From an uncultured Nitrospiraceae bacterium (GTDB taxonomy: Bacteria; Nitrospirota; Thermodesulfovibrionia; Thermodesulfovibrionales; SM23-35): a stretch of 58,481 bases of DNA. A program made the translations under genes and the position numbers. Below, one piece after another: positions 1 through 58,481 of this stretch. The notes under the pieces were generated by a model. The model saw only the letters and a program-made list of their open reading frames with translations. It did not search any database and was not told the origin of the DNA. The stretch spans positions 1-58,481 of the forward strand of contig CAYOJI010000002.1 in the NCBI GenBank assembly GCA_964404225.1, given 5' to 3'. Position 1 is the stretch's first letter. The number at the start of each line of letters is the position of its first letter.

Positions 1-66
1 GAGCCATATCTCTTACTTTATGAAAGTTTGAAATATTTATTTCGGACAAATATGTATAGATTTCAT

Positions 67-95
67 TTGACAAAAAAGATTTTACTTTTTACAAT
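67..95 (+). promoter_or_regulatory. sigma-70-type promoter for the 131..706 gene
   Basis: TTGACA at 67-72 and TACAAT at 90-95 are separated by 17 nt. An AAAGGAG Shine-Dalgarno lies at 115-121, upstream of the ATG at 131. Confidence 0.55.
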
Positions 96-130
96 GCCAT
101 AAACTAAAAATCAGAAAGGAGTAAGGTTTT

Positions 131-706
131 ATGTTTAAAAAATCTTTATTTTTACTGCTGTTTATATTTTTGCTTTCCGGTGTGTCTTCAGCATTAGAGT
201 TTTCAGCAGACACAATAATGACTTTAAAAGGCCAAGGTAAAACAACTGGTAAAATATATTACAAATCTGACAAATTTAGGATGGATATAGAGTCGCCGGA
301 AAAGATGATTACAATTACTCGAATAGACAAAAAGGTAGTCTGGAATATTATGCCTGCTCAGAAAATGTATATGGAATTACCCCTAAATCTAAAAAATAAA
401 CCAATGGTGGAAGAAAAGTTTGAGGGAGAGATTGAAAGAAAATATATTGGCAAAGAAACGATAGACGGACATCCTACTAAGAAGTATCTTATAACATATA
501 AATATGGCAACAAGACAGATCAGGTTTATCAATGGTGGGCAACTGATATAAATTTTCCTGTAAAAACAGCAGCTACCGATAATTCATGGGTTCAGGAATA
601 TAAGAATGTAAAAATTAGCACACAGTCAAACGATTTGTTTGAGATACCTAAAGGTTATAAAAGATTCCAATTCCCTGGTGGTATGAATATGAAAGATTTC
701 AGATAG
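131..706 (+). CDS. Secreted LolA-like/DUF4412-like protein, function unknown
   Basis: 191-aa ORF with a hydrophobic N-terminal signal peptide (MFKKSLFLLLFIFLLSGVSSA), a good SD and a beta-rich composition. The family assignment is from memory only. Confidence 0.6.
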   Translation: MFKKSLFLLLFIFLLSGVSSALEFSADTIMTLKGQGKTTGKIYYKSDKFRMDIESPEKMITITRIDKKVVWNIMPAQKMYMELPLNLKNKPMVEEKFEGEIERKYIGKETIDGHPTKKYLITYKYGNKTDQVYQWWATDINFPVKTAATDNSWVQEYKNVKISTQSNDLFEIPKGYKRFQFPGGMNMKDFR

Positions 707-732
707 ATTTTTAGGTAAAGAAAGTAAGAATC

Positions 733-1740
733 ATGAGAGAAGCGATGTTTTATGAAAAACTTGAAGAAAAAAAAGTAAGGTGCTTTTTATGCGCTCATCA
801 CTGCATTATAAAAGAAGGTAAAAGGGGCATATGCTATGTCCGAAAAAATAATGATGGAATTCTGTACTCTCTTGTTTATGGTAAAGTTATCTCAATGAAT
901 ATTGACCCTATTGAAAAGAAGCCTCTTTTTCATTTTCTTCCTGGTTCAACCTCTTTTTCTATTGCAACCATAGGGTGTAATTTCCGATGTGAACATTGTC
1001 AGAATTTTGAGATTTCCCAATATCCCAAAGAACATGAAGATATTATAGGTCATTCTGTTACACCCGAAGACATTGTCGAGGCAGCAACCAATAATGGGTG
1101 TGAAAGCATCTCATATACTTACACAGAACCAACCATATTTTTTGAGTTTGCTTATGATTGCGCAAAACTTGCACATAAAAAAGGGATCAAGAATGTTTTT
1201 GTAAGTAATGGTTATACGAGTCCCGAAGCAACCAAGGCTATTGCTCCTTATCTTGATGGAAATAATATAGATCTTAAAGGAAATGATGATTTCTATAAAA
1301 AATTATGTGGTGCAAGAGTTAATCCGGTCAAAGAGACAATAAAGCTTATGAAAGAACTTGGTGTTTGGGTCGAGGTAACCACTTTAATCATCCCTGATTA
1401 TAATGATTCTGAAGATGATCTAAAAGAGATAGCCGAATTTATTTATTCTGTTGATCCTTCTATCCCGTGGCACGTAACCCAATTTTATCCAACATATAAA
1501 CTGACGGATAAACCACGAACGCCCATCCAGACATTACGCAAGGCAAGGGAAATCGGATTCAAAGCAGGACTTAAATATGTTTATGAAGGCAATGTACCGG
1601 GAGAGGGTGGAGAAAATACTTTTTGTCCTAATTGTAAGGAACTTCTTATAAAACGTTTTGGGTTTAGAATAATAGAAAATAAAATAATCCATGGAAAATG
1701 TAGTAAATGTGGCATCTCAATTGATGGAGTATGGGAGTAA
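733..1740 (+). CDS. amrS: AmmeMemoRadiSam-system radical SAM enzyme (PflA-like activase family)
   Basis: Has the CNFRCEHCQN radical-SAM CxxxCxxC motif, an N-terminal Cys cluster (CFLCAHHC) and a C-terminal CPNC...CSKC zinc-ribbon-like pair, all typical of this family. Confidence 0.8.
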   Translation: MREAMFYEKLEEKKVRCFLCAHHCIIKEGKRGICYVRKNNDGILYSLVYGKVISMNIDPIEKKPLFHFLPGSTSFSIATIGCNFRCEHCQNFEISQYPKEHEDIIGHSVTPEDIVEAATNNGCESISYTYTEPTIFFEFAYDCAKLAHKKGIKNVFVSNGYTSPEATKAIAPYLDGNNIDLKGNDDFYKKLCGARVNPVKETIKLMKELGVWVEVTTLIIPDYNDSEDDLKEIAEFIYSVDPSIPWHVTQFYPTYKLTDKPRTPIQTLRKAREIGFKAGLKYVYEGNVPGEGGENTFCPNCKELLIKRFGFRIIENKIIHGKCSKCGISIDGVWE

Positions 1741-1741
1741 T

Positions 1742-2185
1742 TCAAAGAGTTAACATCATTAAAGCAGCGTCTTCTTCTGGACATTGGTAATAATCCCTCC
1801 TAATCCCTACAACCTTAAATCCTAATTTTTCATAAAATTTTCTGGCACCAAAACTTGATACTCTTACCTCAAGATATACAAATTTACAGCCTTTGTCTTT
1901 CAATTCTTTTAATACTTCTTTCATAAGCCTTGTACCGATTCCTTGTCGTCTGAATTCCGGGTGAGTAGCAAGATTTAATATATGTCCTTCATTTACAATT
2001 AGGTTTGCGCAGATATATCCCACAAGATTATCTTTTAACAAAGCGACTTTGGTCAAGGCATAGGGTTTATAAATTTCATTCAGAAAGGCATTTTCGCTCC
2101 AAGGTGTAGAAAAAGACATCCGTTCGATTTTCATGATATTTGGAATATCTTTTTCGGCCATTTTACGTATTATAATCTCATCCAT
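1742..2185 (-). CDS. rimI: Ribosomal-protein-alanine N-acetyltransferase (GNAT)
   Basis: GNAT acetyl-CoA motif RRQGIGTRLM. It overlaps and follows tsaB, which is the classical tsaB-rimI arrangement. Confidence 0.8.
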   Translation of the reverse strand: MDEIIIRKMAEKDIPNIMKIERMSFSTPWSENAFLNEIYKPYALTKVALLKDNLVGYICANLIVNEGHILNLATHPEFRRQGIGTRLMKEVLKELKDKGCKFVYLEVRVSSFGARKFYEKLGFKVVGIRRDYYQCPEEDAALMMLTL

Positions 2186-2876
2186 ATAGTTTAATCTCTG
2201 CCTCTGATCGCCTTAAATAAAATGGAACGAGTCTTATTGGGTCTGTAAACTCACCCTGTAATGCCTTTTTTATTCCAAGCGAGGCAACATTGGAAGGCGA
2301 TGGTATCATTTTGTCTGGTGGAGCAAATATGGCCCTCGAGCCCATTGCCTTTATTATTTTATCTCTATAAATAAGAGAACCATCTCCTGTAAAAATAATT
2401 TTTTCATTACTAAAGGTATTTATTTTTTCTATTAGTTCTTCGACTTTTATCGATATTTCACTTATTATTCGATGAAATTCTGCTTTGTCCCATATAAATA
2501 GTGCAGTGTAAACCTCTTTTTTTCTTGCATCCAGCATCGGACAAACAGGGAATTGAGAGTATGGGAAGTGCCATGCAAAAGCCTCAAGTGTAGGTACCGA
2601 AACAATTGGTTTTCCTGTAGCAAATGAAAAACCTTTTACCGAACTCAAACCAATCCTTAAGCCAGTAAAAGACCCAGGCCCGATCGAGATCGCAAATACA
2701 TCTATATCATTTATATTTAATGAGGTCTGTTTTAAGATATGATCCAATTCAATCATAAGGCGCTCAGAATGTGTTGCCTTCACATTAAATCTTATCTCTG
2801 CAAATAATCCTGACAAATCATCAATAAGGGCTATACCACCCAGCATTGTAGCAGTTTCTATTGCGAGAATTTTCAT
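2178..2876 (-). CDS. tsaB: tRNA t6A37 threonylcarbamoyl transfer protein TsaB (YeaZ)
   Basis: The N-terminus MKILAIETAT....GIAL and the GPGSFTGLRIG motif are characteristic of TsaB. Confidence 0.85.
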   Translation of the reverse strand: MKILAIETATMLGGIALIDDLSGLFAEIRFNVKATHSERLMIELDHILKQTSLNINDIDVFAISIGPGSFTGLRIGLSSVKGFSFATGKPIVSVPTLEAFAWHFPYSQFPVCPMLDARKKEVYTALFIWDKAEFHRIISEISIKVEELIEKINTFSNEKIIFTGDGSLIYRDKIIKAMGSRAIFAPPDKMIPSPSNVASLGIKKALQGEFTDPIRLVPFYLRRSEAEIKLYG

Positions 2877-2934
2877 GTTTAAGCCTAATATATAACCGAT
2901 TGTTTTTCAAGTATTATATAGTATATCTTTATAA

Positions 2935-3567
2935 ATGGAACAAAATCTTGGAGTATTTCTTATTTCAGCAATAGTAATATCTCTTTCAGGTGTCCTATCA
3001 CCAGGACCTATGACTGTAGCAGCCATTCAGCAGGGTGGGAGATCTAAACTTACAGGGCTGTATATTGCTTTTGGTCATGGTGTTGTTGAAATACCCCTAA
3101 TTATATTGATATTTCTCGGTGCTGATATCATTTTAAAATTAGATTGGATAAGAATATTAATAGGTATTGCGGGTGGAATTTATCTTATGTTCATCGGTAA
3201 AAATTTGCTTTTCATTAAAAATAACAAAGATGTTTACCAAAATAATAAAACCCGTTCTTCTTTTTATTCTGGCATACTCTTGAGTATCGGAAATCCTTAT
3301 TTCCTTTTATGGTGGGGGACAATAGGTGCAGGACTTGTTTTTAGTGCTTTAAAGTTCGGGCTAATAGGTTTATTTTTATTCTCCCTACTACACTGGTTAT
3401 GTGATGTTATATGGTACGGTTTTATCTCTATAGCTTCTTTTAAAGGGACAAAGCTATTGGGTGAAGGAGTCTATAAAAAAATAAGTATCTTATGTGGTAT
3501 TGCTATGTTTTTTTATGCAGGAGTTTTTATCGTAAATTCATTAACTCAAATAATGCAGATTTTGTGA
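2935..3567 (+). CDS. LysE/RhtB-family amino-acid exporter
   Basis: 210-aa polytopic membrane protein with the PGP motif near the N-terminus (SPGPMTV), typical of the LysE family. Confidence 0.7.
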   Translation: MEQNLGVFLISAIVISLSGVLSPGPMTVAAIQQGGRSKLTGLYIAFGHGVVEIPLIILIFLGADIILKLDWIRILIGIAGGIYLMFIGKNLLFIKNNKDVYQNNKTRSSFYSGILLSIGNPYFLLWWGTIGAGLVFSALKFGLIGLFLFSLLHWLCDVIWYGFISIASFKGTKLLGEGVYKKISILCGIAMFFYAGVFIVNSLTQIMQIL

Positions 3568-3600
3568 AAATTTATTTTTTTCGATCTCTTAATGTACCTT
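3551..3600 (+). repeat. Dispersed repeat copy A; near-identical copy at 37301..37350
   Basis: TAATGCAGAT-TTTGTGAAAA-TTTATTTTT..CTTAATGTAC is shared with 37301..37350. Copy A includes the last codons and the stop of the LysE-family gene. Confidence 0.6.
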
Positions 3601-3655
3601 AAAAATTTTTGTCCGTTAAATTTATCTACCGATAAACTATCGGAGTTTATACACC

Positions 3656-3862
3656 TCATGCACCTCCATATCCAATTGTTACATTCCCCTTTTCGATAAT
3701 GACGGGAACTTTTCGAATACCATTTGAATATTTAAGCATTTCTTCAAGTTTAGAAATATCAGTCCTGACATCGAAATATTGCGCCCTGTCTCCATAGGCT
3801 CGCCTAGCCCTTTCTGTAAAGGGTCAACCTTCTTTCCCATATATAATTACCTTCTCAGACAT
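3656..3862 (-). CDS. Glutaredoxin-like (thioredoxin-fold) selenoprotein, 68 codons, with in-frame TGA (Sec) at codon 13
   Basis: AAGGAGGG SD lies 5 nt upstream of the ATG at 3862. Translation is MSEKVIIYGKEG-U-PFTERARRAYGDRAQYFDVRTDISKLEEMLKYSNGIRKVPVIIEKGNVTIGYGGA. The TGA (3826..3824) sits exactly where glutaredoxins carry the first Cys of CPxC/CPxS. The downstream VPVI...G..IGYGG matches the Grx cis-Pro/GG region. Read as a stop, the TGA gives only a 12-aa peptide. Confidence 0.75.
3796..3826 (-). promoter_or_regulatory. Candidate bacterial SECIS element downstream of the UGA
   Basis: The mRNA reads UGA-CCCUUU-ACAG-AAAGGG (a 6-bp hairpin directly after UGA). An overlapping alternative is GGGCU-AGGCG-AGCCU, with a G-rich apical loop about 18 nt after the UGA. 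Confidence 0.45.
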
Positions 3863-3897
3863 GATAACCCTCCTTCATATTCGAATTGAATGTTTAT

Positions 3898-4770
3898 TTA
3901 AGTTGATAAATATCTTTTAGGATTTTTAGTTATACATTTCATTATAGCCTTTTCATCAAATCCATTGGCTATTAGCCATTTTGATGATTCTGTAACAGTC
4001 ATACAGCCACCCAAAAGTTTTTTCTCAGAATCTTTAATAGCTTGTATTTTGGGTGATATTTTTGTCTCCTTTACCGAATCTGAAACTATAATAATTTTCT
4101 CGTTATTTTTTATCTTGAAAATCATTTCGAGGGTTTTTAGATGGATATGATATGGGTCTGCAATTATTTCGATATATATGTCCTGGTTTATAATTCCGAA
4201 TCCTGCTATCCCCGGTTCTCTATGATGGAATCCGCGCATCGCATTAAATATATGAGTAATGCCCTTTGCCCCTGCACGAAAACCAGCCTCTGCTTCATTA
4301 TAGGTAGCTTCAGAGTGTCCCATGCTAACTATAATACCCTTATCAGAAGCCTTTTTAATAAGTTTTAGAGAATTATTTAATTCAGGTGCTATAGTTATTA
4401 TCTTTATTATATCTTCAAAGCCATTTATCAATTTTTCAAGATTGTAGAGATTCGGTTCGATAAATGAGGCGGGGGATAACGAACCACATTTTGAAGGATT
4501 AAGGAACGGACCTTCAAGATATATTCCCAAAATTTTTGCCTCCCGCGATTTAGATTTTTTATTTTGAAGTTCCATTGCTTTCCTAACTGTTTTCATATTT
4601 TCTCTCATCTCTTTTATCGAGGAAGGATATATGGAGAGAATGATTTCAGAAACACCGGATATACCCTGTAATTCAGCGATCTTTTGTATTGCATTTTCAC
4701 TGGTAGCCTTTGTATCATAACCGCCTACTCCATGACTATGGATATCAATAATTTTCATTAAGCCTGCCAT
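3898..4770 (-). CDS. nagA: N-acetylglucosamine-6-phosphate deacetylase-like amidohydrolase, short form
   Basis: IDIHSHGVGG metal-binding start and the GHSEATY....GAKGITHIFNAMRGFHHREPGIAG block match NagA. The N-terminal beta-sandwich of canonical NagA appears to be absent. Confidence 0.65.
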   Translation of the reverse strand: MAGLMKIIDIHSHGVGGYDTKATSENAIQKIAELQGISGVSEIILSIYPSSIKEMRENMKTVRKAMELQNKKSKSREAKILGIYLEGPFLNPSKCGSLSPASFIEPNLYNLEKLINGFEDIIKIITIAPELNNSLKLIKKASDKGIIVSMGHSEATYNEAEAGFRAGAKGITHIFNAMRGFHHREPGIAGFGIINQDIYIEIIADPYHIHLKTLEMIFKIKNNEKIIIVSDSVKETKISPKIQAIKDSEKKLLGGCMTVTESSKWLIANGFDEKAIMKCITKNPKRYLST

Positions 4771-4777
4771 CTTAATT

Positions 4778-5578
4778 TTGCTTTTTTGTTATCATACCAT
4801 AGAGGGGGTTATAGTAAAAAAATTGTTAAGAAAACATAAAGAAGAAAAAATTATTATAGGTAGGTTTTCAAAGGAAACATTAGATTCTTTTTTATATCAA
4901 GCCTCCGAAATCAAAGACGTTGGTATGAGAATAGATTTCATTTCCAGTCAATTTAAGGGGGTAGATTATAAAGAATCAACCTTGATTGGTGATATAAATA
5001 CGTCTGAGGTTTTTGTCATAAATTTAGAAGAAGTTGATTGCTTCACATTCCTCGATTACATTGAAGCGATGCGGTTATCGGGTTCATTTACTGAATTTAA
5101 AGAGAACCTAAAAAAAGTAAGATATAAAGCAGGGATCGTTTCTTTCAAGAATAGAAATCATTTTTTTATAGACTGGCGAGAATTCAATTCACATATTGTG
5201 AGTGATGTCACAAAGGAGATAGGGTGTGAAAAGACTGTGGAGATTCAAAAAATGATCAACCTAAAAGAAGATGGAACGCTTTTTTTAGAAGGAATCGAAC
5301 CCTTTCAGCGCGAAATACATTACATTCCTTCAGGAGCAATTAATATCTCAATAATCGATAAGTTAAAAACTGGGGATTATATAGGGATATATTCTCATGA
5401 AAAAGGTCTTGATGTTTCACATGTAGGAATTATCATAAGATATAAAGATAACATCTACTTAAGACACGCCTCTTCTCAAAAAGAATATAGGAAAGTAGTT
5501 GATCAAGGCTTCGAGGATTATATATTAGATAAGCCAGGAATAATTATTTTAAGGCCTAAGTTATTTTCTGCTTTCTAA
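4778..5578 (+). CDS. DUF1460-family protein (amidase-like, peptidoglycan-recycling associated)
   Basis: 266-aa ORF, convergent with and slightly overlapping ampG. The family call is from remembered DUF1460 features. The start codon is uncertain (TTG in the track). Confidence 0.5.
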   Translation: MLFCYHTIEGVIVKKLLRKHKEEKIIIGRFSKETLDSFLYQASEIKDVGMRIDFISSQFKGVDYKESTLIGDINTSEVFVINLEEVDCFTFLDYIEAMRLSGSFTEFKENLKKVRYKAGIVSFKNRNHFFIDWREFNSHIVSDVTKEIGCEKTVEIQKMINLKEDGTLFLEGIEPFQREIHYIPSGAINISIIDKLKTGDYIGIYSHEKGLDVSHVGIIIRYKDNIYLRHASSQKEYRKVVDQGFEDYILDKPGIIILRPKLFSAF

Positions 5579-6808
5579 CCTTATTATTACCTCTTTCAAT
5601 TTATATAAAATCAATATACCTGGTAATGCTGTTAAAAAAGTGACGAAAAAGAAAATCGGCCAACCTACTGTTTCTACGAGAAAGCCGGATGTAGGTGAAA
5701 TAAATATTCTGCCAATTGCGGCGATAGAAGATAATAATGCATATTGTGTTGCTGAATACCGGTGGTCACACAGTGTCATGAGGAGTGATACAAAGGCTGA
5801 TGTTCCCATTCCACCAGTGAAATTTTCGAATCCCACTGTAAAGATGAACATCAAATAGCTTTTACCTATAAAGGCTAAAATCATAAATGAAAGATTTGAT
5901 ATAGCCTGTAAAACACCAAAAAATAATAAAGAGCGAAATAGTCCAAGACGCACCATTAGTGTTCCTCCAAACATTGCGCCGATTATTAGCGAAGCAAAGC
6001 CAAATCCTTTGTTAATTGCCCCTACTTCTCCCACAGTAAATCCGATTCCTCTTAGAAAGAAAGCCGTAGTTAGCGCACCTGCATAAGCATCACCTATTTT
6101 GTACAGCACTATTAGCAATAATAATGATAAGGCAGATTTTCTCGAGAAATATTCCTTCATTGGTCCGACAATAGCTTCGGAAAGACTCTTTGGTGGTGTG
6201 ATTTTCTCATCAGGCTCATTACCAAAAATTGTTGATATTACGCCGATAAATATTAATCCAGCCATTAATAAATAGGTATTTCTCCAACCTATTTTTTCAG
6301 ATAATATGAGGGCCATTGCGCCTGATACGAGTATCGCTATTCTGTATCCCATAACAAAAACGGCAGCACCCACCCCTCTTTCTTTTTCATTGAGAATATC
6401 TGTTCTATAGGCATCAATAACTATATCCTGTGAAGAAGAGACAAAAGCAACGAATAGGGCAATGACGGCTAATAGAAATGGTGAATATAGCGGCGAATTA
6501 AATGCCATTGCTGATATGCCTACAATCAAACATAGCTGGGTAATAATTATCCAGCCCCTTCTACGTCCGAGCAATGGTGGAACGAAACGATCCATTAATG
6601 GTGACCATAAGAATTTTATAGTATAAGGTAGTCCTATGAGGGTAAAAATTCCGATTGTTCGCAAATCAACACCAGTAACCGTCATCCATGCCTGTAAAGT
6701 ACTACTTGTTAATGAAAGGGGTAATCCCGAAGAAAATCCAAGAAATGTTATGATAGCTATGCTACGTTGTCTAAAAACCCGATAATAAGGAGATATATCG
6801 ATTTTCAA
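5561..6808 (-). CDS. ampG: AmpG-family muropeptide MFS permease
   Basis: 415-aa MFS protein with the LGFSSGLPL and RRRGW motifs typical of AmpG. Confidence 0.85.
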   Translation of the reverse strand: MKIDISPYYRVFRQRSIAIITFLGFSSGLPLSLTSSTLQAWMTVTGVDLRTIGIFTLIGLPYTIKFLWSPLMDRFVPPLLGRRRGWIIITQLCLIVGISAMAFNSPLYSPFLLAVIALFVAFVSSSQDIVIDAYRTDILNEKERGVGAAVFVMGYRIAILVSGAMALILSEKIGWRNTYLLMAGLIFIGVISTIFGNEPDEKITPPKSLSEAIVGPMKEYFSRKSALSLLLLIVLYKIGDAYAGALTTAFFLRGIGFTVGEVGAINKGFGFASLIIGAMFGGTLMVRLGLFRSLLFFGVLQAISNLSFMILAFIGKSYLMFIFTVGFENFTGGMGTSAFVSLLMTLCDHRYSATQYALLSSIAAIGRIFISPTSGFLVETVGWPIFFFVTFLTALPGILILYKLKEVIIRLESRK

Positions 6809-6927
6809 TTTTTTCCCTTAATCATCTTTAGATAGTATTATATCTGAATCTTTTATAACAGGAATATATTAAATGCTTTATAATGTATAAAAGGCTTCTT
6901 ATTAATTTAGATTTGACCGGAGTAAAG

Positions 6928-7554
6928 ATAATGAAGTCTTTAAGATATTCACTAAAATCATTTAAAGAGCTTAAAGGGATTGTTGAATGCATAAATAAAG
7001 AAAGTTTAAAGGGGATAGAAAATCATAATGATAAGACAGATGAAGAAATATTCCGTGAAGCTATGGCTGATGTTAAGGAGATAAAAGAGTTTAGAGAAAT
7101 AATTCCCAAAAAGCCCAAAATCAAACTTCCTCATCGGGTAGAAGAGGATTCATTTAGAATCTTGAAGCAGATTGTGAATGGAGAAAGAAAAATCAAATTG
7201 TCTGATACAGGAGAATATATTGAATGGGTAAGTCCAAATATCAGGAAGGATATAGCTCAAAGACTTCACGATGGGCTTTTTTCTGTTCAAGATTTCATCG
7301 ATTTGCACGGTATGACAATAAATGAAGCAAAGGAGGAATTTAGTAAATTCTTAAAAGAGGCTATTAGAAAACATTTATTCTGCGTTAAGGTAATACATGG
7401 AAGGGGACTTAGATCTCCAAGAGGTCCTGTTTTAAAAGAGGCCTTAAAAAAATGGCTTCATGGAACTTTCAGAAGGTGGGTAGTAGCCTACTCCTCAGCG
7501 AAGGATTGTGATGGTGGATTAGGTGCTACATATATAATTTTAAAAACACGATGA
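6928..7554 (+). CDS. Smr-domain protein (MutS2 C-terminal nuclease-like)
   Basis: Has the C-terminal DLHGMT...A......F.......VKVIHGRG Smr motif. I place the start at ATG 6928 (GGAG SD upstream), because the track start at 6883 lies inside a TATAAT box. Confidence 0.75.
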   Translation: MMKSLRYSLKSFKELKGIVECINKESLKGIENHNDKTDEEIFREAMADVKEIKEFREIIPKKPKIKLPHRVEEDSFRILKQIVNGERKIKLSDTGEYIEWVSPNIRKDIAQRLHDGLFSVQDFIDLHGMTINEAKEEFSKFLKEAIRKHLFCVKVIHGRGLRSPRGPVLKEALKKWLHGTFRRWVVAYSSAKDCDGGLGATYIILKTR

Positions 7555-7952
7555 TGATGAATCCAATAAGAATAAGGGTTTATTATGAGGATACAGACGC
7601 AGGCGGGGTTGTGTATTATGCAAATTATCTTAGATTTATGGAACGTGCAAGAACTGAATTTTTAAGGGATTACGGCATAGATGTGGCGAAATATCATGAG
7701 GAAGGACATTTTTTTGTTGTTGTTCATGTGGATATAAATTACAGGCATCCTGCGCGTCTTGGAGACCTTATAAAGGTAACTACAGAAATAATAGAGATAA
7801 CAAACGCCTCAATTACACTGAGGCACGAAATTTTTAAAGAAGATATCCTTCTTGTTGAGGCAAAAATTAAGATAGCTTATATTAATAATAAAGGAAGACC
7901 GCAAAGATTACCCGAAGAACTCAGAAAATTAGAAGATTATGTTAGTAGATGA
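7551..7952 (+). CDS. ybgC: YbgC/4HBT-family acyl-CoA thioesterase
   Basis: VYYEDTDAGGVVYYANYLRFMERARTEFLR is the hotdog-fold 4HBT signature. Confidence 0.8.
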   Translation: MMMNPIRIRVYYEDTDAGGVVYYANYLRFMERARTEFLRDYGIDVAKYHEEGHFFVVVHVDINYRHPARLGDLIKVTTEIIEITNASITLRHEIFKEDILLVEAKIKIAYINNKGRPQRLPEELRKLEDYVSR

Positions 7953-8613
7953 TGATAAAAACTTAATAAAGGTCTTTATTTCTGATGATCATGCTATTAT
8001 CAGAGAGGGTCTCCGATTGTTGCTTGAATCTCGGCTTGATATAAAGGTAATAGGAGAGGCTGAAAATGGGCGGGAGACTGTCATAAATGTTCAAGGATTA
8101 CGTCCTGACATTGTAATTTTGGATATTGCAATGCCCGAGCTGAATGGGATAGAAGCTACTCGCCTAATCAAGAAGAGATGTTCTCATACAGAGGTTATTA
8201 TATTATCAATGTATGCTTCAATGGAGGTTATTTTTCAGGCTTTTCGAGCAGGAGCACTCGGTTATATATTGAAAGAGTCAGTGGGTGCAGAGATTATTAA
8301 TGCTGTTTCTGCAGTAAATAGAGGCGTGCGCTATATATCCAAAAAAATTGATGAGATTATGGTCGAAAACTATATAAATAAGCGTTTAAAATTAGATAGA
8401 GTAAGTCCTTTCGAAAGCTTAAGTTATCGTGAAAGGGAGGTACTACAGCTTGTTGTGGAGGGAAAGTCAAGTGTTGAAATAGCTAAATCCCTGTCGCTTT
8501 CACCTAAAACAGTTGAGACTTATCGAAGTCGACTTATGCATAAGCTTGGAATAAAAGACCTACCGAGTCTTGTGAAATTTGCAGTCCAACATGGTTTAAC
8601 AACACCTGATTAA
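7939..8613 (+). CDS. NarL/LuxR-family response regulator (REC + HTH_LuxR)
   Basis: REC domain with DD...D (ILDIAMPELNG) and a C-terminal LuxR HTH (REREVLQLVVEGKSSVEIAKSLSLSPKTVETYR). Confidence 0.85.
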   Translation: MLVDDDKNLIKVFISDDHAIIREGLRLLLESRLDIKVIGEAENGRETVINVQGLRPDIVILDIAMPELNGIEATRLIKKRCSHTEVIILSMYASMEVIFQAFRAGALGYILKESVGAEIINAVSAVNRGVRYISKKIDEIMVENYINKRLKLDRVSPFESLSYREREVLQLVVEGKSSVEIAKSLSLSPKTVETYRSRLMHKLGIKDLPSLVKFAVQHGLTTPD

Positions 8614-8710
8614 TTTAATTAGTAGTATATTTTTGATAATCTCTTTTTCGATGAGCTTCTTATGTAGGAAGGGTTGACTTTATAGATTAACGATTTTTAT
8701 TATTTTTTAT

Positions 8711-8787
8711 CGGGGCGTAGCGCAGCCTGGTAGCGCACACGGTTCGGGACCGTGGTGTCGAAGGTTCAAATCCTTTCGCCCCGACCA
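8711..8787 (+). tRNA. tRNA-Pro (anticodon CGG)
   Basis: Cloverleaf with acceptor CGGGGCG/CGCCCCG, anticodon stem CACGG/CCGTG, loop TTCGGGA with CGG at 8745-8747, a GGTTCAAATCC T-arm and an encoded CCA. Confidence 0.95.
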
Positions 8788-8958
8788 ACATTTTATCTTT
8801 TATAATGAAGTAGAATGCTAAGACCTTGGAGGTCTTTATAGTTTATCAGGTAATTTTGCCGAGCTTTATTCTTAATATCATCACTCCTTGATTGTTTTCA
8901 AGAAGGGAATTATTTATTATATGGTTAGATAATTTTTCAGTATTGGTAATGCGTAATG

Positions 8959-8987
8959 TTGACAAACTTTTATAAAAAGCTTTAAAT
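8959..8987 (+). promoter_or_regulatory. sigma-70-type promoter placed for a leaderless slp mRNA
   Basis: TTGACA (8959-64), 17 nt, TTAAAT (8982-87). Only 6 nt separate the -10 box from the ATG at 8994, and there is no SD. Confidence 0.45.
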
Positions 8988-8993
8988 AAAATC

Positions 8994-9569
8994 ATGAAGA
9001 GAAAATTTCTAATCATTTCTTCCCTTTTATTATATTTTTTCTTAATGTCATGTGCACCTGTACTTCAAAAAGAATTAATGGAAACAGGAATAAGAGAGAT
9101 TTCCCTTTCTGATATAAAGCAAAATCCCATACGTTACCAAGGTAAAATATTCATTCTCGGAGGTATCATAGTGAATACTAAATTAAAAGAAGATGGTACT
9201 TTAATAGAAGCACTTTATGTACCTGTTGATTCAAGAGGTTATTTAAAGGGAATCGGAAGATCACATGATAGATTTCTTGCTCTATTTCCTAAAGAAAGTG
9301 GTATACTGGATCCGATAATCTTTAGACCTGAAAGAGAAGTAACAATTGCTGCTGAATTCCTTCGAATACAAGAAGGTAAGATAGATGACTTAGATTATGT
9401 TTATCCGCTATTTAAGATAAAAGAACTATACCTTTGGGAAGAAAGAAAAGAATATTATTTAATACCCTATTACTACGAACCCTATCCTTTCTGGTGGGAT
9501 TATCCGTATTGGTGGGATCGTCCTTACTGGCGATGGAGGTATAGGGTGCCACCGCCTTACTGGTGGTAA
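8994..9569 (+). CDS. slp: Slp-family outer-membrane lipoprotein with an aromatic-rich C-terminal tail
   Basis: Lipobox LMSC. The IRYQGKIFILGGIIVN core resembles Slp/YeaY. The C-terminus is YYYEPYPFWWDYPYWWDRPYWRWRYRVPPPYWW. Confidence 0.7.
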   Translation: MKRKFLIISSLLLYFFLMSCAPVLQKELMETGIREISLSDIKQNPIRYQGKIFILGGIIVNTKLKEDGTLIEALYVPVDSRGYLKGIGRSHDRFLALFPKESGILDPIIFRPEREVTIAAEFLRIQEGKIDDLDYVYPLFKIKELYLWEERKEYYLIPYYYEPYPFWWDYPYWWDRPYWRWRYRVPPPYWW

Positions 9570-9790
9570 CTTTTTATGGATCTTAAGAAAAAATTTAGCC
9601 CAAAAAGTTATGCTCATATCATTAACCCATCATTTGGCAACCCATCGGTCCTAAGGTGAAAACTGCACATTATAATCGCTCTGAATATCAGAATAAACGA
9701 TATTTATTTCTATCGACTTTAAAAAATTTTTAATAATAAGTAAAATACCTTCTACCATTTTTATTTGGAGAAATCCTAAAGGAGGTACAC

Positions 9791-11149
9791 GTGAACAGAA
9801 GAATTGATTTAAATGTAAAAGATATCCCTAAACAGTGGTATAATATTTTGGCAGATTTACCAACCCCTGTACCGCCACCGCTTAATCCAGCTACGGGAAA
9901 ACCTATAACCCCTGATATGTTAGAAGCTATTTTCCCAAAGAATGTTATCGAACAAGAAATCAGCACGGAAAGATGGATTGATATTCCTGAAGAAGTTATC
10001 CAGAAATATCTTATTTGGAGACCAACTCCTCTTTATAGGGCTTATTTTTTAGAAAAATTTCTTAGCACTCCTGCACGAATTTATTTTAAAAATGAAGGTG
10101 TAAGTCCACCAGGAAGTCACAAACCAAATACGGCTGTAGCCCAGGCTTATTTTAATAAGGTAGCTGGTATAAAAAGGCTTACTACAGAGACAGGAGCTGG
10201 ACAATGGGGTAGCGCCCTTGCCTTTGCATGTAGTCAGTTTGGCCTTGAATTAAAGGTTTATATGGTAAGGATTAGTTATAACCAAAAACCATATAGAAGA
10301 GTGCTCATGGAGACGTGGGGGGCAAAGTGCGTTCCAAGTCCGAGCCCGGACACAAATGCAGGCAGAAAATTTTTTGAACAAAATCCAGAGCATCCCGGAA
10401 GTTTAGGTATAGCAATTAGCGAAGCAGTGGAAGATGGCGCAACAACAAAGGATTCTAAATATTCTATCGGGAGTGTCGCAAATCATGTCCTTTTACACCA
10501 AACTATTATCGGATTAGAAGCTTACAAACAGCTCGAGATGATAAATGAGTATCCTGATATTGTTGTTGGTTGTGCAGGTGGAGGAAGTAACTTTTCGGGT
10601 ATTGCGCTACCGTTTGTAAGGGATAAGATTAATGGGAAACAAATTAAAGTAATAGCTTGTGAACCAGCTTCGTGTCCAACGATGACAAAAGGTCCTTATA
10701 TTTATGACTTCGGGGATACTGCTGAAACAACACCTCTTTTTGCAATGCATTCTTTGGGTCATAAATTTGTACCCGCTCCCATTCATGCTGGCGGACTCAG
10801 GTATCACGGTATGGCACCGATAGTAAGTAGATTACTTGAAGACAAATTAATAGAAGCGCGGGCATATGCCCAACTCGAGACATTTGCAGCAGGTGTCACA
10901 TTCGCAAGAACAGAGGGTTTTGTTCCTGCCCCAGAAACAAATCATGCTATTGCATGTGTGATCGAAGAAGCTAAAAAGGCAAAAGAAGAAGGTAAAGAAA
11001 AGGTTATTCTTGTTAACTGGAGCGGGCACGGTATTATTGATCTTGCTGCGTATGATGCATATTTATCAGGTAAGCTCGAAGATTATGTATTACCTGATGA
11101 GGAGATAAATAAGCTATTGAAAGACTTGGAGAAGTTTCCAAGACCCTAA
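9791..11149 (+). CDS. trpB: TrpB2-type tryptophan synthase beta-like PLP enzyme
   Basis: GTG start after an AAAGGAGG SD. The long N-terminal extension ([13 protein letters not shown]...) and the GGGSN PLP-binding loop ([10 protein letters not shown]) are typical of TrpB2. Confidence 0.9.
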
Positions 11150-11191
11150 ATTAAAATTACAGACGAGGGCATAAACCTCGCCTTTTAATTA

Positions 11192-11440
11192 TTGTCACAA
11201 ATGACCGAAAGAGGTATCTTGACAATTTATTGCAATCAATTAGGGATGCTTGTAGAATTCTCTTATTGTTCCAAATTACAGGAAGGACTACCGTGTAGAA
11301 ATATAATTGGCTGCTGGGAACAAAGGATGGATATTATTGCATTTCTGAACAAAACCTTTACTTACGAAGAATTGAGAAAAGTCTTTAGCAGTCTTCCCAA
11401 ATCAAGAATAGAACGTATAATAGAGTCATTGGGAAGTTGA
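11192..11440 (+). CDS. Small Cys-containing hypothetical protein
   Basis: 82-aa ORF (probably starting at ATG 11201) with four Cys in the first half. Its stop overlaps the TTG start of the L,D-transpeptidase (TTGA). Confidence 0.5.
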   Translation: MSQMTERGILTIYCNQLGMLVEFSYCSKLQEGLPCRNIIGCWEQRMDIIAFLNKTFTYEELRKVFSSLPKSRIERIIESLGS

Positions 11441-12153
11441 ATAGATTAATATTTGCTTTATTCAAGGATCTGACTTTAATTATATTTATTTCTTTGTGTT
11501 TTATATCTTCTGTACAAGCAGAGGCCTTCTCCTATTCAGAAGATAACACGGTAATTGGTTTAACAAAAAATTATTTCGCTAAAGAAAATGAATCACTGAT
11601 TGAGATAGCAAGAAAGTTTGGACTTGGTTACAATGAAATTGTATCCGCAAATCCTGATCTCGATCCCTTTGTCGTAGAAACAAATACTAACATTACACTA
11701 CCTACCTCGTGGGTACTTCCAGACATTGGGATATACGATGGTATAATCGTCAATATCTCTGAAATGAGGCTCTATTATTTTTTTAAGGAGAGAGGTGTGA
11801 ACTTAGTTACTACTTTTCCGATCGGAATAGGTAGAGAAGAGAAAGACACACCCCTTGGAAAATTTAAGGTGATCGAAAAAATTGTAAATCCATACTGGCA
11901 TGTTCCTAAATCAATAAGAAAAGCAAATCCCGATTTGCCCAAAGTAGTACCACCAGGACCTAATAATCCATTAGGTTCTCACGCTTTAAGGCTTTCTTTA
12001 AGTGATATACTGATACATGGTACAAATAAACCGTATGGGATAGGAAGAAAAGTAAGCCATGGTTGTATAAGATTATATCCGGAACACATAGTGAAACTGT
12101 ATAAGTTAGTCCCTATTGGAACTAATGTAACCATAAGTGGGTGTCTCAAATAA
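11437..12153 (+). CDS. L,D-transpeptidase (LysM + YkuD catalytic domain), truncated by a frame change
   Basis: Signal peptide, a LysM-like segment (ESLIEIARKFGLGYNEIVSANP), and the YkuD active site HGTNKPYGIGRKVSHGCIRL. Confidence 0.85.
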   Translation: MNRLIFALFKDLTLIIFISLCFISSVQAEAFSYSEDNTVIGLTKNYFAKENESLIEIARKFGLGYNEIVSANPDLDPFVVETNTNITLPTSWVLPDIGIYDGIIVNISEMRLYYFFKERGVNLVTTFPIGIGREEKDTPLGKFKVIEKIVNPYWHVPKSIRKANPDLPKVVPPGPNNPLGSHALRLSLSDILIHGTNKPYGIGRKVSHGCIRLYPEHIVKLYKLVPIGTNVTISGCLK

Positions 12154-12322
12154 CAGAATTTATCTTGAAGTCCATAAAGATGAATCCCTAAAGATGAATT
12201 ATTTTGATGAAACAGTTAGATTATTGAGAAAGAAAAATCTATATGAAAAAATTGATAAGGAAAAGATGATTTCTACTCTTAAGGGGAATACTGGCATTCC
12301 AACAGATATAACTAAAGATTAA
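12137..12322 (+). pseudogene. Out-of-frame C-terminal segment of the L,D-transpeptidase (ErfK/YbiS-type ...YLEVH... region)
   Basis: The +1-frame ORF reads VGVSNNRIYLEVHKD... This corresponds to the conserved post-catalytic ..Y(I/L)EVH.. segment of ErfK/YbiS/YcfS enzymes. It overlaps the end of 11437..12153 by 17 nt. Confidence 0.55.
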
Positions 12323-12356
12323 TCCTCGGAGTATCAATATGGTTTATTTGAGTTTA

Positions 12357-12384
12357 GGAGAGAGTCTAAAAATTAGACTCTCCC
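12357..12384. terminator. Hairpin between convergent genes; candidate bidirectional terminator
   Basis: GAGAGTCTAA (12360-69), AAA loop, TTAGACTCTC (12373-82). It lies between the stop of 12137..12322(+) and the stop of 12393..12770(-). Confidence 0.45.
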
Positions 12385-12392
12385 TAACAAAT

Positions 12393-12770
12393 TTATTTTT
12401 TCATTTGCTGTAATTCAAATGCTTTCGCAGCTTTCTTAGCAGCACTTTCAGCTTTATCCGCTGCTATTTCTGCTCTATCCGCAGCAGCTTCAGCTCTCTT
12501 TGCAACAGCATCAGCCTTATCACAACATTCCTTCGCAAGTTTCTTTGCTTCCTCTGCAAGTGCCTTAGCTTCGGCAGCAGTCTTCTGGGCTAAATCAGCC
12601 TTGCTCTCACATCCTGCAATCTTTTTTTCGATTTCTGCAACCTTTGCCTCCAACCTGCTGATTCTATCAATCAAAGGATCTACTTGCTGCCTTACATAAT
12701 CTCTTGTAGCACATCCTAAGGAAATTAAAAATAATAGGGAAAGAATTATTAGAATAGTTTTTCTCATCAA
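12393..12770 (-). CDS. Lpp-like alanine-rich coiled-coil lipoprotein ending in Lys-Lys
   Basis: Lipobox LISLGC, then a heptad-like Ala/Lys/Glu-rich helix to the C-terminus ...FELQQMKK. Strong SD (AAGGAGG). Confidence 0.75.
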   Translation of the reverse strand: MMRKTILIILSLLFLISLGCATRDYVRQQVDPLIDRISRLEAKVAEIEKKIAGCESKADLAQKTAAEAKALAEEAKKLAKECCDKADAVAKRAEAAADRAEIAADKAESAAKKAAKAFELQQMKK

Positions 12771-12799
12771 TTGCCTCCTTTCTATAAAATTTACAAAAT

Positions 12800-12828
12800 A
12801 TATTAAAGTAGTCTTTGATAAAAGTCAA
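12800..12828 (-). promoter_or_regulatory. sigma-70-type promoter of the Lpp-like gene
   Basis: On the minus strand: TTGACT (12828-23), 17 nt, TAATAT (12805-00), followed by a leader carrying the AAGGAGG SD. Confidence 0.5.
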
Positions 12829-12837
12829 ATGAAAAAG

Positions 12838-12881
12838 TCTTTGGCAGTCTAAACTTATGCCATTTAATAGACTGCCAAAGA
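12838..12881 (-). terminator. 14-bp perfect inverted repeat; candidate terminator of the argD-argF-membrane protein unit, or an operator
   Basis: TCTTTGGCAGTCTA (12838-51) and TAGACTGCCAAAGA (12868-81) with a 16-nt loop. On the minus strand it is followed by ACTTTTTC. Confidence 0.4.
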
Positions 12882-13101
12882 AATGGAGGTGAAGTTAACC
12901 TTCTATTAAGTCAAGCAAATCACATGCCAGTAATAATTTATATTTAAATCATTGATTTTTAAGGGAATAATAGTAAAATCGTTATTTTTTATGGGAATCG
13001 AAAGACATATTTTGTCAAAGCTTATTACATGAGATGTATTTTAAAATATTACAGATATTGCTCAAAAATTTATAACTAATACAGGTTAAAAACATTTTAG
13101 G

Positions 13102-13812
13102 TTAACGTGATAATCGTATTCGATTATAGAATAATACCAGAAAAAATAAGATAAAGAATTCTCCTATGATGAACAATGTCCAGTTGTACGTTTCAGGAAC
13201 ATAATTTGAAAATATATTTTGAAAATCTTTATCTTCCAAGAGTGAAAATAGTTTAGAAATATAACTTCCTTTAATTATTATTTTTGAATAATCCCAAATG
13301 AATGTTATAAAAATAAGAATGGCACCTATAATTAATGTTACCCATTCATAGATCTTAATCTTTACGTCATATCCTTTATTTTGTAGTAATAAAATACCCC
13401 CTGCTATAACTATCATCGTAAAAGCACAAATCAGCGGAGCCAAAACAGGACCAATCCACACTACAGGGATAAGAAATAAAATATCCCATGTTAATAAAGA
13501 GGAAGGCCAGTTAAGAAGAACCTTAAGCCATACATAATAAAAAATATCCCAAATACCAAAAGATAAAAGAAAATAGGATAATCTTTCATAGAAATTTCTT
13601 CCAGTAATGAAGCCAATGGAAAAAAGCATAACAATTGTGGAAATTTCTCTCAGATACTCAGTCAAAAGTACTTCAGGAGTAAGCTGTTTGAGTGGGAAAG
13701 CAAACCCTTCGGGGTAATACAGTTGTCTTAAATATACAACAACTGCTGCTTCCAAAAAACCCATTGAGATACCAAAAATGGTTAAAAGAATAATTTTACT
13801 TTTTGTTCTCAT
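13102..13812 (-). CDS. Polytopic membrane protein, function unknown
   Basis: 236-aa ORF with about 7 hydrophobic segments. I recognise no family. Confidence 0.6.
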   Translation of the reverse strand: MRTKSKIILLTIFGISMGFLEAAVVVYLRQLYYPEGFAFPLKQLTPEVLLTEYLREISTIVMLFSIGFITGRNFYERLSYFLLSFGIWDIFYYVWLKVLLNWPSSLLTWDILFLIPVVWIGPVLAPLICAFTMIVIAGGILLLQNKGYDVKIKIYEWVTLIIGAILIFITFIWDYSKIIIKGSYISKLFSLLEDKDFQNIFSNYVPETYNWTLFIIGEFFILFFLVLFYNRIRLSR

Positions 13813-13904
13813 AATTCAGATATCTTTGGTTTAAATTGGAGAAGATATATCTATTTAGATTATTTAGCTTAACAGAATTTAAACTTTCATTTTAGATTTT
13901 TTAA

Positions 13905-14855
13905 TTAACTCAACATTGGATTTAAAAGAAACTCTAAAAGAGCCTTCTGAGTATGGAGCCTATTTTCTGCCTGTTCAAAGACAACACTCTGAGGTCCATC
14001 CATAACTTCATCTGTTATCTCTTCTCCCCTATGAGCAGGAAGACAATGTAGGACAATTGCGTCTTTGTCAGCAAGGGCAAGAAGTTCTTTGTTAAGCTGA
14101 TATTTTCTTAGTTTTCTCTTTTTCTTAACCGCTTCTTTTTCTTGTCCCATGCTGACCCATACATCAGTATAGACGACATCAGCTTTGGCAACAGCCTCTT
14201 TTGGGTCTCTTACGATTTTTATATTATTGTTTACTTTTGATTGAACTTTTTCCAAGACATTTGAGTCGGGTTCACAGCCTTTTGGACATGCGGCCACCAT
14301 GCTTATTCCCATTCTTGCAGATGCCTCTATTAATGAATTTGTAACATTGTTGCCATCACCGATATAAGCAAGGCGTATATTACTTAATTGATGTTTCTTT
14401 TCGAAGATCGTCATTAAGTCTGCCAATGCTTGGCAGGGATGATGTAGATCACTTAGACCATTTATTACGGGGATAGAAGAATAATTTGCGAATTCTATTA
14501 ATGAATTATGACTAAATGTTCTTATTACAATTGCGCTTAGATATTTTGAAAAAACCTTTGCTGTATCATGGATAGACTCACCTCTTCCTAACTGAATTTC
14601 CATTGGATTCATATATATAGATTGCCCACCAAGTTGATAAATTCCGACCTCAAATGACAAGCGTGTTCTTGTGGAAGCCTTTTCAAATAAAAGTCCAATA
14701 CTTTTACCTATTAAAGGACATTTATTGGCATCTTTACCAGCTTTAAGTTCCAATGCCCTTTTTATAATTTTTTCAATCTCTTCAGAAGATAAATCCCAAA
14801 CAGTTAAAAAATCTCTCTTTCCGTTCATCAATAATCTTACCCTCTCCTCATTCAA
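13905..14855 (-). CDS. argF: Ornithine carbamoyltransferase
   Basis: Carries the STRTR, HPCQ and HCLPAHRGEE motifs. Confidence 0.9.
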   Translation of the reverse strand: MNEERVRLLMNGKRDFLTVWDLSSEEIEKIIKRALELKAGKDANKCPLIGKSIGLLFEKASTRTRLSFEVGIYQLGGQSIYMNPMEIQLGRGESIHDTAKVFSKYLSAIVIRTFSHNSLIEFANYSSIPVINGLSDLHHPCQALADLMTIFEKKHQLSNIRLAYIGDGNNVTNSLIEASARMGISMVAACPKGCEPDSNVLEKVQSKVNNNIKIVRDPKEAVAKADVVYTDVWVSMGQEKEAVKKKRKLRKYQLNKELLALADKDAIVLHCLPAHRGEEITDEVMDGPQSVVFEQAENRLHTQKALLEFLLNPMLS

Positions 14856-14875
14856 TTATAGAAAGTCAGAAATTA

Positions 14876-16072
14876 TTATATCTTAGAAAAAATTTCATTT
14901 AGAATATTTATTAACTGATCTATATCTCTTCTTCGAACGATCAAAGGAGGTATCAAACGCAAAACATTATTTGCAGTACAATTTATAAGTAACCCTTTTT
15001 CCATACAAGCCTTAACAATACTACTACATTCGGTTGTCATTTCTATACCTAAAATTAATCCCTTACCTCTGATTTCTTTGATGAGATGAGGGAATCTCTC
15101 TTTTAGTTTCAATAATTCTTCGAAGAGGTAAATACTCATCCTGTTACAGTTGTCTAAAATAAATCCATCTTCAAGTAGCGTTTCAATAGTTGCTATTGCA
15201 GCAGCGCATACGAGCGGATTCCCACCAAAGGTTGAAGCATGATTTCCGGGCTCAAAAGCTGATGCCACCTTATCCGTAGCAAGCATTGCACCTATTGGGA
15301 CACCATTACCCAACCCTTTAGCAACTGTCATTATATCAGGTGTAATGTCATAATGTTCGTAGGCGAAGAGTTTTCCTGTTCTTCCCATACCGGTTTGAAC
15401 TTCGTCAAGGATTAGGAGAAGATTATTTTCATTACATATTTTTTTTACCTCTTTTAAATAATCAGAATCTGGTAATATAACTCCCCCTTCTCCTTGTATT
15501 GGCTCTAATAAAACTGCACAAGTGTTTTCAGTTATAGCCTCGCTTAAGGCTTTTGTATCATTGAAAGGGACGTATTTGAATCCTGGAACAAGGGGTTCAA
15601 AGCCTCTATGAAATTTTTCCTGTCCAGTTGCAGTAAGTGCTCCAAGTGTTCTTCCATGAAAAGAATTTTCGGCTGTTATTATTTCGAAGCAGTTTGGTCC
15701 TAAATGTTCTTTAGAGTATTTTCTTGCAAGTTTAATTGCTGCTTCAATTGCTTCAGCACCAGAGTTACAGAAAAATACTTTATCAGCAAATGAGTTTTCC
15801 ACGAGTAGTTTAGCAAGCTTTATTTGAGGTTCAATATGATAATAGTTTGAAACATGGATTAGCCTTTGTGCCTGTTTTTGAATTGCAACAACAACGCGTG
15901 GATGACAATGCCCAAGGATATTTACAGCTATCCCTCCCACAAAATCAAGATATTCTTTATTATCTAAATCCCATACTTTCATTCCCATGCCTTTTCTTAA
16001 GACAATGGGGTATCTGCTATATGTATTCATTAAAAACTGTTTAGATTGCTCAAAAAATTTTTTACTTTCCAT
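14876..16072 (-). CDS. argD: Acetylornithine aminotransferase (class III PLP)
   Basis: Has the LILDEVQTGMGRTGK and TVAKGLGNG(V)P PLP-lysine region. It sits adjacent to argF. Confidence 0.9.
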   Translation of the reverse strand: MESKKFFEQSKQFLMNTYSRYPIVLRKGMGMKVWDLDNKEYLDFVGGIAVNILGHCHPRVVVAIQKQAQRLIHVSNYYHIEPQIKLAKLLVENSFADKVFFCNSGAEAIEAAIKLARKYSKEHLGPNCFEIITAENSFHGRTLGALTATGQEKFHRGFEPLVPGFKYVPFNDTKALSEAITENTCAVLLEPIQGEGGVILPDSDYLKEVKKICNENNLLLILDEVQTGMGRTGKLFAYEHYDITPDIMTVAKGLGNGVPIGAMLATDKVASAFEPGNHASTFGGNPLVCAAAIATIETLLEDGFILDNCNRMSIYLFEELLKLKERFPHLIKEIRGKGLILGIEMTTECSSIVKACMEKGLLINCTANNVLRLIPPLIVRRRDIDQLINILNEIFSKI

Positions 16073-16201
16073 TTGAAGTGATAATAACGAAAAATGTATC
16101 TAAAAATCAAACATTCTTATAACGAGATTACATAAATTCGGACTATTTACTTTATATTCTTAGATATATTAAAATTATAAACTTCTTAAGGAGGTGATGC
16201 A

Positions 16202-16438
16202 TTGGTAAAAATTCGTTTAACAAGATTGGGAGCGCATAAAAGACCCTTTTACAGAATAGTAGTATCTGATTCAAGGGCGAGAAGGGATGGCCCCTTCATA
16301 GAAATTCTCGGAACATACGATCCATTGAAAGAACCTTCCGAGATAAAGCTAAATGTGGATAAGACAAAACTCTGGTTACAGAGAGGAGCACAACCTACTG
16401 ATATAGTTAAAAAGCTTATGCAAAGGGCTGGCTTATAG
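16202..16438 (+). CDS. rpsP: 30S ribosomal protein S16
   Basis: [21 protein letters not shown], with a TTG start after a GGAGGTG SD. Confidence 0.95.
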
Positions 16439-16467
16439 GCAGTCCAAAATTCGTATGGAGGTGGAAT

Positions 16468-16701
16468 ATGATGAAAGAATTAGTAGAAAAGATGGCGAAG
16501 GCTCTGGTAGACAGGCCTGAAGAAGTAAGTGTTACTGAGGTCGATGGAGAAAAGACTACTGTTTTCGAACTAAGGGTAGCACCGAGTGATCTTGGAAAAG
16601 TTATAGGTAAGCAGGGTAAAACCGCACGAGCGATGAGGACAATACTCAGCGCTTCAGGTACAAAAATAGGTAAGCGCTGTGTACTTGAAATACTCGAATA
16701 A
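16468..16701 (+). CDS. KH-domain RNA-binding protein (YlqC/UPF0109)
   Basis: [18 protein letters not shown] motif, in the conserved position after rpsP. Confidence 0.85.
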
Positions 16702-16787
16702 AACCTGACTTTGTTACGAAAGCGCTCCGGAGAGATGTTTTAAAGGTCAGTTTCATCTTTATCTAAATTATTTCAGAAATGACCGAA

Positions 16788-16830
16788 GGGGTAAGGAAGT
16801 CTATAGTTTCCTTTACCCCTTAATCTTTTG
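16788..16830 (+). terminator. Rho-independent terminator-like hairpin inside the rpsP...trmD cluster
   Basis: GGGGTAAGGAA (16788-98) pairs with TTCCTTTACCCC (16808-19) with one bulge, followed by TTAATCTTTTG. Confidence 0.6.
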
Positions 16831-16963
16831 TCTGATTAAATTCGAATCAAACTATTTAATTAAAAGAATTTTTGTGTCTAATAAAATTTAGTTTCTTTAA
16901 ATAAAACTACTTAAAGATAGGCTTAATATAGACAAAAATTAAAACGATTCAAAAGAATCTAAA

Positions 16964-17701
16964 ATGATTTTTGATGTAGTAACAATATTCCCTGATATTT
17001 TTTATGCATATACAAACGAAGGTATAATCAAAAGGGCATTAAATAGAGGACTTATAAAGATAAACATCCACAATTTACGCAATTACGCAGAGGACAAACA
17101 TAAGACCGTTGATGATTATCCATACGGAGGTGGGGCTGGTATGGTGATGAAACCCGAACCATTTTTTTATGCTGTTGAAACGATATGCCCTGTCAGAAGC
17201 GAGAGAATTGTTCTTATGCTTAGTCCTGCCGGTAGAAAATTTGACCAAGAAATGGCTGTAAAACTATCTAAGGAAAAAAAGCGAATTTTTTTATTATGTG
17301 GAAGGTACGAGGCGATTGACGAACGTGTAAGAATAGGACTTGCAGACGACGAAGTTTCTATAGGAGATTATATATTAACTGGTGGTGAATTACCTGCTTT
17401 AGTTATAATAGATGCAATTTCTCGACTCATTCCAAATGTGCTTGGAGATGAACATTCGGCAGAGATTGAATCATTTTCATGGGGAATACTTGATTATCCT
17501 CATTATACAAGACCCCCTGTATTTAGGGATTTGGCAGTGCCAGAGATTTTACTTTCGGGTAATCATCAAGGGATCCGAAGATGGCGAAGAAAGGAGGCAC
17601 TTCGCAGGACATTAGAAAGAAGGCCGGATTTACTTGGAAAAATCGAGCTTAACGAGGAAGACTATAAATTAATAGATGAAATAAGGGAGGAATTACAATG
17701 A
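16964..17701 (+). CDS. trmD: tRNA (guanine37-N1)-methyltransferase
   Basis: [13 protein letters not shown] and [10 protein letters not shown]...[17 protein letters not shown] motifs. Confidence 0.95.
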
Positions 17702-18072
17702 ATCTTATAAACTCTATTGAAGAAGGATTTAAAAGAGATATAGAGAAATTCAATGTAGGTGATACGGTGAGGGTATTTGTAAAGGTTGTAGAGGGTGATA
17801 AGGAAAGAATCCAACCTTTTGACGGAGTTGTAATTTCGAGGCGTGGTAGTAATACGAGGGAAACCTTTACTGTGCGAAAGATATCATTTGGAGTAGGTGT
17901 AGAAAGAATATTTCCTTTATATTCTCCTGTTATTGACAAAATAGAGGTTTTAAAGAAGGGGGACGTAAGGAAATCAAAATTATATTATTTAAGGTCGAAA
18001 AAGGGTAAGGCTGCGAAGATTAAAGAGAAAGAAAGGGTGTTTTTAGAAAAGATAACCCAAGAGGCAAAATAA
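17698..18072 (+). CDS. rplS: 50S ribosomal protein L19
   Basis: [23 protein letters not shown] motif. Overlaps the trmD stop. Confidence 0.95.
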
Positions 18073-18092
18073 TTGTTCTGATAAATAGAATA

Positions 18093-18704
18093 ATGGATAT
18101 TTATCAATTCGATGATGCTCTTAGAAGAAAGGGGTTTTCAATAATTGCTGGTGTTGATGAGGCAGGAAGAGGGCCAATTGCAGGACCGGTTGTTGCAGCA
18201 GCAGTGGTATTGAAATCTGGTGTTAGGATTGCTGGACTGAGAGATTCAAAGAAAGTCTCTCCAAAAAAGAGAGAGGAATTATATGACGAGATCCGAAGCT
18301 CAGCCTTAGATATAGGAATAGGTATTGTAGGATCTGAGGAGATTGATAGATTAAACATTTTAAGAGCTACAAAGATCGCTATGCAGCATGCTATAGAAAA
18401 TCTTTCTAATATACCTGATCTACTCATCATTGATGCTTTATCCCTTCCTACTCTCCCTATAAAACAAATATCACCGATTAAAGCTGAAAGTAAAAGTGCT
18501 TCAGTTGCAGCAGCTTCGATAATTGCAAAGGTTTCAAGAGATAGGATTATGTTAGATTATCACATACAGTATCCTGTTTATAATTTTCGAGGACACAAAG
18601 GATATTCCACGAAAGAACATTTAGAGAAATTACATCTATACGGTCCTTGTCCGATTCATAGAAAAAGCTTTTTTAATGTTATAAATCTTCAGCTTCCTTT
18701 CTGA
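18093..18704 (+). CDS. rnhB: Ribonuclease HII
   Basis: GVDEAGRGPIAGPVVAAAV and DSKK motifs. Confidence 0.9.
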   Translation: MDIYQFDDALRRKGFSIIAGVDEAGRGPIAGPVVAAAVVLKSGVRIAGLRDSKKVSPKKREELYDEIRSSALDIGIGIVGSEEIDRLNILRATKIAMQHAIENLSNIPDLLIIDALSLPTLPIKQISPIKAESKSASVAAASIIAKVSRDRIMLDYHIQYPVYNFRGHKGYSTKEHLEKLHLYGPCPIHRKSFFNVINLQLPF

Positions 18705-18719
18705 AATAAGTCACCATAT

Positions 18720-19364
18720 TTAAAGTTCTTTAACTGAACCTTCTCTCAATAGATAAATTTTTTCGGCAACATTTTTTAAAAATTTAAGGTCATGTGTAAT
18801 GATTAAATATGTGTGAGTATTTTCTTTGAGATAATTTAAAAGTCTATTTGTTGTATCCCCGTCAAGTCCTGTAGCAGGTTCATCCAGAAGATAGCATTCG
18901 GGATGCATGGCTACTATAGTCGCAAGTGCTACAAGTCTTTTTTCACCACCTGAAAGTTTATGTGTAACTTTTTTTTCATAACCAGTTAAACCCAGTTTTT
19001 CACATGTTTCTTTTACAATAATCCTTGCCTCTTCATGGGATTTACCTAGATTTAAAGGGCCAAAGGCGATGTCTTCTTCTACAGTAGGACAAAAAAGTTG
19101 GTCATCGGAATCTTGAAATAGTAGACCTATCCTCTGTCTTACCTCTACGAAGTCACGTTCATCTCTTCTGAGTTTTCCGAATATTTCAATGTCTCCTGAA
19201 TCGGGCTTTAAAAGCCCCATAATTAAATGTAGAAGCGTTGTTTTCCCAGCACCATTGGGACCTATTAGCCCTATTCGATCACCCTTCTTTAAGGAAAAGT
19301 TTAGATTATTAAATAACTTTTTCCCATTTGTATATCCAAAATTTAAATTCTTTATGTTTATCAT
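18720..19364 (-). CDS. cbiO: ECF-type Ni/Co transporter ATPase (CbiO/NikO)
   Basis: Walker A GPNGAGKTT, signature LSGGEKRL, Walker B YLLDEP. It is the last gene of the cbiM-cbiQ operon. Confidence 0.85.
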   Translation of the reverse strand: MINIKNLNFGYTNGKKLFNNLNFSLKKGDRIGLIGPNGAGKTTLLHLIMGLLKPDSGDIEIFGKLRRDERDFVEVRQRIGLLFQDSDDQLFCPTVEEDIAFGPLNLGKSHEEARIIVKETCEKLGLTGYEKKVTHKLSGGEKRLVALATIVAMHPECYLLDEPATGLDGDTTNRLLNYLKENTHTYLIITHDLKFLKNVAEKIYLLREGSVKEL

Positions 19365-19367
19365 TTT

Positions 19368-20123
19368 TTAATTTCCATTTAAAGAGATTAGTGCTATTAA
19401 AATAATTATAAAGGCCATGATAATACTGAAATATATATCTGTTCGGCTGAGATTAAAATGGCTTATTATAGGAAAATTACCATGAAACCCCCTGCACAAC
19501 ATTGCTTTATAAATTCGCTGTGACCTTTCGTAACTTCTTACAATAAGCATTCCAACAAGATAGGCATATGTCTTATAAGTATGGATATTTGTTTTAGCCC
19601 TAAAAGCCCTAATATTCATTGCCCTCTTTAGTCTCAAATATTCCTCATGTAATACACTGATATATCGGTAAAAAAAGAAGAAGAGATGAACAAGTTTATC
19701 TGGTACTCTTAAATGGATGAGGGCGTGTGCAAGGGAAAAAACTTCTGATGTGCCAAGGATAGCTATTGTGGCTAACACAATAGCATTAGCCTTAAATGTG
19801 ATAGAAAGGACATATAAGAAGCCTTCACGAGTGGCTTTTAAAGAAGCAAATGAGAAAATCGTTTCGCCGGGATAACTAAATGGTAGAAATATCCAGAGAA
19901 GGAATATAAAACCATTGACAACAACCAATCTTCCTAAGAGTTTTTTAAAACTTATACGACTGATTAATAACATAACAACAGAAATCATAAAGGCTAAAAA
20001 AGGTCCTTTTAAGCCACTTGTAATGGCTATAAGGAAGATATAGGGAATAGCTGTTATAAATTTTATCCTCGGGTCAAGTCTATGTAATAAAGAATTACCT
20101 TCTGCAAATTCCTCGAGATGCAT
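19368..20123 (-). CDS. cbiQ: ECF transporter transmembrane T component (CbiQ/NikQ)
   Basis: LDPRIKF start and the conserved A.R.R(A/G) motif region (MNIRAFRAK). Confidence 0.85.
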   Translation of the reverse strand: MHLEEFAEGNSLLHRLDPRIKFITAIPYIFLIAITSGLKGPFLAFMISVVMLLISRISFKKLLGRLVVVNGFIFLLWIFLPFSYPGETIFSFASLKATREGFLYVLSITFKANAIVLATIAILGTSEVFSLAHALIHLRVPDKLVHLFFFFYRYISVLHEEYLRLKRAMNIRAFRAKTNIHTYKTYAYLVGMLIVRSYERSQRIYKAMLCRGFHGNFPIISHFNLSRTDIYFSIIMAFIIILIALISLNGN

Positions 20124-20124
20124 G

Positions 20125-20787
20125 TTAGGTTCTTTTCTTTATTTCGTTTTTTGCTTTGAAGTAAGCAATAATTCCTAATATACCTATAATATAACCAATA
20201 CCACCAATTATTTCTGTAAAACTTGGCTTCCCACTATTTTCCTGTATTTTAACAAGCGTCCTCATAACAGGCTGTAACTTCTTTTCAACAGCACTCTCAA
20301 CGATTGCCTCAAGCTCAGAGGCTTTCTCCTCTTCTAAACTTCTAACCTTCTTAACTTCTTTTTCTGACTTCTGACTCCTGACTTCTGACTTTTGAATTTT
20401 AATGCCCATTGCCTCTCTCACTTCATCTTCACCAATAATAAATTCTGCCTGATGACCCATGCTCGCATGGAGAACAAGTTTAAGGGATGTAGCCTTAGGA
20501 ATCTTAAAAGAAAACTTTCCTTCATCATCAGTCTTGCCCTCAAGTAGTTTAGTTTTGTCTTTTTCGTCAAAGACCTCTAAAATAGAGTTCTTACATTTTG
20601 AGCCGTCTACAAAATAACTTTCTGAATAAACCATACCATCTTCAGCATAAGCATAAATATTAACTTTATGAGCATAGGCTAAAGGGGTAAATAGTAAGAA
20701 GTAAACAGTAATCAGTAGAAAAGACGAAAGATATTTATTTACTAAAACCCTGAATCCTGAACTATGAATCTTATAACCATTTTTCAT
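20125..20787 (-). CDS. Bitopic accessory protein of the Ni/Co ECF system (NikL-like)
   Basis: N-terminal hydrophobic segment, a beta-rich periplasmic domain, a charged linker and a C-terminal TM (IIGGIGYIIGILGIIAYF). It sits between cbiM and cbiQ. The NikL assignment comes from context and remembered descriptions of NikKMLQO systems. Confidence 0.5.
   Translation of the reverse strand: MKNGYKIHSSGFRVLVNKYLSSFLLITVYFLLFTPLAYAHKVNIYAYAEDGMVYSESYFVDGSKCKNSILEVFDEKDKTKLLEGKTDDEGKFSFKIPKATSLKLVLHASMGHQAEFIIGEDEVREAMGIKIQKSEVRSQKSEKEVKKVRSLEEEKASELEAIVESAVEKKLQPVMRTLVKIQENSGKPSFTEIIGGIGYIIGILGIIAYFKAKNEIKKRT
20363..20390 (-). repeat. Four tandem heptanucleotide repeats inside the NikL-like CDS
   Basis: Plus strand reads TCTGACT TCTGACT CCTGACT TCTGACT (20363-20390). 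It encodes the SEVRSQKSE linker. Confidence 0.8.
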
Positions 20788-21395
20788 CCTTTTCTTACCT
20801 CCCCAAGAATTTCTGGTTTTACCTTTTTTAAAAATATAACGCAGAAGGATGTGATGATCCCTTCGACAATCATCACGGGAAAATCTGCAATCATTAGCAA
20901 TTTCGCTACATTTAGAAAGCTTTCACCTGTGGTTACGAGGGCTATAGCAACAAATAGTGCACCAAGCCCCACACCTGACAGGCCAGCACCAAACCCTGCG
21001 AGCATGCTTATAAAGTGATTTGCCTTTCTTATTAGAAAGTTAAAGAGATAATAAGATACAACAGCCGGTGCTGCCATATTAAATGTGTTCACACCGAGAG
21101 AGGTAAAACCGCCGAATTGAAACAAGAGTGCTTGCAGTGCAAGGGCTACAAGAATGGAAGGAAAAGACGTCCATCCTAAAAGCACTCCTACAAGACCGTT
21201 GAGAACCAAATGAACACTTGATGGTCCTATAGGAACATGGATTAATGAAGCAACAAAAAAGGCTGATGATAGAACAGCCACTTCTGGTATCTTTTCGTAA
21301 CTCATTTTTTTAAGCCCTATTGCAGTCCCAATAACTGTTAATGCCGCACCCGTCAGTAGCACGGGTGCGGATAGAACACCTTCGGATATATGCAT
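20784..21395 (-). CDS. cbiM: ECF Ni/Co substrate-capture component CbiM/NikM
   Basis: The N-terminal MHISEGVLS is the metal-ligating MHIxEG signature of CbiM/NikM. Confidence 0.9.
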   Translation of the reverse strand: MHISEGVLSAPVLLTGAALTVIGTAIGLKKMSYEKIPEVAVLSSAFFVASLIHVPIGPSSVHLVLNGLVGVLLGWTSFPSILVALALQALLFQFGGFTSLGVNTFNMAAPAVVSYYLFNFLIRKANHFISMLAGFGAGLSGVGLGALFVAIALVTTGESFLNVAKLLMIADFPVMIVEGIITSFCVIFLKKVKPEILGEVRKG

Positions 21396-21396
21396 A

Positions 21397-22170
21397 CTAT
21401 TTCATCTCTCTTGTTTTAATCCACAAAACAGCACCTATTTCGACGGGATACTCTTTACCCTCATGCATTAATTTGAAATCAGCAGTATTAAGAGCTGCAA
21501 ATCCCCACCAACCAGCCTTTGGCATTGCATAGGTGAAAACACCATTTGCATCAGCCTTTACAACCTGCGTTATATAAGGTTCATCAGGTGCTTTTACTTT
21601 CCCGCCTTCATTATAGTATTCAACCTCAACTTCTGCATAAGGAACTGGTTTACCATCAACCTTTACAATACCTTGAAATACATTGCCAGCCCAGAGGCCA
21701 TATGGTCTTGTAAGAGGAATGATTTCTGTTTTAAGCCCTATTTCAGCATCCCATCCTTCTTCCTTTCCAAGGGCATTTACTACTACTTTTGTGTAGTGGA
21801 TGATAAAACATTCTTCTGCTGGCTCCCAGTAAGGTACAGGCTCAACATAAAAGATATGATCCCCCGGTTGTTTAATCTTGTATGAAACCTCCCACGTGGT
21901 ATAACCCTTTACAACATTCTTTTTCAAAGTTTGAAGGAGATCGTGTTTTTTCCCATCTATCATCACCCCAAATGCCTTTGGCATCTCCATGTTCATATGG
22001 TGTCCTTCAAAGGGATGGATAAATTTTACCTTGAGGGTTATATCCTTTTTATCCTCCTTTGAAACGATATCATCAGATGGTATGATGACACCAAAATGAG
22101 CCCAGGAAAGTGAGAAAGATAATATAATTATCATAGTTGTTAAAATTGCCTTAAACAGGCTTTTCTTCAT
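21397..22170 (-). CDS. DUF4198 periplasmic Ni/Co-binding accessory protein (NikK/CbiK-like)
   Basis: Signal peptide followed by [11 protein letters not shown]..., typical of DUF4198. It lies immediately upstream of cbiM. Confidence 0.7.
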
Positions 22171-22206
22171 AGTTACTACCTCCTTATAATCTAAATTTTA
22201 AATTTT

Positions 22207-23334
22207 TTAAAAATATGCATTTACCCTTATCCCGTAAACAAATCCCTTTCGGTCTTCTTCATGCTTCATATTGTCGTTGACATATTGGACGTCAAATGTT
22301 ATGTCACTGAAATCTGATATCTTGAATTTTGCATACGTCTCGAAGGCATTGGTGTTATCTATATTACCGCAGTCAGCACCATCGAGATATGCATAACCAA
22401 CACCTATCTCGTCTTTCTCTCTTCCCCATAATTTTCCGCTTATATTGACACCACCTGAATAAATTTCATCGTGAATTATTACAGCTTCATCATTCTGCCA
22501 GCTAAACCTTACGAAAGCACCGATTATCTTGCTCAGTTCTTGATCTGCGGAGATCCCATAACCATAAAGACTGCCTTCACCCCTCTCATCCCAGCATGGA
22601 AACCTATCGTTTGTGGTAAAGCCATAGACTCTGTAGTTACCTTCGCCTAATGAGGTGTTAATAGTATATCCGAGTTGTAATGCATAGTAATTATAGCCTC
22701 TGAAAACATCATCTTCGATCTCGAATTTTGTATTCATCATTAATCCTTTGATAGAGAGGTTGGATATATTAAGTTCTACGATACCCCCGAGGTCATAGGA
22801 TGGTAAATTTACATTGGTGTGATTAACGAATACCTCATTCATAAACTGGCTGCATTCACAGTTTGCGAATTTATTATCGTCGATATATTTCGTAGCATCT
22901 ATAATACCTCCTGTTAAGCCAAGCGAAACATTTTTAGAAAGGGTGAATGTGTGTTTATACCATGCTTCAAGAAGATAATCCCTATTTCTACCATTTATAT
23001 CTTTAAGATCATTCTCAAGGTCATCCGCGTAAGGGACAAGAGAAAAGGGTTCTAAATAGTTTAATCCGTTACCTGCTGCATAACTAAGTGTTATTTGAAA
23101 CTCGTCTTTTTCTGTAGGATGGAAGTTAATTCCAAGATCTAAAACAGCAACTCCTCTATCTGCATCATCTTTTCCTTCAACATCTAAGTCACCGTATTGA
23201 TAAATTCCCGTCAGAGTCCCTTCTATTGTAAGTTTATCATTTACATCATATGCATTAGTTAAAGATGGCATTAAAAATGACATTATAAACATCAGCAAGA
23301 TTAATACTTTTAGTAAAAAGATTTTGAAACTCAT
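22207..23334 (-). CDS. Outer-membrane beta-barrel porin-like protein
   Basis: Signal peptide (MSFKIFLLKVLILLMFIMSFLMPSLTNA), alternating beta-strand pattern and a C-terminal ...IRVNAYF. I place the start at ATG 23334 after a GGAGGAGG SD; the track TTG at 23370 is unlikely. Confidence 0.65.
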   Translation of the reverse strand: MSFKIFLLKVLILLMFIMSFLMPSLTNAYDVNDKLTIEGTLTGIYQYGDLDVEGKDDADRGVAVLDLGINFHPTEKDEFQITLSYAAGNGLNYLEPFSLVPYADDLENDLKDINGRNRDYLLEAWYKHTFTLSKNVSLGLTGGIIDATKYIDDNKFANCECSQFMNEVFVNHTNVNLPSYDLGGIVELNISNLSIKGLMMNTKFEIEDDVFRGYNYYALQLGYTINTSLGEGNYRVYGFTTNDRFPCWDERGEGSLYGYGISADQELSKIIGAFVRFSWQNDEAVIIHDEIYSGGVNISGKLWGREKDEIGVGYAYLDGADCGNIDNTNAFETYAKFKISDFSDITFDVQYVNDNMKHEEDRKGFVYGIRVNAYF

Positions 23335-23495
23335 AAATACCTCCTCCACCAATTTTTTAAAAAGAGACAAAGGACGAGTATCAATTAAAAAGAAAGTCTT
23401 TTAAAAATTACCCCCCTTTCTGCGGCATAAAAAAAGCCGCGAAAGCTTTTCGACCTGCTGGTCGTCTTTGAGCCTTCGTGGCTAATTCTAAAATA

Positions 23496-23524
23496 AGATT
23501 ATCACAGTAATAAAACTAAGTCAA
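23496..23524 (-). promoter_or_regulatory. Possible promoter of the porin-Ni/Co ECF operon
   Basis: Minus strand: TTGACT (23524-19), 17 nt, TAATCT (23501-23496). This would give a leader of about 155 nt containing the GC-rich hairpins. Confidence 0.3.
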
Positions 23525-23557
23525 GAAACTATAATGTTTTTATACATTTGCTTAATA

Positions 23558-24382
23558 TCAGTTTTTCAAGATTATATTTTTATATAAAAGTACTATGAAG
23601 AAGAAAAAAAAATTTACCAAGATGGTGGAGGCACCTGTTGGAAAATTTATAATTACAGAGAAATATATTCCAATTACCACTGAAAAAATAGCAACAGCTG
23701 ATGATATAACTATTGTGCTCTTAAAACTTTTTCCTAACTGAAGCGAGGTTACAGCAGGTAGTATTAAAAGTGAAGAGGTAAGCATTATGCCAACAACCTT
23801 CATGGTGAGTACAACGGTTATTCCTGTCAAAATAACCAGGAGGGAATTTAATTTTTTTATATTGATTCCTGATATCTTTGCAAATTCTTCATCAAAAGTT
23901 ATAGAAAAATATTCGTTATAAAAGAATGATATTATTAAAAGCACGGATAGAGAGAGGATTATCGATATTATCACCTCTGTTTTACTAATTGAAAGTATAT
24001 TGCCAAAAAGAAAACTGAAAAGGTCAATATTGAATCCACCTGCCATGCTTACTATTATTACTCCTGCTGCAATACCAAAAGAGGAGACGATACCTATTGC
24101 AGCATCTCCATATATTTTTGCCTTTTCCATTAATTTAAGTATCCCGAGTGAACTTAAAGTGACTATTGGTATTGCTATATATATTGGATGTTGCTTTAAT
24201 AAAAGTCCAACTGCTATACCTCCAAATGTAACATGAGCAAGCCCATCTCCAATTAGAGATAGCCTTCTTAATATAAGGAGCACCCCCAAAATTGAGCATA
24301 CAATTCCGATAAATGAGCCTGCTAATAAAGCCCTTTGAATGAATCCATAATTAAAAAAGTCGAAAATTTCGATATCAGTCAT
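23558..24382 (-). CDS. znuB: Metal (Zn/Mn) ABC transporter permease
   Basis: 274-aa ABC-3 family permease in the zur-znuA-znuC-znuB operon. Confidence 0.85.
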   Translation of the reverse strand: MTDIEIFDFFNYGFIQRALLAGSFIGIVCSILGVLLILRRLSLIGDGLAHVTFGGIAVGLLLKQHPIYIAIPIVTLSSLGILKLMEKAKIYGDAAIGIVSSFGIAAGVIIVSMAGGFNIDLFSFLFGNILSISKTEVIISIILSLSVLLIISFFYNEYFSITFDEEFAKISGINIKKLNSLLVILTGITVVLTMKVVGIMLTSSLLILPAVTSLQLGKSFKSTIVISSAVAIFSVVIGIYFSVIINFPTGASTILVNFFFFFIVLLYKNIILKN

Positions 24383-25124
24383 GTCTATGGCATATTAAGT
24401 GTTGGGTATATTTACCGAAATATTCGGTCATATTTTCAGACTCACAGAATTCATCGAAGCTTCCATAAAAGATTAATTTTTTATCAAGGTACATAAGTTT
24501 GGAAGCATATTTTCCGATATAAGCAATATCATGCGTTATAAAGATGATAGTTACCTTTCTATTAACATTTAGTTCTTTAAGTAGGTGGAAAAAAATTTCT
24601 TTAACTTCGGGATCAAGGGCGGTTGTAGGTTCATCGAGAATTAATAAATCTGGCTTATTAACTATTGCCCTTGCAAGAAGAACCCTCTGTTGTTGACCCC
24701 CTGAAAGTTCACCAATTAATTTGTCTTTAATCTCAATAAGTTCCATTAATTTCATTGCTTCGTTAATCTCTTTTTCGTCTGAAGCGGTTATTCTTTTAGG
24801 AAATTTCTTCTTTGAAAATAGACCCAGTGATACAATCTCTTTTACAGTAGCTGGGAAATATTGATTAAAATTTTCGAGTTTTTGGGGTAAATATCCAATC
24901 TTGTACCAATCTTTAAATTCAGAAGAGTTTATTCCAAATAATGAAATATTTCCTTTTTCAGGTTTAAGGAGTCCAAGAATTATTTTTACCAATGTAGTTT
25001 TACCAGATCCATTAGGACCAACAAGTCCGATATAGTCTCCTTTGTATATCGAGAAGGAAATATTATTTAAGATATCTCTTGAGTTGTATCTAAACTTTAG
25101 ATCTTCTACAGATACTATCTTCAT
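24375..25124 (-). CDS. znuC: Metal (Zn/Mn) ABC transporter ATPase
   Basis: Walker A GPNGSGKTT, LSGGQQQRV, ILDEP. Confidence 0.9.
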   Translation of the reverse strand: MKIVSVEDLKFRYNSRDILNNISFSIYKGDYIGLVGPNGSGKTTLVKIILGLLKPEKGNISLFGINSSEFKDWYKIGYLPQKLENFNQYFPATVKEIVSLGLFSKKKFPKRITASDEKEINEAMKLMELIEIKDKLIGELSGGQQQRVLLARAIVNKPDLLILDEPTTALDPEVKEIFFHLLKELNVNRKVTIIFITHDIAYIGKYASKLMYLDKKLIFYGSFDEFCESENMTEYFGKYTQHLICHRHD

Positions 25125-26044
25125 TTACAATCGAGACCAATCTTAAGGTTTTCAAGATTTTTTTCCATTAATGAAATGAAACTCACGCCACTTACTAATT
25201 CGTCTTTCGTGATATTGTGTGCTCCGTGAAGTTTTAATAATTTAGACCCTGTATCTTTTGCAATTATCTCTGCTACCTTCGGATTAATCAGTTCTTCATA
25301 AAATATATATTTGATTTTGTGTTTTTTGATTTCTTCTATAAGTTCGATTAAATCTTGAGGAGTTGGTTCTGCATTTGGGGAAAACTCCTTATATGCTGAA
25401 AAATATTTGAGATTATATCTTTTAACTAAATAGCCAAAGGCAAAATGTCCTCCATGGATTAATACGTCTTTTTTGCAGGTTGAGAGGGAGTCTCTATATT
25501 TTTTATCGAGATTTTTTAATCTATTTTTATAGTCTTTAGCATTTTTTATATAATAGTTTGTATGAGAAGGATCTTTTTCTAAAAATCCTTTCAAAATATT
25601 ATCCACTATCCTTTGTGCAAAAGAAAAATCTAGCCAGATATGGGGGTCAACTTTATCAAAATTGATATTTTGTTTTGTTTTTTGGAATATATTTTCACTT
25701 GCATCTATTATTAAAAGATTTTTATTATCTATGCCTCTAAGGATATCTTCAGCCCATGGTTCCATATATTTCCCTGTGTAGATGAAGATATCCGCTTTTT
25801 TGATATTGATTATATCACCTAATTTTGGCTCAAAACTGTGCGCTTCTATACCCGGGGGTAAAAGAAGAATAATCTCTGCTTTTTCTTTTGCGATATTTTT
25901 AGAAAAATCATACAAGGGGAATAAAGTTGTAACAACCTTTAACCTTTTTTGGGAGATGTATTCTTCGCCTTTCTTTTTGCAAGAGTAAACAAAAAAGATT
26001 AAAAAAAAGATTAGTCCAATTGTAATTAAATTTTTAGATTTCAT
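25121..26044 (-). CDS. znuA: Metal (Zn/Mn) ABC substrate-binding lipoprotein (cluster A-I, ZnuA/TroA-like)
   Basis: Lipobox VYSC. The LKVVTTLFPLYDF and DPHIWLD motifs are typical of ZnuA/TroA. Confidence 0.85.
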   Translation of the reverse strand: MKSKNLITIGLIFFLIFFVYSCKKKGEEYISQKRLKVVTTLFPLYDFSKNIAKEKAEIILLLPPGIEAHSFEPKLGDIINIKKADIFIYTGKYMEPWAEDILRGIDNKNLLIIDASENIFQKTKQNINFDKVDPHIWLDFSFAQRIVDNILKGFLEKDPSHTNYYIKNAKDYKNRLKNLDKKYRDSLSTCKKDVLIHGGHFAFGYLVKRYNLKYFSAYKEFSPNAEPTPQDLIELIEEIKKHKIKYIFYEELINPKVAEIIAKDTGSKLLKLHGAHNITKDELVSGVSFISLMEKNLENLKIGLDCK

Positions 26045-26478
26045 TTCTTTTTCTTGCTCCTGTTAAGACATTTTTTACAAAGACCATTGACCTGCAAGAT
26101 ATGAGAAATGACCTTACCACACAAATCCTTTTTTACCTTTTTTTCTAATTCGTCTATTTTGCAAAAATCAATGTCTTCGACATTCCGACATGAAAGACAT
26201 ACAAAATGATGATGGTGAGACCTGTTCCTACAAAAGAAATAATAAAGTTGACGATTAGGATGATTGACTTTAGAGATTACATCTCCTGCTGAGAGTTCTT
26301 CTAAATTTCTATATACTGTTGGCAGTCCTATTTTCTTAAAATGCCTTTTCATTTTCTTCCATACCTCCTCTGGACTCAAATAGGCTGATTCATTAGTCAG
26401 AATTTCAAGGATAGCTAATCTTTTAGGCGTCACCTTAAGGTTTATTTTTCGAAGAATCGAAGAAAATTCATCAGACAT
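26041..26478 (-). CDS. zur: Fur-family metalloregulator, probably Zur
   Basis: Fur-family winged helix (TPKRLAILEIL....LSPEEV), an HHHH-F-C..C site and a C-terminal CKKC. It is the first gene of the znu operon. Confidence 0.8.
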   Translation of the reverse strand: MSDEFSSILRKINLKVTPKRLAILEILTNESAYLSPEEVWKKMKRHFKKIGLPTVYRNLEELSAGDVISKVNHPNRQLYYFFCRNRSHHHHFVCLSCRNVEDIDFCKIDELEKKVKKDLCGKVISHILQVNGLCKKCLNRSKKKK

Positions 26479-26497
26479 TTTTATGCCTTAAAATGTA

Positions 26498-26516
26498 AAT
26501 AGAAATTATTTCTATT
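26498..26516. promoter_or_regulatory. Candidate Zur/Fur box (perfect 9-1-9 palindrome)
   Basis: AATAGAAAT-T-ATTTCTATT lies about 20 nt upstream of the zur start codon. It is flanked by outer GCCTTA.../...TAAGGC symmetry. Confidence 0.55.
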
Positions 26517-26565
26517 AAGGCATAGATGTAAATAAAAGTCAAGTAGGATAAAAAAGTTATCTTGT

Positions 26566-28620
26566 CTATTTTCGCAATTCTCCGCCTGTATGTTCGAGAA
26601 TATATTTTATGAGGGAGAGATGGATTCTTTCGACCTCTTCATCAGTAAGGGTTTTTTCTTTAGAGCGGTAAATAATATTTAATGCTACGCTTTTTTTGCC
26701 AGAAGGGATATTACTGCCTTTATAATAATCAAATATCGATACTTCTTCGATCAATTCGGTAGGATACGACGTTACCAACTCCTTAATTTTTATCGAAGGT
26801 ATATCCTCATCTACTACAATCGCCATATCACGTTCGATATAAGGATACTTAGGAATTGGTACATATTTAATCGATTCCGTAATAAAACCAAAAAGAACTT
26901 CAAGGTCTATTTCGAACAAAACGATTTCGGGCTTTTGTTTTTTCAAATCTAATCTTTCCACAACTTTTGGACTCAAGACCCCCAAATATCCTACAAAAGA
27001 CTCAGAAACATGAATATCCGCTGCCTTTCCCTCTTGTAAAAAAGGTTGGGTAGAATTTGAAAATTTATAATCCTTTATTTTCAAATCATCTAAGATAGAC
27101 TCGATAACCCCTTTAACTATAAAAAATTTCTCGGTATCGTCTTTCCACAAAGATGGGAATTTGTCTTTATAAAAGATGCCGCCAAGCTTTAATTTCTCTG
27201 CCGGTAAGATATTCCCTACATCTTCAAATACCAATGACACTTCGAATAATCTTATTTCTTTTATTCCTCTATCTATGTTGTATTTTAAATTTCCAATTAA
27301 TGAGGGTACCAAGGTTGTACGTAACATACAGTCCTCTGTAGTTAATGGATTACTTAATTTTATAGCCTTTCTCCTTTTATCAGAAAAGGGAACATCGAGC
27401 ATATCAAGGCTCGATAGACTCATGAAACTATAATTGATCGCTTCAGTAAATCCTGTTTTTTTGAGGGCTTCTTTTAAACACTTTATACTTTGGGTTCTTC
27501 TATCTAATCGTATCGAAGGAAGAGGGCTTCTTGGAATCGTTACAGGAATATTGTTATATCCATACAATCTCGCAATTTCTTCTGCAATATCATTTTCCAT
27601 TGCTATGTCTCGTCTGTGTGTAGGGGGATATATTATACATATATCATTTCTATCTTCAGCATAAATATCGAGACTTTTAAGGATTTCGAGAATATTCGAT
27701 TTAGGGATGCTTGTGCCCAAAATTTTATTTATTCTCTCAAACCTTATCTCGAGCGGTTTTATCTCATATCTTACAGGATATTCATCTATTATTTTGTGAA
27801 TAGTTCCGCCAACAACTTTTTTGATTAGAAGAGCTGCCCTGTTAAGAGCATTTACGAGGAATTCTATATCTGTACCTCTCTCAAATCTATAAGAAGATTC
27901 GGTTTTAAGGTTCAGAAATTTCGAAGTCTTTCTTATTGAAAATGGATCAAAATATGCGCTTTCAAGAAATATATTTTCTGTTTTTTCTGTTACCCCTGTA
28001 TTTAAACCACCCATTATACCTGCTACTGCTATTGGCCTTTTATCATCCCATATGAGTAAGGCTTCATCGTTTAATTTCCTCTCTATTCCATCGAGTGTTA
28101 TGATTTTATTATTGCTTCCTGCTATATCAATTCTTATTTTTCTTCCATTAATTTTATCTGCATCAAATGCATGAAGAGGATGTCCAAATTCTAAAAGCAC
28201 ATAGTTTGTGATATCAACAACATTATTTATGGGCCTGATACCGCATTTTTCTAATCTTGTCTTTATCCACTCTGGTGAATCTGAAATGACTACATTTGTT
28301 ACTAACCTTCCTGTATAACGATTACAAAGGTTGGGCTTTAAGATTTTGATTGAAAAATCTGATTTCGGTTGATTTTCATTAATCTCATGTTCAGGAATTT
28401 TTAAAGGTATTTTAAAAACTGCTGATAATTCTCTGGCTATGCCCAATATACTAAGGCAGTCAGGCCTGTTAGGGGTAACATTTATTTCGAATACAATATC
28501 GTCATTAATATGTTCTGTCCCCTCAACCTCAAACCCAATCATTGTGAGACTTTCTGCTACTTCCTTGGAGGTTACAGGGATATCAATAAACTCTTTCAAC
28601 CATTCATAAGGAACTCGCAT
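26566..28620 (-). CDS. pheT: Phenylalanyl-tRNA synthetase beta subunit, short form lacking the B2 OB-fold domain
   Basis: MRVPYEWLKEFI start, NVTPNRPDCLSILGIAREL, and the B3_4, B5 and FDX-ACB regions are recognisable. At 684 aa it is missing about 110 aa between the B1 start and TPNRPDC. Confidence 0.95.
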   Translation of the reverse strand: MRVPYEWLKEFIDIPVTSKEVAESLTMIGFEVEGTEHINDDIVFEINVTPNRPDCLSILGIARELSAVFKIPLKIPEHEINENQPKSDFSIKILKPNLCNRYTGRLVTNVVISDSPEWIKTRLEKCGIRPINNVVDITNYVLLEFGHPLHAFDADKINGRKIRIDIAGSNNKIITLDGIERKLNDEALLIWDDKRPIAVAGIMGGLNTGVTEKTENIFLESAYFDPFSIRKTSKFLNLKTESSYRFERGTDIEFLVNALNRAALLIKKVVGGTIHKIIDEYPVRYEIKPLEIRFERINKILGTSIPKSNILEILKSLDIYAEDRNDICIIYPPTHRRDIAMENDIAEEIARLYGYNNIPVTIPRSPLPSIRLDRRTQSIKCLKEALKKTGFTEAINYSFMSLSSLDMLDVPFSDKRRKAIKLSNPLTTEDCMLRTTLVPSLIGNLKYNIDRGIKEIRLFEVSLVFEDVGNILPAEKLKLGGIFYKDKFPSLWKDDTEKFFIVKGVIESILDDLKIKDYKFSNSTQPFLQEGKAADIHVSESFVGYLGVLSPKVVERLDLKKQKPEIVLFEIDLEVLFGFITESIKYVPIPKYPYIERDMAIVVDEDIPSIKIKELVTSYPTELIEEVSIFDYYKGSNIPSGKKSVALNIIYRSKEKTLTDEEVERIHLSLIKYILEHTGGELRK

Positions 28621-28687
28621 GGTGTTTATTATATATTCAGGTAGAAAAGATTGACAAGGGTAGGTGTTATTATAATTTTTAGTTTAA

Positions 28688-29701
28688 TCAAAACTGTTTC
28701 AAGAATCTTATATCATTTTCAAAGAATAGTCTTATGTCATCTATAGAATATTTGAGCATTGCTATTCGTTCTACTCCCATACCAAAGGCAAACCCCGAGT
28801 ATAGATTAATATCATAATTTACCATTTCGAAAACCTTTGGATTTATCATACCGGCTCCAAGTATCTCAAGCCATCCTGTATTCTTGCAGACTCTGCACCC
28901 CTTCCCTGCGCAAAATATACAACAGATATCTACTTCGGCACTCGGCTCAGTAAATGGGAAAAAGCTTGGTCTGAACCTCACGCGTGTTTCTGTACCAAAT
29001 ATACTGTGTATAAATGATTCAAGTACCCCCTTGAGATCACTAAAAGCGATATCTGTATCAACCATAAATCCCTCTACTTGATGAAACATAGGGGTGTGCG
29101 AGATATCTGCATCACATCGATAAACCTTTCCGGGTGCGATAACCTTTAAGGGTGGTTTTTTCTTCTCCATTACCCTTATCTGAACAGGTGAAGTATGCGT
29201 TCTTAAAACAACTTCATCAGAAATATAAAAAGTATCCTGCATATCCCTTGCAGGATGATCCTTAGGTATATTTAATGCCTCAAAATTATAATAATCGAGT
29301 TCTACTTCCGGACCTTCTTCTACCTCGAACCCCATAGAAACAAATATATCCGTTATCTCTGAAAGTATTTTATTTATAGGATGATCTCTTCCAAATGGTG
29401 TATATTTTCCGGGAAGAGTTATATCAAGGGCTTCAGAAAGGATTCTTTTCCTATGTTCTTCTTGTTTAAGGAGGGATTCTATCTTCTTTATCTCATCTTC
29501 AATGTAAACTTTAATTTCGTTTAATGTCTTACCAAAAGCAGGCCGCACTTCAGGAGAAATCGAAGGAAGATTCTTAAGTTTTAGGGTTACAAGACCCTTC
29601 TTCCCAAGATATTTTACTCTTAGCTGTTGGAGATCAGAAATTGTTTTAACCGATTTTTTATCTTCAAGAAATAAATTTTTAAGTGAAAGAATCTCTTCCA
29701 C
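28688..29701 (-). CDS. pheS: Phenylalanyl-tRNA synthetase alpha subunit
   Basis: Class II motifs: HPARDMQDTFY, FRPSFFPFTEPS, GFAFGMGVERIAM. Confidence 0.95.
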   Translation of the reverse strand: MEEILSLKNLFLEDKKSVKTISDLQQLRVKYLGKKGLVTLKLKNLPSISPEVRPAFGKTLNEIKVYIEDEIKKIESLLKQEEHRKRILSEALDITLPGKYTPFGRDHPINKILSEITDIFVSMGFEVEEGPEVELDYYNFEALNIPKDHPARDMQDTFYISDEVVLRTHTSPVQIRVMEKKKPPLKVIAPGKVYRCDADISHTPMFHQVEGFMVDTDIAFSDLKGVLESFIHSIFGTETRVRFRPSFFPFTEPSAEVDICCIFCAGKGCRVCKNTGWLEILGAGMINPKVFEMVNYDINLYSGFAFGMGVERIAMLKYSIDDIRLFFENDIRFLKQF

Positions 29702-29703
29702 TT

Positions 29704-30051
29704 TTAACTTTTTATTTTTTCAACAAGTTGATTGAAAGCGGAAGGGTCATTGTAAGCGATGTCAGCAAGGGCCTTTCTATTTAATTGTATATTCGCCTTT
29801 TTTAATTTCGACATCAACTGACTGTAAGTCAATCCAAGAGCCCTGGCAGCAGCATTTATCCTTACAATCCAAAGAGATCTGAATTCACGTTTTTTTGCTC
29901 TCCTGTCTCTATAAGCATATCTTAATGCCTTGTCAACGGCTTCGGTAGCAATTCTATAAAGTCTACTTTTAGCTCCATAGTAACCCTTCGCCCTTTGTAA
30001 GACTACCTTCCTCCTTCTTCTTGTTTTATATCCACCTTTTGCCCTTGGCAT
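29704..30051 (-). CDS. rplT: 50S ribosomal protein L20
   Basis: [15 protein letters not shown]... Confidence 0.95.
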
Positions 30052-30095
30052 TATTCCTCCTCAATTAAAGACATTATAAAAATTAAGAAAAGTTG

Positions 30096-30293
30096 TTATA
30101 GATACGGTATAAGTTTTTTAATTTTATCATATTCCCTATCTGAAATTAAAGCAGATTTTCTGAGCCTTCTTGTCCTCTTAGATGATTTTCCCGTTAGAAG
30201 ATGACTCTTATTACTTCTCCATCTTTTAATCTTTCCTGTTCCAGTAATTTTAAATCTTTTTGCAGCTCCTCTATGTGTTTTAATTTTTGGCAT
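30096..30293 (-). CDS. rpmI: 50S ribosomal protein L35
   Basis: [19 protein letters not shown]. Confidence 0.95.
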
Positions 30294-30309
30294 CTTTAAC
30301 CTCCGAGTA

Positions 30310-30804
30310 TTATTTAGGTGTAACTATCATGGTGATATGATTGCCTTCAAGCTTTGGTGCCTGTTCAATATTGAACTTGCCTGTAAGCAATTCGGTTAAT
30401 TTCCCAAATACTTTCATACCGAGTTCTGGCCTGATTACCTCTCTTCCCCTGAAGAACATTGTGATTTTGGCCTTATTGCCTTCATCTAAAAATCGTCTTA
30501 TATTCTTTGCTTTTAGATTAAGATCATATTCAGTTATTTGGGGTCTTATTTTAATCTCTTTAATCCCCATCGTCTTTTTTGGAGCCTGTTTTTTACTAAG
30601 TTGGTATCTATATTTACCGAAATCCAATATCTTACATACGGGAGGGTCAACATGAGGCGCAACCTCGACTAAATCCAACCCTCTATTACGTGCGTGAGTT
30701 AAAGCTTCATTTATAGGCATAATACCAAGCTGTTCTCCATTAATATCAATGAGTCTTACTTCTTTTGCTTTAATTTGCTCGTTAACTCTTATATTTTTTG
30801 GTAT
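30310..30804 (-). CDS. infC: Translation initiation factor IF-3, with a non-AUG (ATA) start
   Basis: The frame stays open upstream of the track ATG and reads (I)[28 protein letters not shown]..., the conserved IF-3 N-terminus. A GGAGGTG SD lies 5 nt before the ATA at 30804-30802. Confidence 0.9.
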
Positions 30805-30821
30805 GCTCTCACCTCCTGTTT

Positions 30822-32570
30822 TTATAAACTTAGTTCTTTTTTCTTTATTTTTTCCCTCAATAAATTTATAAAGTCCTCTACTTTTGTATCCATATTTTCA
30901 CCAGTTCTTTTCCTTACAGTTATTTTTTCTTCTGCTATTTCTTTGTCGCCTATTATAATCAAATAAGGCACTTTCATTACAGTGGCATTTCTAATTTTAT
31001 ACCCAATCTTTTCATTTTCGAGATCTGATTCAGCTCTTATTCCTTCAGATACTAATTTATTGGTTAACTTTATAGCATAATCATTGTGCCTATCTGCAAT
31101 CGTGAGTACTTTAACTTGTAAGGGTGCAAGCCAAACAGGGAATGCTCCGGCATAATGTTCTACTAATATACCAAAAAATCTTTCTAAAGAACCCATGAGT
31201 GCCCTATGTATCATTATAGGTCTATGATCTTTACCATCGCTACCCCTGTATGTCATATCGAATCTTTCAGGATTGTTAAAATCAACTTGAATTGTACTGC
31301 ATTGCCATGGTCTGTTAAGGACATCTTTAACCTTGATGTCTATTTTAGGACCGTAAAATACTCCTTCGCCGGGATCAATACTATAAGAAAGCCTCTTATG
31401 TTCAAGTGCATTTTTAAGCGCTTTTGTTGATCTTTCCCAGTTTTCAAGAGTTCCAACATAATGCTCAGGTCTTGTTGAGAGATATATATCATATTGTTCA
31501 AACCCAAATGTTTTAAGAATGAATAGCGTAAAGTCAAGGACATTAAGTATTTCACTTTCTATTTGATCTTCTCTGCAGAATATATGTGCATCATCTTGAG
31601 TAAAGCCTCTAACACGAAGAAGGCCGTGTAAAACCCCTGAGCGTTCGTATCTATAGACGGTTCCAAGTTCTGCATATTTTATGGGTAATTCTTTATAGCT
31701 CCTTAGAGAACTTTTATATACATGTATATGGAAAGGGCAGTTCATGGGCTTGATTTCGTAATCTACTCCTTCTATCTCCATAGGAGAATACATATTCTCC
31801 TTATAGAAATCCAGATGACCACTTTTTTTCCATAAATCGAGTTTTGCTATGTGTGGGGTATAAAGAATTTTATATCCAGCCTTATAATGTTCAGAAAGCC
31901 AGAATTCTTCAATAGTTCTTCTTATTAATGCGCCATTTGGATGCCAAATAACAAGCCCTGCCCCTATCTCTTCTCCAATGCTATACAGATCGAGCTCCTT
32001 TCCTAACTTTCTATGATCCCTTTTTTTAACTTCTTCGAGAAAATCAAGATATTTTTTTAAATCTTCTTCATTCAAAAACGCAGTTCCATAAATTCTTTGA
32101 AGCATCTTGTTTTTTTCATTTCCACGCCAGTAAGCTCCAGCTATACTTAATAATTTGAAGGTCTTGACTTGACCTGTAGAGTCGATATGCGGGCCTCTAC
32201 ATAAATCTATAAAATCTCCCTCTTGATAAAGGGATACAATATCATCCTTTATTTCTTGGAGCAATTCGACTTTATAATCTTCGCCCTTTTCTTTAAATAG
32301 TCTTATGGCTTCTTCTCTTGGTAAGAGTTTTTGTATAAATGGATTATTTTTTTTTATAATTTCTGTCATTTTTTTTTCTATTAAAGAAAGATCTTCTGGT
32401 GTGAAGGTTTTTTCTATGTCAAAATCATAATAAAACCCATCTTCCGTCGCGGGACCAATTGCAAGCTTACATTGAGGAAACAAATCTTTTACAGCGTGTG
32501 CCATTATATGTGATACGCTGTGTCTATAAACTTCTCTGTCCTTTGGGGAATTAAAATCTATAACCTTAAT
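30822..32570 (-). CDS. thrS: Threonyl-tRNA synthetase lacking the N-terminal TGS domain; probable ATT start
   Basis: The frame is open upstream of the track ATG (32504) to a TAA at 32585-83 and encodes ...[32 protein letters not shown], the editing-domain HxxxH motif. An AAGGAGG SD lies 6 nt before the in-frame ATT at 32570. Confidence 0.85.
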
Positions 32571-32710
32571 CCAAAGCCTCCTTTAAGATTGTATAAATCA
32601 GATTGAATTTATAATACACAATTTATCGTGAGATTTCAAAATTATTCATTATAAGAGGATAGGAATTTATGAATTATGAATAAAGTAGGCTGAATGTTTT
32701 ATAATATTTT

Positions 32711-33235
32711 ATGGGAATATTTGAGATAAAAAAATATCCTGATAAGATTTTGAAGGAGAAAGCTGTACCTATTGATAATATAGATGGCCAAATCCAGCTT
32801 TTAATCGAAAATATGATAGAGACGATGCACTTTGCTAAAGGGATAGGATTAGCCGCCAATCAGATAGGTGTGTTAAAAAGACTATGCGTGATAGATATAA
32901 CATCAAGAGATGAAAAGGGGTCACTTATAGTTCTAATAAATCCACTTATTTTGGGGAAAGAAGGTGTTATTGAAAGCGAAGAAGGATGCCTGAGTATCCC
33001 AGGCTACACGACGACTATAAAAAGAGCGGAAAAGGTCTATGTTAAAGGTCTTGACAGAGAAGGCAAGGATTTGGAGATCGAAGGCACAGGCCTTCTTGCC
33101 AGGGCTCTACAGCATGAGATAGATCATCTCGATGGACTACTTTTTATCGATCGAATGAGCCCCATCAAACGCGAGTTTTTCAAGAGAAGATATAAAAAGT
33201 TTTTAAATACACTGAATGAGTCAATAAAATCTTGA
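32711..33235 (+). CDS. def: Peptide deformylase
   Basis: GIGLAANQIG, EGCLSIPG and HEIDHLDG motifs. Confidence 0.95.
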   Translation: MGIFEIKKYPDKILKEKAVPIDNIDGQIQLLIENMIETMHFAKGIGLAANQIGVLKRLCVIDITSRDEKGSLIVLINPLILGKEGVIESEEGCLSIPGYTTTIKRAEKVYVKGLDREGKDLEIEGTGLLARALQHEIDHLDGLLFIDRMSPIKREFFKRRYKKFLNTLNESIKS

Positions 33236-33266
33236 ATTCTTAGTTCTTGAATTAATCCTTTAAGAA

Positions 33267-34190
33267 ATGCGAATAATATTTTTTGGAACCCCTGAATTTG
33301 CGATTCCTTCACTAAATGCGCTACTTTTATCAGGGGAGGATATAGTAGCAGTTGTTACACAGCCAGACAAAAGAAAAGGAAGGGGACATATCTTTACTCC
33401 ACCGCCTGTGAAAAAGTTTGCTATTAAGAGAGGGATAGAGGTATTTCAGCCTACAAATATAAAGGAAGATACATTTATAAGTAAAATTTTCGATTTAAAG
33501 CCAGATCTAATAGTTGTTGCTGCCTATGGAAAGATATTACCCCCTGATATTCTTAAGATTCCTGTACATGGATGTATAAATGTTCACGCTTCACTTCTTC
33601 CAAAATACAGGGGGGCGGCTCCGATCCAATGGGCTATAATTAACGGTGAAAAGAAGACAGGTATTACAATTATGATGATGGATGAAGGACTGGATACAGG
33701 CGATATTCTTCTTCAAGAAGAGGCAGAAATATTAGAAGACGATAACGCGGAAACATTAGGCAAGAAATTATCAGAATTAGGTGCTTCTTTGTTAATAAAA
33801 GCTATTAAAAAGATAAAAGAAGGTTCTATAGAAAGGTTACCTCAAGTTGGAATCCCGAGCTATGCACCTCCCCTTAAGAAAGAAAATGGGCTGATCGACT
33901 GGTCAAAGTCTGCAAGTGAGATATTTAACTTTGTGCGGGGTATGTATCCATGGCCATGTGCATATTGTTATTTAAATAAAGAAAGAATTAAAATTATTAA
34001 GGTTAAGGTAATAGAAGGTATGGGTACCCCGGGCAGGATTGAAAGATTAGGTGGAGACTTTATTGTAGGAACAGGAAGAGGCCTTATATCAATTATTGAA
34101 CTTCAACCTGAAGGGAAAAAAATTATGGCTGCCAAAGATTTCCTCCGAGGAAGACGATTAGAAGAAGGCACCTTTTTTAATGAGAAGTAG
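33267..34190 (+). CDS. fmt: Methionyl-tRNA formyltransferase
   Basis: MRIIFFGTPEFA and HASLLPKYRGAAPIQWAI motifs. Follows def. Confidence 0.95.
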   Translation: MRIIFFGTPEFAIPSLNALLLSGEDIVAVVTQPDKRKGRGHIFTPPPVKKFAIKRGIEVFQPTNIKEDTFISKIFDLKPDLIVVAAYGKILPPDILKIPVHGCINVHASLLPKYRGAAPIQWAIINGEKKTGITIMMMDEGLDTGDILLQEEAEILEDDNAETLGKKLSELGASLLIKAIKKIKEGSIERLPQVGIPSYAPPLKKENGLIDWSKSASEIFNFVRGMYPWPCAYCYLNKERIKIIKVKVIEGMGTPGRIERLGGDFIVGTGRGLISIIELQPEGKKIMAAKDFLRGRRLEEGTFFNEK

Positions 34191-34707
34191 ATGGATGCGA
34201 TGTTTTGTTTTGAAAATTTTATATCCTATCTTGATGCTGGTTGCGTCTTTTTTGAAAAACAAAAAAGAAAGATTTCAGAAATTCATTATTGCTCTTAACA
34301 ATAAACTCGTTATCAAAGAAAAAATTAATCCTGAGAAGGTCCTTTTATTATTACCTCATTGTCTCCAGATTAAAGATTGTGATGTCAGATTAACATATAA
34401 TATCTATAATTGTAAGAGATGCGGAAAATGCGAGATAAAGGATCTGATAAACATTGCTGAAGAAAATAAATTATCGCTATTTATTGCTACAGGAGGTTCA
34501 CTTGCAAGGAGGATAATAAATGATGTAAAACCTGATGTAGTAGTTGCTGTTGCTTGCGAAAACGATTTGAGCAATGGAATAGCTGATATTTATCCAATTC
34601 CTGTGTGGGGGATACCGAATATAAGACCATTTGGTCCGTGTATGAATACCCTTGTTGATTTAAATGAAGTAAAAAAAGCAATAGAGTTTTTCGGCGGTGT
34701 TCATTAA
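34180..34707 (+). CDS. DUF116-family Cys-rich membrane-associated protein
   Basis: LLLPHCLQ...C.....C.RCGKC pattern and a position after fmt, as I recall for DUF116. Confidence 0.65.
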   Translation: MRSRWMRCFVLKILYPILMLVASFLKNKKERFQKFIIALNNKLVIKEKINPEKVLLLLPHCLQIKDCDVRLTYNIYNCKRCGKCEIKDLINIAEENKLSLFIATGGSLARRIINDVKPDVVVAVACENDLSNGIADIYPIPVWGIPNIRPFGPCMNTLVDLNEVKKAIEFFGGVH

Positions 34708-35425
34708 AATATACACCACATTCGGAGGAACTTTGCACAAAGAAATTAATAGAGTCATAAAGATATTTGTTTATACTATAGTTTTTATATCATTAGGTGT
34801 ATTGTTTGGCTATCTTACTTTTAAAATATTAAGTTTCAGTAGAAGTGTAGAGGTTCCAGATTTGCAAGGAAAGAGTCTATTGGAATCTAATAAACTTTTG
34901 ACGAGTAAAGGATTGTATCTTAAAATTGAAGGCGAAGATTATGATAACATTGTGCCACAGGGACATGTAATAAGACAGGATATCCCACCAGGGCAAAAGG
35001 TTAAAGAGAAGAGAGGAATAAAGGTGATAATTAGTAAAGGTCCACGGGTTAAATCAATCCCGATGCTTGTTAATGAGACACTTTTTGATGCGGAATTTTT
35101 ATTACTTCAAAAGGGATTAAAGATTTCAAAAGTTATTTATTTACATTCTGACACAATAGAGAAAGATAGAATAATAGCCCAATCCCCAGCACCAAATGAA
35201 CAGATTAGCGATTATATTACTGTTTTGGTAAGCCTTGGTCCTTATGAAAGGATTTATTATTGTCCTGATTTTAGGAATATGTCTTTAGAAAAATCACAAG
35301 AGATTATAAAGAGTTTAAATTTAAACCTCGAGTTGCAAGGAGAAGGTGAATTTGTAGAAACGCAAAGGCCTGAACCTGGTACGATTATCAGAACCGGTGA
35401 AACAATTCGCCTAAAATTGTATTAA
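34697..35425 (+). CDS. Stand-alone membrane-anchored PASTA-repeat protein with no kinase or PBP domain
   Basis: One TM (IFVYTIVFISLGVLFGYLTF) followed by three PASTA-like repeats (VEVPDLQGKS...; VKSIPMLVNET...; YYCPDFRNMS...). Confidence 0.8.
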   Translation: MFIKIYTTFGGTLHKEINRVIKIFVYTIVFISLGVLFGYLTFKILSFSRSVEVPDLQGKSLLESNKLLTSKGLYLKIEGEDYDNIVPQGHVIRQDIPPGQKVKEKRGIKVIISKGPRVKSIPMLVNETLFDAEFLLLQKGLKISKVIYLHSDTIEKDRIIAQSPAPNEQISDYITVLVSLGPYERIYYCPDFRNMSLEKSQEIIKSLNLNLELQGEGEFVETQRPEPGTIIRTGETIRLKLY

Positions 35426-35494
35426 CTGAAAATATTAGTTTAAATCAATTTTTTATTGTAATTTAGTAGCCGTTAAGTATATTCTTTAATTCTA

Positions 35495-36154
35495 ATGGTT
35501 AAAATAGCACCTTCAATACTTTCAGCAGATTTTTTAAGATTAGGTGATGAAATTAAAGCTGCAGAATCAGCCGGTGCTGATATGATACATATTGATATAA
35601 TGGATGGGCGTTTTGTTCCTAACATTACCATAGGTTCATTTATTGTAGAATCTATTCGTAAAATTACTAAACTACCTCTGGATGTCCATCTGATGATAGA
35701 AGAACCTGAAAGATATCTACAGGATTTTATAAAGGCTGGTGCGGATTTTTTAACTGTTCATTATGAAGCATCTACACATCTCCACAGGACTATACAGTGC
35801 ATTAAAAAAGCGAACATAAAAGCAGGTGTTTCTATTAACCCCGCAACGCCTGTATGGTGCCTTGAAAGTATTTTATATGATGTAGACTTAGTTTTACTTA
35901 TGTCAGTAAATCCAGGGTTTGGAGGACAGGAATTTATTCCTCATACACTTGAAAAGATAAAGAAATTAAAAAGGCTCATAAATGAAAAAGCGATTTCTGT
36001 ACTTATCGAAGTAGATGGTGGTATAAAGCCAGATAATGCTAAAACGGTTGCTTCTGCTGGGGCAGATATAATTGTTATGGGCTCTGCTTTTTTTAATTCC
36101 GAAGATTATGGAAAGATCATCAAGCGGATCAAAAAGTTTATCAAAAATAGATAA
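35495..36154 (+). CDS. rpe: Ribulose-phosphate 3-epimerase
   Basis: IAPSILSADF, HIDIMDG.FVPN and VDGGI motifs. Confidence 0.95.
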   Translation: MVKIAPSILSADFLRLGDEIKAAESAGADMIHIDIMDGRFVPNITIGSFIVESIRKITKLPLDVHLMIEEPERYLQDFIKAGADFLTVHYEASTHLHRTIQCIKKANIKAGVSINPATPVWCLESILYDVDLVLLMSVNPGFGGQEFIPHTLEKIKKLKRLINEKAISVLIEVDGGIKPDNAKTVASAGADIIVMGSAFFNSEDYGKIIKRIKKFIKNR

Positions 36155-37271
36155 CATCCTATCCAAAGCTGAAAACCTAAAAGTAAAATATTTTTTTATA
36201 CCATCTCTTAAACTTTACAGCAAAGCACTAAAAGAATATGAAAAACTGAATGATATGTCAGGAATATACAATTGTTTAGTCTCTCTTGGTGATATATATA
36301 GAATGACGGGTAATTTCGATCTTTCTGAAAAATATTATAGAAAGGCTATCAATTTAGCCAAAAAGATGGATTCAGAAATTAAGATGGCAGACGCAAAAGT
36401 GGGGATAGGTCTTTCTTTAAGGGCAAAGGGTAATTGGAGAGGGGCGTTGAAATTAATTCGTGAGTCAAAAGAGATTTATAAGAAAAAAGATGATATCGAG
36501 GGTTTTGCCTTTTCTATATGGGCTGAAGCAGGAGCATTAAGGATAAAAGGAGATATAAGAAAGGCCATCGAGATGTTTAAAGAAGCCCTTTTTGCCTACA
36601 AAACGCTCAATAACCCAGAGGGAATGGGATACTGTTTATGTGGCCTTGGTGGTTCATCGCGTGTCGCGGGTCTTTTAAAAGCTTCTTTGAATTATTATAA
36701 AAAGGCTAATAAAATATTCACTTCTTTAAAGGACACCTTTGGCAGGGCTTATTCTTTTTGTGGCATTGGCAATGCTTACAGAATGCTAAAGAACTACAGA
36801 GAGGCACTTAAAAACTTTTCTAAGGCAATAAGGTTATATGAAAGAATTGGTGATAAAGTGAGTTATGCATATACGTTATGGGGTCTTAGTACAACATACA
36901 AAATGATAGGAGATTATAAAAAGGCATGGGATTACTTGTTAAGTGCTTTGAAACTTTTCAGAAAGACTAAGGATTCGAGGGGGATAATTTATTGTAAACT
37001 TGGATTAGGAGAAATTGAATTTTTAAAGGGAAAAAATTCTAATGCCTTAAAACATATTTTATATGCTAAAAATGAGTCCCAAAAAAATAATTTTGCTTTA
37101 GAGAAGTGTCATGCTGAAACATTATTGTCTTTTATGTACGAAAGTATTCCTTCGGGCTCATTAGCTGAAGTATCACGATCCAAATTTTTTCGTAGAAAAA
37201 TAAACAATAAATGTTATAATCATCTTGGGCTGAAATTCAAAATTGAGGGATTACCCCTAAATGTCCCATAA
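36072..37271 (+). CDS. TPR-repeat protein
   Basis: Multiple 34-40 aa repeats of the type A.Y..A...Y....D..G.A......G..Y. The 5' end overlaps rpe, so the true start is probably internal (for example ATG 36108 or a non-AUG codon after 36154). Confidence 0.7.
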   Translation: MLWALLFLIPKIMERSSSGSKSLSKIDNILSKAENLKVKYFFIPSLKLYSKALKEYEKLNDMSGIYNCLVSLGDIYRMTGNFDLSEKYYRKAINLAKKMDSEIKMADAKVGIGLSLRAKGNWRGALKLIRESKEIYKKKDDIEGFAFSIWAEAGALRIKGDIRKAIEMFKEALFAYKTLNNPEGMGYCLCGLGGSSRVAGLLKASLNYYKKANKIFTSLKDTFGRAYSFCGIGNAYRMLKNYREALKNFSKAIRLYERIGDKVSYAYTLWGLSTTYKMIGDYKKAWDYLLSALKLFRKTKDSRGIIYCKLGLGEIEFLKGKNSNALKHILYAKNESQKNNFALEKCHAETLLSFMYESIPSGSLAEVSRSKFFRRKINNKCYNHLGLKFKIEGLPLNVP

Positions 37272-37300
37272 AATATAATTAATCCAAATTGCATGTAGAA

Positions 37301-37350
37301 TAATGCAGATATTTTGAAAAAATTTATTTTTCAATTCCTTAATGTACTGT
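37301..37350 (+). repeat. Dispersed repeat copy B; partner of 3551..3600
   Basis: TAATGCAGATATTTTGAAAAAATTTATTTTTCAATTCCTTAATGTACTGT. It is followed by a 9-bp inverted repeat GTGTCTGTT/AACAGACAC and a motif related to the 46774..47021 element. Confidence 0.6.
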
Positions 37351-37464
37351 AAGACGCATTACAAGTGTCTGTTAACGGTTGGATGTATAAATATTTTTCC
37401 TTTTGAGCTTAGGGGAAACAGACACGGAAAACGAATTTTTTAAGAAATATCCGTATTATTCAGG

Positions 37465-38022
37465 TTGGAAAGAATCGCTGTGGGAGTTCTGAATATACCT
37501 AATACAATAACAATAACAAGGGTACTCATCATACCTATTTTTGTAACTTCGATAATCTATAAACGATATGATTATTCCTTTTTTCTTTTTGTGACCGCAG
37601 CAATTACGGACATGTTGGACGGTCTCTTTGCAAGGCTTACAAATCAAAAGACTGTATTAGGAACATTTCTTGATCCACTTGCTGATAAATTTTTACTTGT
37701 TACATCGTTTATCGTCTTATCATACTATAGGTGGATACCGGGATGGCTTACAATTATCGTTATAAGCCGAGATATAATTGTTATCGCAGGTTGGTTTATC
37801 CTTTATCTTATATCAGGCATCTCTAAGGTTGAGCCATCGGTATTAGGTAAAATTACGATATGGATACAAAGTTTATTTATTGCGTATGTGCTCTTAAGTA
37901 TAAATCTTTCGCTATCAAGGGAATTGCCCCAAATGCTTTTATGGGCAACGAGCATCGTTACTATTTTTTCAGGACTTCATTATATTTATAAGGGTTTGAA
38001 AATTGCACATGAAGAAGATTGA
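37465..38022 (+). CDS. pgsA: CDP-diacylglycerol--glycerol-3-phosphate 3-phosphatidyltransferase
   Basis: CDP-alcohol phosphotransferase motif D.LDG..AR......G..LDP.ADK. Confidence 0.85.
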   Translation: MERIAVGVLNIPNTITITRVLIIPIFVTSIIYKRYDYSFFLFVTAAITDMLDGLFARLTNQKTVLGTFLDPLADKFLLVTSFIVLSYYRWIPGWLTIIVISRDIIVIAGWFILYLISGISKVEPSVLGKITIWIQSLFIAYVLLSINLSLSRELPQMLLWATSIVTIFSGLHYIYKGLKIAHEED

Positions 38023-39301
38023 ATATGGTATAGAAATAGCGGATATTACGCCAAAAAGTATAGCAGAAGAAAAGGGATTACTTCCAGGAGATTTAATATT
38101 ATCTATTAACTCACAAAGGATACGTGATCCCATAGATTTTATGTTTTATATTGCTGATTATGATTTAAGTATAGATGTAAAAAGAGGAAAAAAGATCATT
38201 AACTTCCACATAAAAAGAGATAAAGATATCGGGGTGGTTTTTAAACCCATTAGAGTAATGACCTGTAAAAATAATTGTATTTTTTGTTTTGTCAAACAAC
38301 TACCAAAAGGTCTCAGAAAATCACTTTATGTTAAAGATGAAGATTATAGAATGTCATTTCTCTATGGGAATTACATAACAATGACAAATCTGAGTAAGCG
38401 TGATAAAGAACGCATAATTAAACAGAGATTAAGCCCATTATATATTTCTGTTCATTCGACAAATAGGACACTTAGAAATAAATTGATTGGAAATAGTAAA
38501 GCACCTGATATAATAAAAGAGTTAAAATTTCTTGCAAACAATAAAATCAGGTTTAATGCTCAGATTGTTTTATGTCCGGGTTATAATGATGGAGAGGAAT
38601 TACAGAGGACATTATCGGATTTATCTAATCTTTATCCCTACATACTCTCTATAGCAGTAGTCCCAGTGGGGCTTACTACCTATAAAAAACACAATATCTT
38701 ACCTGTTGAAAAGAAGGATGCAGAAAATGCCTTAGAAATAATTCAATTTTTCCAAAAAAGGTTCACCAAAAAATACGGAAATCCCCTCGTTTATGGTTCT
38801 GATGAACTTTACTTGAAGGCAGGTCATCCACTACCATCATTGAAGGAATATGGAGAGCTTTATCAGATAGAAAATGGTGTTGGAATGTTACCTTTATTTA
38901 TAAATCAAGCTAAAAATCTAAAGATTCCTAAAGATTTATCTATTAATAGAAAGTTTATTACCTTTACTGGTACATCATTCTATCCTTTCCTTAAGAAGTT
39001 TATAGAAAAGATTACCGAGAAAGGGAGAGTAAAAATTGAGGTATTACCAGTAGAAAATAAAATCTTTGGCTCTTCAATTACTGTTGCTGGGCTTTTAACA
39101 GGTAGGGATGTAATAAAAGCTATATTTGATAGAATAAAGGGCAATGAGATAGTACTTATTCCAGATGTTTTGTTAAATGATGAGGATAAATTTTTAGATG
39201 ATATATCAATAAGTGATTTAGAAGAAGCACTTGGGGTTCGGGCAAAAAAGATTAAATCAACGCCTGAAGGACTTATAAAAGGTATAGCAGAGAGTAATTA
39301 G
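38003..39301 (+). CDS. PDZ + radical-SAM-like + DUF512 protein
   Basis: N-terminal PDZ (AEEKGLLPGDLILSING-like), a CIFCF cluster and the C-terminal DUF512 pattern as I recall it. Confidence 0.7.
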   Translation: MHMKKIEYGIEIADITPKSIAEEKGLLPGDLILSINSQRIRDPIDFMFYIADYDLSIDVKRGKKIINFHIKRDKDIGVVFKPIRVMTCKNNCIFCFVKQLPKGLRKSLYVKDEDYRMSFLYGNYITMTNLSKRDKERIIKQRLSPLYISVHSTNRTLRNKLIGNSKAPDIIKELKFLANNKIRFNAQIVLCPGYNDGEELQRTLSDLSNLYPYILSIAVVPVGLTTYKKHNILPVEKKDAENALEIIQFFQKRFTKKYGNPLVYGSDELYLKAGHPLPSLKEYGELYQIENGVGMLPLFINQAKNLKIPKDLSINRKFITFTGTSFYPFLKKFIEKITEKGRVKIEVLPVENKIFGSSITVAGLLTGRDVIKAIFDRIKGNEIVLIPDVLLNDEDKFLDDISISDLEEALGVRAKKIKSTPEGLIKGIAESN

Positions 39302-39314
39302 ATATATAATTTTA

Positions 39315-39343
39315 TTGACACCCTTAGTCTTTAATGCTAAGAT
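39315..39343 (+). promoter_or_regulatory. sigma-70-type promoter placed for a leaderless transglycosylase mRNA
   Basis: TTGACA (39315-20), 17 nt, TAAGAT (39338-43). Seven nt then separate it from the ATG at 39351, and there is no SD. Confidence 0.45.
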
Positions 39344-39350
39344 TTTTAGC

Positions 39351-40064
39351 ATGAGGTGGTTATTTTTAGGAGTCTTTTTACTCCTTTTTGTTATTACTCA
39401 TGCCCGTGCAGATATATATAAACAGATAGATGAAAATGGTGTTATTTATTATTCAGATGTTCCTCACTGGGGTAAAACAAGTGAGGTTATAAAAGATAGA
39501 GTAGAAAAGTCTTCAAATTATCATATATCGACTAAATCTGCTTCTACTGAAAAGTTAGATTTCCATGATATAATAAACGAAAAAGCCGCTATGTATGATA
39601 TTGACCCTTCTCTTATAAAGGCAGTTATAAAGGCAGAATCTAATTGGGACTGCAGAGCTGTTTCAAGAAAGGGTGCAATGGGTCTTATGCAATTAATGCC
39701 TTCTACTGCCGTGGAAATGAATGTTCGTGACCCATTTGATCCTGAAGAGAATATAGAGGGAGGGGTAAAATATCTTAAGCATTTATTGGAAAGGTTTAAG
39801 GGTGACCTTATATTGGCACTTGCTGCTTATAATGCAGGTCCAACTACAGTTGAAAAATATGGTTATATCCCCCCAATTGCGGAGACAAAACAATATGTGC
39901 AGAAGGTTCTTAATAATTATAATGGCAAAACAATATATTCTAAATCAGGCAGTTCATTAAAAAAAGAGAAAAAGTCTGACTACATTTATAAGATAGTATT
40001 GGAAGACGGAACCATTCTTTTCACAAATTCATATCTTTCGGCTAATAATGTCGCTAAGTTCTAA
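39351..40064 (+). CDS. Lytic transglycosylase (DUF4124 N-terminal + SLT domain)
   Basis: Signal peptide MRWLFLGVFLLLFVITHARA, DIYKQIDENGVIYYSD (DUF4124), and the SLT catalytic region AVIKAESNW...GAMGLMQLMP...AYNAG. Confidence 0.8.
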   Translation: MRWLFLGVFLLLFVITHARADIYKQIDENGVIYYSDVPHWGKTSEVIKDRVEKSSNYHISTKSASTEKLDFHDIINEKAAMYDIDPSLIKAVIKAESNWDCRAVSRKGAMGLMQLMPSTAVEMNVRDPFDPEENIEGGVKYLKHLLERFKGDLILALAAYNAGPTTVEKYGYIPPIAETKQYVQKVLNNYNGKTIYSKSGSSLKKEKKSDYIYKIVLEDGTILFTNSYLSANNVAKF

Positions 40065-40069
40065 ATGGA

Positions 40070-41053
40070 ATGCCTACACAAACAGGTCTGCGGGAAGAGA
40101 TTCTAAAGTTAAAAGAGAAAAGACGTGCCATCATACTTGCACACAATTATCAGCGAGATGAGGTTCAAGAAATAGCAGATTTTACAGGCGACTCGCTTGA
40201 GCTTTCAAGAACAGCATCTACAATAGATTGTGATGTTATTGTATTTGCTGGCGTAAACTTTATGGCAGAAAGTGCATCTATCCTTTCTCCTGATAAAACA
40301 GTACTTTTACCCGAAATAAATGCAGGTTGTCCAATGGCTGATATGATAAGGGTTGATATGCCACGGCGCGAAATAAAAAAATTCCCTGGATTTGATAATC
40401 CACCTTCTTTAATATATCCTTTAGAGTTTACGTTAAGAGATATAAAGGCATTATATCCAGGCATACCGGTTGTTGCCTATGTTAATACTACCGCAGAGGT
40501 AAAGGCTGAAAGCTATATTTGTTGTACTTCAGCAAATATTATTGAAATAATCCAATCTTTAAATTATGATACAGTAATAAGTATACCTGACAGGAACCTC
40601 TCTATGTGGGCGCAGAAACATACAGATAAAAAGATAATAGCATGGGATGGTTTCTGTCATGTTCATGAAAGGGTAAGGCGTGAAGATGTAGAAATAGCCA
40701 GGAGACGATATCCTAAGGCAATTTTAATGGCTCATCCCGAATGCAGATTAGAAGTGCTTGAAATGGCTGATTATGTTACGAGTACTTCTGGAATGTTAAG
40801 ATTTGCAAAGGCATCTCCGGAAAAAGAATTTATAGTTGGGACTGAATTGGGGTTGATGTATAAATTAAAAAAAGAAAATCCTGATAAAGCCTTTTATCCA
40901 TTGAGAGAAGACATGATATGCCCGAGTATGAAGAAAACGACCCTTAAAAGTATCCTTCGGGCATTGAAAGAAAATAAATATGTTGTTAAAGTTCCTGAAG
41001 GTATAAGAATTCCTGCTAAAAAAGCTTTAGATAGAATGCTTGGAATACATTAG
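40070..41053 (+). CDS. nadA: Quinolinate synthase
   Basis: ILAHNYQ, VNFMAESA and HPEC motifs. Confidence 0.95.
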   Translation: MPTQTGLREEILKLKEKRRAIILAHNYQRDEVQEIADFTGDSLELSRTASTIDCDVIVFAGVNFMAESASILSPDKTVLLPEINAGCPMADMIRVDMPRREIKKFPGFDNPPSLIYPLEFTLRDIKALYPGIPVVAYVNTTAEVKAESYICCTSANIIEIIQSLNYDTVISIPDRNLSMWAQKHTDKKIIAWDGFCHVHERVRREDVEIARRRYPKAILMAHPECRLEVLEMADYVTSTSGMLRFAKASPEKEFIVGTELGLMYKLKKENPDKAFYPLREDMICPSMKKTTLKSILRALKENKYVVKVPEGIRIPAKKALDRMLGIH

Positions 41054-41462
41054 AATCTTTATGGATGTCTTTTATAAAATTGCTGAAAAGCGTATTATTG
41101 AGGCTATGGAAAACGGGGAGTTCGATAACCTCGAAGGGAAAGGTAAGCCCTTGAAAATTGAAGACGATCCACTAATACCTGAAGACCTTAGGATAGCTTA
41201 TAGATTTCTTAAAAACGCAGGCTGTATTCCTCCAGAACTCGAGACGAGAAATGAAATAATAAATTTACACTCTTTGATAAATACGATTGATGATGATAAA
41301 GAGAGATTGAGGAAGATCAGAGAATTGAATTTTAAACTGTTGAAAATAAACTTGACGCGCAAGAAGCCACTAAATCTTGAAGATTTTCCCGAATACGAAG
41401 GAAAGTTAACGGACAAATTAATAAACGGTAATAACCGCAAAGTAAGGGATAAGATAAGATAG
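41040..41462 (+). CDS. DUF1992 (DnaJC28-like) protein
   Basis: IAEKRIIEAMENGEFDNLEGKGKPL is the DUF1992 signature. Confidence 0.75.
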   Translation: MEYIRIFMDVFYKIAEKRIIEAMENGEFDNLEGKGKPLKIEDDPLIPEDLRIAYRFLKNAGCIPPELETRNEIINLHSLINTIDDDKERLRKIRELNFKLLKINLTRKKPLNLEDFPEYEGKLTDKLINGNNRKVRDKIR

Positions 41463-41543
41463 AAAAAATAAGTTAAGCGTCACGGATTAAAAAGGGGGAT
41501 GAAACTGTAAAACTATTTTAATAACGAAAACAAATAATCCACA

Positions 41544-41770
41544 TACGGTCGGAAGTCAGGGAAGAGGAGTGAACCTTAAATGGTGATTCTCCCGCTGCCC
41601 CGCAGCCGTGATGGGAACGAAAGCCCAGAAAGACAGTGAATTAGAAAAAAGTGAATTAGTGAGTTTAAAAAACAAATTCACTGTTTATAAAAGCCACTGT
41701 CATGAGTAATATTATGATGGGAAGGTGGGCAAGTAGGATGCCCTAAGCCGGAAGACCTATCTAAACCGTA
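41544..41770 (+). promoter_or_regulatory. Cobalamin (B12) riboswitch
   Basis: P1 is TACGGT/ACCGTA. Conserved core elements present: AGGGAAG (41558-64), GGTGA, GCTGCCCCGCAGCCGTGA, GCCACTG (41693-99), GGGAAGG (41719-25), and the B12 box AGCCGGAAGACCT (41746-58). It lies upstream of btuC-btuD-cobO. Confidence 0.85.
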
Positions 41771-41898
41771 CAAACCTCAAATTAAATCTCTCAAGGATAA
41801 AAAATGGAAAGAGGTTATCAATCAAATTGCATTAGATTCCTTTGTAAACGGTATTATAGAATCGCTGAAGGAATAAATGTTGGTGGTGCAGGGAGGAA

Positions 41899-42966
41899 AT
41901 GGGCTTTACAGTCGTGAAGAGATATTTAGACAAACTTCGGATGTTATCTATGAAAAATAAATTAAATTGTTTACTAACTAAGATTGTGGTTTTAGTAGGA
42001 ATTCTTTTGGGAATAGGCATTTTCTCTTTATCCATTGGTTCTGTAAGTATCCCTATTAAGAAAATTTTTTCTTTAGTCTTAGGGGGTGAGTCCACAACTG
42101 AATATAGTGTCTTATTTGACATTCGTTTACCCCGCATTATTTTAGGTTTTGCTATAGGTGGAGCATTGAGTCTGGCGGGGGTGATTTTACAGGGAATATT
42201 CCGTAATCCACTAGTTGAACCATACACACTTGGCATCTCGGGTGGAGCAGCATTGGGCGTATGCTTGAATATTCTATTTAAGTTAAACGAAATATTTAGC
42301 ATTCTATCATTACCATTATGTGGCTTTATTGGTGCAATTGCGGTAATTGTTTTACTTTACTTTTTTAGTTTAAAAAGAGGGTTTTTTAAAATACATGAAA
42401 TCCTACTCGCTGGTGTAATGATAAGTTTTATCTCTTCATCTTTAGTAATGCTAATTATGGCTACGTCTCGCACAGAAGACCTTCACGGAATTATCTTTTG
42501 GATAATGGGTTCTTTAGAAGAACCAAATTGGCTTCTTATAAAATTGATGGTTTTTATATCCATTTTAGGATTAATTGTATCTTATTTGTTTTGTTTAGAT
42601 TTAAATGCTCTCTCCTTAGGTGAAGAGGAGGCAATTCATCTTGGCATAGATATAGAGAAGGTAAAAAAAATACTTTTTCTTTTAACTTCACTCCTGACAG
42701 GCTTCGGCGTTTCTATTACGGGTATTATTGGTTTCGTTGGTTTGGTTGTTCCACATTTCGTCAGAATATTTGTAGGTGGAGATTATAGAATACTTTTAGT
42801 TAGTTCTTTTCTTTGTGGCGCAGGTTTCTTGATTTTTTGTGATACCTTAGCAAGGACAATTATTGCCCCTACGGAATTGCCAGTGGGGGTAATAACGGGT
42901 ATATTGGGAGGTAGCCTTTTTATATATGCCTTAACTAAGAAGGGAACATCTTTAGGAGAAAAGTAA
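41899..42966 (+). CDS. btuC: FecCD/BtuC-family ABC permease (cobalamin/corrinoid or siderophore type)
   Basis: FecCD-family motifs (RLPRI..G...GGALSLAG...Q...RNPL..P...G). The true start may be an internal ATG (41941 or 41950). Confidence 0.85.
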   Translation: MGFTVVKRYLDKLRMLSMKNKLNCLLTKIVVLVGILLGIGIFSLSIGSVSIPIKKIFSLVLGGESTTEYSVLFDIRLPRIILGFAIGGALSLAGVILQGIFRNPLVEPYTLGISGGAALGVCLNILFKLNEIFSILSLPLCGFIGAIAVIVLLYFFSLKRGFFKIHEILLAGVMISFISSSLVMLIMATSRTEDLHGIIFWIMGSLEEPNWLLIKLMVFISILGLIVSYLFCLDLNALSLGEEEAIHLGIDIEKVKKILFLLTSLLTGFGVSITGIIGFVGLVVPHFVRIFVGGDYRILLVSSFLCGAGFLIFCDTLARTIIAPTELPVGVITGILGGSLFIYALTKKGTSLGEK

Positions 42967-43769
42967 TGCTTGAAATAAACGATTTGACATGTGGATATGA
43001 TAATGGTTTTTTTCTTCGAGATATTAATCTAAAAATAAATGAAAAAGAATTAATCGGAATAATTGGTCCTAACGGTTCTGGGAAAACAACCTTGTTACGA
43101 GCCATAACCAGAGTTTTACGCCCTATGAAGGGAAAAATCATATTTAAAGGAAAGGATATCTGGCAGGTATCGCTTAAAGAATTATCAAGGAAGATAGCTG
43201 TGGTAACACAGAATCCACCGGGAAATTATATGAGGGTAGAAGATTTTGTACTTATGGGGAGGATTCCGCATTACAAAAGATTTCAGTTTTTTGAAACAAA
43301 GCAGGACATCGAGATTTCTGAAAGGTGTATGATTTTAACAAATACCCTCAAGTTTAAGGATAAATCTTTAAATCAAATAAGCGGTGGAGAAAGACAACTT
43401 GTATCTATTGCTCGAGCATTAGCACAGGAGCCCCAATTACTATTATTAGATGAGCCGACTGCTCATTTAGACATTGCTCATCAGATTGGAATTATGGATC
43501 TTGTTAAGAGGTTAAATAAAGAATTTGGACTTACAGTGATTATGGTTTTACATGACCTTAACTTAGCAAGCGAATATTGCGATAGAGTGATTCTTTTAAA
43601 TGAAGGAAAGGTCTATAAAACAGGTACACCTCATAGTGTATTAACCTATCAGGTTATTGAAGAGGTGTACAAAACGCTCGTATTAGTAAAGGAGAATCCT
43701 TTGAGCCGAAGACCATATGTGTTCTTAGTTTCAAAAGAAGTTAGGGAAAGGGGGGATCATGGAAAATAA
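42966..43769 (+). CDS. btuD: BtuD/FecE-type ABC ATPase
   Basis: Walker A GPNGSGKTT, ISGGERQLV, LLLDEPT, HDLN. Confidence 0.85.
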   Translation: MLEINDLTCGYDNGFFLRDINLKINEKELIGIIGPNGSGKTTLLRAITRVLRPMKGKIIFKGKDIWQVSLKELSRKIAVVTQNPPGNYMRVEDFVLMGRIPHYKRFQFFETKQDIEISERCMILTNTLKFKDKSLNQISGGERQLVSIARALAQEPQLLLLDEPTAHLDIAHQIGIMDLVKRLNKEFGLTVIMVLHDLNLASEYCDRVILLNEGKVYKTGTPHSVLTYQVIEEVYKTLVLVKENPLSRRPYVFLVSKEVRERGDHGK

Positions 43770-44289
43770 GGGGTTAGTCCAGATTTATACAGGTAATGGC
43801 AAAGGGAAGACCACTGCAGCTGTTGGCCTTTCTATAAGGGCAATTTCACATGGGCTTAATGTATGTTATATATTTTTTCATAAAGATCCTGACAGATGGG
43901 AATATGGAGAGTTAAGGATATTAAAGGAGTTGGGCGTAGACGTGTATGGTTGTGCCAAAAAACATCCTTATTTTTCTGGAGTTATAAATGAAGAAGAAAT
44001 AAGAAAAGAATGTTTAGAAGCCCTTGATTTCATTAAAGAGATTAGTAGACAAAATAAATACGACATCCTTATTCTTGACGAAATAAATATCTCTTTGAGG
44101 GATGGTTTCTTAAAAGAAGAAGAGGTTTTGGAGATATTAGATTCTAAGCATGAAAACTTGGAAATAGTATTAACAGGTAGGGATTGTCCTGAAAAATTAA
44201 TAGAAAAGGCAGATTTAGTTAGTGAAATAAAAAAAATAAAACACCCTTTTGATAAAGGTTTACTGGGGAGGAAAGGCATTGAATATTAG
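43759..44289 (+). CDS. cobO: Cob(I)yrinic acid a,c-diamide (corrinoid) adenosyltransferase
   Basis: GLVQIYTGNGKGKTTAA.G...RA P-loop and ILDE motifs, typical of CobO/BtuR. Confidence 0.9.
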   Translation: MENKGLVQIYTGNGKGKTTAAVGLSIRAISHGLNVCYIFFHKDPDRWEYGELRILKELGVDVYGCAKKHPYFSGVINEEEIRKECLEALDFIKEISRQNKYDILILDEINISLRDGFLKEEEVLEILDSKHENLEIVLTGRDCPEKLIEKADLVSEIKKIKHPFDKGLLGRKGIEY

Positions 44290-44305
44290 AATATTGGTCG
44301 AATAT

Positions 44306-45214
44306 TTAGTAACCGATTCTTTTAATAGCTTCTTTCAATTCTTTGCGCGCTTTTTTGTCAAAAAGGATTTCGGCATGATTGCATTTAAAAGTATAATGTT
44401 CGTTACTCCAGGGTAATCTCGAGCTCTCGGCTGAGACTAAGCCGTCTCCTTTACCTTTTTTTATCTCCTCCGGATATAAACTTTGAGGAATAACCTTTTC
44501 GAAGATATCGGGAATTGATATATGAGGTGAAGTAAAAATTGTAGGGTTAGTTCCACCTGCGGATATATAATAAATTCCATCCAGTGGTCCGTCTTTAAGG
44601 GTTCGGAAGAAATTTGAATTTGGAAGTAATTCTTTTAATGCTCGGCTTTTCAATAATTCATTGATTTTATTTAGAGCAAATGAAATCGTTCCCCTGTCTC
44701 CCGTGGGGAAAAAAGGCTTTATCATCGATACCATGGGTATAAGATACCTTGCGATCTTTGCTATCGAAGTTCCTTTGTGAGGAGTAGAGATTGTTACAAG
44801 TCCTTTTATTGAATAATCTTTTTCTAAAAGGTACTTTCTTCCAATGAGTCCGCCCCTACTATGACCTATAAGAATAACACCTTTTTTTGTTAGTTCTTTT
44901 GCTTTATTCAGGATTTCCTTTAGTTCTTTTAGCGCTTCAGCTATAGTCCCTATTGGCTTTCTCTGACTCCATGTAATAACTGTATATCCGTCTTGTTTTA
45001 AATCATGAAAGATTGTTTGAAGCTCATCTTCATTGTTTTTTGTTATTTCATTTTTCATTTTTTTTCTTAAAAAAAACTGTATTGGGATCTTTTCTCCAAG
45101 GACCCTTGAAGTGGACGGATTTATCCATATGTCTTTATTCATACCCATTCCGTGTATAAATATAATAGCAGGCTTTTTACTATCACCTATGAAATAAACC
45201 GTATCTATTTTCAT
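44306..45214 (-). CDS. Alpha/beta-fold hydrolase (lipase/esterase-like)
   Basis: HGMGMN oxyanion region and the GHSRGG nucleophile elbow. Its start overlaps the stop of the upstream GH3 gene. Confidence 0.7.
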   Translation of the reverse strand: MKIDTVYFIGDSKKPAIIFIHGMGMNKDIWINPSTSRVLGEKIPIQFFLRKKMKNEITKNNEDELQTIFHDLKQDGYTVITWSQRKPIGTIAEALKELKEILNKAKELTKKGVILIGHSRGGLIGRKYLLEKDYSIKGLVTISTPHKGTSIAKIARYLIPMVSMIKPFFPTGDRGTISFALNKINELLKSRALKELLPNSNFFRTLKDGPLDGIYYISAGGTNPTIFTSPHISIPDIFEKVIPQSLYPEEIKKGKGDGLVSAESSRLPWSNEHYTFKCNHAEILFDKKARKELKEAIKRIGY

Positions 45215-46722
45215 AAATCGATAGTGACTGGAATTCGTCCCTTACACTCTAATAGACCTTTTAAGTATTTTATTACGGCATATTGAGCCTGCTCTGTTGA
45301 GTCATATGCAGCGATCAGAGAATCGGCTTCTTTGAAACAGCTTAAAATGTAGGGACTTCCAAAAGATATAATGACCGATTTTTTTGTTTTTTTAATAAGT
45401 TCTCTAATTTTATTTCCTAAATTTTCATCAATACCTGAAGTCCCTTTCCATGCTTTAACAGAAGTGAAGATACAAAATATCCCAATTTTATAAGATTCTA
45501 TTATTTTATTATTTTTAATTATCGGCTTAAGACTCTTTGAGATAGGGGAAATTATATAAATATTTTTAAAATAGTTTTTAAAAGGGGTAGATTTAAATAT
45601 TTCATCATCACCAGCAAGAAAAACAAAGACATCTTCCTTTTTTTGGATTGGTAATAAATCCTCTGCTTTTTTTAAGATAGTTATTGACATTTCGGTAATC
45701 TTCGATGAAAGTTTGTTATGTTTCTGAAAATCTATAATCTGTCTTCTAAGTTTTTTAATCTTTTCCTTTGCTTTTAAAATCCTTGATAATGATTCATCTA
45801 TTCGTTTTTCAGTAATTTCCTTTGTTTTAAGAGCTGTTAAGAGTTCTTTAACCACTATTTCCGGGTTAACTGGATAGAGCAATATATCAACTCCTGCATT
45901 TATACATTGCGAATATATGTTATTGAAGCTTTTTAAAGCATCCATAATCAAGGCGTCTGAAATTATAAGGCCATCGAATCCCATCTTATTCCTTAAAAGA
46001 GAAGTAATTATATTTTTTGATAAAGAAGCAGGTTTATCATCAATAGCAGGGATACTAAGATGTCCTATCATAATGCCACTAACACCTACTTTAATAGCAT
46101 TTTTAAATGGCAAAAGGTCGCATTTTAATAAATCCTCGTAGGATTTATCGATAATTGGTAATGAAATGTGTGAATCTACCGATGTATCACCGTGACCCGG
46201 AAAGTGTTTTGCACAACTTATTAAATTAGCATTCTCGATGATTTTAATATACCTTGCCCCAAACCATGATACTACCCTGGGATTATCAGAGAATGCTCGA
46301 GTGCAGATGATAGGATTTTCGGGATTTTTATTTACATCAAGGACAGGTATAAGTGGCATATTGATACCAACATCTATGGCTTCAGCGACAATTGCATGAA
46401 TTAGGTTATCAAGAAATTTAATATCATTACGATTGTTTTGTCTGATTGCTGCACAAACAGCCATCTGAGAAGGGAAGACTGTGCAATTTTGTATCTGGTG
46501 TCCAACGCCGCATTCGATATCAGAAGCTATAAAGAGTGGTATTTCTGAAAGGATCTGCATCCTGTTTATGAATTTTTTTAGATTGTTTTTTCTCCCACCG
46601 AATACAATAAAACCACCGATGCCCTCTCCAATAAGTTTAAAGATTTTTTTCTGATAAGATTTATGATTGATAGCTTCTCCGTTTAGTCTTGTAATAATAA
46701 GTTGATATAATTTTTTTGTCAT
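45211..46722 (-). CDS. nagZ: Glycoside hydrolase family 3 beta-N-acetylhexosaminidase (NagZ-like) with an extra C-terminal domain
   Basis: KHFPGHGDTSVDSH and ISDAL motifs of GH3 NagZ, plus roughly 170 additional C-terminal residues. Confidence 0.8.
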   Translation of the reverse strand: MTKKLYQLIITRLNGEAINHKSYQKKIFKLIGEGIGGFIVFGGRKNNLKKFINRMQILSEIPLFIASDIECGVGHQIQNCTVFPSQMAVCAAIRQNNRNDIKFLDNLIHAIVAEAIDVGINMPLIPVLDVNKNPENPIICTRAFSDNPRVVSWFGARYIKIIENANLISCAKHFPGHGDTSVDSHISLPIIDKSYEDLLKCDLLPFKNAIKVGVSGIMIGHLSIPAIDDKPASLSKNIITSLLRNKMGFDGLIISDALIMDALKSFNNIYSQCINAGVDILLYPVNPEIVVKELLTALKTKEITEKRIDESLSRILKAKEKIKKLRRQIIDFQKHNKLSSKITEMSITILKKAEDLLPIQKKEDVFVFLAGDDEIFKSTPFKNYFKNIYIISPISKSLKPIIKNNKIIESYKIGIFCIFTSVKAWKGTSGIDENLGNKIRELIKKTKKSVIISFGSPYILSCFKEADSLIAAYDSTEQAQYAVIKYLKGLLECKGRIPVTIDL

Positions 46723-46773
46723 AAAGAAAGTTTATCAGACTGATTAATTATTAACAACATATTACAATAAGGA

Positions 46774-47021
46774 GTAAGTAGCAAAACGTTAGGGGGTATG
46801 TCTCTTGAGCGGACATTGTGAAATTTTTGAGGTTACCCATCTTGGCGAAGGGTAGCGTCCCCGAAGGGCCGAATCTTTACTGTCTGAGGCCTTTTGAGGC
46901 CGAGTTTAAAGATTCGAGCGAACCGAGACATTAGAATGGGTCAAAAATTTCACCCAGGGAGCGAAAGGGACATGCCCCCTAATTTGGCTTTTTAATATCC
47001 CCCTAAAGATTTGCTACTTCC
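46774..47021 (+). mobile_element. 248-bp GC-rich, rod-like self-complementary element with TIRs and a 9-bp flanking direct repeat (MITE-like; alternatively a 6S-like ncRNA)
   Basis: TIR is GTAAGTAGCAAA / TTTGCTACTTCC. The flanking direct repeat CAATAAGGA occurs at 46765-73 and 47022-30. Nested helices are 46789-802/46969-82, 46818-30/46941-53 and 46870-79/46907-16. A U-G pair in helix 2 favours the plus strand if the element is transcribed. Confidence 0.55.
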
Positions 47022-47066
47022 CAATAAGGATGGTTTGAAATTGATAAAATTGTAGTTGCAATTTAT

Positions 47067-47090
47067 ATAATTCAAGATATAATTCAAGAT
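47067..47090 (+). repeat. Tandem 12-nt duplication overlapping the promoter of the response regulator-GGDEF gene
   Basis: ATAATTCAAGAT occurs twice (47067-78, 47079-90) followed by a partial ATAG. TTGCAA (47056-61), 16 nt, TATAAT (47078-83). Confidence 0.7.
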
Positions 47091-47151
47091 ATAGACTTAA
47101 TGCATTCTGTTTCGAACAAGTTAAAGACCTTTACAAATAGAAGGACGACAG

Positions 47152-48084
47152 ATGTCTAAGGCTAAAATTCTGCTTGTAGAAGATGATAAGCTTCAGGCAA
47201 AGTTTACAAAAGAATATCTTGAGTCTATTGGATATGAAGTGGTGTGGGTTGATGAGGGTAAATTAGCTATCAAAGCTGTAAAGACCCAACCTATAGACTT
47301 AATATTACTTGATCGTATATTGCCTGATATGGATGGTAACGAAGTTTGTAGATGGTTAAAACTTAATCAAGATACGAAGGGTATCCCAGTAATTATGTTA
47401 ACAGTTAAAAAAAGCACCAGTGAAAAAATAGAAGGGTTTGAAGCAGGTGCTGATGATTATCTCCCAAAACCCTACAATAAAACAGAGCTTAATGCAAGGA
47501 TATATGCTGCCTTGAGAACAAAGGCATTACAAGACGAATTAAGAGAAAAAAACAGACAATTAGAAGAGGTGCTTTCAAAAGTCGAAATCCTTGCAATTAC
47601 TGATCCCCTAACAGAGCTTTATAATAGAAGACATTTTGAATCTCTTATTGAAAAGGAATTTAACAAAACCATTAGATATAAAAAACCAACCTCATGTGTT
47701 TTGATTGATATAGACTACTTCAAAAGTATAAATGATGAATATGGACACCGAAAAGGAGACCAGGTTCTTAAAGAAATAGCAACAGTGATTAAAAATTGTG
47801 TCAGAAAGGTTGATACTGTAGCAAGATGGGGTGGTGAAGAGTTTATAATATTGCTTCCAGAAACAAATGAGGAGCAGGCTATTAAAGCAGCAGAAAGGAT
47901 AATCGATACAATCCGGAGGCATGAATTTTCAGGCATCAATAAAAAAATTACAGTAAGTATCGGAATTGCGAGTGTGCCTAATATTAGGGTAGAAAGTGCC
48001 GAAAAGCTTATAGATGCCTGTGACGATGCCTTATATGAAGCTAAACGAAAAGGACGTGACAGAATAGAAATTGCAACAAAATAA
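47152..48084 (+). CDS. Response regulator-diguanylate cyclase (REC + GGDEF, PleD-like)
   Basis: REC (DLILLDRILPDMDG), GGEEF active site (RWGGEEF) and an RxxD I-site (RKVD) five residues upstream. Confidence 0.9.
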   Translation: MSKAKILLVEDDKLQAKFTKEYLESIGYEVVWVDEGKLAIKAVKTQPIDLILLDRILPDMDGNEVCRWLKLNQDTKGIPVIMLTVKKSTSEKIEGFEAGADDYLPKPYNKTELNARIYAALRTKALQDELREKNRQLEEVLSKVEILAITDPLTELYNRRHFESLIEKEFNKTIRYKKPTSCVLIDIDYFKSINDEYGHRKGDQVLKEIATVIKNCVRKVDTVARWGGEEFIILLPETNEEQAIKAAERIIDTIRRHEFSGINKKITVSIGIASVPNIRVESAEKLIDACDDALYEAKRKGRDRIEIATK

Positions 48085-48136
48085 ATTTTAGCAAACGATA
48101 TTTTTATCTATTTTTATTTACAAAATTTATATATAT

Positions 48137-48796
48137 GTGCTATCTTTAGCTATGTGGTCAGTCCTTAATGAAAATCCAACGAGAGAGAAAATTATATTAC
48201 TTCTTAAAAGAAAAGGCCCCTTGTCTATTGAAGATCTCAGTCGAGAACTAAATATAACCTCAATGGGAATCAGACAGCATCTGTTATCTTTAGAAAAGAG
48301 GGGGCTAATAGGTTATATAACAAAAAGACAGGGTATAGGCAGACCCGCATTTCTTTACAATCTAACCAATAAGGCGGAGGAGCTTTTTCCTAAAGCATAT
48401 GATAATTTTATCATTAATGTTTTTAAGGATATAGAAAGAAACGAAGGTCATGATAAAATAGAAAATATTTTCAAGTGGCGTAAAAATAGATTGGTTAAAG
48501 ATATAAGGGAATCTTTATCTGATAAAAATACCTTCCACGAAAAAATTATTGGATTTAAAGATTTACTTTCCTCAAAAGGATATTTTGTAGAACTTTCTGA
48601 AGACAATAATAATTACATCTTAAAACAATTCAATTGTCCTATTTATAAATTAGCTAAGGAATTTAGGGATGCTTGCCGTTATGAGTTACAAATGTATAAA
48701 GAGCTATTTGGGAAGGATGTAACAAGAGAAGAATGTTTAGCTGACGGAAATTTCTCTTGTACATACACGATCCCTAAATATTTATCAAAAAGCTAA
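48137..48796 (+). CDS. ArsR/DeoR-like HTH regulator with a C-terminal Cys cluster (SufR-like)
   Basis: Winged HTH (REKIILLLKRKGPLSIEDLSRELNITSMGIRQHL) and a C-terminal C...C...C...C pattern. The start may be ATG 48152. Confidence 0.6.
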   Translation: MLSLAMWSVLNENPTREKIILLLKRKGPLSIEDLSRELNITSMGIRQHLLSLEKRGLIGYITKRQGIGRPAFLYNLTNKAEELFPKAYDNFIINVFKDIERNEGHDKIENIFKWRKNRLVKDIRESLSDKNTFHEKIIGFKDLLSSKGYFVELSEDNNNYILKQFNCPIYKLAKEFRDACRYELQMYKELFGKDVTREECLADGNFSCTYTIPKYLSKS

Positions 48797-48851
48797 ATAA
48801 GAATTACCTGCCTATATAAGGAAACATCTAAAATTTAGGCTTACTGTGGTT

Positions 48852-48892
48852 TTTGGGGAGATGTCCTTTCACTCCCTGAACGAAAATTTTGG
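48852..48892 (-). repeat. Degenerate partial copy of the 46774..47021 element, inverted orientation
   Basis: TTTGGGGAGATGTCCTTTCACTCCCTGAACGAAAATTTTGG aligns by hand to the reverse complement of 46941..46982 at 32 of 42 positions. Confidence 0.5.
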
Positions 48893-48916
48893 ATGCTTAC
48901 GCATATGTACTATAAT

Positions 48917-48945
48917 TTGACGGAAATCACTAAAAATTTTATTAT
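48917..48945 (+). promoter_or_regulatory. sigma-70-type promoter placed for a leaderless tyrS mRNA
   Basis: TTGACG (48917-22), 17 nt, TATTAT (48940-45), then 8 nt to the ATG at 48954, with no SD. An alternative TATAAT lies at 48911-16. Confidence 0.4.
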
Positions 48946-48953
48946 AAGCATCT

Positions 48954-50195
48954 ATGTTAAAGCCTGAAAAACAACTTGAGATAATAAAAAGGGGTGTTGT
49001 TGAGATAATAACAGAGGAAGAACTCCTCAGGAAACTCGAGTCATCTTATAGAAAAGGTAAGCCTCTTAGAATAAAGGCAGGATTTGATCCAACAGCACCA
49101 GATATTCATCTGGGGCATACAGTGCTTCTTGAAAAAATGAGGCAGTTTCAGGAATTAGGGCATGAAGTAATCTTTCTTATAGGGGATTTTACAGGGATGA
49201 TAGGAGACCCAAGTGGTAAGAGCGAGATGCGTAAGCCTCTTACAAAAGAAGAAGTTTTACAGAATGCAAAGACCTATCGTGAACAAATATTTAAGATACT
49301 TGATTCCGAAAAGACAAAGGTAGTTTTTAATTCTGAATGGATGGCTAAACTTACCTCAGAGGACATAATTCGTCTTGCCAGTAAATATACTGTTGCGAGA
49401 ATGCTCGAGAGAGAAGATTTCAAACAAAGATGGTTAAACCAGAATCCTATCAGTATTCATGAGTTTCTATATCCACTTATTCAGGGATATGATTCTGTAA
49501 TTTTAAGGGCAGATGTAGAACTTGGTGGCACTGACCAGAAATTTAATCTTATCGTGGGAAGGGATTTACAGAGGGAATATGGTCAAGAACCGCAGTGTCT
49601 TGTTCTAATGCCCTTGCTTGAAGGAATAGACGGAATCAAAAAGATGAGCAAGAGTCTTGGCAATTATATTGGGATTACAGAATCTCCAAAAGAGATGTTT
49701 GGTAAGTTAATGTCTATATCTGATGAACTAATGCTTAAATATTATGAATTGCTTAGTCACATTACATTTGAAGAACTTAATTCTATTAAGGAAGGGTTAG
49801 AAAAAGGGTTGTTGCACCCGAAATATGTAAAGGAAAAACTTGCATTAGAGATTGTTGAAAGATACTGGGGAAAAGAAGCTGCAATCAAAGCAAAAGATGA
49901 ATTTGAACATGTATTTAAAGAAAAGGGAATTCCTGAAGATATTGCTACTGTATATTTAAGATTATCATTCATAGAGGGCGAGGGTTTTGCCAGGTCAAAT
50001 ATCAATTGGTTACCGCAGATTATGAAGGATAGTGGTTTAACAAAAAGCACGAGTGAGGCTATAAGGCTAATTAAACAAGGTGGGGTTAAGTTAAACGATA
50101 AACCAGTAACAGATCCCGAGACTACATTAAAAGAAAAAGGAGAATATATAATTAAAGTAGGAAAAAGGAGATTTTATAAGGTAATAGTAGAATAA
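48954..50195 (+). CDS. tyrS: Tyrosyl-tRNA synthetase
   Basis: HLGH (DIHLGH) and KMSKS motifs, plus a C-terminal S4-like domain. Confidence 0.95.
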
Positions 50196-50219
50196 ACTCT
50201 ACCAATATCTAAGCTAATT

Positions 50220-52052
50220 CTATTCTCCTGAATATAAAGGAATGAGGGCACGGAATATTGTAGAGTCATCATCTGTAAAGACCTCGAGCTTGCCGTGGAT
50301 TGATTGTATAAATCTGTAGATAATATTTAAGCCTCTTCCTTTAACCTCACCCGTTCTAATCTGTTCTATGTTTTCTTCGGGTATCTTCCCTGTATTTCGT
50401 ATTTCAAAGCAAGCCATATCTCCATCTTTATAACTCTTAATCGATAATACTCCCCCGTCTTCGGGTATAGCCTTAGTAGCGTTGTCGAGAAGATTATCTA
50501 AAGCCCTTTCAAGTCCAAATGGTGAACAATATATAAAAAGATTAGGTTCGAGATGATCTTCAACTAATTTGACATTGGTCTTTTTCATTTCCCTTATAGC
50601 TTCTTCGTTGATCTTGAAACGGTTTTTGAGGACTTCTGTAAGATCTACAACACGTTCACGCCCTTCTATATTTGGATAAATTGCAAGCTCCTGCATACGA
50701 ATAGTTTCTTTTACAATGATATCAAGGTATTCGATTATTTTATCCTTTACATTTTCTAAGTCCCCTCTTTCAAGAAGTTTTTTTGCCCTTTTCGCAAAAC
50801 CAGTAATAGCGATACCCGGATTTTTAAAGTCATGCAAGACATCATCAAGTTTTTCAATTCTTAGTGCCTTCATTATTTCTTTACCGAAGAATGTTAGTAA
50901 TTCGATCTCGTTTTCTGTAAAAGACTGACGCCTGTCAATTGCATAAAAAACTAAGAAATAGTTGGTCTCTTCTCTTGCCTTCAAGGGTATCAGGAGAACC
51001 GAATTAACATTATATTTAGTAGCATATTTTTTTAATTCATCATTCGATAATTTACTTTTTAAGGGGTCTTTAATAAGAATGTAGGACGGGTTGATTATCT
51101 CGTATTCATAATCACCTACTTTTTCGGTTTGGTTAATTAACGCATTGATATAAGGATGATCTTTAATTTCATAGATACAACTGATTTCATGGCTTTCTTG
51201 TCCAATTGGATATTCTAATTCAGTCTTGAAGCGTTTTCGATCGGGTGAAACCGAAAAAAGTGAACAACTCTGAATCAGCAAAATATCAGCCAATTCGGGG
51301 ATCATCATTTTAAAAACATCTTTCATTTTTATTCCTTCACGATGGCTTAATTTTATAAATATCTTTTCTACAATCTTTTCTTTTTGCTCGTTTAGTTTTT
51401 GTAAATCTAAAATGCGCTTTCTTGCCAGCGCGTAACTGATCCTTCTTGCTAACATTTCTGCATTGGATACTTCGAGGGGATTAAATTTCTTATCTATTTC
51501 TTTGTAATAAATCTGGATGGTTCCTTGTATATCTGGATAATTCTTAAGAAAGCTTGGAATATTTATAGGAATTGCCATTAAGGAATTAAACCCATATTCT
51601 TTTACAATATCCTTATTAGTATAATCAGGTTCTAAGAGTATGTTAGGTACGAGATAGCTTTTACCACTTTTTATTACTTTTCCAGCAACAGATTTATCCG
51701 CAGGAATACTTTGTAATCTTTTAGTTTCTGAATATTGATAAGAGCCGAAGGCAACAAGTTTATCTGTCTCGGGGTCAAAAATCCTAATAGAAGCTGCGTC
51801 TGCTTTAAGGAATTCAACGATCTTTTTTGTGGCGGTTTCGAGTATTTCTTTCCAATCAAGGGTTGGATCTATACTCAGAACATCCTCAATAGCCTTTATT
51901 ATCTCTTCTATCTGTTCGGATATCCTCTCTCCTAGAAATTCGGCAAGCTCGACAATCTCTTGTTCTGACAAATTACATTTACAAAGTATTTGATTAGATC
52001 TAAGATAGTTCACTAATTTGCTTAGCATTTTAGTTAAATTAAAATATATCAA
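50220..52052 (-). CDS. Soluble GAF-domain sensor histidine kinase
   Basis: Two GAF-like regions, an H-box (LHDFKNPG) and HATPase_c N/G boxes (LDNLLDNATKA; RNTG; GRGLNI). No TM segments. Confidence 0.8.
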   Translation of the reverse strand: MIYFNLTKMLSKLVNYLRSNQILCKCNLSEQEIVELAEFLGERISEQIEEIIKAIEDVLSIDPTLDWKEILETATKKIVEFLKADAASIRIFDPETDKLVAFGSYQYSETKRLQSIPADKSVAGKVIKSGKSYLVPNILLEPDYTNKDIVKEYGFNSLMAIPINIPSFLKNYPDIQGTIQIYYKEIDKKFNPLEVSNAEMLARRISYALARKRILDLQKLNEQKEKIVEKIFIKLSHREGIKMKDVFKMMIPELADILLIQSCSLFSVSPDRKRFKTELEYPIGQESHEISCIYEIKDHPYINALINQTEKVGDYEYEIINPSYILIKDPLKSKLSNDELKKYATKYNVNSVLLIPLKAREETNYFLVFYAIDRRQSFTENEIELLTFFGKEIMKALRIEKLDDVLHDFKNPGIAITGFAKRAKKLLERGDLENVKDKIIEYLDIIVKETIRMQELAIYPNIEGRERVVDLTEVLKNRFKINEEAIREMKKTNVKLVEDHLEPNLFIYCSPFGLERALDNLLDNATKAIPEDGGVLSIKSYKDGDMACFEIRNTGKIPEENIEQIRTGEVKGRGLNIIYRFIQSIHGKLEVFTDDDSTIFRALIPLYSGE

Positions 52053-52175
52053 AGAACGGGTTTTTGTTCAACACTACAGGATTAATTTTGAAGATAATTT
52101 TTACATAAGATAAAACTCTATCAATTCTTTTTTAATTCCTAAGTTATGCTAAAATATTAAATCCACAATTAATCA

Positions 52176-53243
52176 ATGAAGATAATACATAAATCTATAT
52201 TAAAAGAATTATTCCTCATGTTTGCCCTTAGCATTATTTCCCTTAATTTTATATTGATGATGGAAAAACTTCTAAAATTGAGTAGGATTCTTTCAGGCGT
52301 TGGTACTTCAATATTCGATATAATGAGGATTATCTTATATATACAACCCCAGTTATTTTTACTCACAATTCCAATGGCGTTTTTATTATCAACCCTTTTT
52401 GTTTATGGACGTCTCAATTTCGATAATGAAATCATTATCTTAAAAAACAGTGGTATGAGTTTTTTGGAAATCTCTTATCCAGCGGTTTTAGTCGGCTTTT
52501 TATGTTTTATCCTTAATATAGCAGTTAGCTTCTATTTAGGACCCAAAAGTAGTATAAAACTTAGGGATGAGATAACAAATATTATAAAGCTTAGAACACC
52601 CCTTGCTATCGAGGAGGGAAGATTTAATACATCCTTTAAAGACATAACTATTTATGTAAAGAAAAGGTTATCTGATAAAAAAGTAAGCGGTATTTTTATA
52701 TACGATAATCGAGATAAAAAAGAACCAAAGGTTTTGACAGCTAAAGAAGGAGAAATGTTTACAGAAGAAGATTTTGATATTAATTTTCTTCTAAAAGATG
52801 GCTACATTAATATAGTTAGAGGCAAGACAACTACCGAGTTATTTTTCAAAAAATACAATATGGTGTTAAGGCTTGAACATTTCAGTACCTCAAGAAAAAA
52901 AGCAGAACTTACACCATTTGAAATTATACAGGAGATTAGAAAAGAGAATAAAAGTAATGCCACGAGTTTATATCTCGAGCTTCATAAAAGACTCTCTTTG
53001 CCTTTATTATGTATTATTTTGATATTTATAGGCCCTCCCCTTGCTCTTATTGGAGGGAAATCTGGAAAATTGGGAGGATTAACATTAGGACTGGCAGTTT
53101 TTACGATTTATTATATGCTTTTACTTTATGGAGAAAATCTTGTAAAAGCTGGTAAATTGTCACATTTTATTGGCGCGTGGAGTCCTTCTATTATATTTGT
53201 TATAATTGCCTTTTTTATATTTAGGAGAGAATTTTCGAAATGA
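52176..53243 (+). CDS. lptF: LPS export ABC permease LptF (YjgP/YjgQ family)
   Basis: Six-TM YjgP/YjgQ architecture with a periplasmic beta-jellyroll insert. Paired with lptG. Confidence 0.85.
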   Translation: MKIIHKSILKELFLMFALSIISLNFILMMEKLLKLSRILSGVGTSIFDIMRIILYIQPQLFLLTIPMAFLLSTLFVYGRLNFDNEIIILKNSGMSFLEISYPAVLVGFLCFILNIAVSFYLGPKSSIKLRDEITNIIKLRTPLAIEEGRFNTSFKDITIYVKKRLSDKKVSGIFIYDNRDKKEPKVLTAKEGEMFTEEDFDINFLLKDGYINIVRGKTTTELFFKKYNMVLRLEHFSTSRKKAELTPFEIIQEIRKENKSNATSLYLELHKRLSLPLLCIILIFIGPPLALIGGKSGKLGGLTLGLAVFTIYYMLLLYGENLVKAGKLSHFIGAWSPSIIFVIIAFFIFRREFSK

Positions 53244-54319
53244 AAATAATTCAGACTTACTATATAAAAGAATTTTTCAAGATTCTTATAGTAATATCCA
53301 TCGGACTTCCTTTTATATTTAGTGTGCTGGATCTTATAGACAAAATAGACGAATTTATATCAGGTAATCCTTCATTTTTAAATTTATCTTTATATATTCT
53401 TTTTAACTTTCCTAAATATCTTTATTACCTTCTACCAATGGCTCTACTTATTTGTAGTTTGTTCGTATTCAGTCAGGCATCGAGAAATAAAGAGCTTATT
53501 GCATTGAAAGCCATGGGTGGCAAATTGAAAAGCTTATTTTATCCATTTATTCTTTTAGGGGTATTGTTTAGTATCTTTGGTTTTTTCATAGGCGAAGTCG
53601 GTGTTCCTGATTTTTCTGAGAGGGCGAGAGAGTTAAAGATTACTCTGGCGAAGAAGCAAAAGGAACTTAATTTTAAAGAAGGCACATTATGGTTTGTAGG
53701 TAAAGACGGTTCGCTTATTAATATGGAGGTCTATATACCTGAAAGAAAAATTGCAGAAAAGATTAGAATTTTTACACTCAAAAATATGAGGCTTGAAAGA
53801 CGAATAGAAGCTGAGAAGGCGGAGTGGGTAATTGATAAGGAGGTAGAAGGTACGTGGAGATTAAAAAATGTAAGTATATACGAGATAGAAAATGGTAAGG
53901 TTAATACAATTACAGAGATGAAATACCCTTTTATCGAATCTCCTAAATTTTTTAGTGAAAGGATTAAAAAGCCTGAAGAAATGGGTATTTTTGAGCTTCA
54001 TAGGTATGCTAAAAAATTAAAAAACTTGGGGATTGAAAATCCGAAACTGAATGTAGATGTGGATTCTAAGATGTCTTATCCTTTTATAAATCTGTTTATG
54101 CTTTTATTAGGAATTTCTTTATCTGTAAGTGGGATGATAGGGGGTAGTTTATTTGCAGCAGGACTTGGTCTATTCATAAGTTTTGTCTATTGGGTTGGAT
54201 ATACATTAATTCTTTCATTGGGATACGCGGGTATACTACCCCCCATATTTTCTGCATGGATTATGCCAGCAATGTTTGGCGCGGGTGCAATTTATTTGTT
54301 TACAAAGATACCTGAATGA
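53240..54319 (+). CDS. lptG: LPS export ABC permease LptG
   Basis: YjgP/YjgQ family. Overlaps the lptF stop. Confidence 0.85.
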   Translation: MKIIQTYYIKEFFKILIVISIGLPFIFSVLDLIDKIDEFISGNPSFLNLSLYILFNFPKYLYYLLPMALLICSLFVFSQASRNKELIALKAMGGKLKSLFYPFILLGVLFSIFGFFIGEVGVPDFSERARELKITLAKKQKELNFKEGTLWFVGKDGSLINMEVYIPERKIAEKIRIFTLKNMRLERRIEAEKAEWVIDKEVEGTWRLKNVSIYEIENGKVNTITEMKYPFIESPKFFSERIKKPEEMGIFELHRYAKKLKNLGIENPKLNVDVDSKMSYPFINLFMLLLGISLSVSGMIGGSLFAAGLGLFISFVYWVGYTLILSLGYAGILPPIFSAWIMPAMFGAGAIYLFTKIPE

Positions 54320-54434
54320 ACAAAACACTTTATTTGTCGAGAGTGAATGAATTTAGTAAGTAAATTTTGATCAATGTTCCTATAGTGGAGACCAATTAGA
54401 GAACATGTAATTTTTTAAAAAGGAAAAGGTTTAG

Positions 54435-56060
54435 ATGCTTAAAGGTTACCTTTGTATTGTTCTTCATGCCCACTTACCCTTTATTAGACATCCCGAATAC
54501 GAATATTTTCTTGAAGAGAATTGGCTTTTTGAAGCAATAACAGAGACCTATATACCGTTAATTGAAATGTTTACAAGACTTTTAAATGAAGAGATTGACT
54601 TTAAAATAACTATATCTCTTAGCCCCACCTTAATCGAAATGTTAAATGATAGCCTTTTACGTCAAAGATATAAGAGGCACTTAAATATATTGATAGATTT
54701 ATCAGAGAAAGAAATTCATAGAACAAAGAAGGATATCAAATTCCAGCCACTTGCAAAGATGTACAACAGAAAATTCAAAAAGACATACTATTTATTTGAT
54801 GAAGTTTATAAAAAAGATCTTATATCTGTTTTTAGAGGATTGGCAAAAACTGGCAAGATAGAGATGATTAGCTCTTCAGGTACACATGCTTTTTTGCCTG
54901 TCTTATCAAAATATCCTCCAGCGGTTGAGGCTCAGATAAAGATAGGGACCGATTTTTATAGAAAAATCTTTAGAAGGAATCCTACGGGCATGTGGCTTCC
55001 GGAATGCGGTTATGAACCAGGGTTTGATAATTATATAAAAAATGAAGGCATAAAGTTTATTTTTCTTGAAAGACATGGTATTACTGGTGCTATTCCTCCC
55101 CCTCGTTTAAGTGTTTATGTGCCTGTAGTCTGTCCTTCTGGTATTTTTGCTTTCGGGAGAGATAATGAATCTTCACAACAGGTCTGGTCCTCTATATATG
55201 GTTATCCTGGCGATTTTAATTACAGAGACTTTTATAGGGATATAGGGTATGACATAGAAGATGAACATATTAAGTGCTTTAATAATCTGTTTGGGACGAA
55301 GACTTTTACTGGAATGAAGTATTATAGGATAACGGGTAATACAGATAAAAAGGAGCCTTATGTGGTAGAAAGGGCAATAAAAAAAGCTTATGAACACGCA
55401 ATAGATTTTATTAATAAAAGGGAAATTCAGATTGATTATCTTTCCCGCACCCTGAATATTAAACCCATAGTCACCGCAATGTATGATGCCGAACTTTTTG
55501 GTCATTGGTGGTTTGAGGGTCCTGAATGGCTTTATTTTCTTTTTAAATTTATACATAAAAAAGGCCAGAATTTTAAAACAATAACACCTTCCGAATATCT
55601 TATGTTACACGGAAGTAAAGCTGAGCATTTTCAAGTTTGCAAGCCTTCCATGTCAAGCTGGGGTCATAGGGGTTTCAATGAAGTTTGGGTAAACGAGTTT
55701 AATGATTACATTTACCCACATATTTTGAAAGCCACCGAAAGGATGATATATCTTGCTGAAATAAAATTTGATGCACAGGGTATCGAGAGGAAGGCCCTCA
55801 ATCAAGCTGCGAGGGAACTTATATTATCTCAGCAGAGTGATTGGGCCTTTATGATGAAAACGGGCAATACTTCAGAATATGCGAAAAGACGTCTTGCAGA
55901 ACATCTAAATAGATTCAGTTATCTTTATACAGCAATTACATCTGAAAATATTTCAAAAAAGGAGCTTAAGAAGATAGAGGATAAAGATAATATATTTAAA
56001 TATATGGATTTTAGGTATTTTAAAGGCGGATATCACAGAAATAGTAACGACAGAATTTAA
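54435..56060 (+). CDS. GH57-family 1,4-alpha-glucan branching enzyme (with DUF1957 C-terminal domain)
   Basis: The N-terminus GYLCIVLHAHLPFIRHPE is typical of GH57 branching enzymes. Also has the DAELFGHWWFEG motif. Confidence 0.85.
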   Translation: MLKGYLCIVLHAHLPFIRHPEYEYFLEENWLFEAITETYIPLIEMFTRLLNEEIDFKITISLSPTLIEMLNDSLLRQRYKRHLNILIDLSEKEIHRTKKDIKFQPLAKMYNRKFKKTYYLFDEVYKKDLISVFRGLAKTGKIEMISSSGTHAFLPVLSKYPPAVEAQIKIGTDFYRKIFRRNPTGMWLPECGYEPGFDNYIKNEGIKFIFLERHGITGAIPPPRLSVYVPVVCPSGIFAFGRDNESSQQVWSSIYGYPGDFNYRDFYRDIGYDIEDEHIKCFNNLFGTKTFTGMKYYRITGNTDKKEPYVVERAIKKAYEHAIDFINKREIQIDYLSRTLNIKPIVTAMYDAELFGHWWFEGPEWLYFLFKFIHKKGQNFKTITPSEYLMLHGSKAEHFQVCKPSMSSWGHRGFNEVWVNEFNDYIYPHILKATERMIYLAEIKFDAQGIERKALNQAARELILSQQSDWAFMMKTGNTSEYAKRRLAEHLNRFSYLYTAITSENISKKELKKIEDKDNIFKYMDFRYFKGGYHRNSNDRI

Positions 56061-56968
56061 GATAACAATTTATCGAATGGATAAGATTTCAGGAAAGATA
56101 AAAACTCATCTAAGGCATTGGATGAAACTGCATTCTTATTAAAAATTACAGAGAAATCTCTTACCATCTTTTCTTCTTTAAATCCCAGTAATTTCAGTGT
56201 CCCATATTTTTGTTCTTTTCTTGCAGCCCAACGGGAGATTATTGATACCCCCAATCCATTTTCAACGGCATCTTTTATAGCTTCTGTACTGCCAAGAACA
56301 GCGGTTATCTTCATATCATGTGGGGTAATTCCATGTTTGGAAAGGAATTTTTCTATAATCTGCCGGGTCCCCGAACCTGCTTCCCTAAAAATGAAAGGTT
56401 CTTTAACTATTTCTGAGATAGAGATTTCTTTCTTCTTTGCCCAAGGATGGTCAGGTGGAACAATTAAAGTAAGCTCATCAGAAATTAGTTTTTTGACTAT
56501 CATCTTTTGTAAAGAGACATCCCCTTCAACAAAGCCGATGTTAATATTGCCTGAATTTAGTAGTTCAATCACCTTTTTTGTATTGCCGACAATAAGGTAA
56601 ATCTTTATTTTGGGATGTGAAGATCTAAACTCTGTAATTATACTGGGTAGGATATAATTTCCTATATTTGAACCTGCGCCGATCGTCAAACTTCCTTTTA
56701 CAAGTCCCACTTGTTTACTTATAGCCTTTTCAGCGGCAGCATAAAGGGAAAGAATCTCTTTAGCATATTTGTAAAGTATCTCTCCTGCAGGGGTAAGGGT
56801 TACTGTGCTGGAAGATCTATCAAATAATTTTGTTTCATATTTTTCCTCAAGGGCTTGGATTTGAAGACTTACAGCAGGCTGTGTGAGATGAATGATCTCA
56901 GATGTCTTTGAAAAACTTTTTGTTTCAGCAACAGTGCAAAAGACTTTTAATTTGTGATCTTCCATCAA
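56057..56968 (-). CDS. LysR-family transcriptional regulator
   Basis: N-terminal HTH (FSKTSEIIHLTQPAVSLQIQALE) plus a LysR substrate-binding domain. Confidence 0.9.
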   Translation of the reverse strand: MMEDHKLKVFCTVAETKSFSKTSEIIHLTQPAVSLQIQALEEKYETKLFDRSSSTVTLTPAGEILYKYAKEILSLYAAAEKAISKQVGLVKGSLTIGAGSNIGNYILPSIITEFRSSHPKIKIYLIVGNTKKVIELLNSGNINIGFVEGDVSLQKMIVKKLISDELTLIVPPDHPWAKKKEISISEIVKEPFIFREAGSGTRQIIEKFLSKHGITPHDMKITAVLGSTEAIKDAVENGLGVSIISRWAARKEQKYGTLKLLGFKEEKMVRDFSVIFNKNAVSSNALDEFLSFLKSYPFDKLLS

Positions 56969-56996
56969 ATTCCTCCCAAAGGTTAATTATATTAAG

Positions 56997-57439
56997 GTCA
57001 GAGCAGGTCATAAGCCGAGTTCTGTATGCGTGGTCATTCATCTATGGTCTGATGTTACCATCAGACTCTTGCGGTCTATACCCGTTCCGCCTCCCTGATG
57101 TTCATCAGGAATTCGATGGGGCCCGTCTCAAGGCGAAACCTATTTGACCTTGCTCCAGGCGGGGTTTGTCAAGCTTGAGGTGTTGCCACCTCAACTGGTG
57201 AGCTCTTACCTCACCTTTTCACCCTTATCCACCGAGGCTATGTATGCCCCAGAGTCAAAAGTTGGTTTATAACTTTCGACTCCAGCTAAATGCAGGTGGA
57301 CGGTTTCCCTTTCTGTGACACTTTCCTTAGGTTTTTACCCCACTCCGCGTTACGGAGCGCCTTGCCCCACGGAGCTCGGACTTTCCTCCCGGCAATGATC
57401 TAAGAATCATTACCGAGCGACCACTTTTCCTGCCCTGAC
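56997..57439 (-). ncRNA. rnpB: RNase P RNA, bacterial type A
   Basis: On the minus strand: P1 GUCAGGGCAGG/CCUGCUCUGAC, GGAGGAAAGUCCGAGCUCC (plus 57377-88 holds the reverse complement of GAGGAAAGUCCG), ACAGAAA, GGUAAGAGCUCACC, and ACAGAACUCGGCUUAUGA. Confidence 0.9.
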
Positions 57440-57532
57440 TTATAATAAAGTTTTATTATTATATAATAAATGTTTAATTTTTAAAAGAGGTTTTGGGATA
57501 GAAAATAATAATGAAAAGTATATCAAAAATTG

Positions 57533-58249
57533 CTATTTACTATTTTTATAATAAAGTATTCTACGGCATTGGGGACAATGAATAATATCTTCATTCTTTT
57601 TTAATTCAACGAAAAGTTGAGGTGGGATATTCATATTGCATCCCTGGCAGATTTCGTTTACTGCTTCGACAACAGCCAATCCATTATACGTTTCGATCAG
57701 GTTAATATATTGATCATATAGTTCTTCGTCTATTTTTTCTACGAGTTTTATTCTCATTTCCTTGATTTTTTTTAGTTCTTCTTCTCTTTCTGTTTTCTCC
57801 TGTATCATACTGTTTTTGAAAGATTCTATTTTTTCTTTTTCTTGTTTTTGTTTTTCCTCCTCTAATATTAACCGCTTAGAAATATTATCAATTTCTTCCA
57901 TTACAATTAGTATCTCATCTTCTATCGAATATCTTTCTTTTTCTAATGACTCTATCTCTTTTAGATAAGCTTGATATTCCTTGTTTGTTTTTATTTCCTT
58001 AAATCGGCTTCTTAATTTATTAATCTTTTCGATTGTATCATCTAATTGCATTTCCTTATTACGTTTTTCCTTTTCGAGGGATGCAAGTTTTTGCTTAATG
58101 CCTTCGAGGGAAGCTTGTATATCGTTAAGAGGTCTTTCTGCTTCTGAAATTCTAATTGGAATTTCGTCCAAGATTCTTTTTATATTTAAAATCTTTAAAT
58201 CAATTTGTTGTAATTCTATCAATCCTTTAAGCTGTTCATTAACACTCAT
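57533..58249 (-). CDS. Coiled-coil protein with a C-terminal C4 zinc ribbon (COG1579-like)
   Basis: Long Glu/Lys-rich coiled coil followed by CQGCNMNIPPQ....HCPQCRRILY. Confidence 0.75.
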   Translation of the reverse strand: MSVNEQLKGLIELQQIDLKILNIKRILDEIPIRISEAERPLNDIQASLEGIKQKLASLEKEKRNKEMQLDDTIEKINKLRSRFKEIKTNKEYQAYLKEIESLEKERYSIEDEILIVMEEIDNISKRLILEEEKQKQEKEKIESFKNSMIQEKTEREEELKKIKEMRIKLVEKIDEELYDQYINLIETYNGLAVVEAVNEICQGCNMNIPPQLFVELKKNEDIIHCPQCRRILYYKNSK

Positions 58250-58277
58250 TTTATATATATATTATATACCTCATTAG

Positions 58278-58353
58278 TGGTGGGCCCACCAGGACTCGAA
58301 CCTGGGACCAACCGGTTATGAGCCGGTAGCTCTTCCAGCTGAGCTATGGGCCC
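58278..58353 (-). tRNA. tRNA with CAU anticodon (elongator Met or lysidine-modified Ile2)
   Basis: Minus strand: GGGCCCA acceptor, AGCTCAGCTGGAAGAGC D-arm, ACCGG-CTCATAA-CCGGT anticodon arm, GGTTCGAGTCC T-arm, encoded CCA. It is not initiator-like, having a paired 1-72 and no GGG/CCC in the anticodon stem. C4-G69/C5-G68 and the TTGGTC variable loop resemble E. coli tRNA-Ile2. Confidence 0.95.
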
Positions 58354-58481
58354 GCTAAAAATCAGCAAAAATATAAGATAATGGATAATATAAAATTGTT
58401 TGAATTATCAGGTCAAGATTTTTCAATAAATTGTTAGCATCACCTTTTCCGTGATAGGTCACGCAGCATATCTAACAAACT

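Follow-up and report, generated by a model that had tools for sequence, protein, structure and literature searches.

Does a reading frame that is interrupted by TGA after only 12 codons encode a selenoprotein, and if it does, where does the gene end, by what means would the TGA be recoded, and what could such a protein do? The question is raised by a locus on the minus strand of a contig from an uncultured Nitrospiraceae bacterium, of which a stretch of 58,481 nt was analysed (hereafter the window). As will be argued below, the locus is very probably a real selenoprotein gene of the UXX-star family 1, with two selenocysteine (Sec) residues, hairpin-aided recoding and a proposed redox pair.

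Gene layout

The features of the locus to which the following paragraphs refer are these.

3647..3862 (-): full coding sequence, assigned to UXX-star selenoprotein family 1; 71 sense codons plus TAA, 216 nt
3875..3868 (-): Shine-Dalgarno (SD) sequence AAGGAGGG, with a 5-nt spacer to the ATG; read from the sequence
3862..3860 (-): start codon ATG; read from the sequence
3826..3824 (-): UGA1, codon 13 (Sec13), the U of U-P-F-T at residues 13-16
3658..3656 (-): UGA2, codon for Sec69, at the "UXX-star" position, third from the C-terminal end
3649..3647 (-): true stop codon TAA, placed from the sequence and the family layout
3810..3796 (-): hairpin 1, within the coding sequence, GGGCU-AGGCG-AGCCU; 5 bp, loop starting 18 nt after UGA1
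3643..3629 (-): hairpin 2, in the 3' UTR, CCGAUA-GUU-UAUCGG; 6 bp, loop starting 18 nt after UGA2

The initial annotation had described a strong SD, an ATG at 3862(-), a TGA after 12 codons and a glutaredoxin-like frame beyond it, and all of these are present in the sequence. When the minus strand is translated with read-through of TGA, the product is MSEKVIIYGKEG-U-PFTERARRAYGDRAQYFDVRTDISKLEEMLKYSNGIRKVPVIIEKGNVTIGYGGA, or in summary MSEKVIIYGKEG-U-PFT...GYGGA-U-GV, where the motif U-P-F-T that had been reported is read directly. The end of the gene needs to be moved, as it had been set at 3656 for a protein of 68 residues: at position 3656 a second in-frame TGA ends, after which the frame reads GGT GTA TAA, so that the protein tail is G-G-A-U-G-V and the gene runs to 3647. 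The plain list of open reading frames gives at this locus only an out-of-frame ORF of 53 aa (3679..3840, minus strand). Upstream, a nagA-like ORF ends at 3898, which agrees with the 35-nt gap to the selenoprotein gene noted before. This nagA-like gene itself (3898..4770, minus strand, 290 aa) covers positions 58-280 of the 380 in the nagA profile and scores 203.5, below the cutoff of 225.65; the ORF represents either an amidohydrolase that is short and divergent or a gene that has been truncated.

Family assignment

For the profile scan, the 71-residue product with both TGA codons replaced by Cys was compared with NCBIfam. The model NF041114, an equivalog named "UXX-star selenoprotein family 1", is matched with 106.4 bits (cutoff 72, E = 6.6e-31) over profile positions 1-70 of 70; the cutoff of the parent subfamily NF041212 is likewise exceeded (73.9 bits versus 66), as is the gathering score of Pfam PF00462, Glutaredoxin (29.5 bits versus 22.9). 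The earlier description as a glutaredoxin-fold selenoprotein is thus borne out by the HMM check, the matches to NF041114 and PF00462 being far beyond chance. The protein has 76% identity to a copy in a Nitrospirota MAG and 94% to a copy in a Logan metagenome.

The locus had also been presented as a hidden gene of a new kind, which does not hold, since it exceeds the curated cutoff of an existing equivalog. In fact the family has already entered the literature: the table of a 2026 review (PMC13188914) gives NF041114 as UxxT with 2 Sec under the name "Distant Grx-like protein 1", and the same review cites Haft & Tolstoy 2025 in two places, namely in the table entries of UXX-star family 2 and the HUGP/GUXX-star fusion and, with regard to the UXX-star family, in the running text. 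The two-Sec UxxT form is not explicitly described in the main text of the GOS paper of Zhang & Gladyshev 2008; because that main text does not spell out the form, we take the prior art to be the NCBIfam model together with the review table. The gene belongs, as an ordinary member, to a family that is curated already, and nothing about it is new in kind. For annotation, the appropriate call is a selenoprotein gene of 71 codons with two Sec, where a 12-aa peptide, a 53-aa out-of-frame ORF, or a Trp-containing protein under another genetic code would each be wrong.

Conservation around the two TGA codons

Relatives were found in 13 species-representative genomes, which belong to Nitrospirota, Dissulfurispiraceae, Syntrophales, Desulfobacterales, Desulfatiglandales, Nitrospinota and other Thermodesulfobacteriota, and all 13 have TGA at both columns. 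After UGA2 each of them has two codons and then a true stop, the two codons encoding G-V in 12 of the 13 and I-V once. In a scan of metagenomes, whose first pattern required a Cys codon at column 13, 24 members with C-P-[YFH]-[TS] at this column were collected (L014-L036 and L038), and the TGA-x-x-stop layout is kept in all 24, whereas it is absent from classical CPxC glutaredoxins of the same scan. Altogether, this layout occurs in the window and in 38 of 38 family-member loci.

The database homologues (67 proteins, P0001-P0067) give a complementary picture: 38 carry W at both columns and 11 carry Cys at column 13, among them P0016, P0019 and P0020. It had been suggested to check whether Cys-containing homologues align their active-site Cys with the first UGA, and they do so, both in P0016, P0019 and P0020 and in the 24 metagenomic loci. 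As for the second site, no Cys at the C-terminal Sec column was found among the 67 database proteins and the 38 family-member loci; a Cys/Sec pair, accordingly, exists for column 13 only and not for column 69. That Cys was not seen at column 69 suggests a requirement for selenium chemistry at this position.

The substitution pattern points in the same direction. Over codons 14-68, comparison with the related locus L001 gives 9, 5 and 36 differences at the first, second and third codon positions, respectively; over codons 70-71, five of six relatives differ from the window by synonymous changes only; past the final stop, ungapped identity drops to 12-50%. Such a prevalence of synonymous substitutions after both TGAs argues that both are translated. 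Comparison across the family shows that purifying selection maintains two UGA codons, each of which has a hairpin positioned after it.

Against this background, the reading that the first TGA is an ordinary stop, which would leave a 12-residue peptide followed by an untranslated pseudogene relic resembling a glutaredoxin, has hardly any chance of being right. It has the default reading of the genetic code on its side, together with the fact that Sec machinery is not seen in the window, but it is opposed by the same TGA and the same conserved protein in 13 genomes from several phyla, by downstream substitutions that fall mainly at third codon positions, by close homologues with Cys in place of the TGA, and by a covarying hairpin 3' of it.

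The second TGA deserves a separate consideration, for the initial annotation proposed a "monoselenol" protein of 68 residues, a U-x-x-T form with a single Sec, for which the TGA at 3658..3656 would be the real stop. Several facts can be brought forward for this reading: the 68-residue version, lacking the last three residues, already exceeds the NF041114 cutoff with 98 bits; TGA is a common stop in the window (15 of 53 ORFs); and public gene calls of the Cys-13 homologues stop at the second TGA, as do all nine of the 11 database proteins that have a parseable C-terminus. However, without the tail the coverage of the profile ends at position 67, and it is only with U-G-V that the alignment gains 8 further bits and reaches the profile end at 70 of 70. 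Moreover, exactly two more codons and then a stop follow in every member, with Gly-Val in the window as in 12 of the 13 genome loci; these two codons vary synonymously; a hairpin of SECIS geometry follows the second TGA in most of 33 distinct sequences; and the review lists 2 Sec for the family (PMC13188914). A single-Sec protein therefore seems very improbable: the second Sec codon stands third from the C-terminus and has a hairpin of its own in the 3' UTR.

Genetic code and genomic context

If TGA encoded Trp or Gly in this organism (genetic code 4 or 25), both positions would be plain sense codons and no recoding would be needed. The 38 of 67 public homologues with W at both columns could be read in this way; some of these entries extend past the true stop where that stop is also TGA. 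The Trp translations are evidently a systematic artefact, produced as gene callers switched short contigs to TGA = Trp because of the in-frame TGAs. In the window, TGA terminates 15 of the 53 large ORFs, including some that match family profiles to their ends, and a scan of the window for other genes interrupted by in-frame TGA gave no convincing case. As TGA is a common stop and a second case is lacking, the standard code is in use and recoding is confined to this gene. It also speaks against a changed code that the first TGA stands at a catalytic column equivalent to Cys, and that the lineage is Nitrospirota-like: the PheS of the window is closest to those of Nitrospirota/Thermodesulfovibrionales MAGs, and Nitrospirota are not known to depart from the standard genetic code. 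We consider a reassigned TGA extremely unlikely.

With respect to Sec machinery, tRNA-Sec was found neither in the 58-kb window nor in 35 related loci, and selA, selB and selD are absent among the 28 ORFs scanned in the window, about which a piece of 58 kb says little. An indirect hint of a selenium context may be seen in an ORF at 56057..56968 (minus strand, 303 aa) that exceeds the cutoff of NF040786 (298 bits versus 250), the model for a LysR family transcriptional regulator associated with selenium metabolism; next to it lie a glucan-branching-enzyme-like ORF and the RNase P RNA, and no selenium genes. The selenoprotein gene itself marks this Nitrospirota-like organism as a probable user of selenocysteine.

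No conserved gene neighbourhood was observed among the related loci beyond four near-identical Syntrophales loci, and no metal-resistance or transport genes lie beside the gene, be it in the window or at any of the related loci. Having no conserved neighbours, the protein is probably a general small redox carrier and not a dedicated part of an operon.

Some other features of the window may be recorded here. The PheT ORF (26566..28620, minus strand, 684 aa), just upstream of which pheS ends at 28688, has a match to the bacterial pheT profile that begins at position 156 of 798, so that an N-terminal region of about 150 residues is absent. A BtuC-like ABC permease (41899..42966, plus strand) is directly preceded by a cobalamin riboswitch (41558..41758, plus strand), which is a standard arrangement. 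At 733..1740 on the plus strand, an AmmeMemoRadiSam-system radical SAM enzyme is encoded (365.6 bits versus 220), and a 191-aa ORF at 131..706, just upstream of it, could be its partner in this system.

Hairpins downstream of the two TGA codons

Two hairpins lying directly 3' of the first UGA had been proposed as candidates for a bacterial SECIS element. Both are present, and they differ greatly in their conservation. The stem GGGCU-AGGCG-AGCCU (hairpin 1) is conserved and covarying: over 12 distinct Sec-13 sequences, 88% of the cells are paired, in comparison with 17-55% when the partners are slid, and its pairing and covariation are reached by 0 of 500 shuffles. Its closing pair is CG in eight sequences, UA in three and AU in one, which arises from two synonymous third positions. 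The other candidate, CCCUUU-ACAG-AAAGGG (3823..3808), is rejected as a SECIS, as it is paired to 58%, is equalled by 202 of 500 shuffles, and occurs in the window and L001 without being conserved further.

Since the helix of hairpin 1 overlies the codons for a conserved A-R-x-A-Y, the Cys-13 members were taken as a control for coding constraint. On average 4.4 of the 5 pairs are kept in Sec-13 sequences versus 3.0 of 5 in Cys-13 sequences (Mann-Whitney p = 0.002), a difference to be taken as indicative, the sequences being phylogenetically non-independent. Part of the hairpin is thus kept in some Cys-13 members, which means that coding constraints contribute to its conservation. Specifically, in L016, L020, L021 and L027 four or five of the 5 pairs persist in the segment about 17-31 nt downstream of the Cys-13 codon, and L016 and L020, both with Cys-13, also retain the AGGUC loop; these four may be recent Sec-to-Cys conversions, or the A-R-S-A codons may favour the stem.

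The hairpins after UGA2 were compared in 33 distinct members. They are mostly present and start 9-22 nt after the UGA, with stem sequences that differ; the loops lie mostly at nucleotides 20-28 and read GU, GGUC, AGUUG or CGUGC, mostly with G-U or G-G. Their mean folding energy is -9.2 kcal/mol and their mean z against dinucleotide shuffles is -1.55, with 21 of the 33 below z = -1; the window's own hairpin 2 has z = -1.1. In the window, where G+C is 34%, both stems are weak (-5.2 kcal/mol for hairpin 1 and -4.6 kcal/mol for hairpin 2). For comparison, when the same distance was examined behind 53 ordinary stops, the best hairpin averaged about -1.5 kcal/mol, and only 3 of the 53 reached -4.6.

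In the published bSECIS model, the stem has 4-16 bp, the loop 3-9 nt, the spacing between UGA and loop is 16-37 nt, a G is found within the first two nucleotides of the loop and usually has G or U after it, and the energy is -7.5 kcal/mol or lower. Both hairpins agree with it in loop size, stem length, position of the G and spacing. The isolated stems fall short of -7.5 kcal/mol, a threshold for which the extent of the structure is undefined. A search of Rfam over 3560..3900 returned no SECIS or other family, even at E = 10.

From these data we infer that SelB-dependent Sec insertion would take place at both sites. A hairpin of its own would assist the recoding of each UGA, in the geometry of the bacterial SECIS elements that bind SelB; the first hairpin is built from the codons for (R)-A-R-R-A-Y, and the second, beginning 4 nt past the TAA, would act from the 3' UTR. 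The gene would in this respect be a compact case, with two SECIS-directed recoding events within 216 nt, one with a coding hairpin and one with a hairpin in the 3' UTR.

Fold and active site

When the family profile was searched against PDB sequences, the matches were glutaredoxins only. In these alignments column 13 falls on the first Cys of CPYC/CPHC and V-P on the cis-Pro, and they end at profile position 65 or before. The earlier claim that the first UGA occupies the column of the first active-site Cys is confirmed in this way, with Cys found at this column in P0016, P0019 and P0020. T16 is invariant across the family, and the protein ends four residues past the GG motif.

The structure was modelled on a natural Cys-13 homologue, P0020, which is 72% identical and lacks the Sec tail. 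Its AF2 model (pLDDT 80.7) is predicted to have the order beta-alpha-beta-alpha-beta-beta, with no helix past the last strand (beta4), and the best PDB matches of this model in Foldseek are glutaredoxins and NrdH, with TM 0.70-0.75.

Possible chemistry of the two Sec residues

How would such a protein work without a second cysteine in its active site? In the mechanism that we propose, Thr stands in for the resolving Cys of CxxC, and in place of the usual C-terminal helix there is a short tail beginning at the GG motif, a motif which lines the active-site groove of glutaredoxins. With Thr at the resolving position, and with a tail starting from GG where the helix should be, Sec69 is proposed as the partner of Sec13: an intramolecular selenenylselenide would form between them and provide a two-electron redox couple, and the Cys-13 relatives would instead form a selenenylsulfide with their C-terminal Sec. 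Reasoning purely from this layout, we infer, speculatively, that Sec13 and Sec69 may be a redox couple. That the protein is a minimal diselenide oxidoreductase of 71 residues, with an intramolecular Sec13-Sec69 diselenide and an obligate C-terminal Sec, is a tentative proposal, possible rather than probable. If true, it would represent a natural bacterial Se-Se redox couple; an experimental demonstration of such a couple for UXX-star family 1 was not found in the literature.

The same gene and the same recoding could also serve a different purpose, in which the two Sec residues are ligands of a soft metal or metalloid (Hg, As, Cu, Se) and not a catalytic redox pair. The need for selenolate chemistry would suit the fact that the C-terminal Sec has no Cys counterpart; furthermore, several double-Sec families in the review table bind metals, and the review raises the alternative that the Sec residues bind metals or unknown substrates (PMC13188914). 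On the other hand, neither metal-resistance or transport genes nor conserved neighbours accompany the gene in the window or at the related loci, and both the fold and the U/C-P-x-T site are of the thiol-disulfide oxidoreductase type. Metal binding is regarded as possible, though less likely than not. What is of residual interest in this gene is the chemistry of the Sec pair, be it an Se-Se redox couple or a metal ligand.

Comparison with known systems

To place the gene among what is already described, the nearest system is UXX-star family 1 (NF041114) itself, which shares the length of about 70 residues, the glutaredoxin-like fold, the UxxT motif and the second Sec at the third position from the C-terminus; no differences were detected. 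UXX-star families 2 and 3 and the HUGP/GUXX-star fusion (NF041211, NF047338 and NF045501, respectively) are alike in having a glutaredoxin-like domain that ends in U-x-x-stop, but the present protein scores far below their cutoffs (37 versus 100, 40 versus 97 and 50 versus 325). Besides, family 2 has 1 Sec (GxGU) according to the review (PMC13188914), and the fusion selenoprotein carries an extra HUGP domain.

The classical dithiol glutaredoxins, for example E. coli Grx3 (3GRX/1FOV) and cGrx1/cGrx2 (7C10/4TR0), are similar in fold at the TM values given above, in the positions of the first active-site residue, the cis-Pro (V-P) and the GG motif, and in belonging to PF00462. They differ in two aspects, and neither the C-x-x-C nor the helix after GG, by which this class is defined, is found here. 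In the classical proteins the active site is CxxC, whereas here the first Cys has become Sec and the second Thr; and they have a C-terminal helix, which is absent here, where a Sec-containing tail ends the protein shortly past GG.

A more distant likeness is offered by mammalian thioredoxin reductase with its G-C-U-G tail, which also has a Sec in the penultimate region, a flexible C-terminal tail and a SECIS after the stop codon. Its tail shuttles electrons to and from a buried redox centre, and the likeness would be a mechanistic one only. The enzyme is unrelated in fold and size and depends on the eukaryotic SECIS and machinery; moreover, the partner of its Sec is the adjacent Cys, whereas the partner proposed here would be a distant active-site residue, Sec in the present protein or Cys in its Cys-13 relatives.
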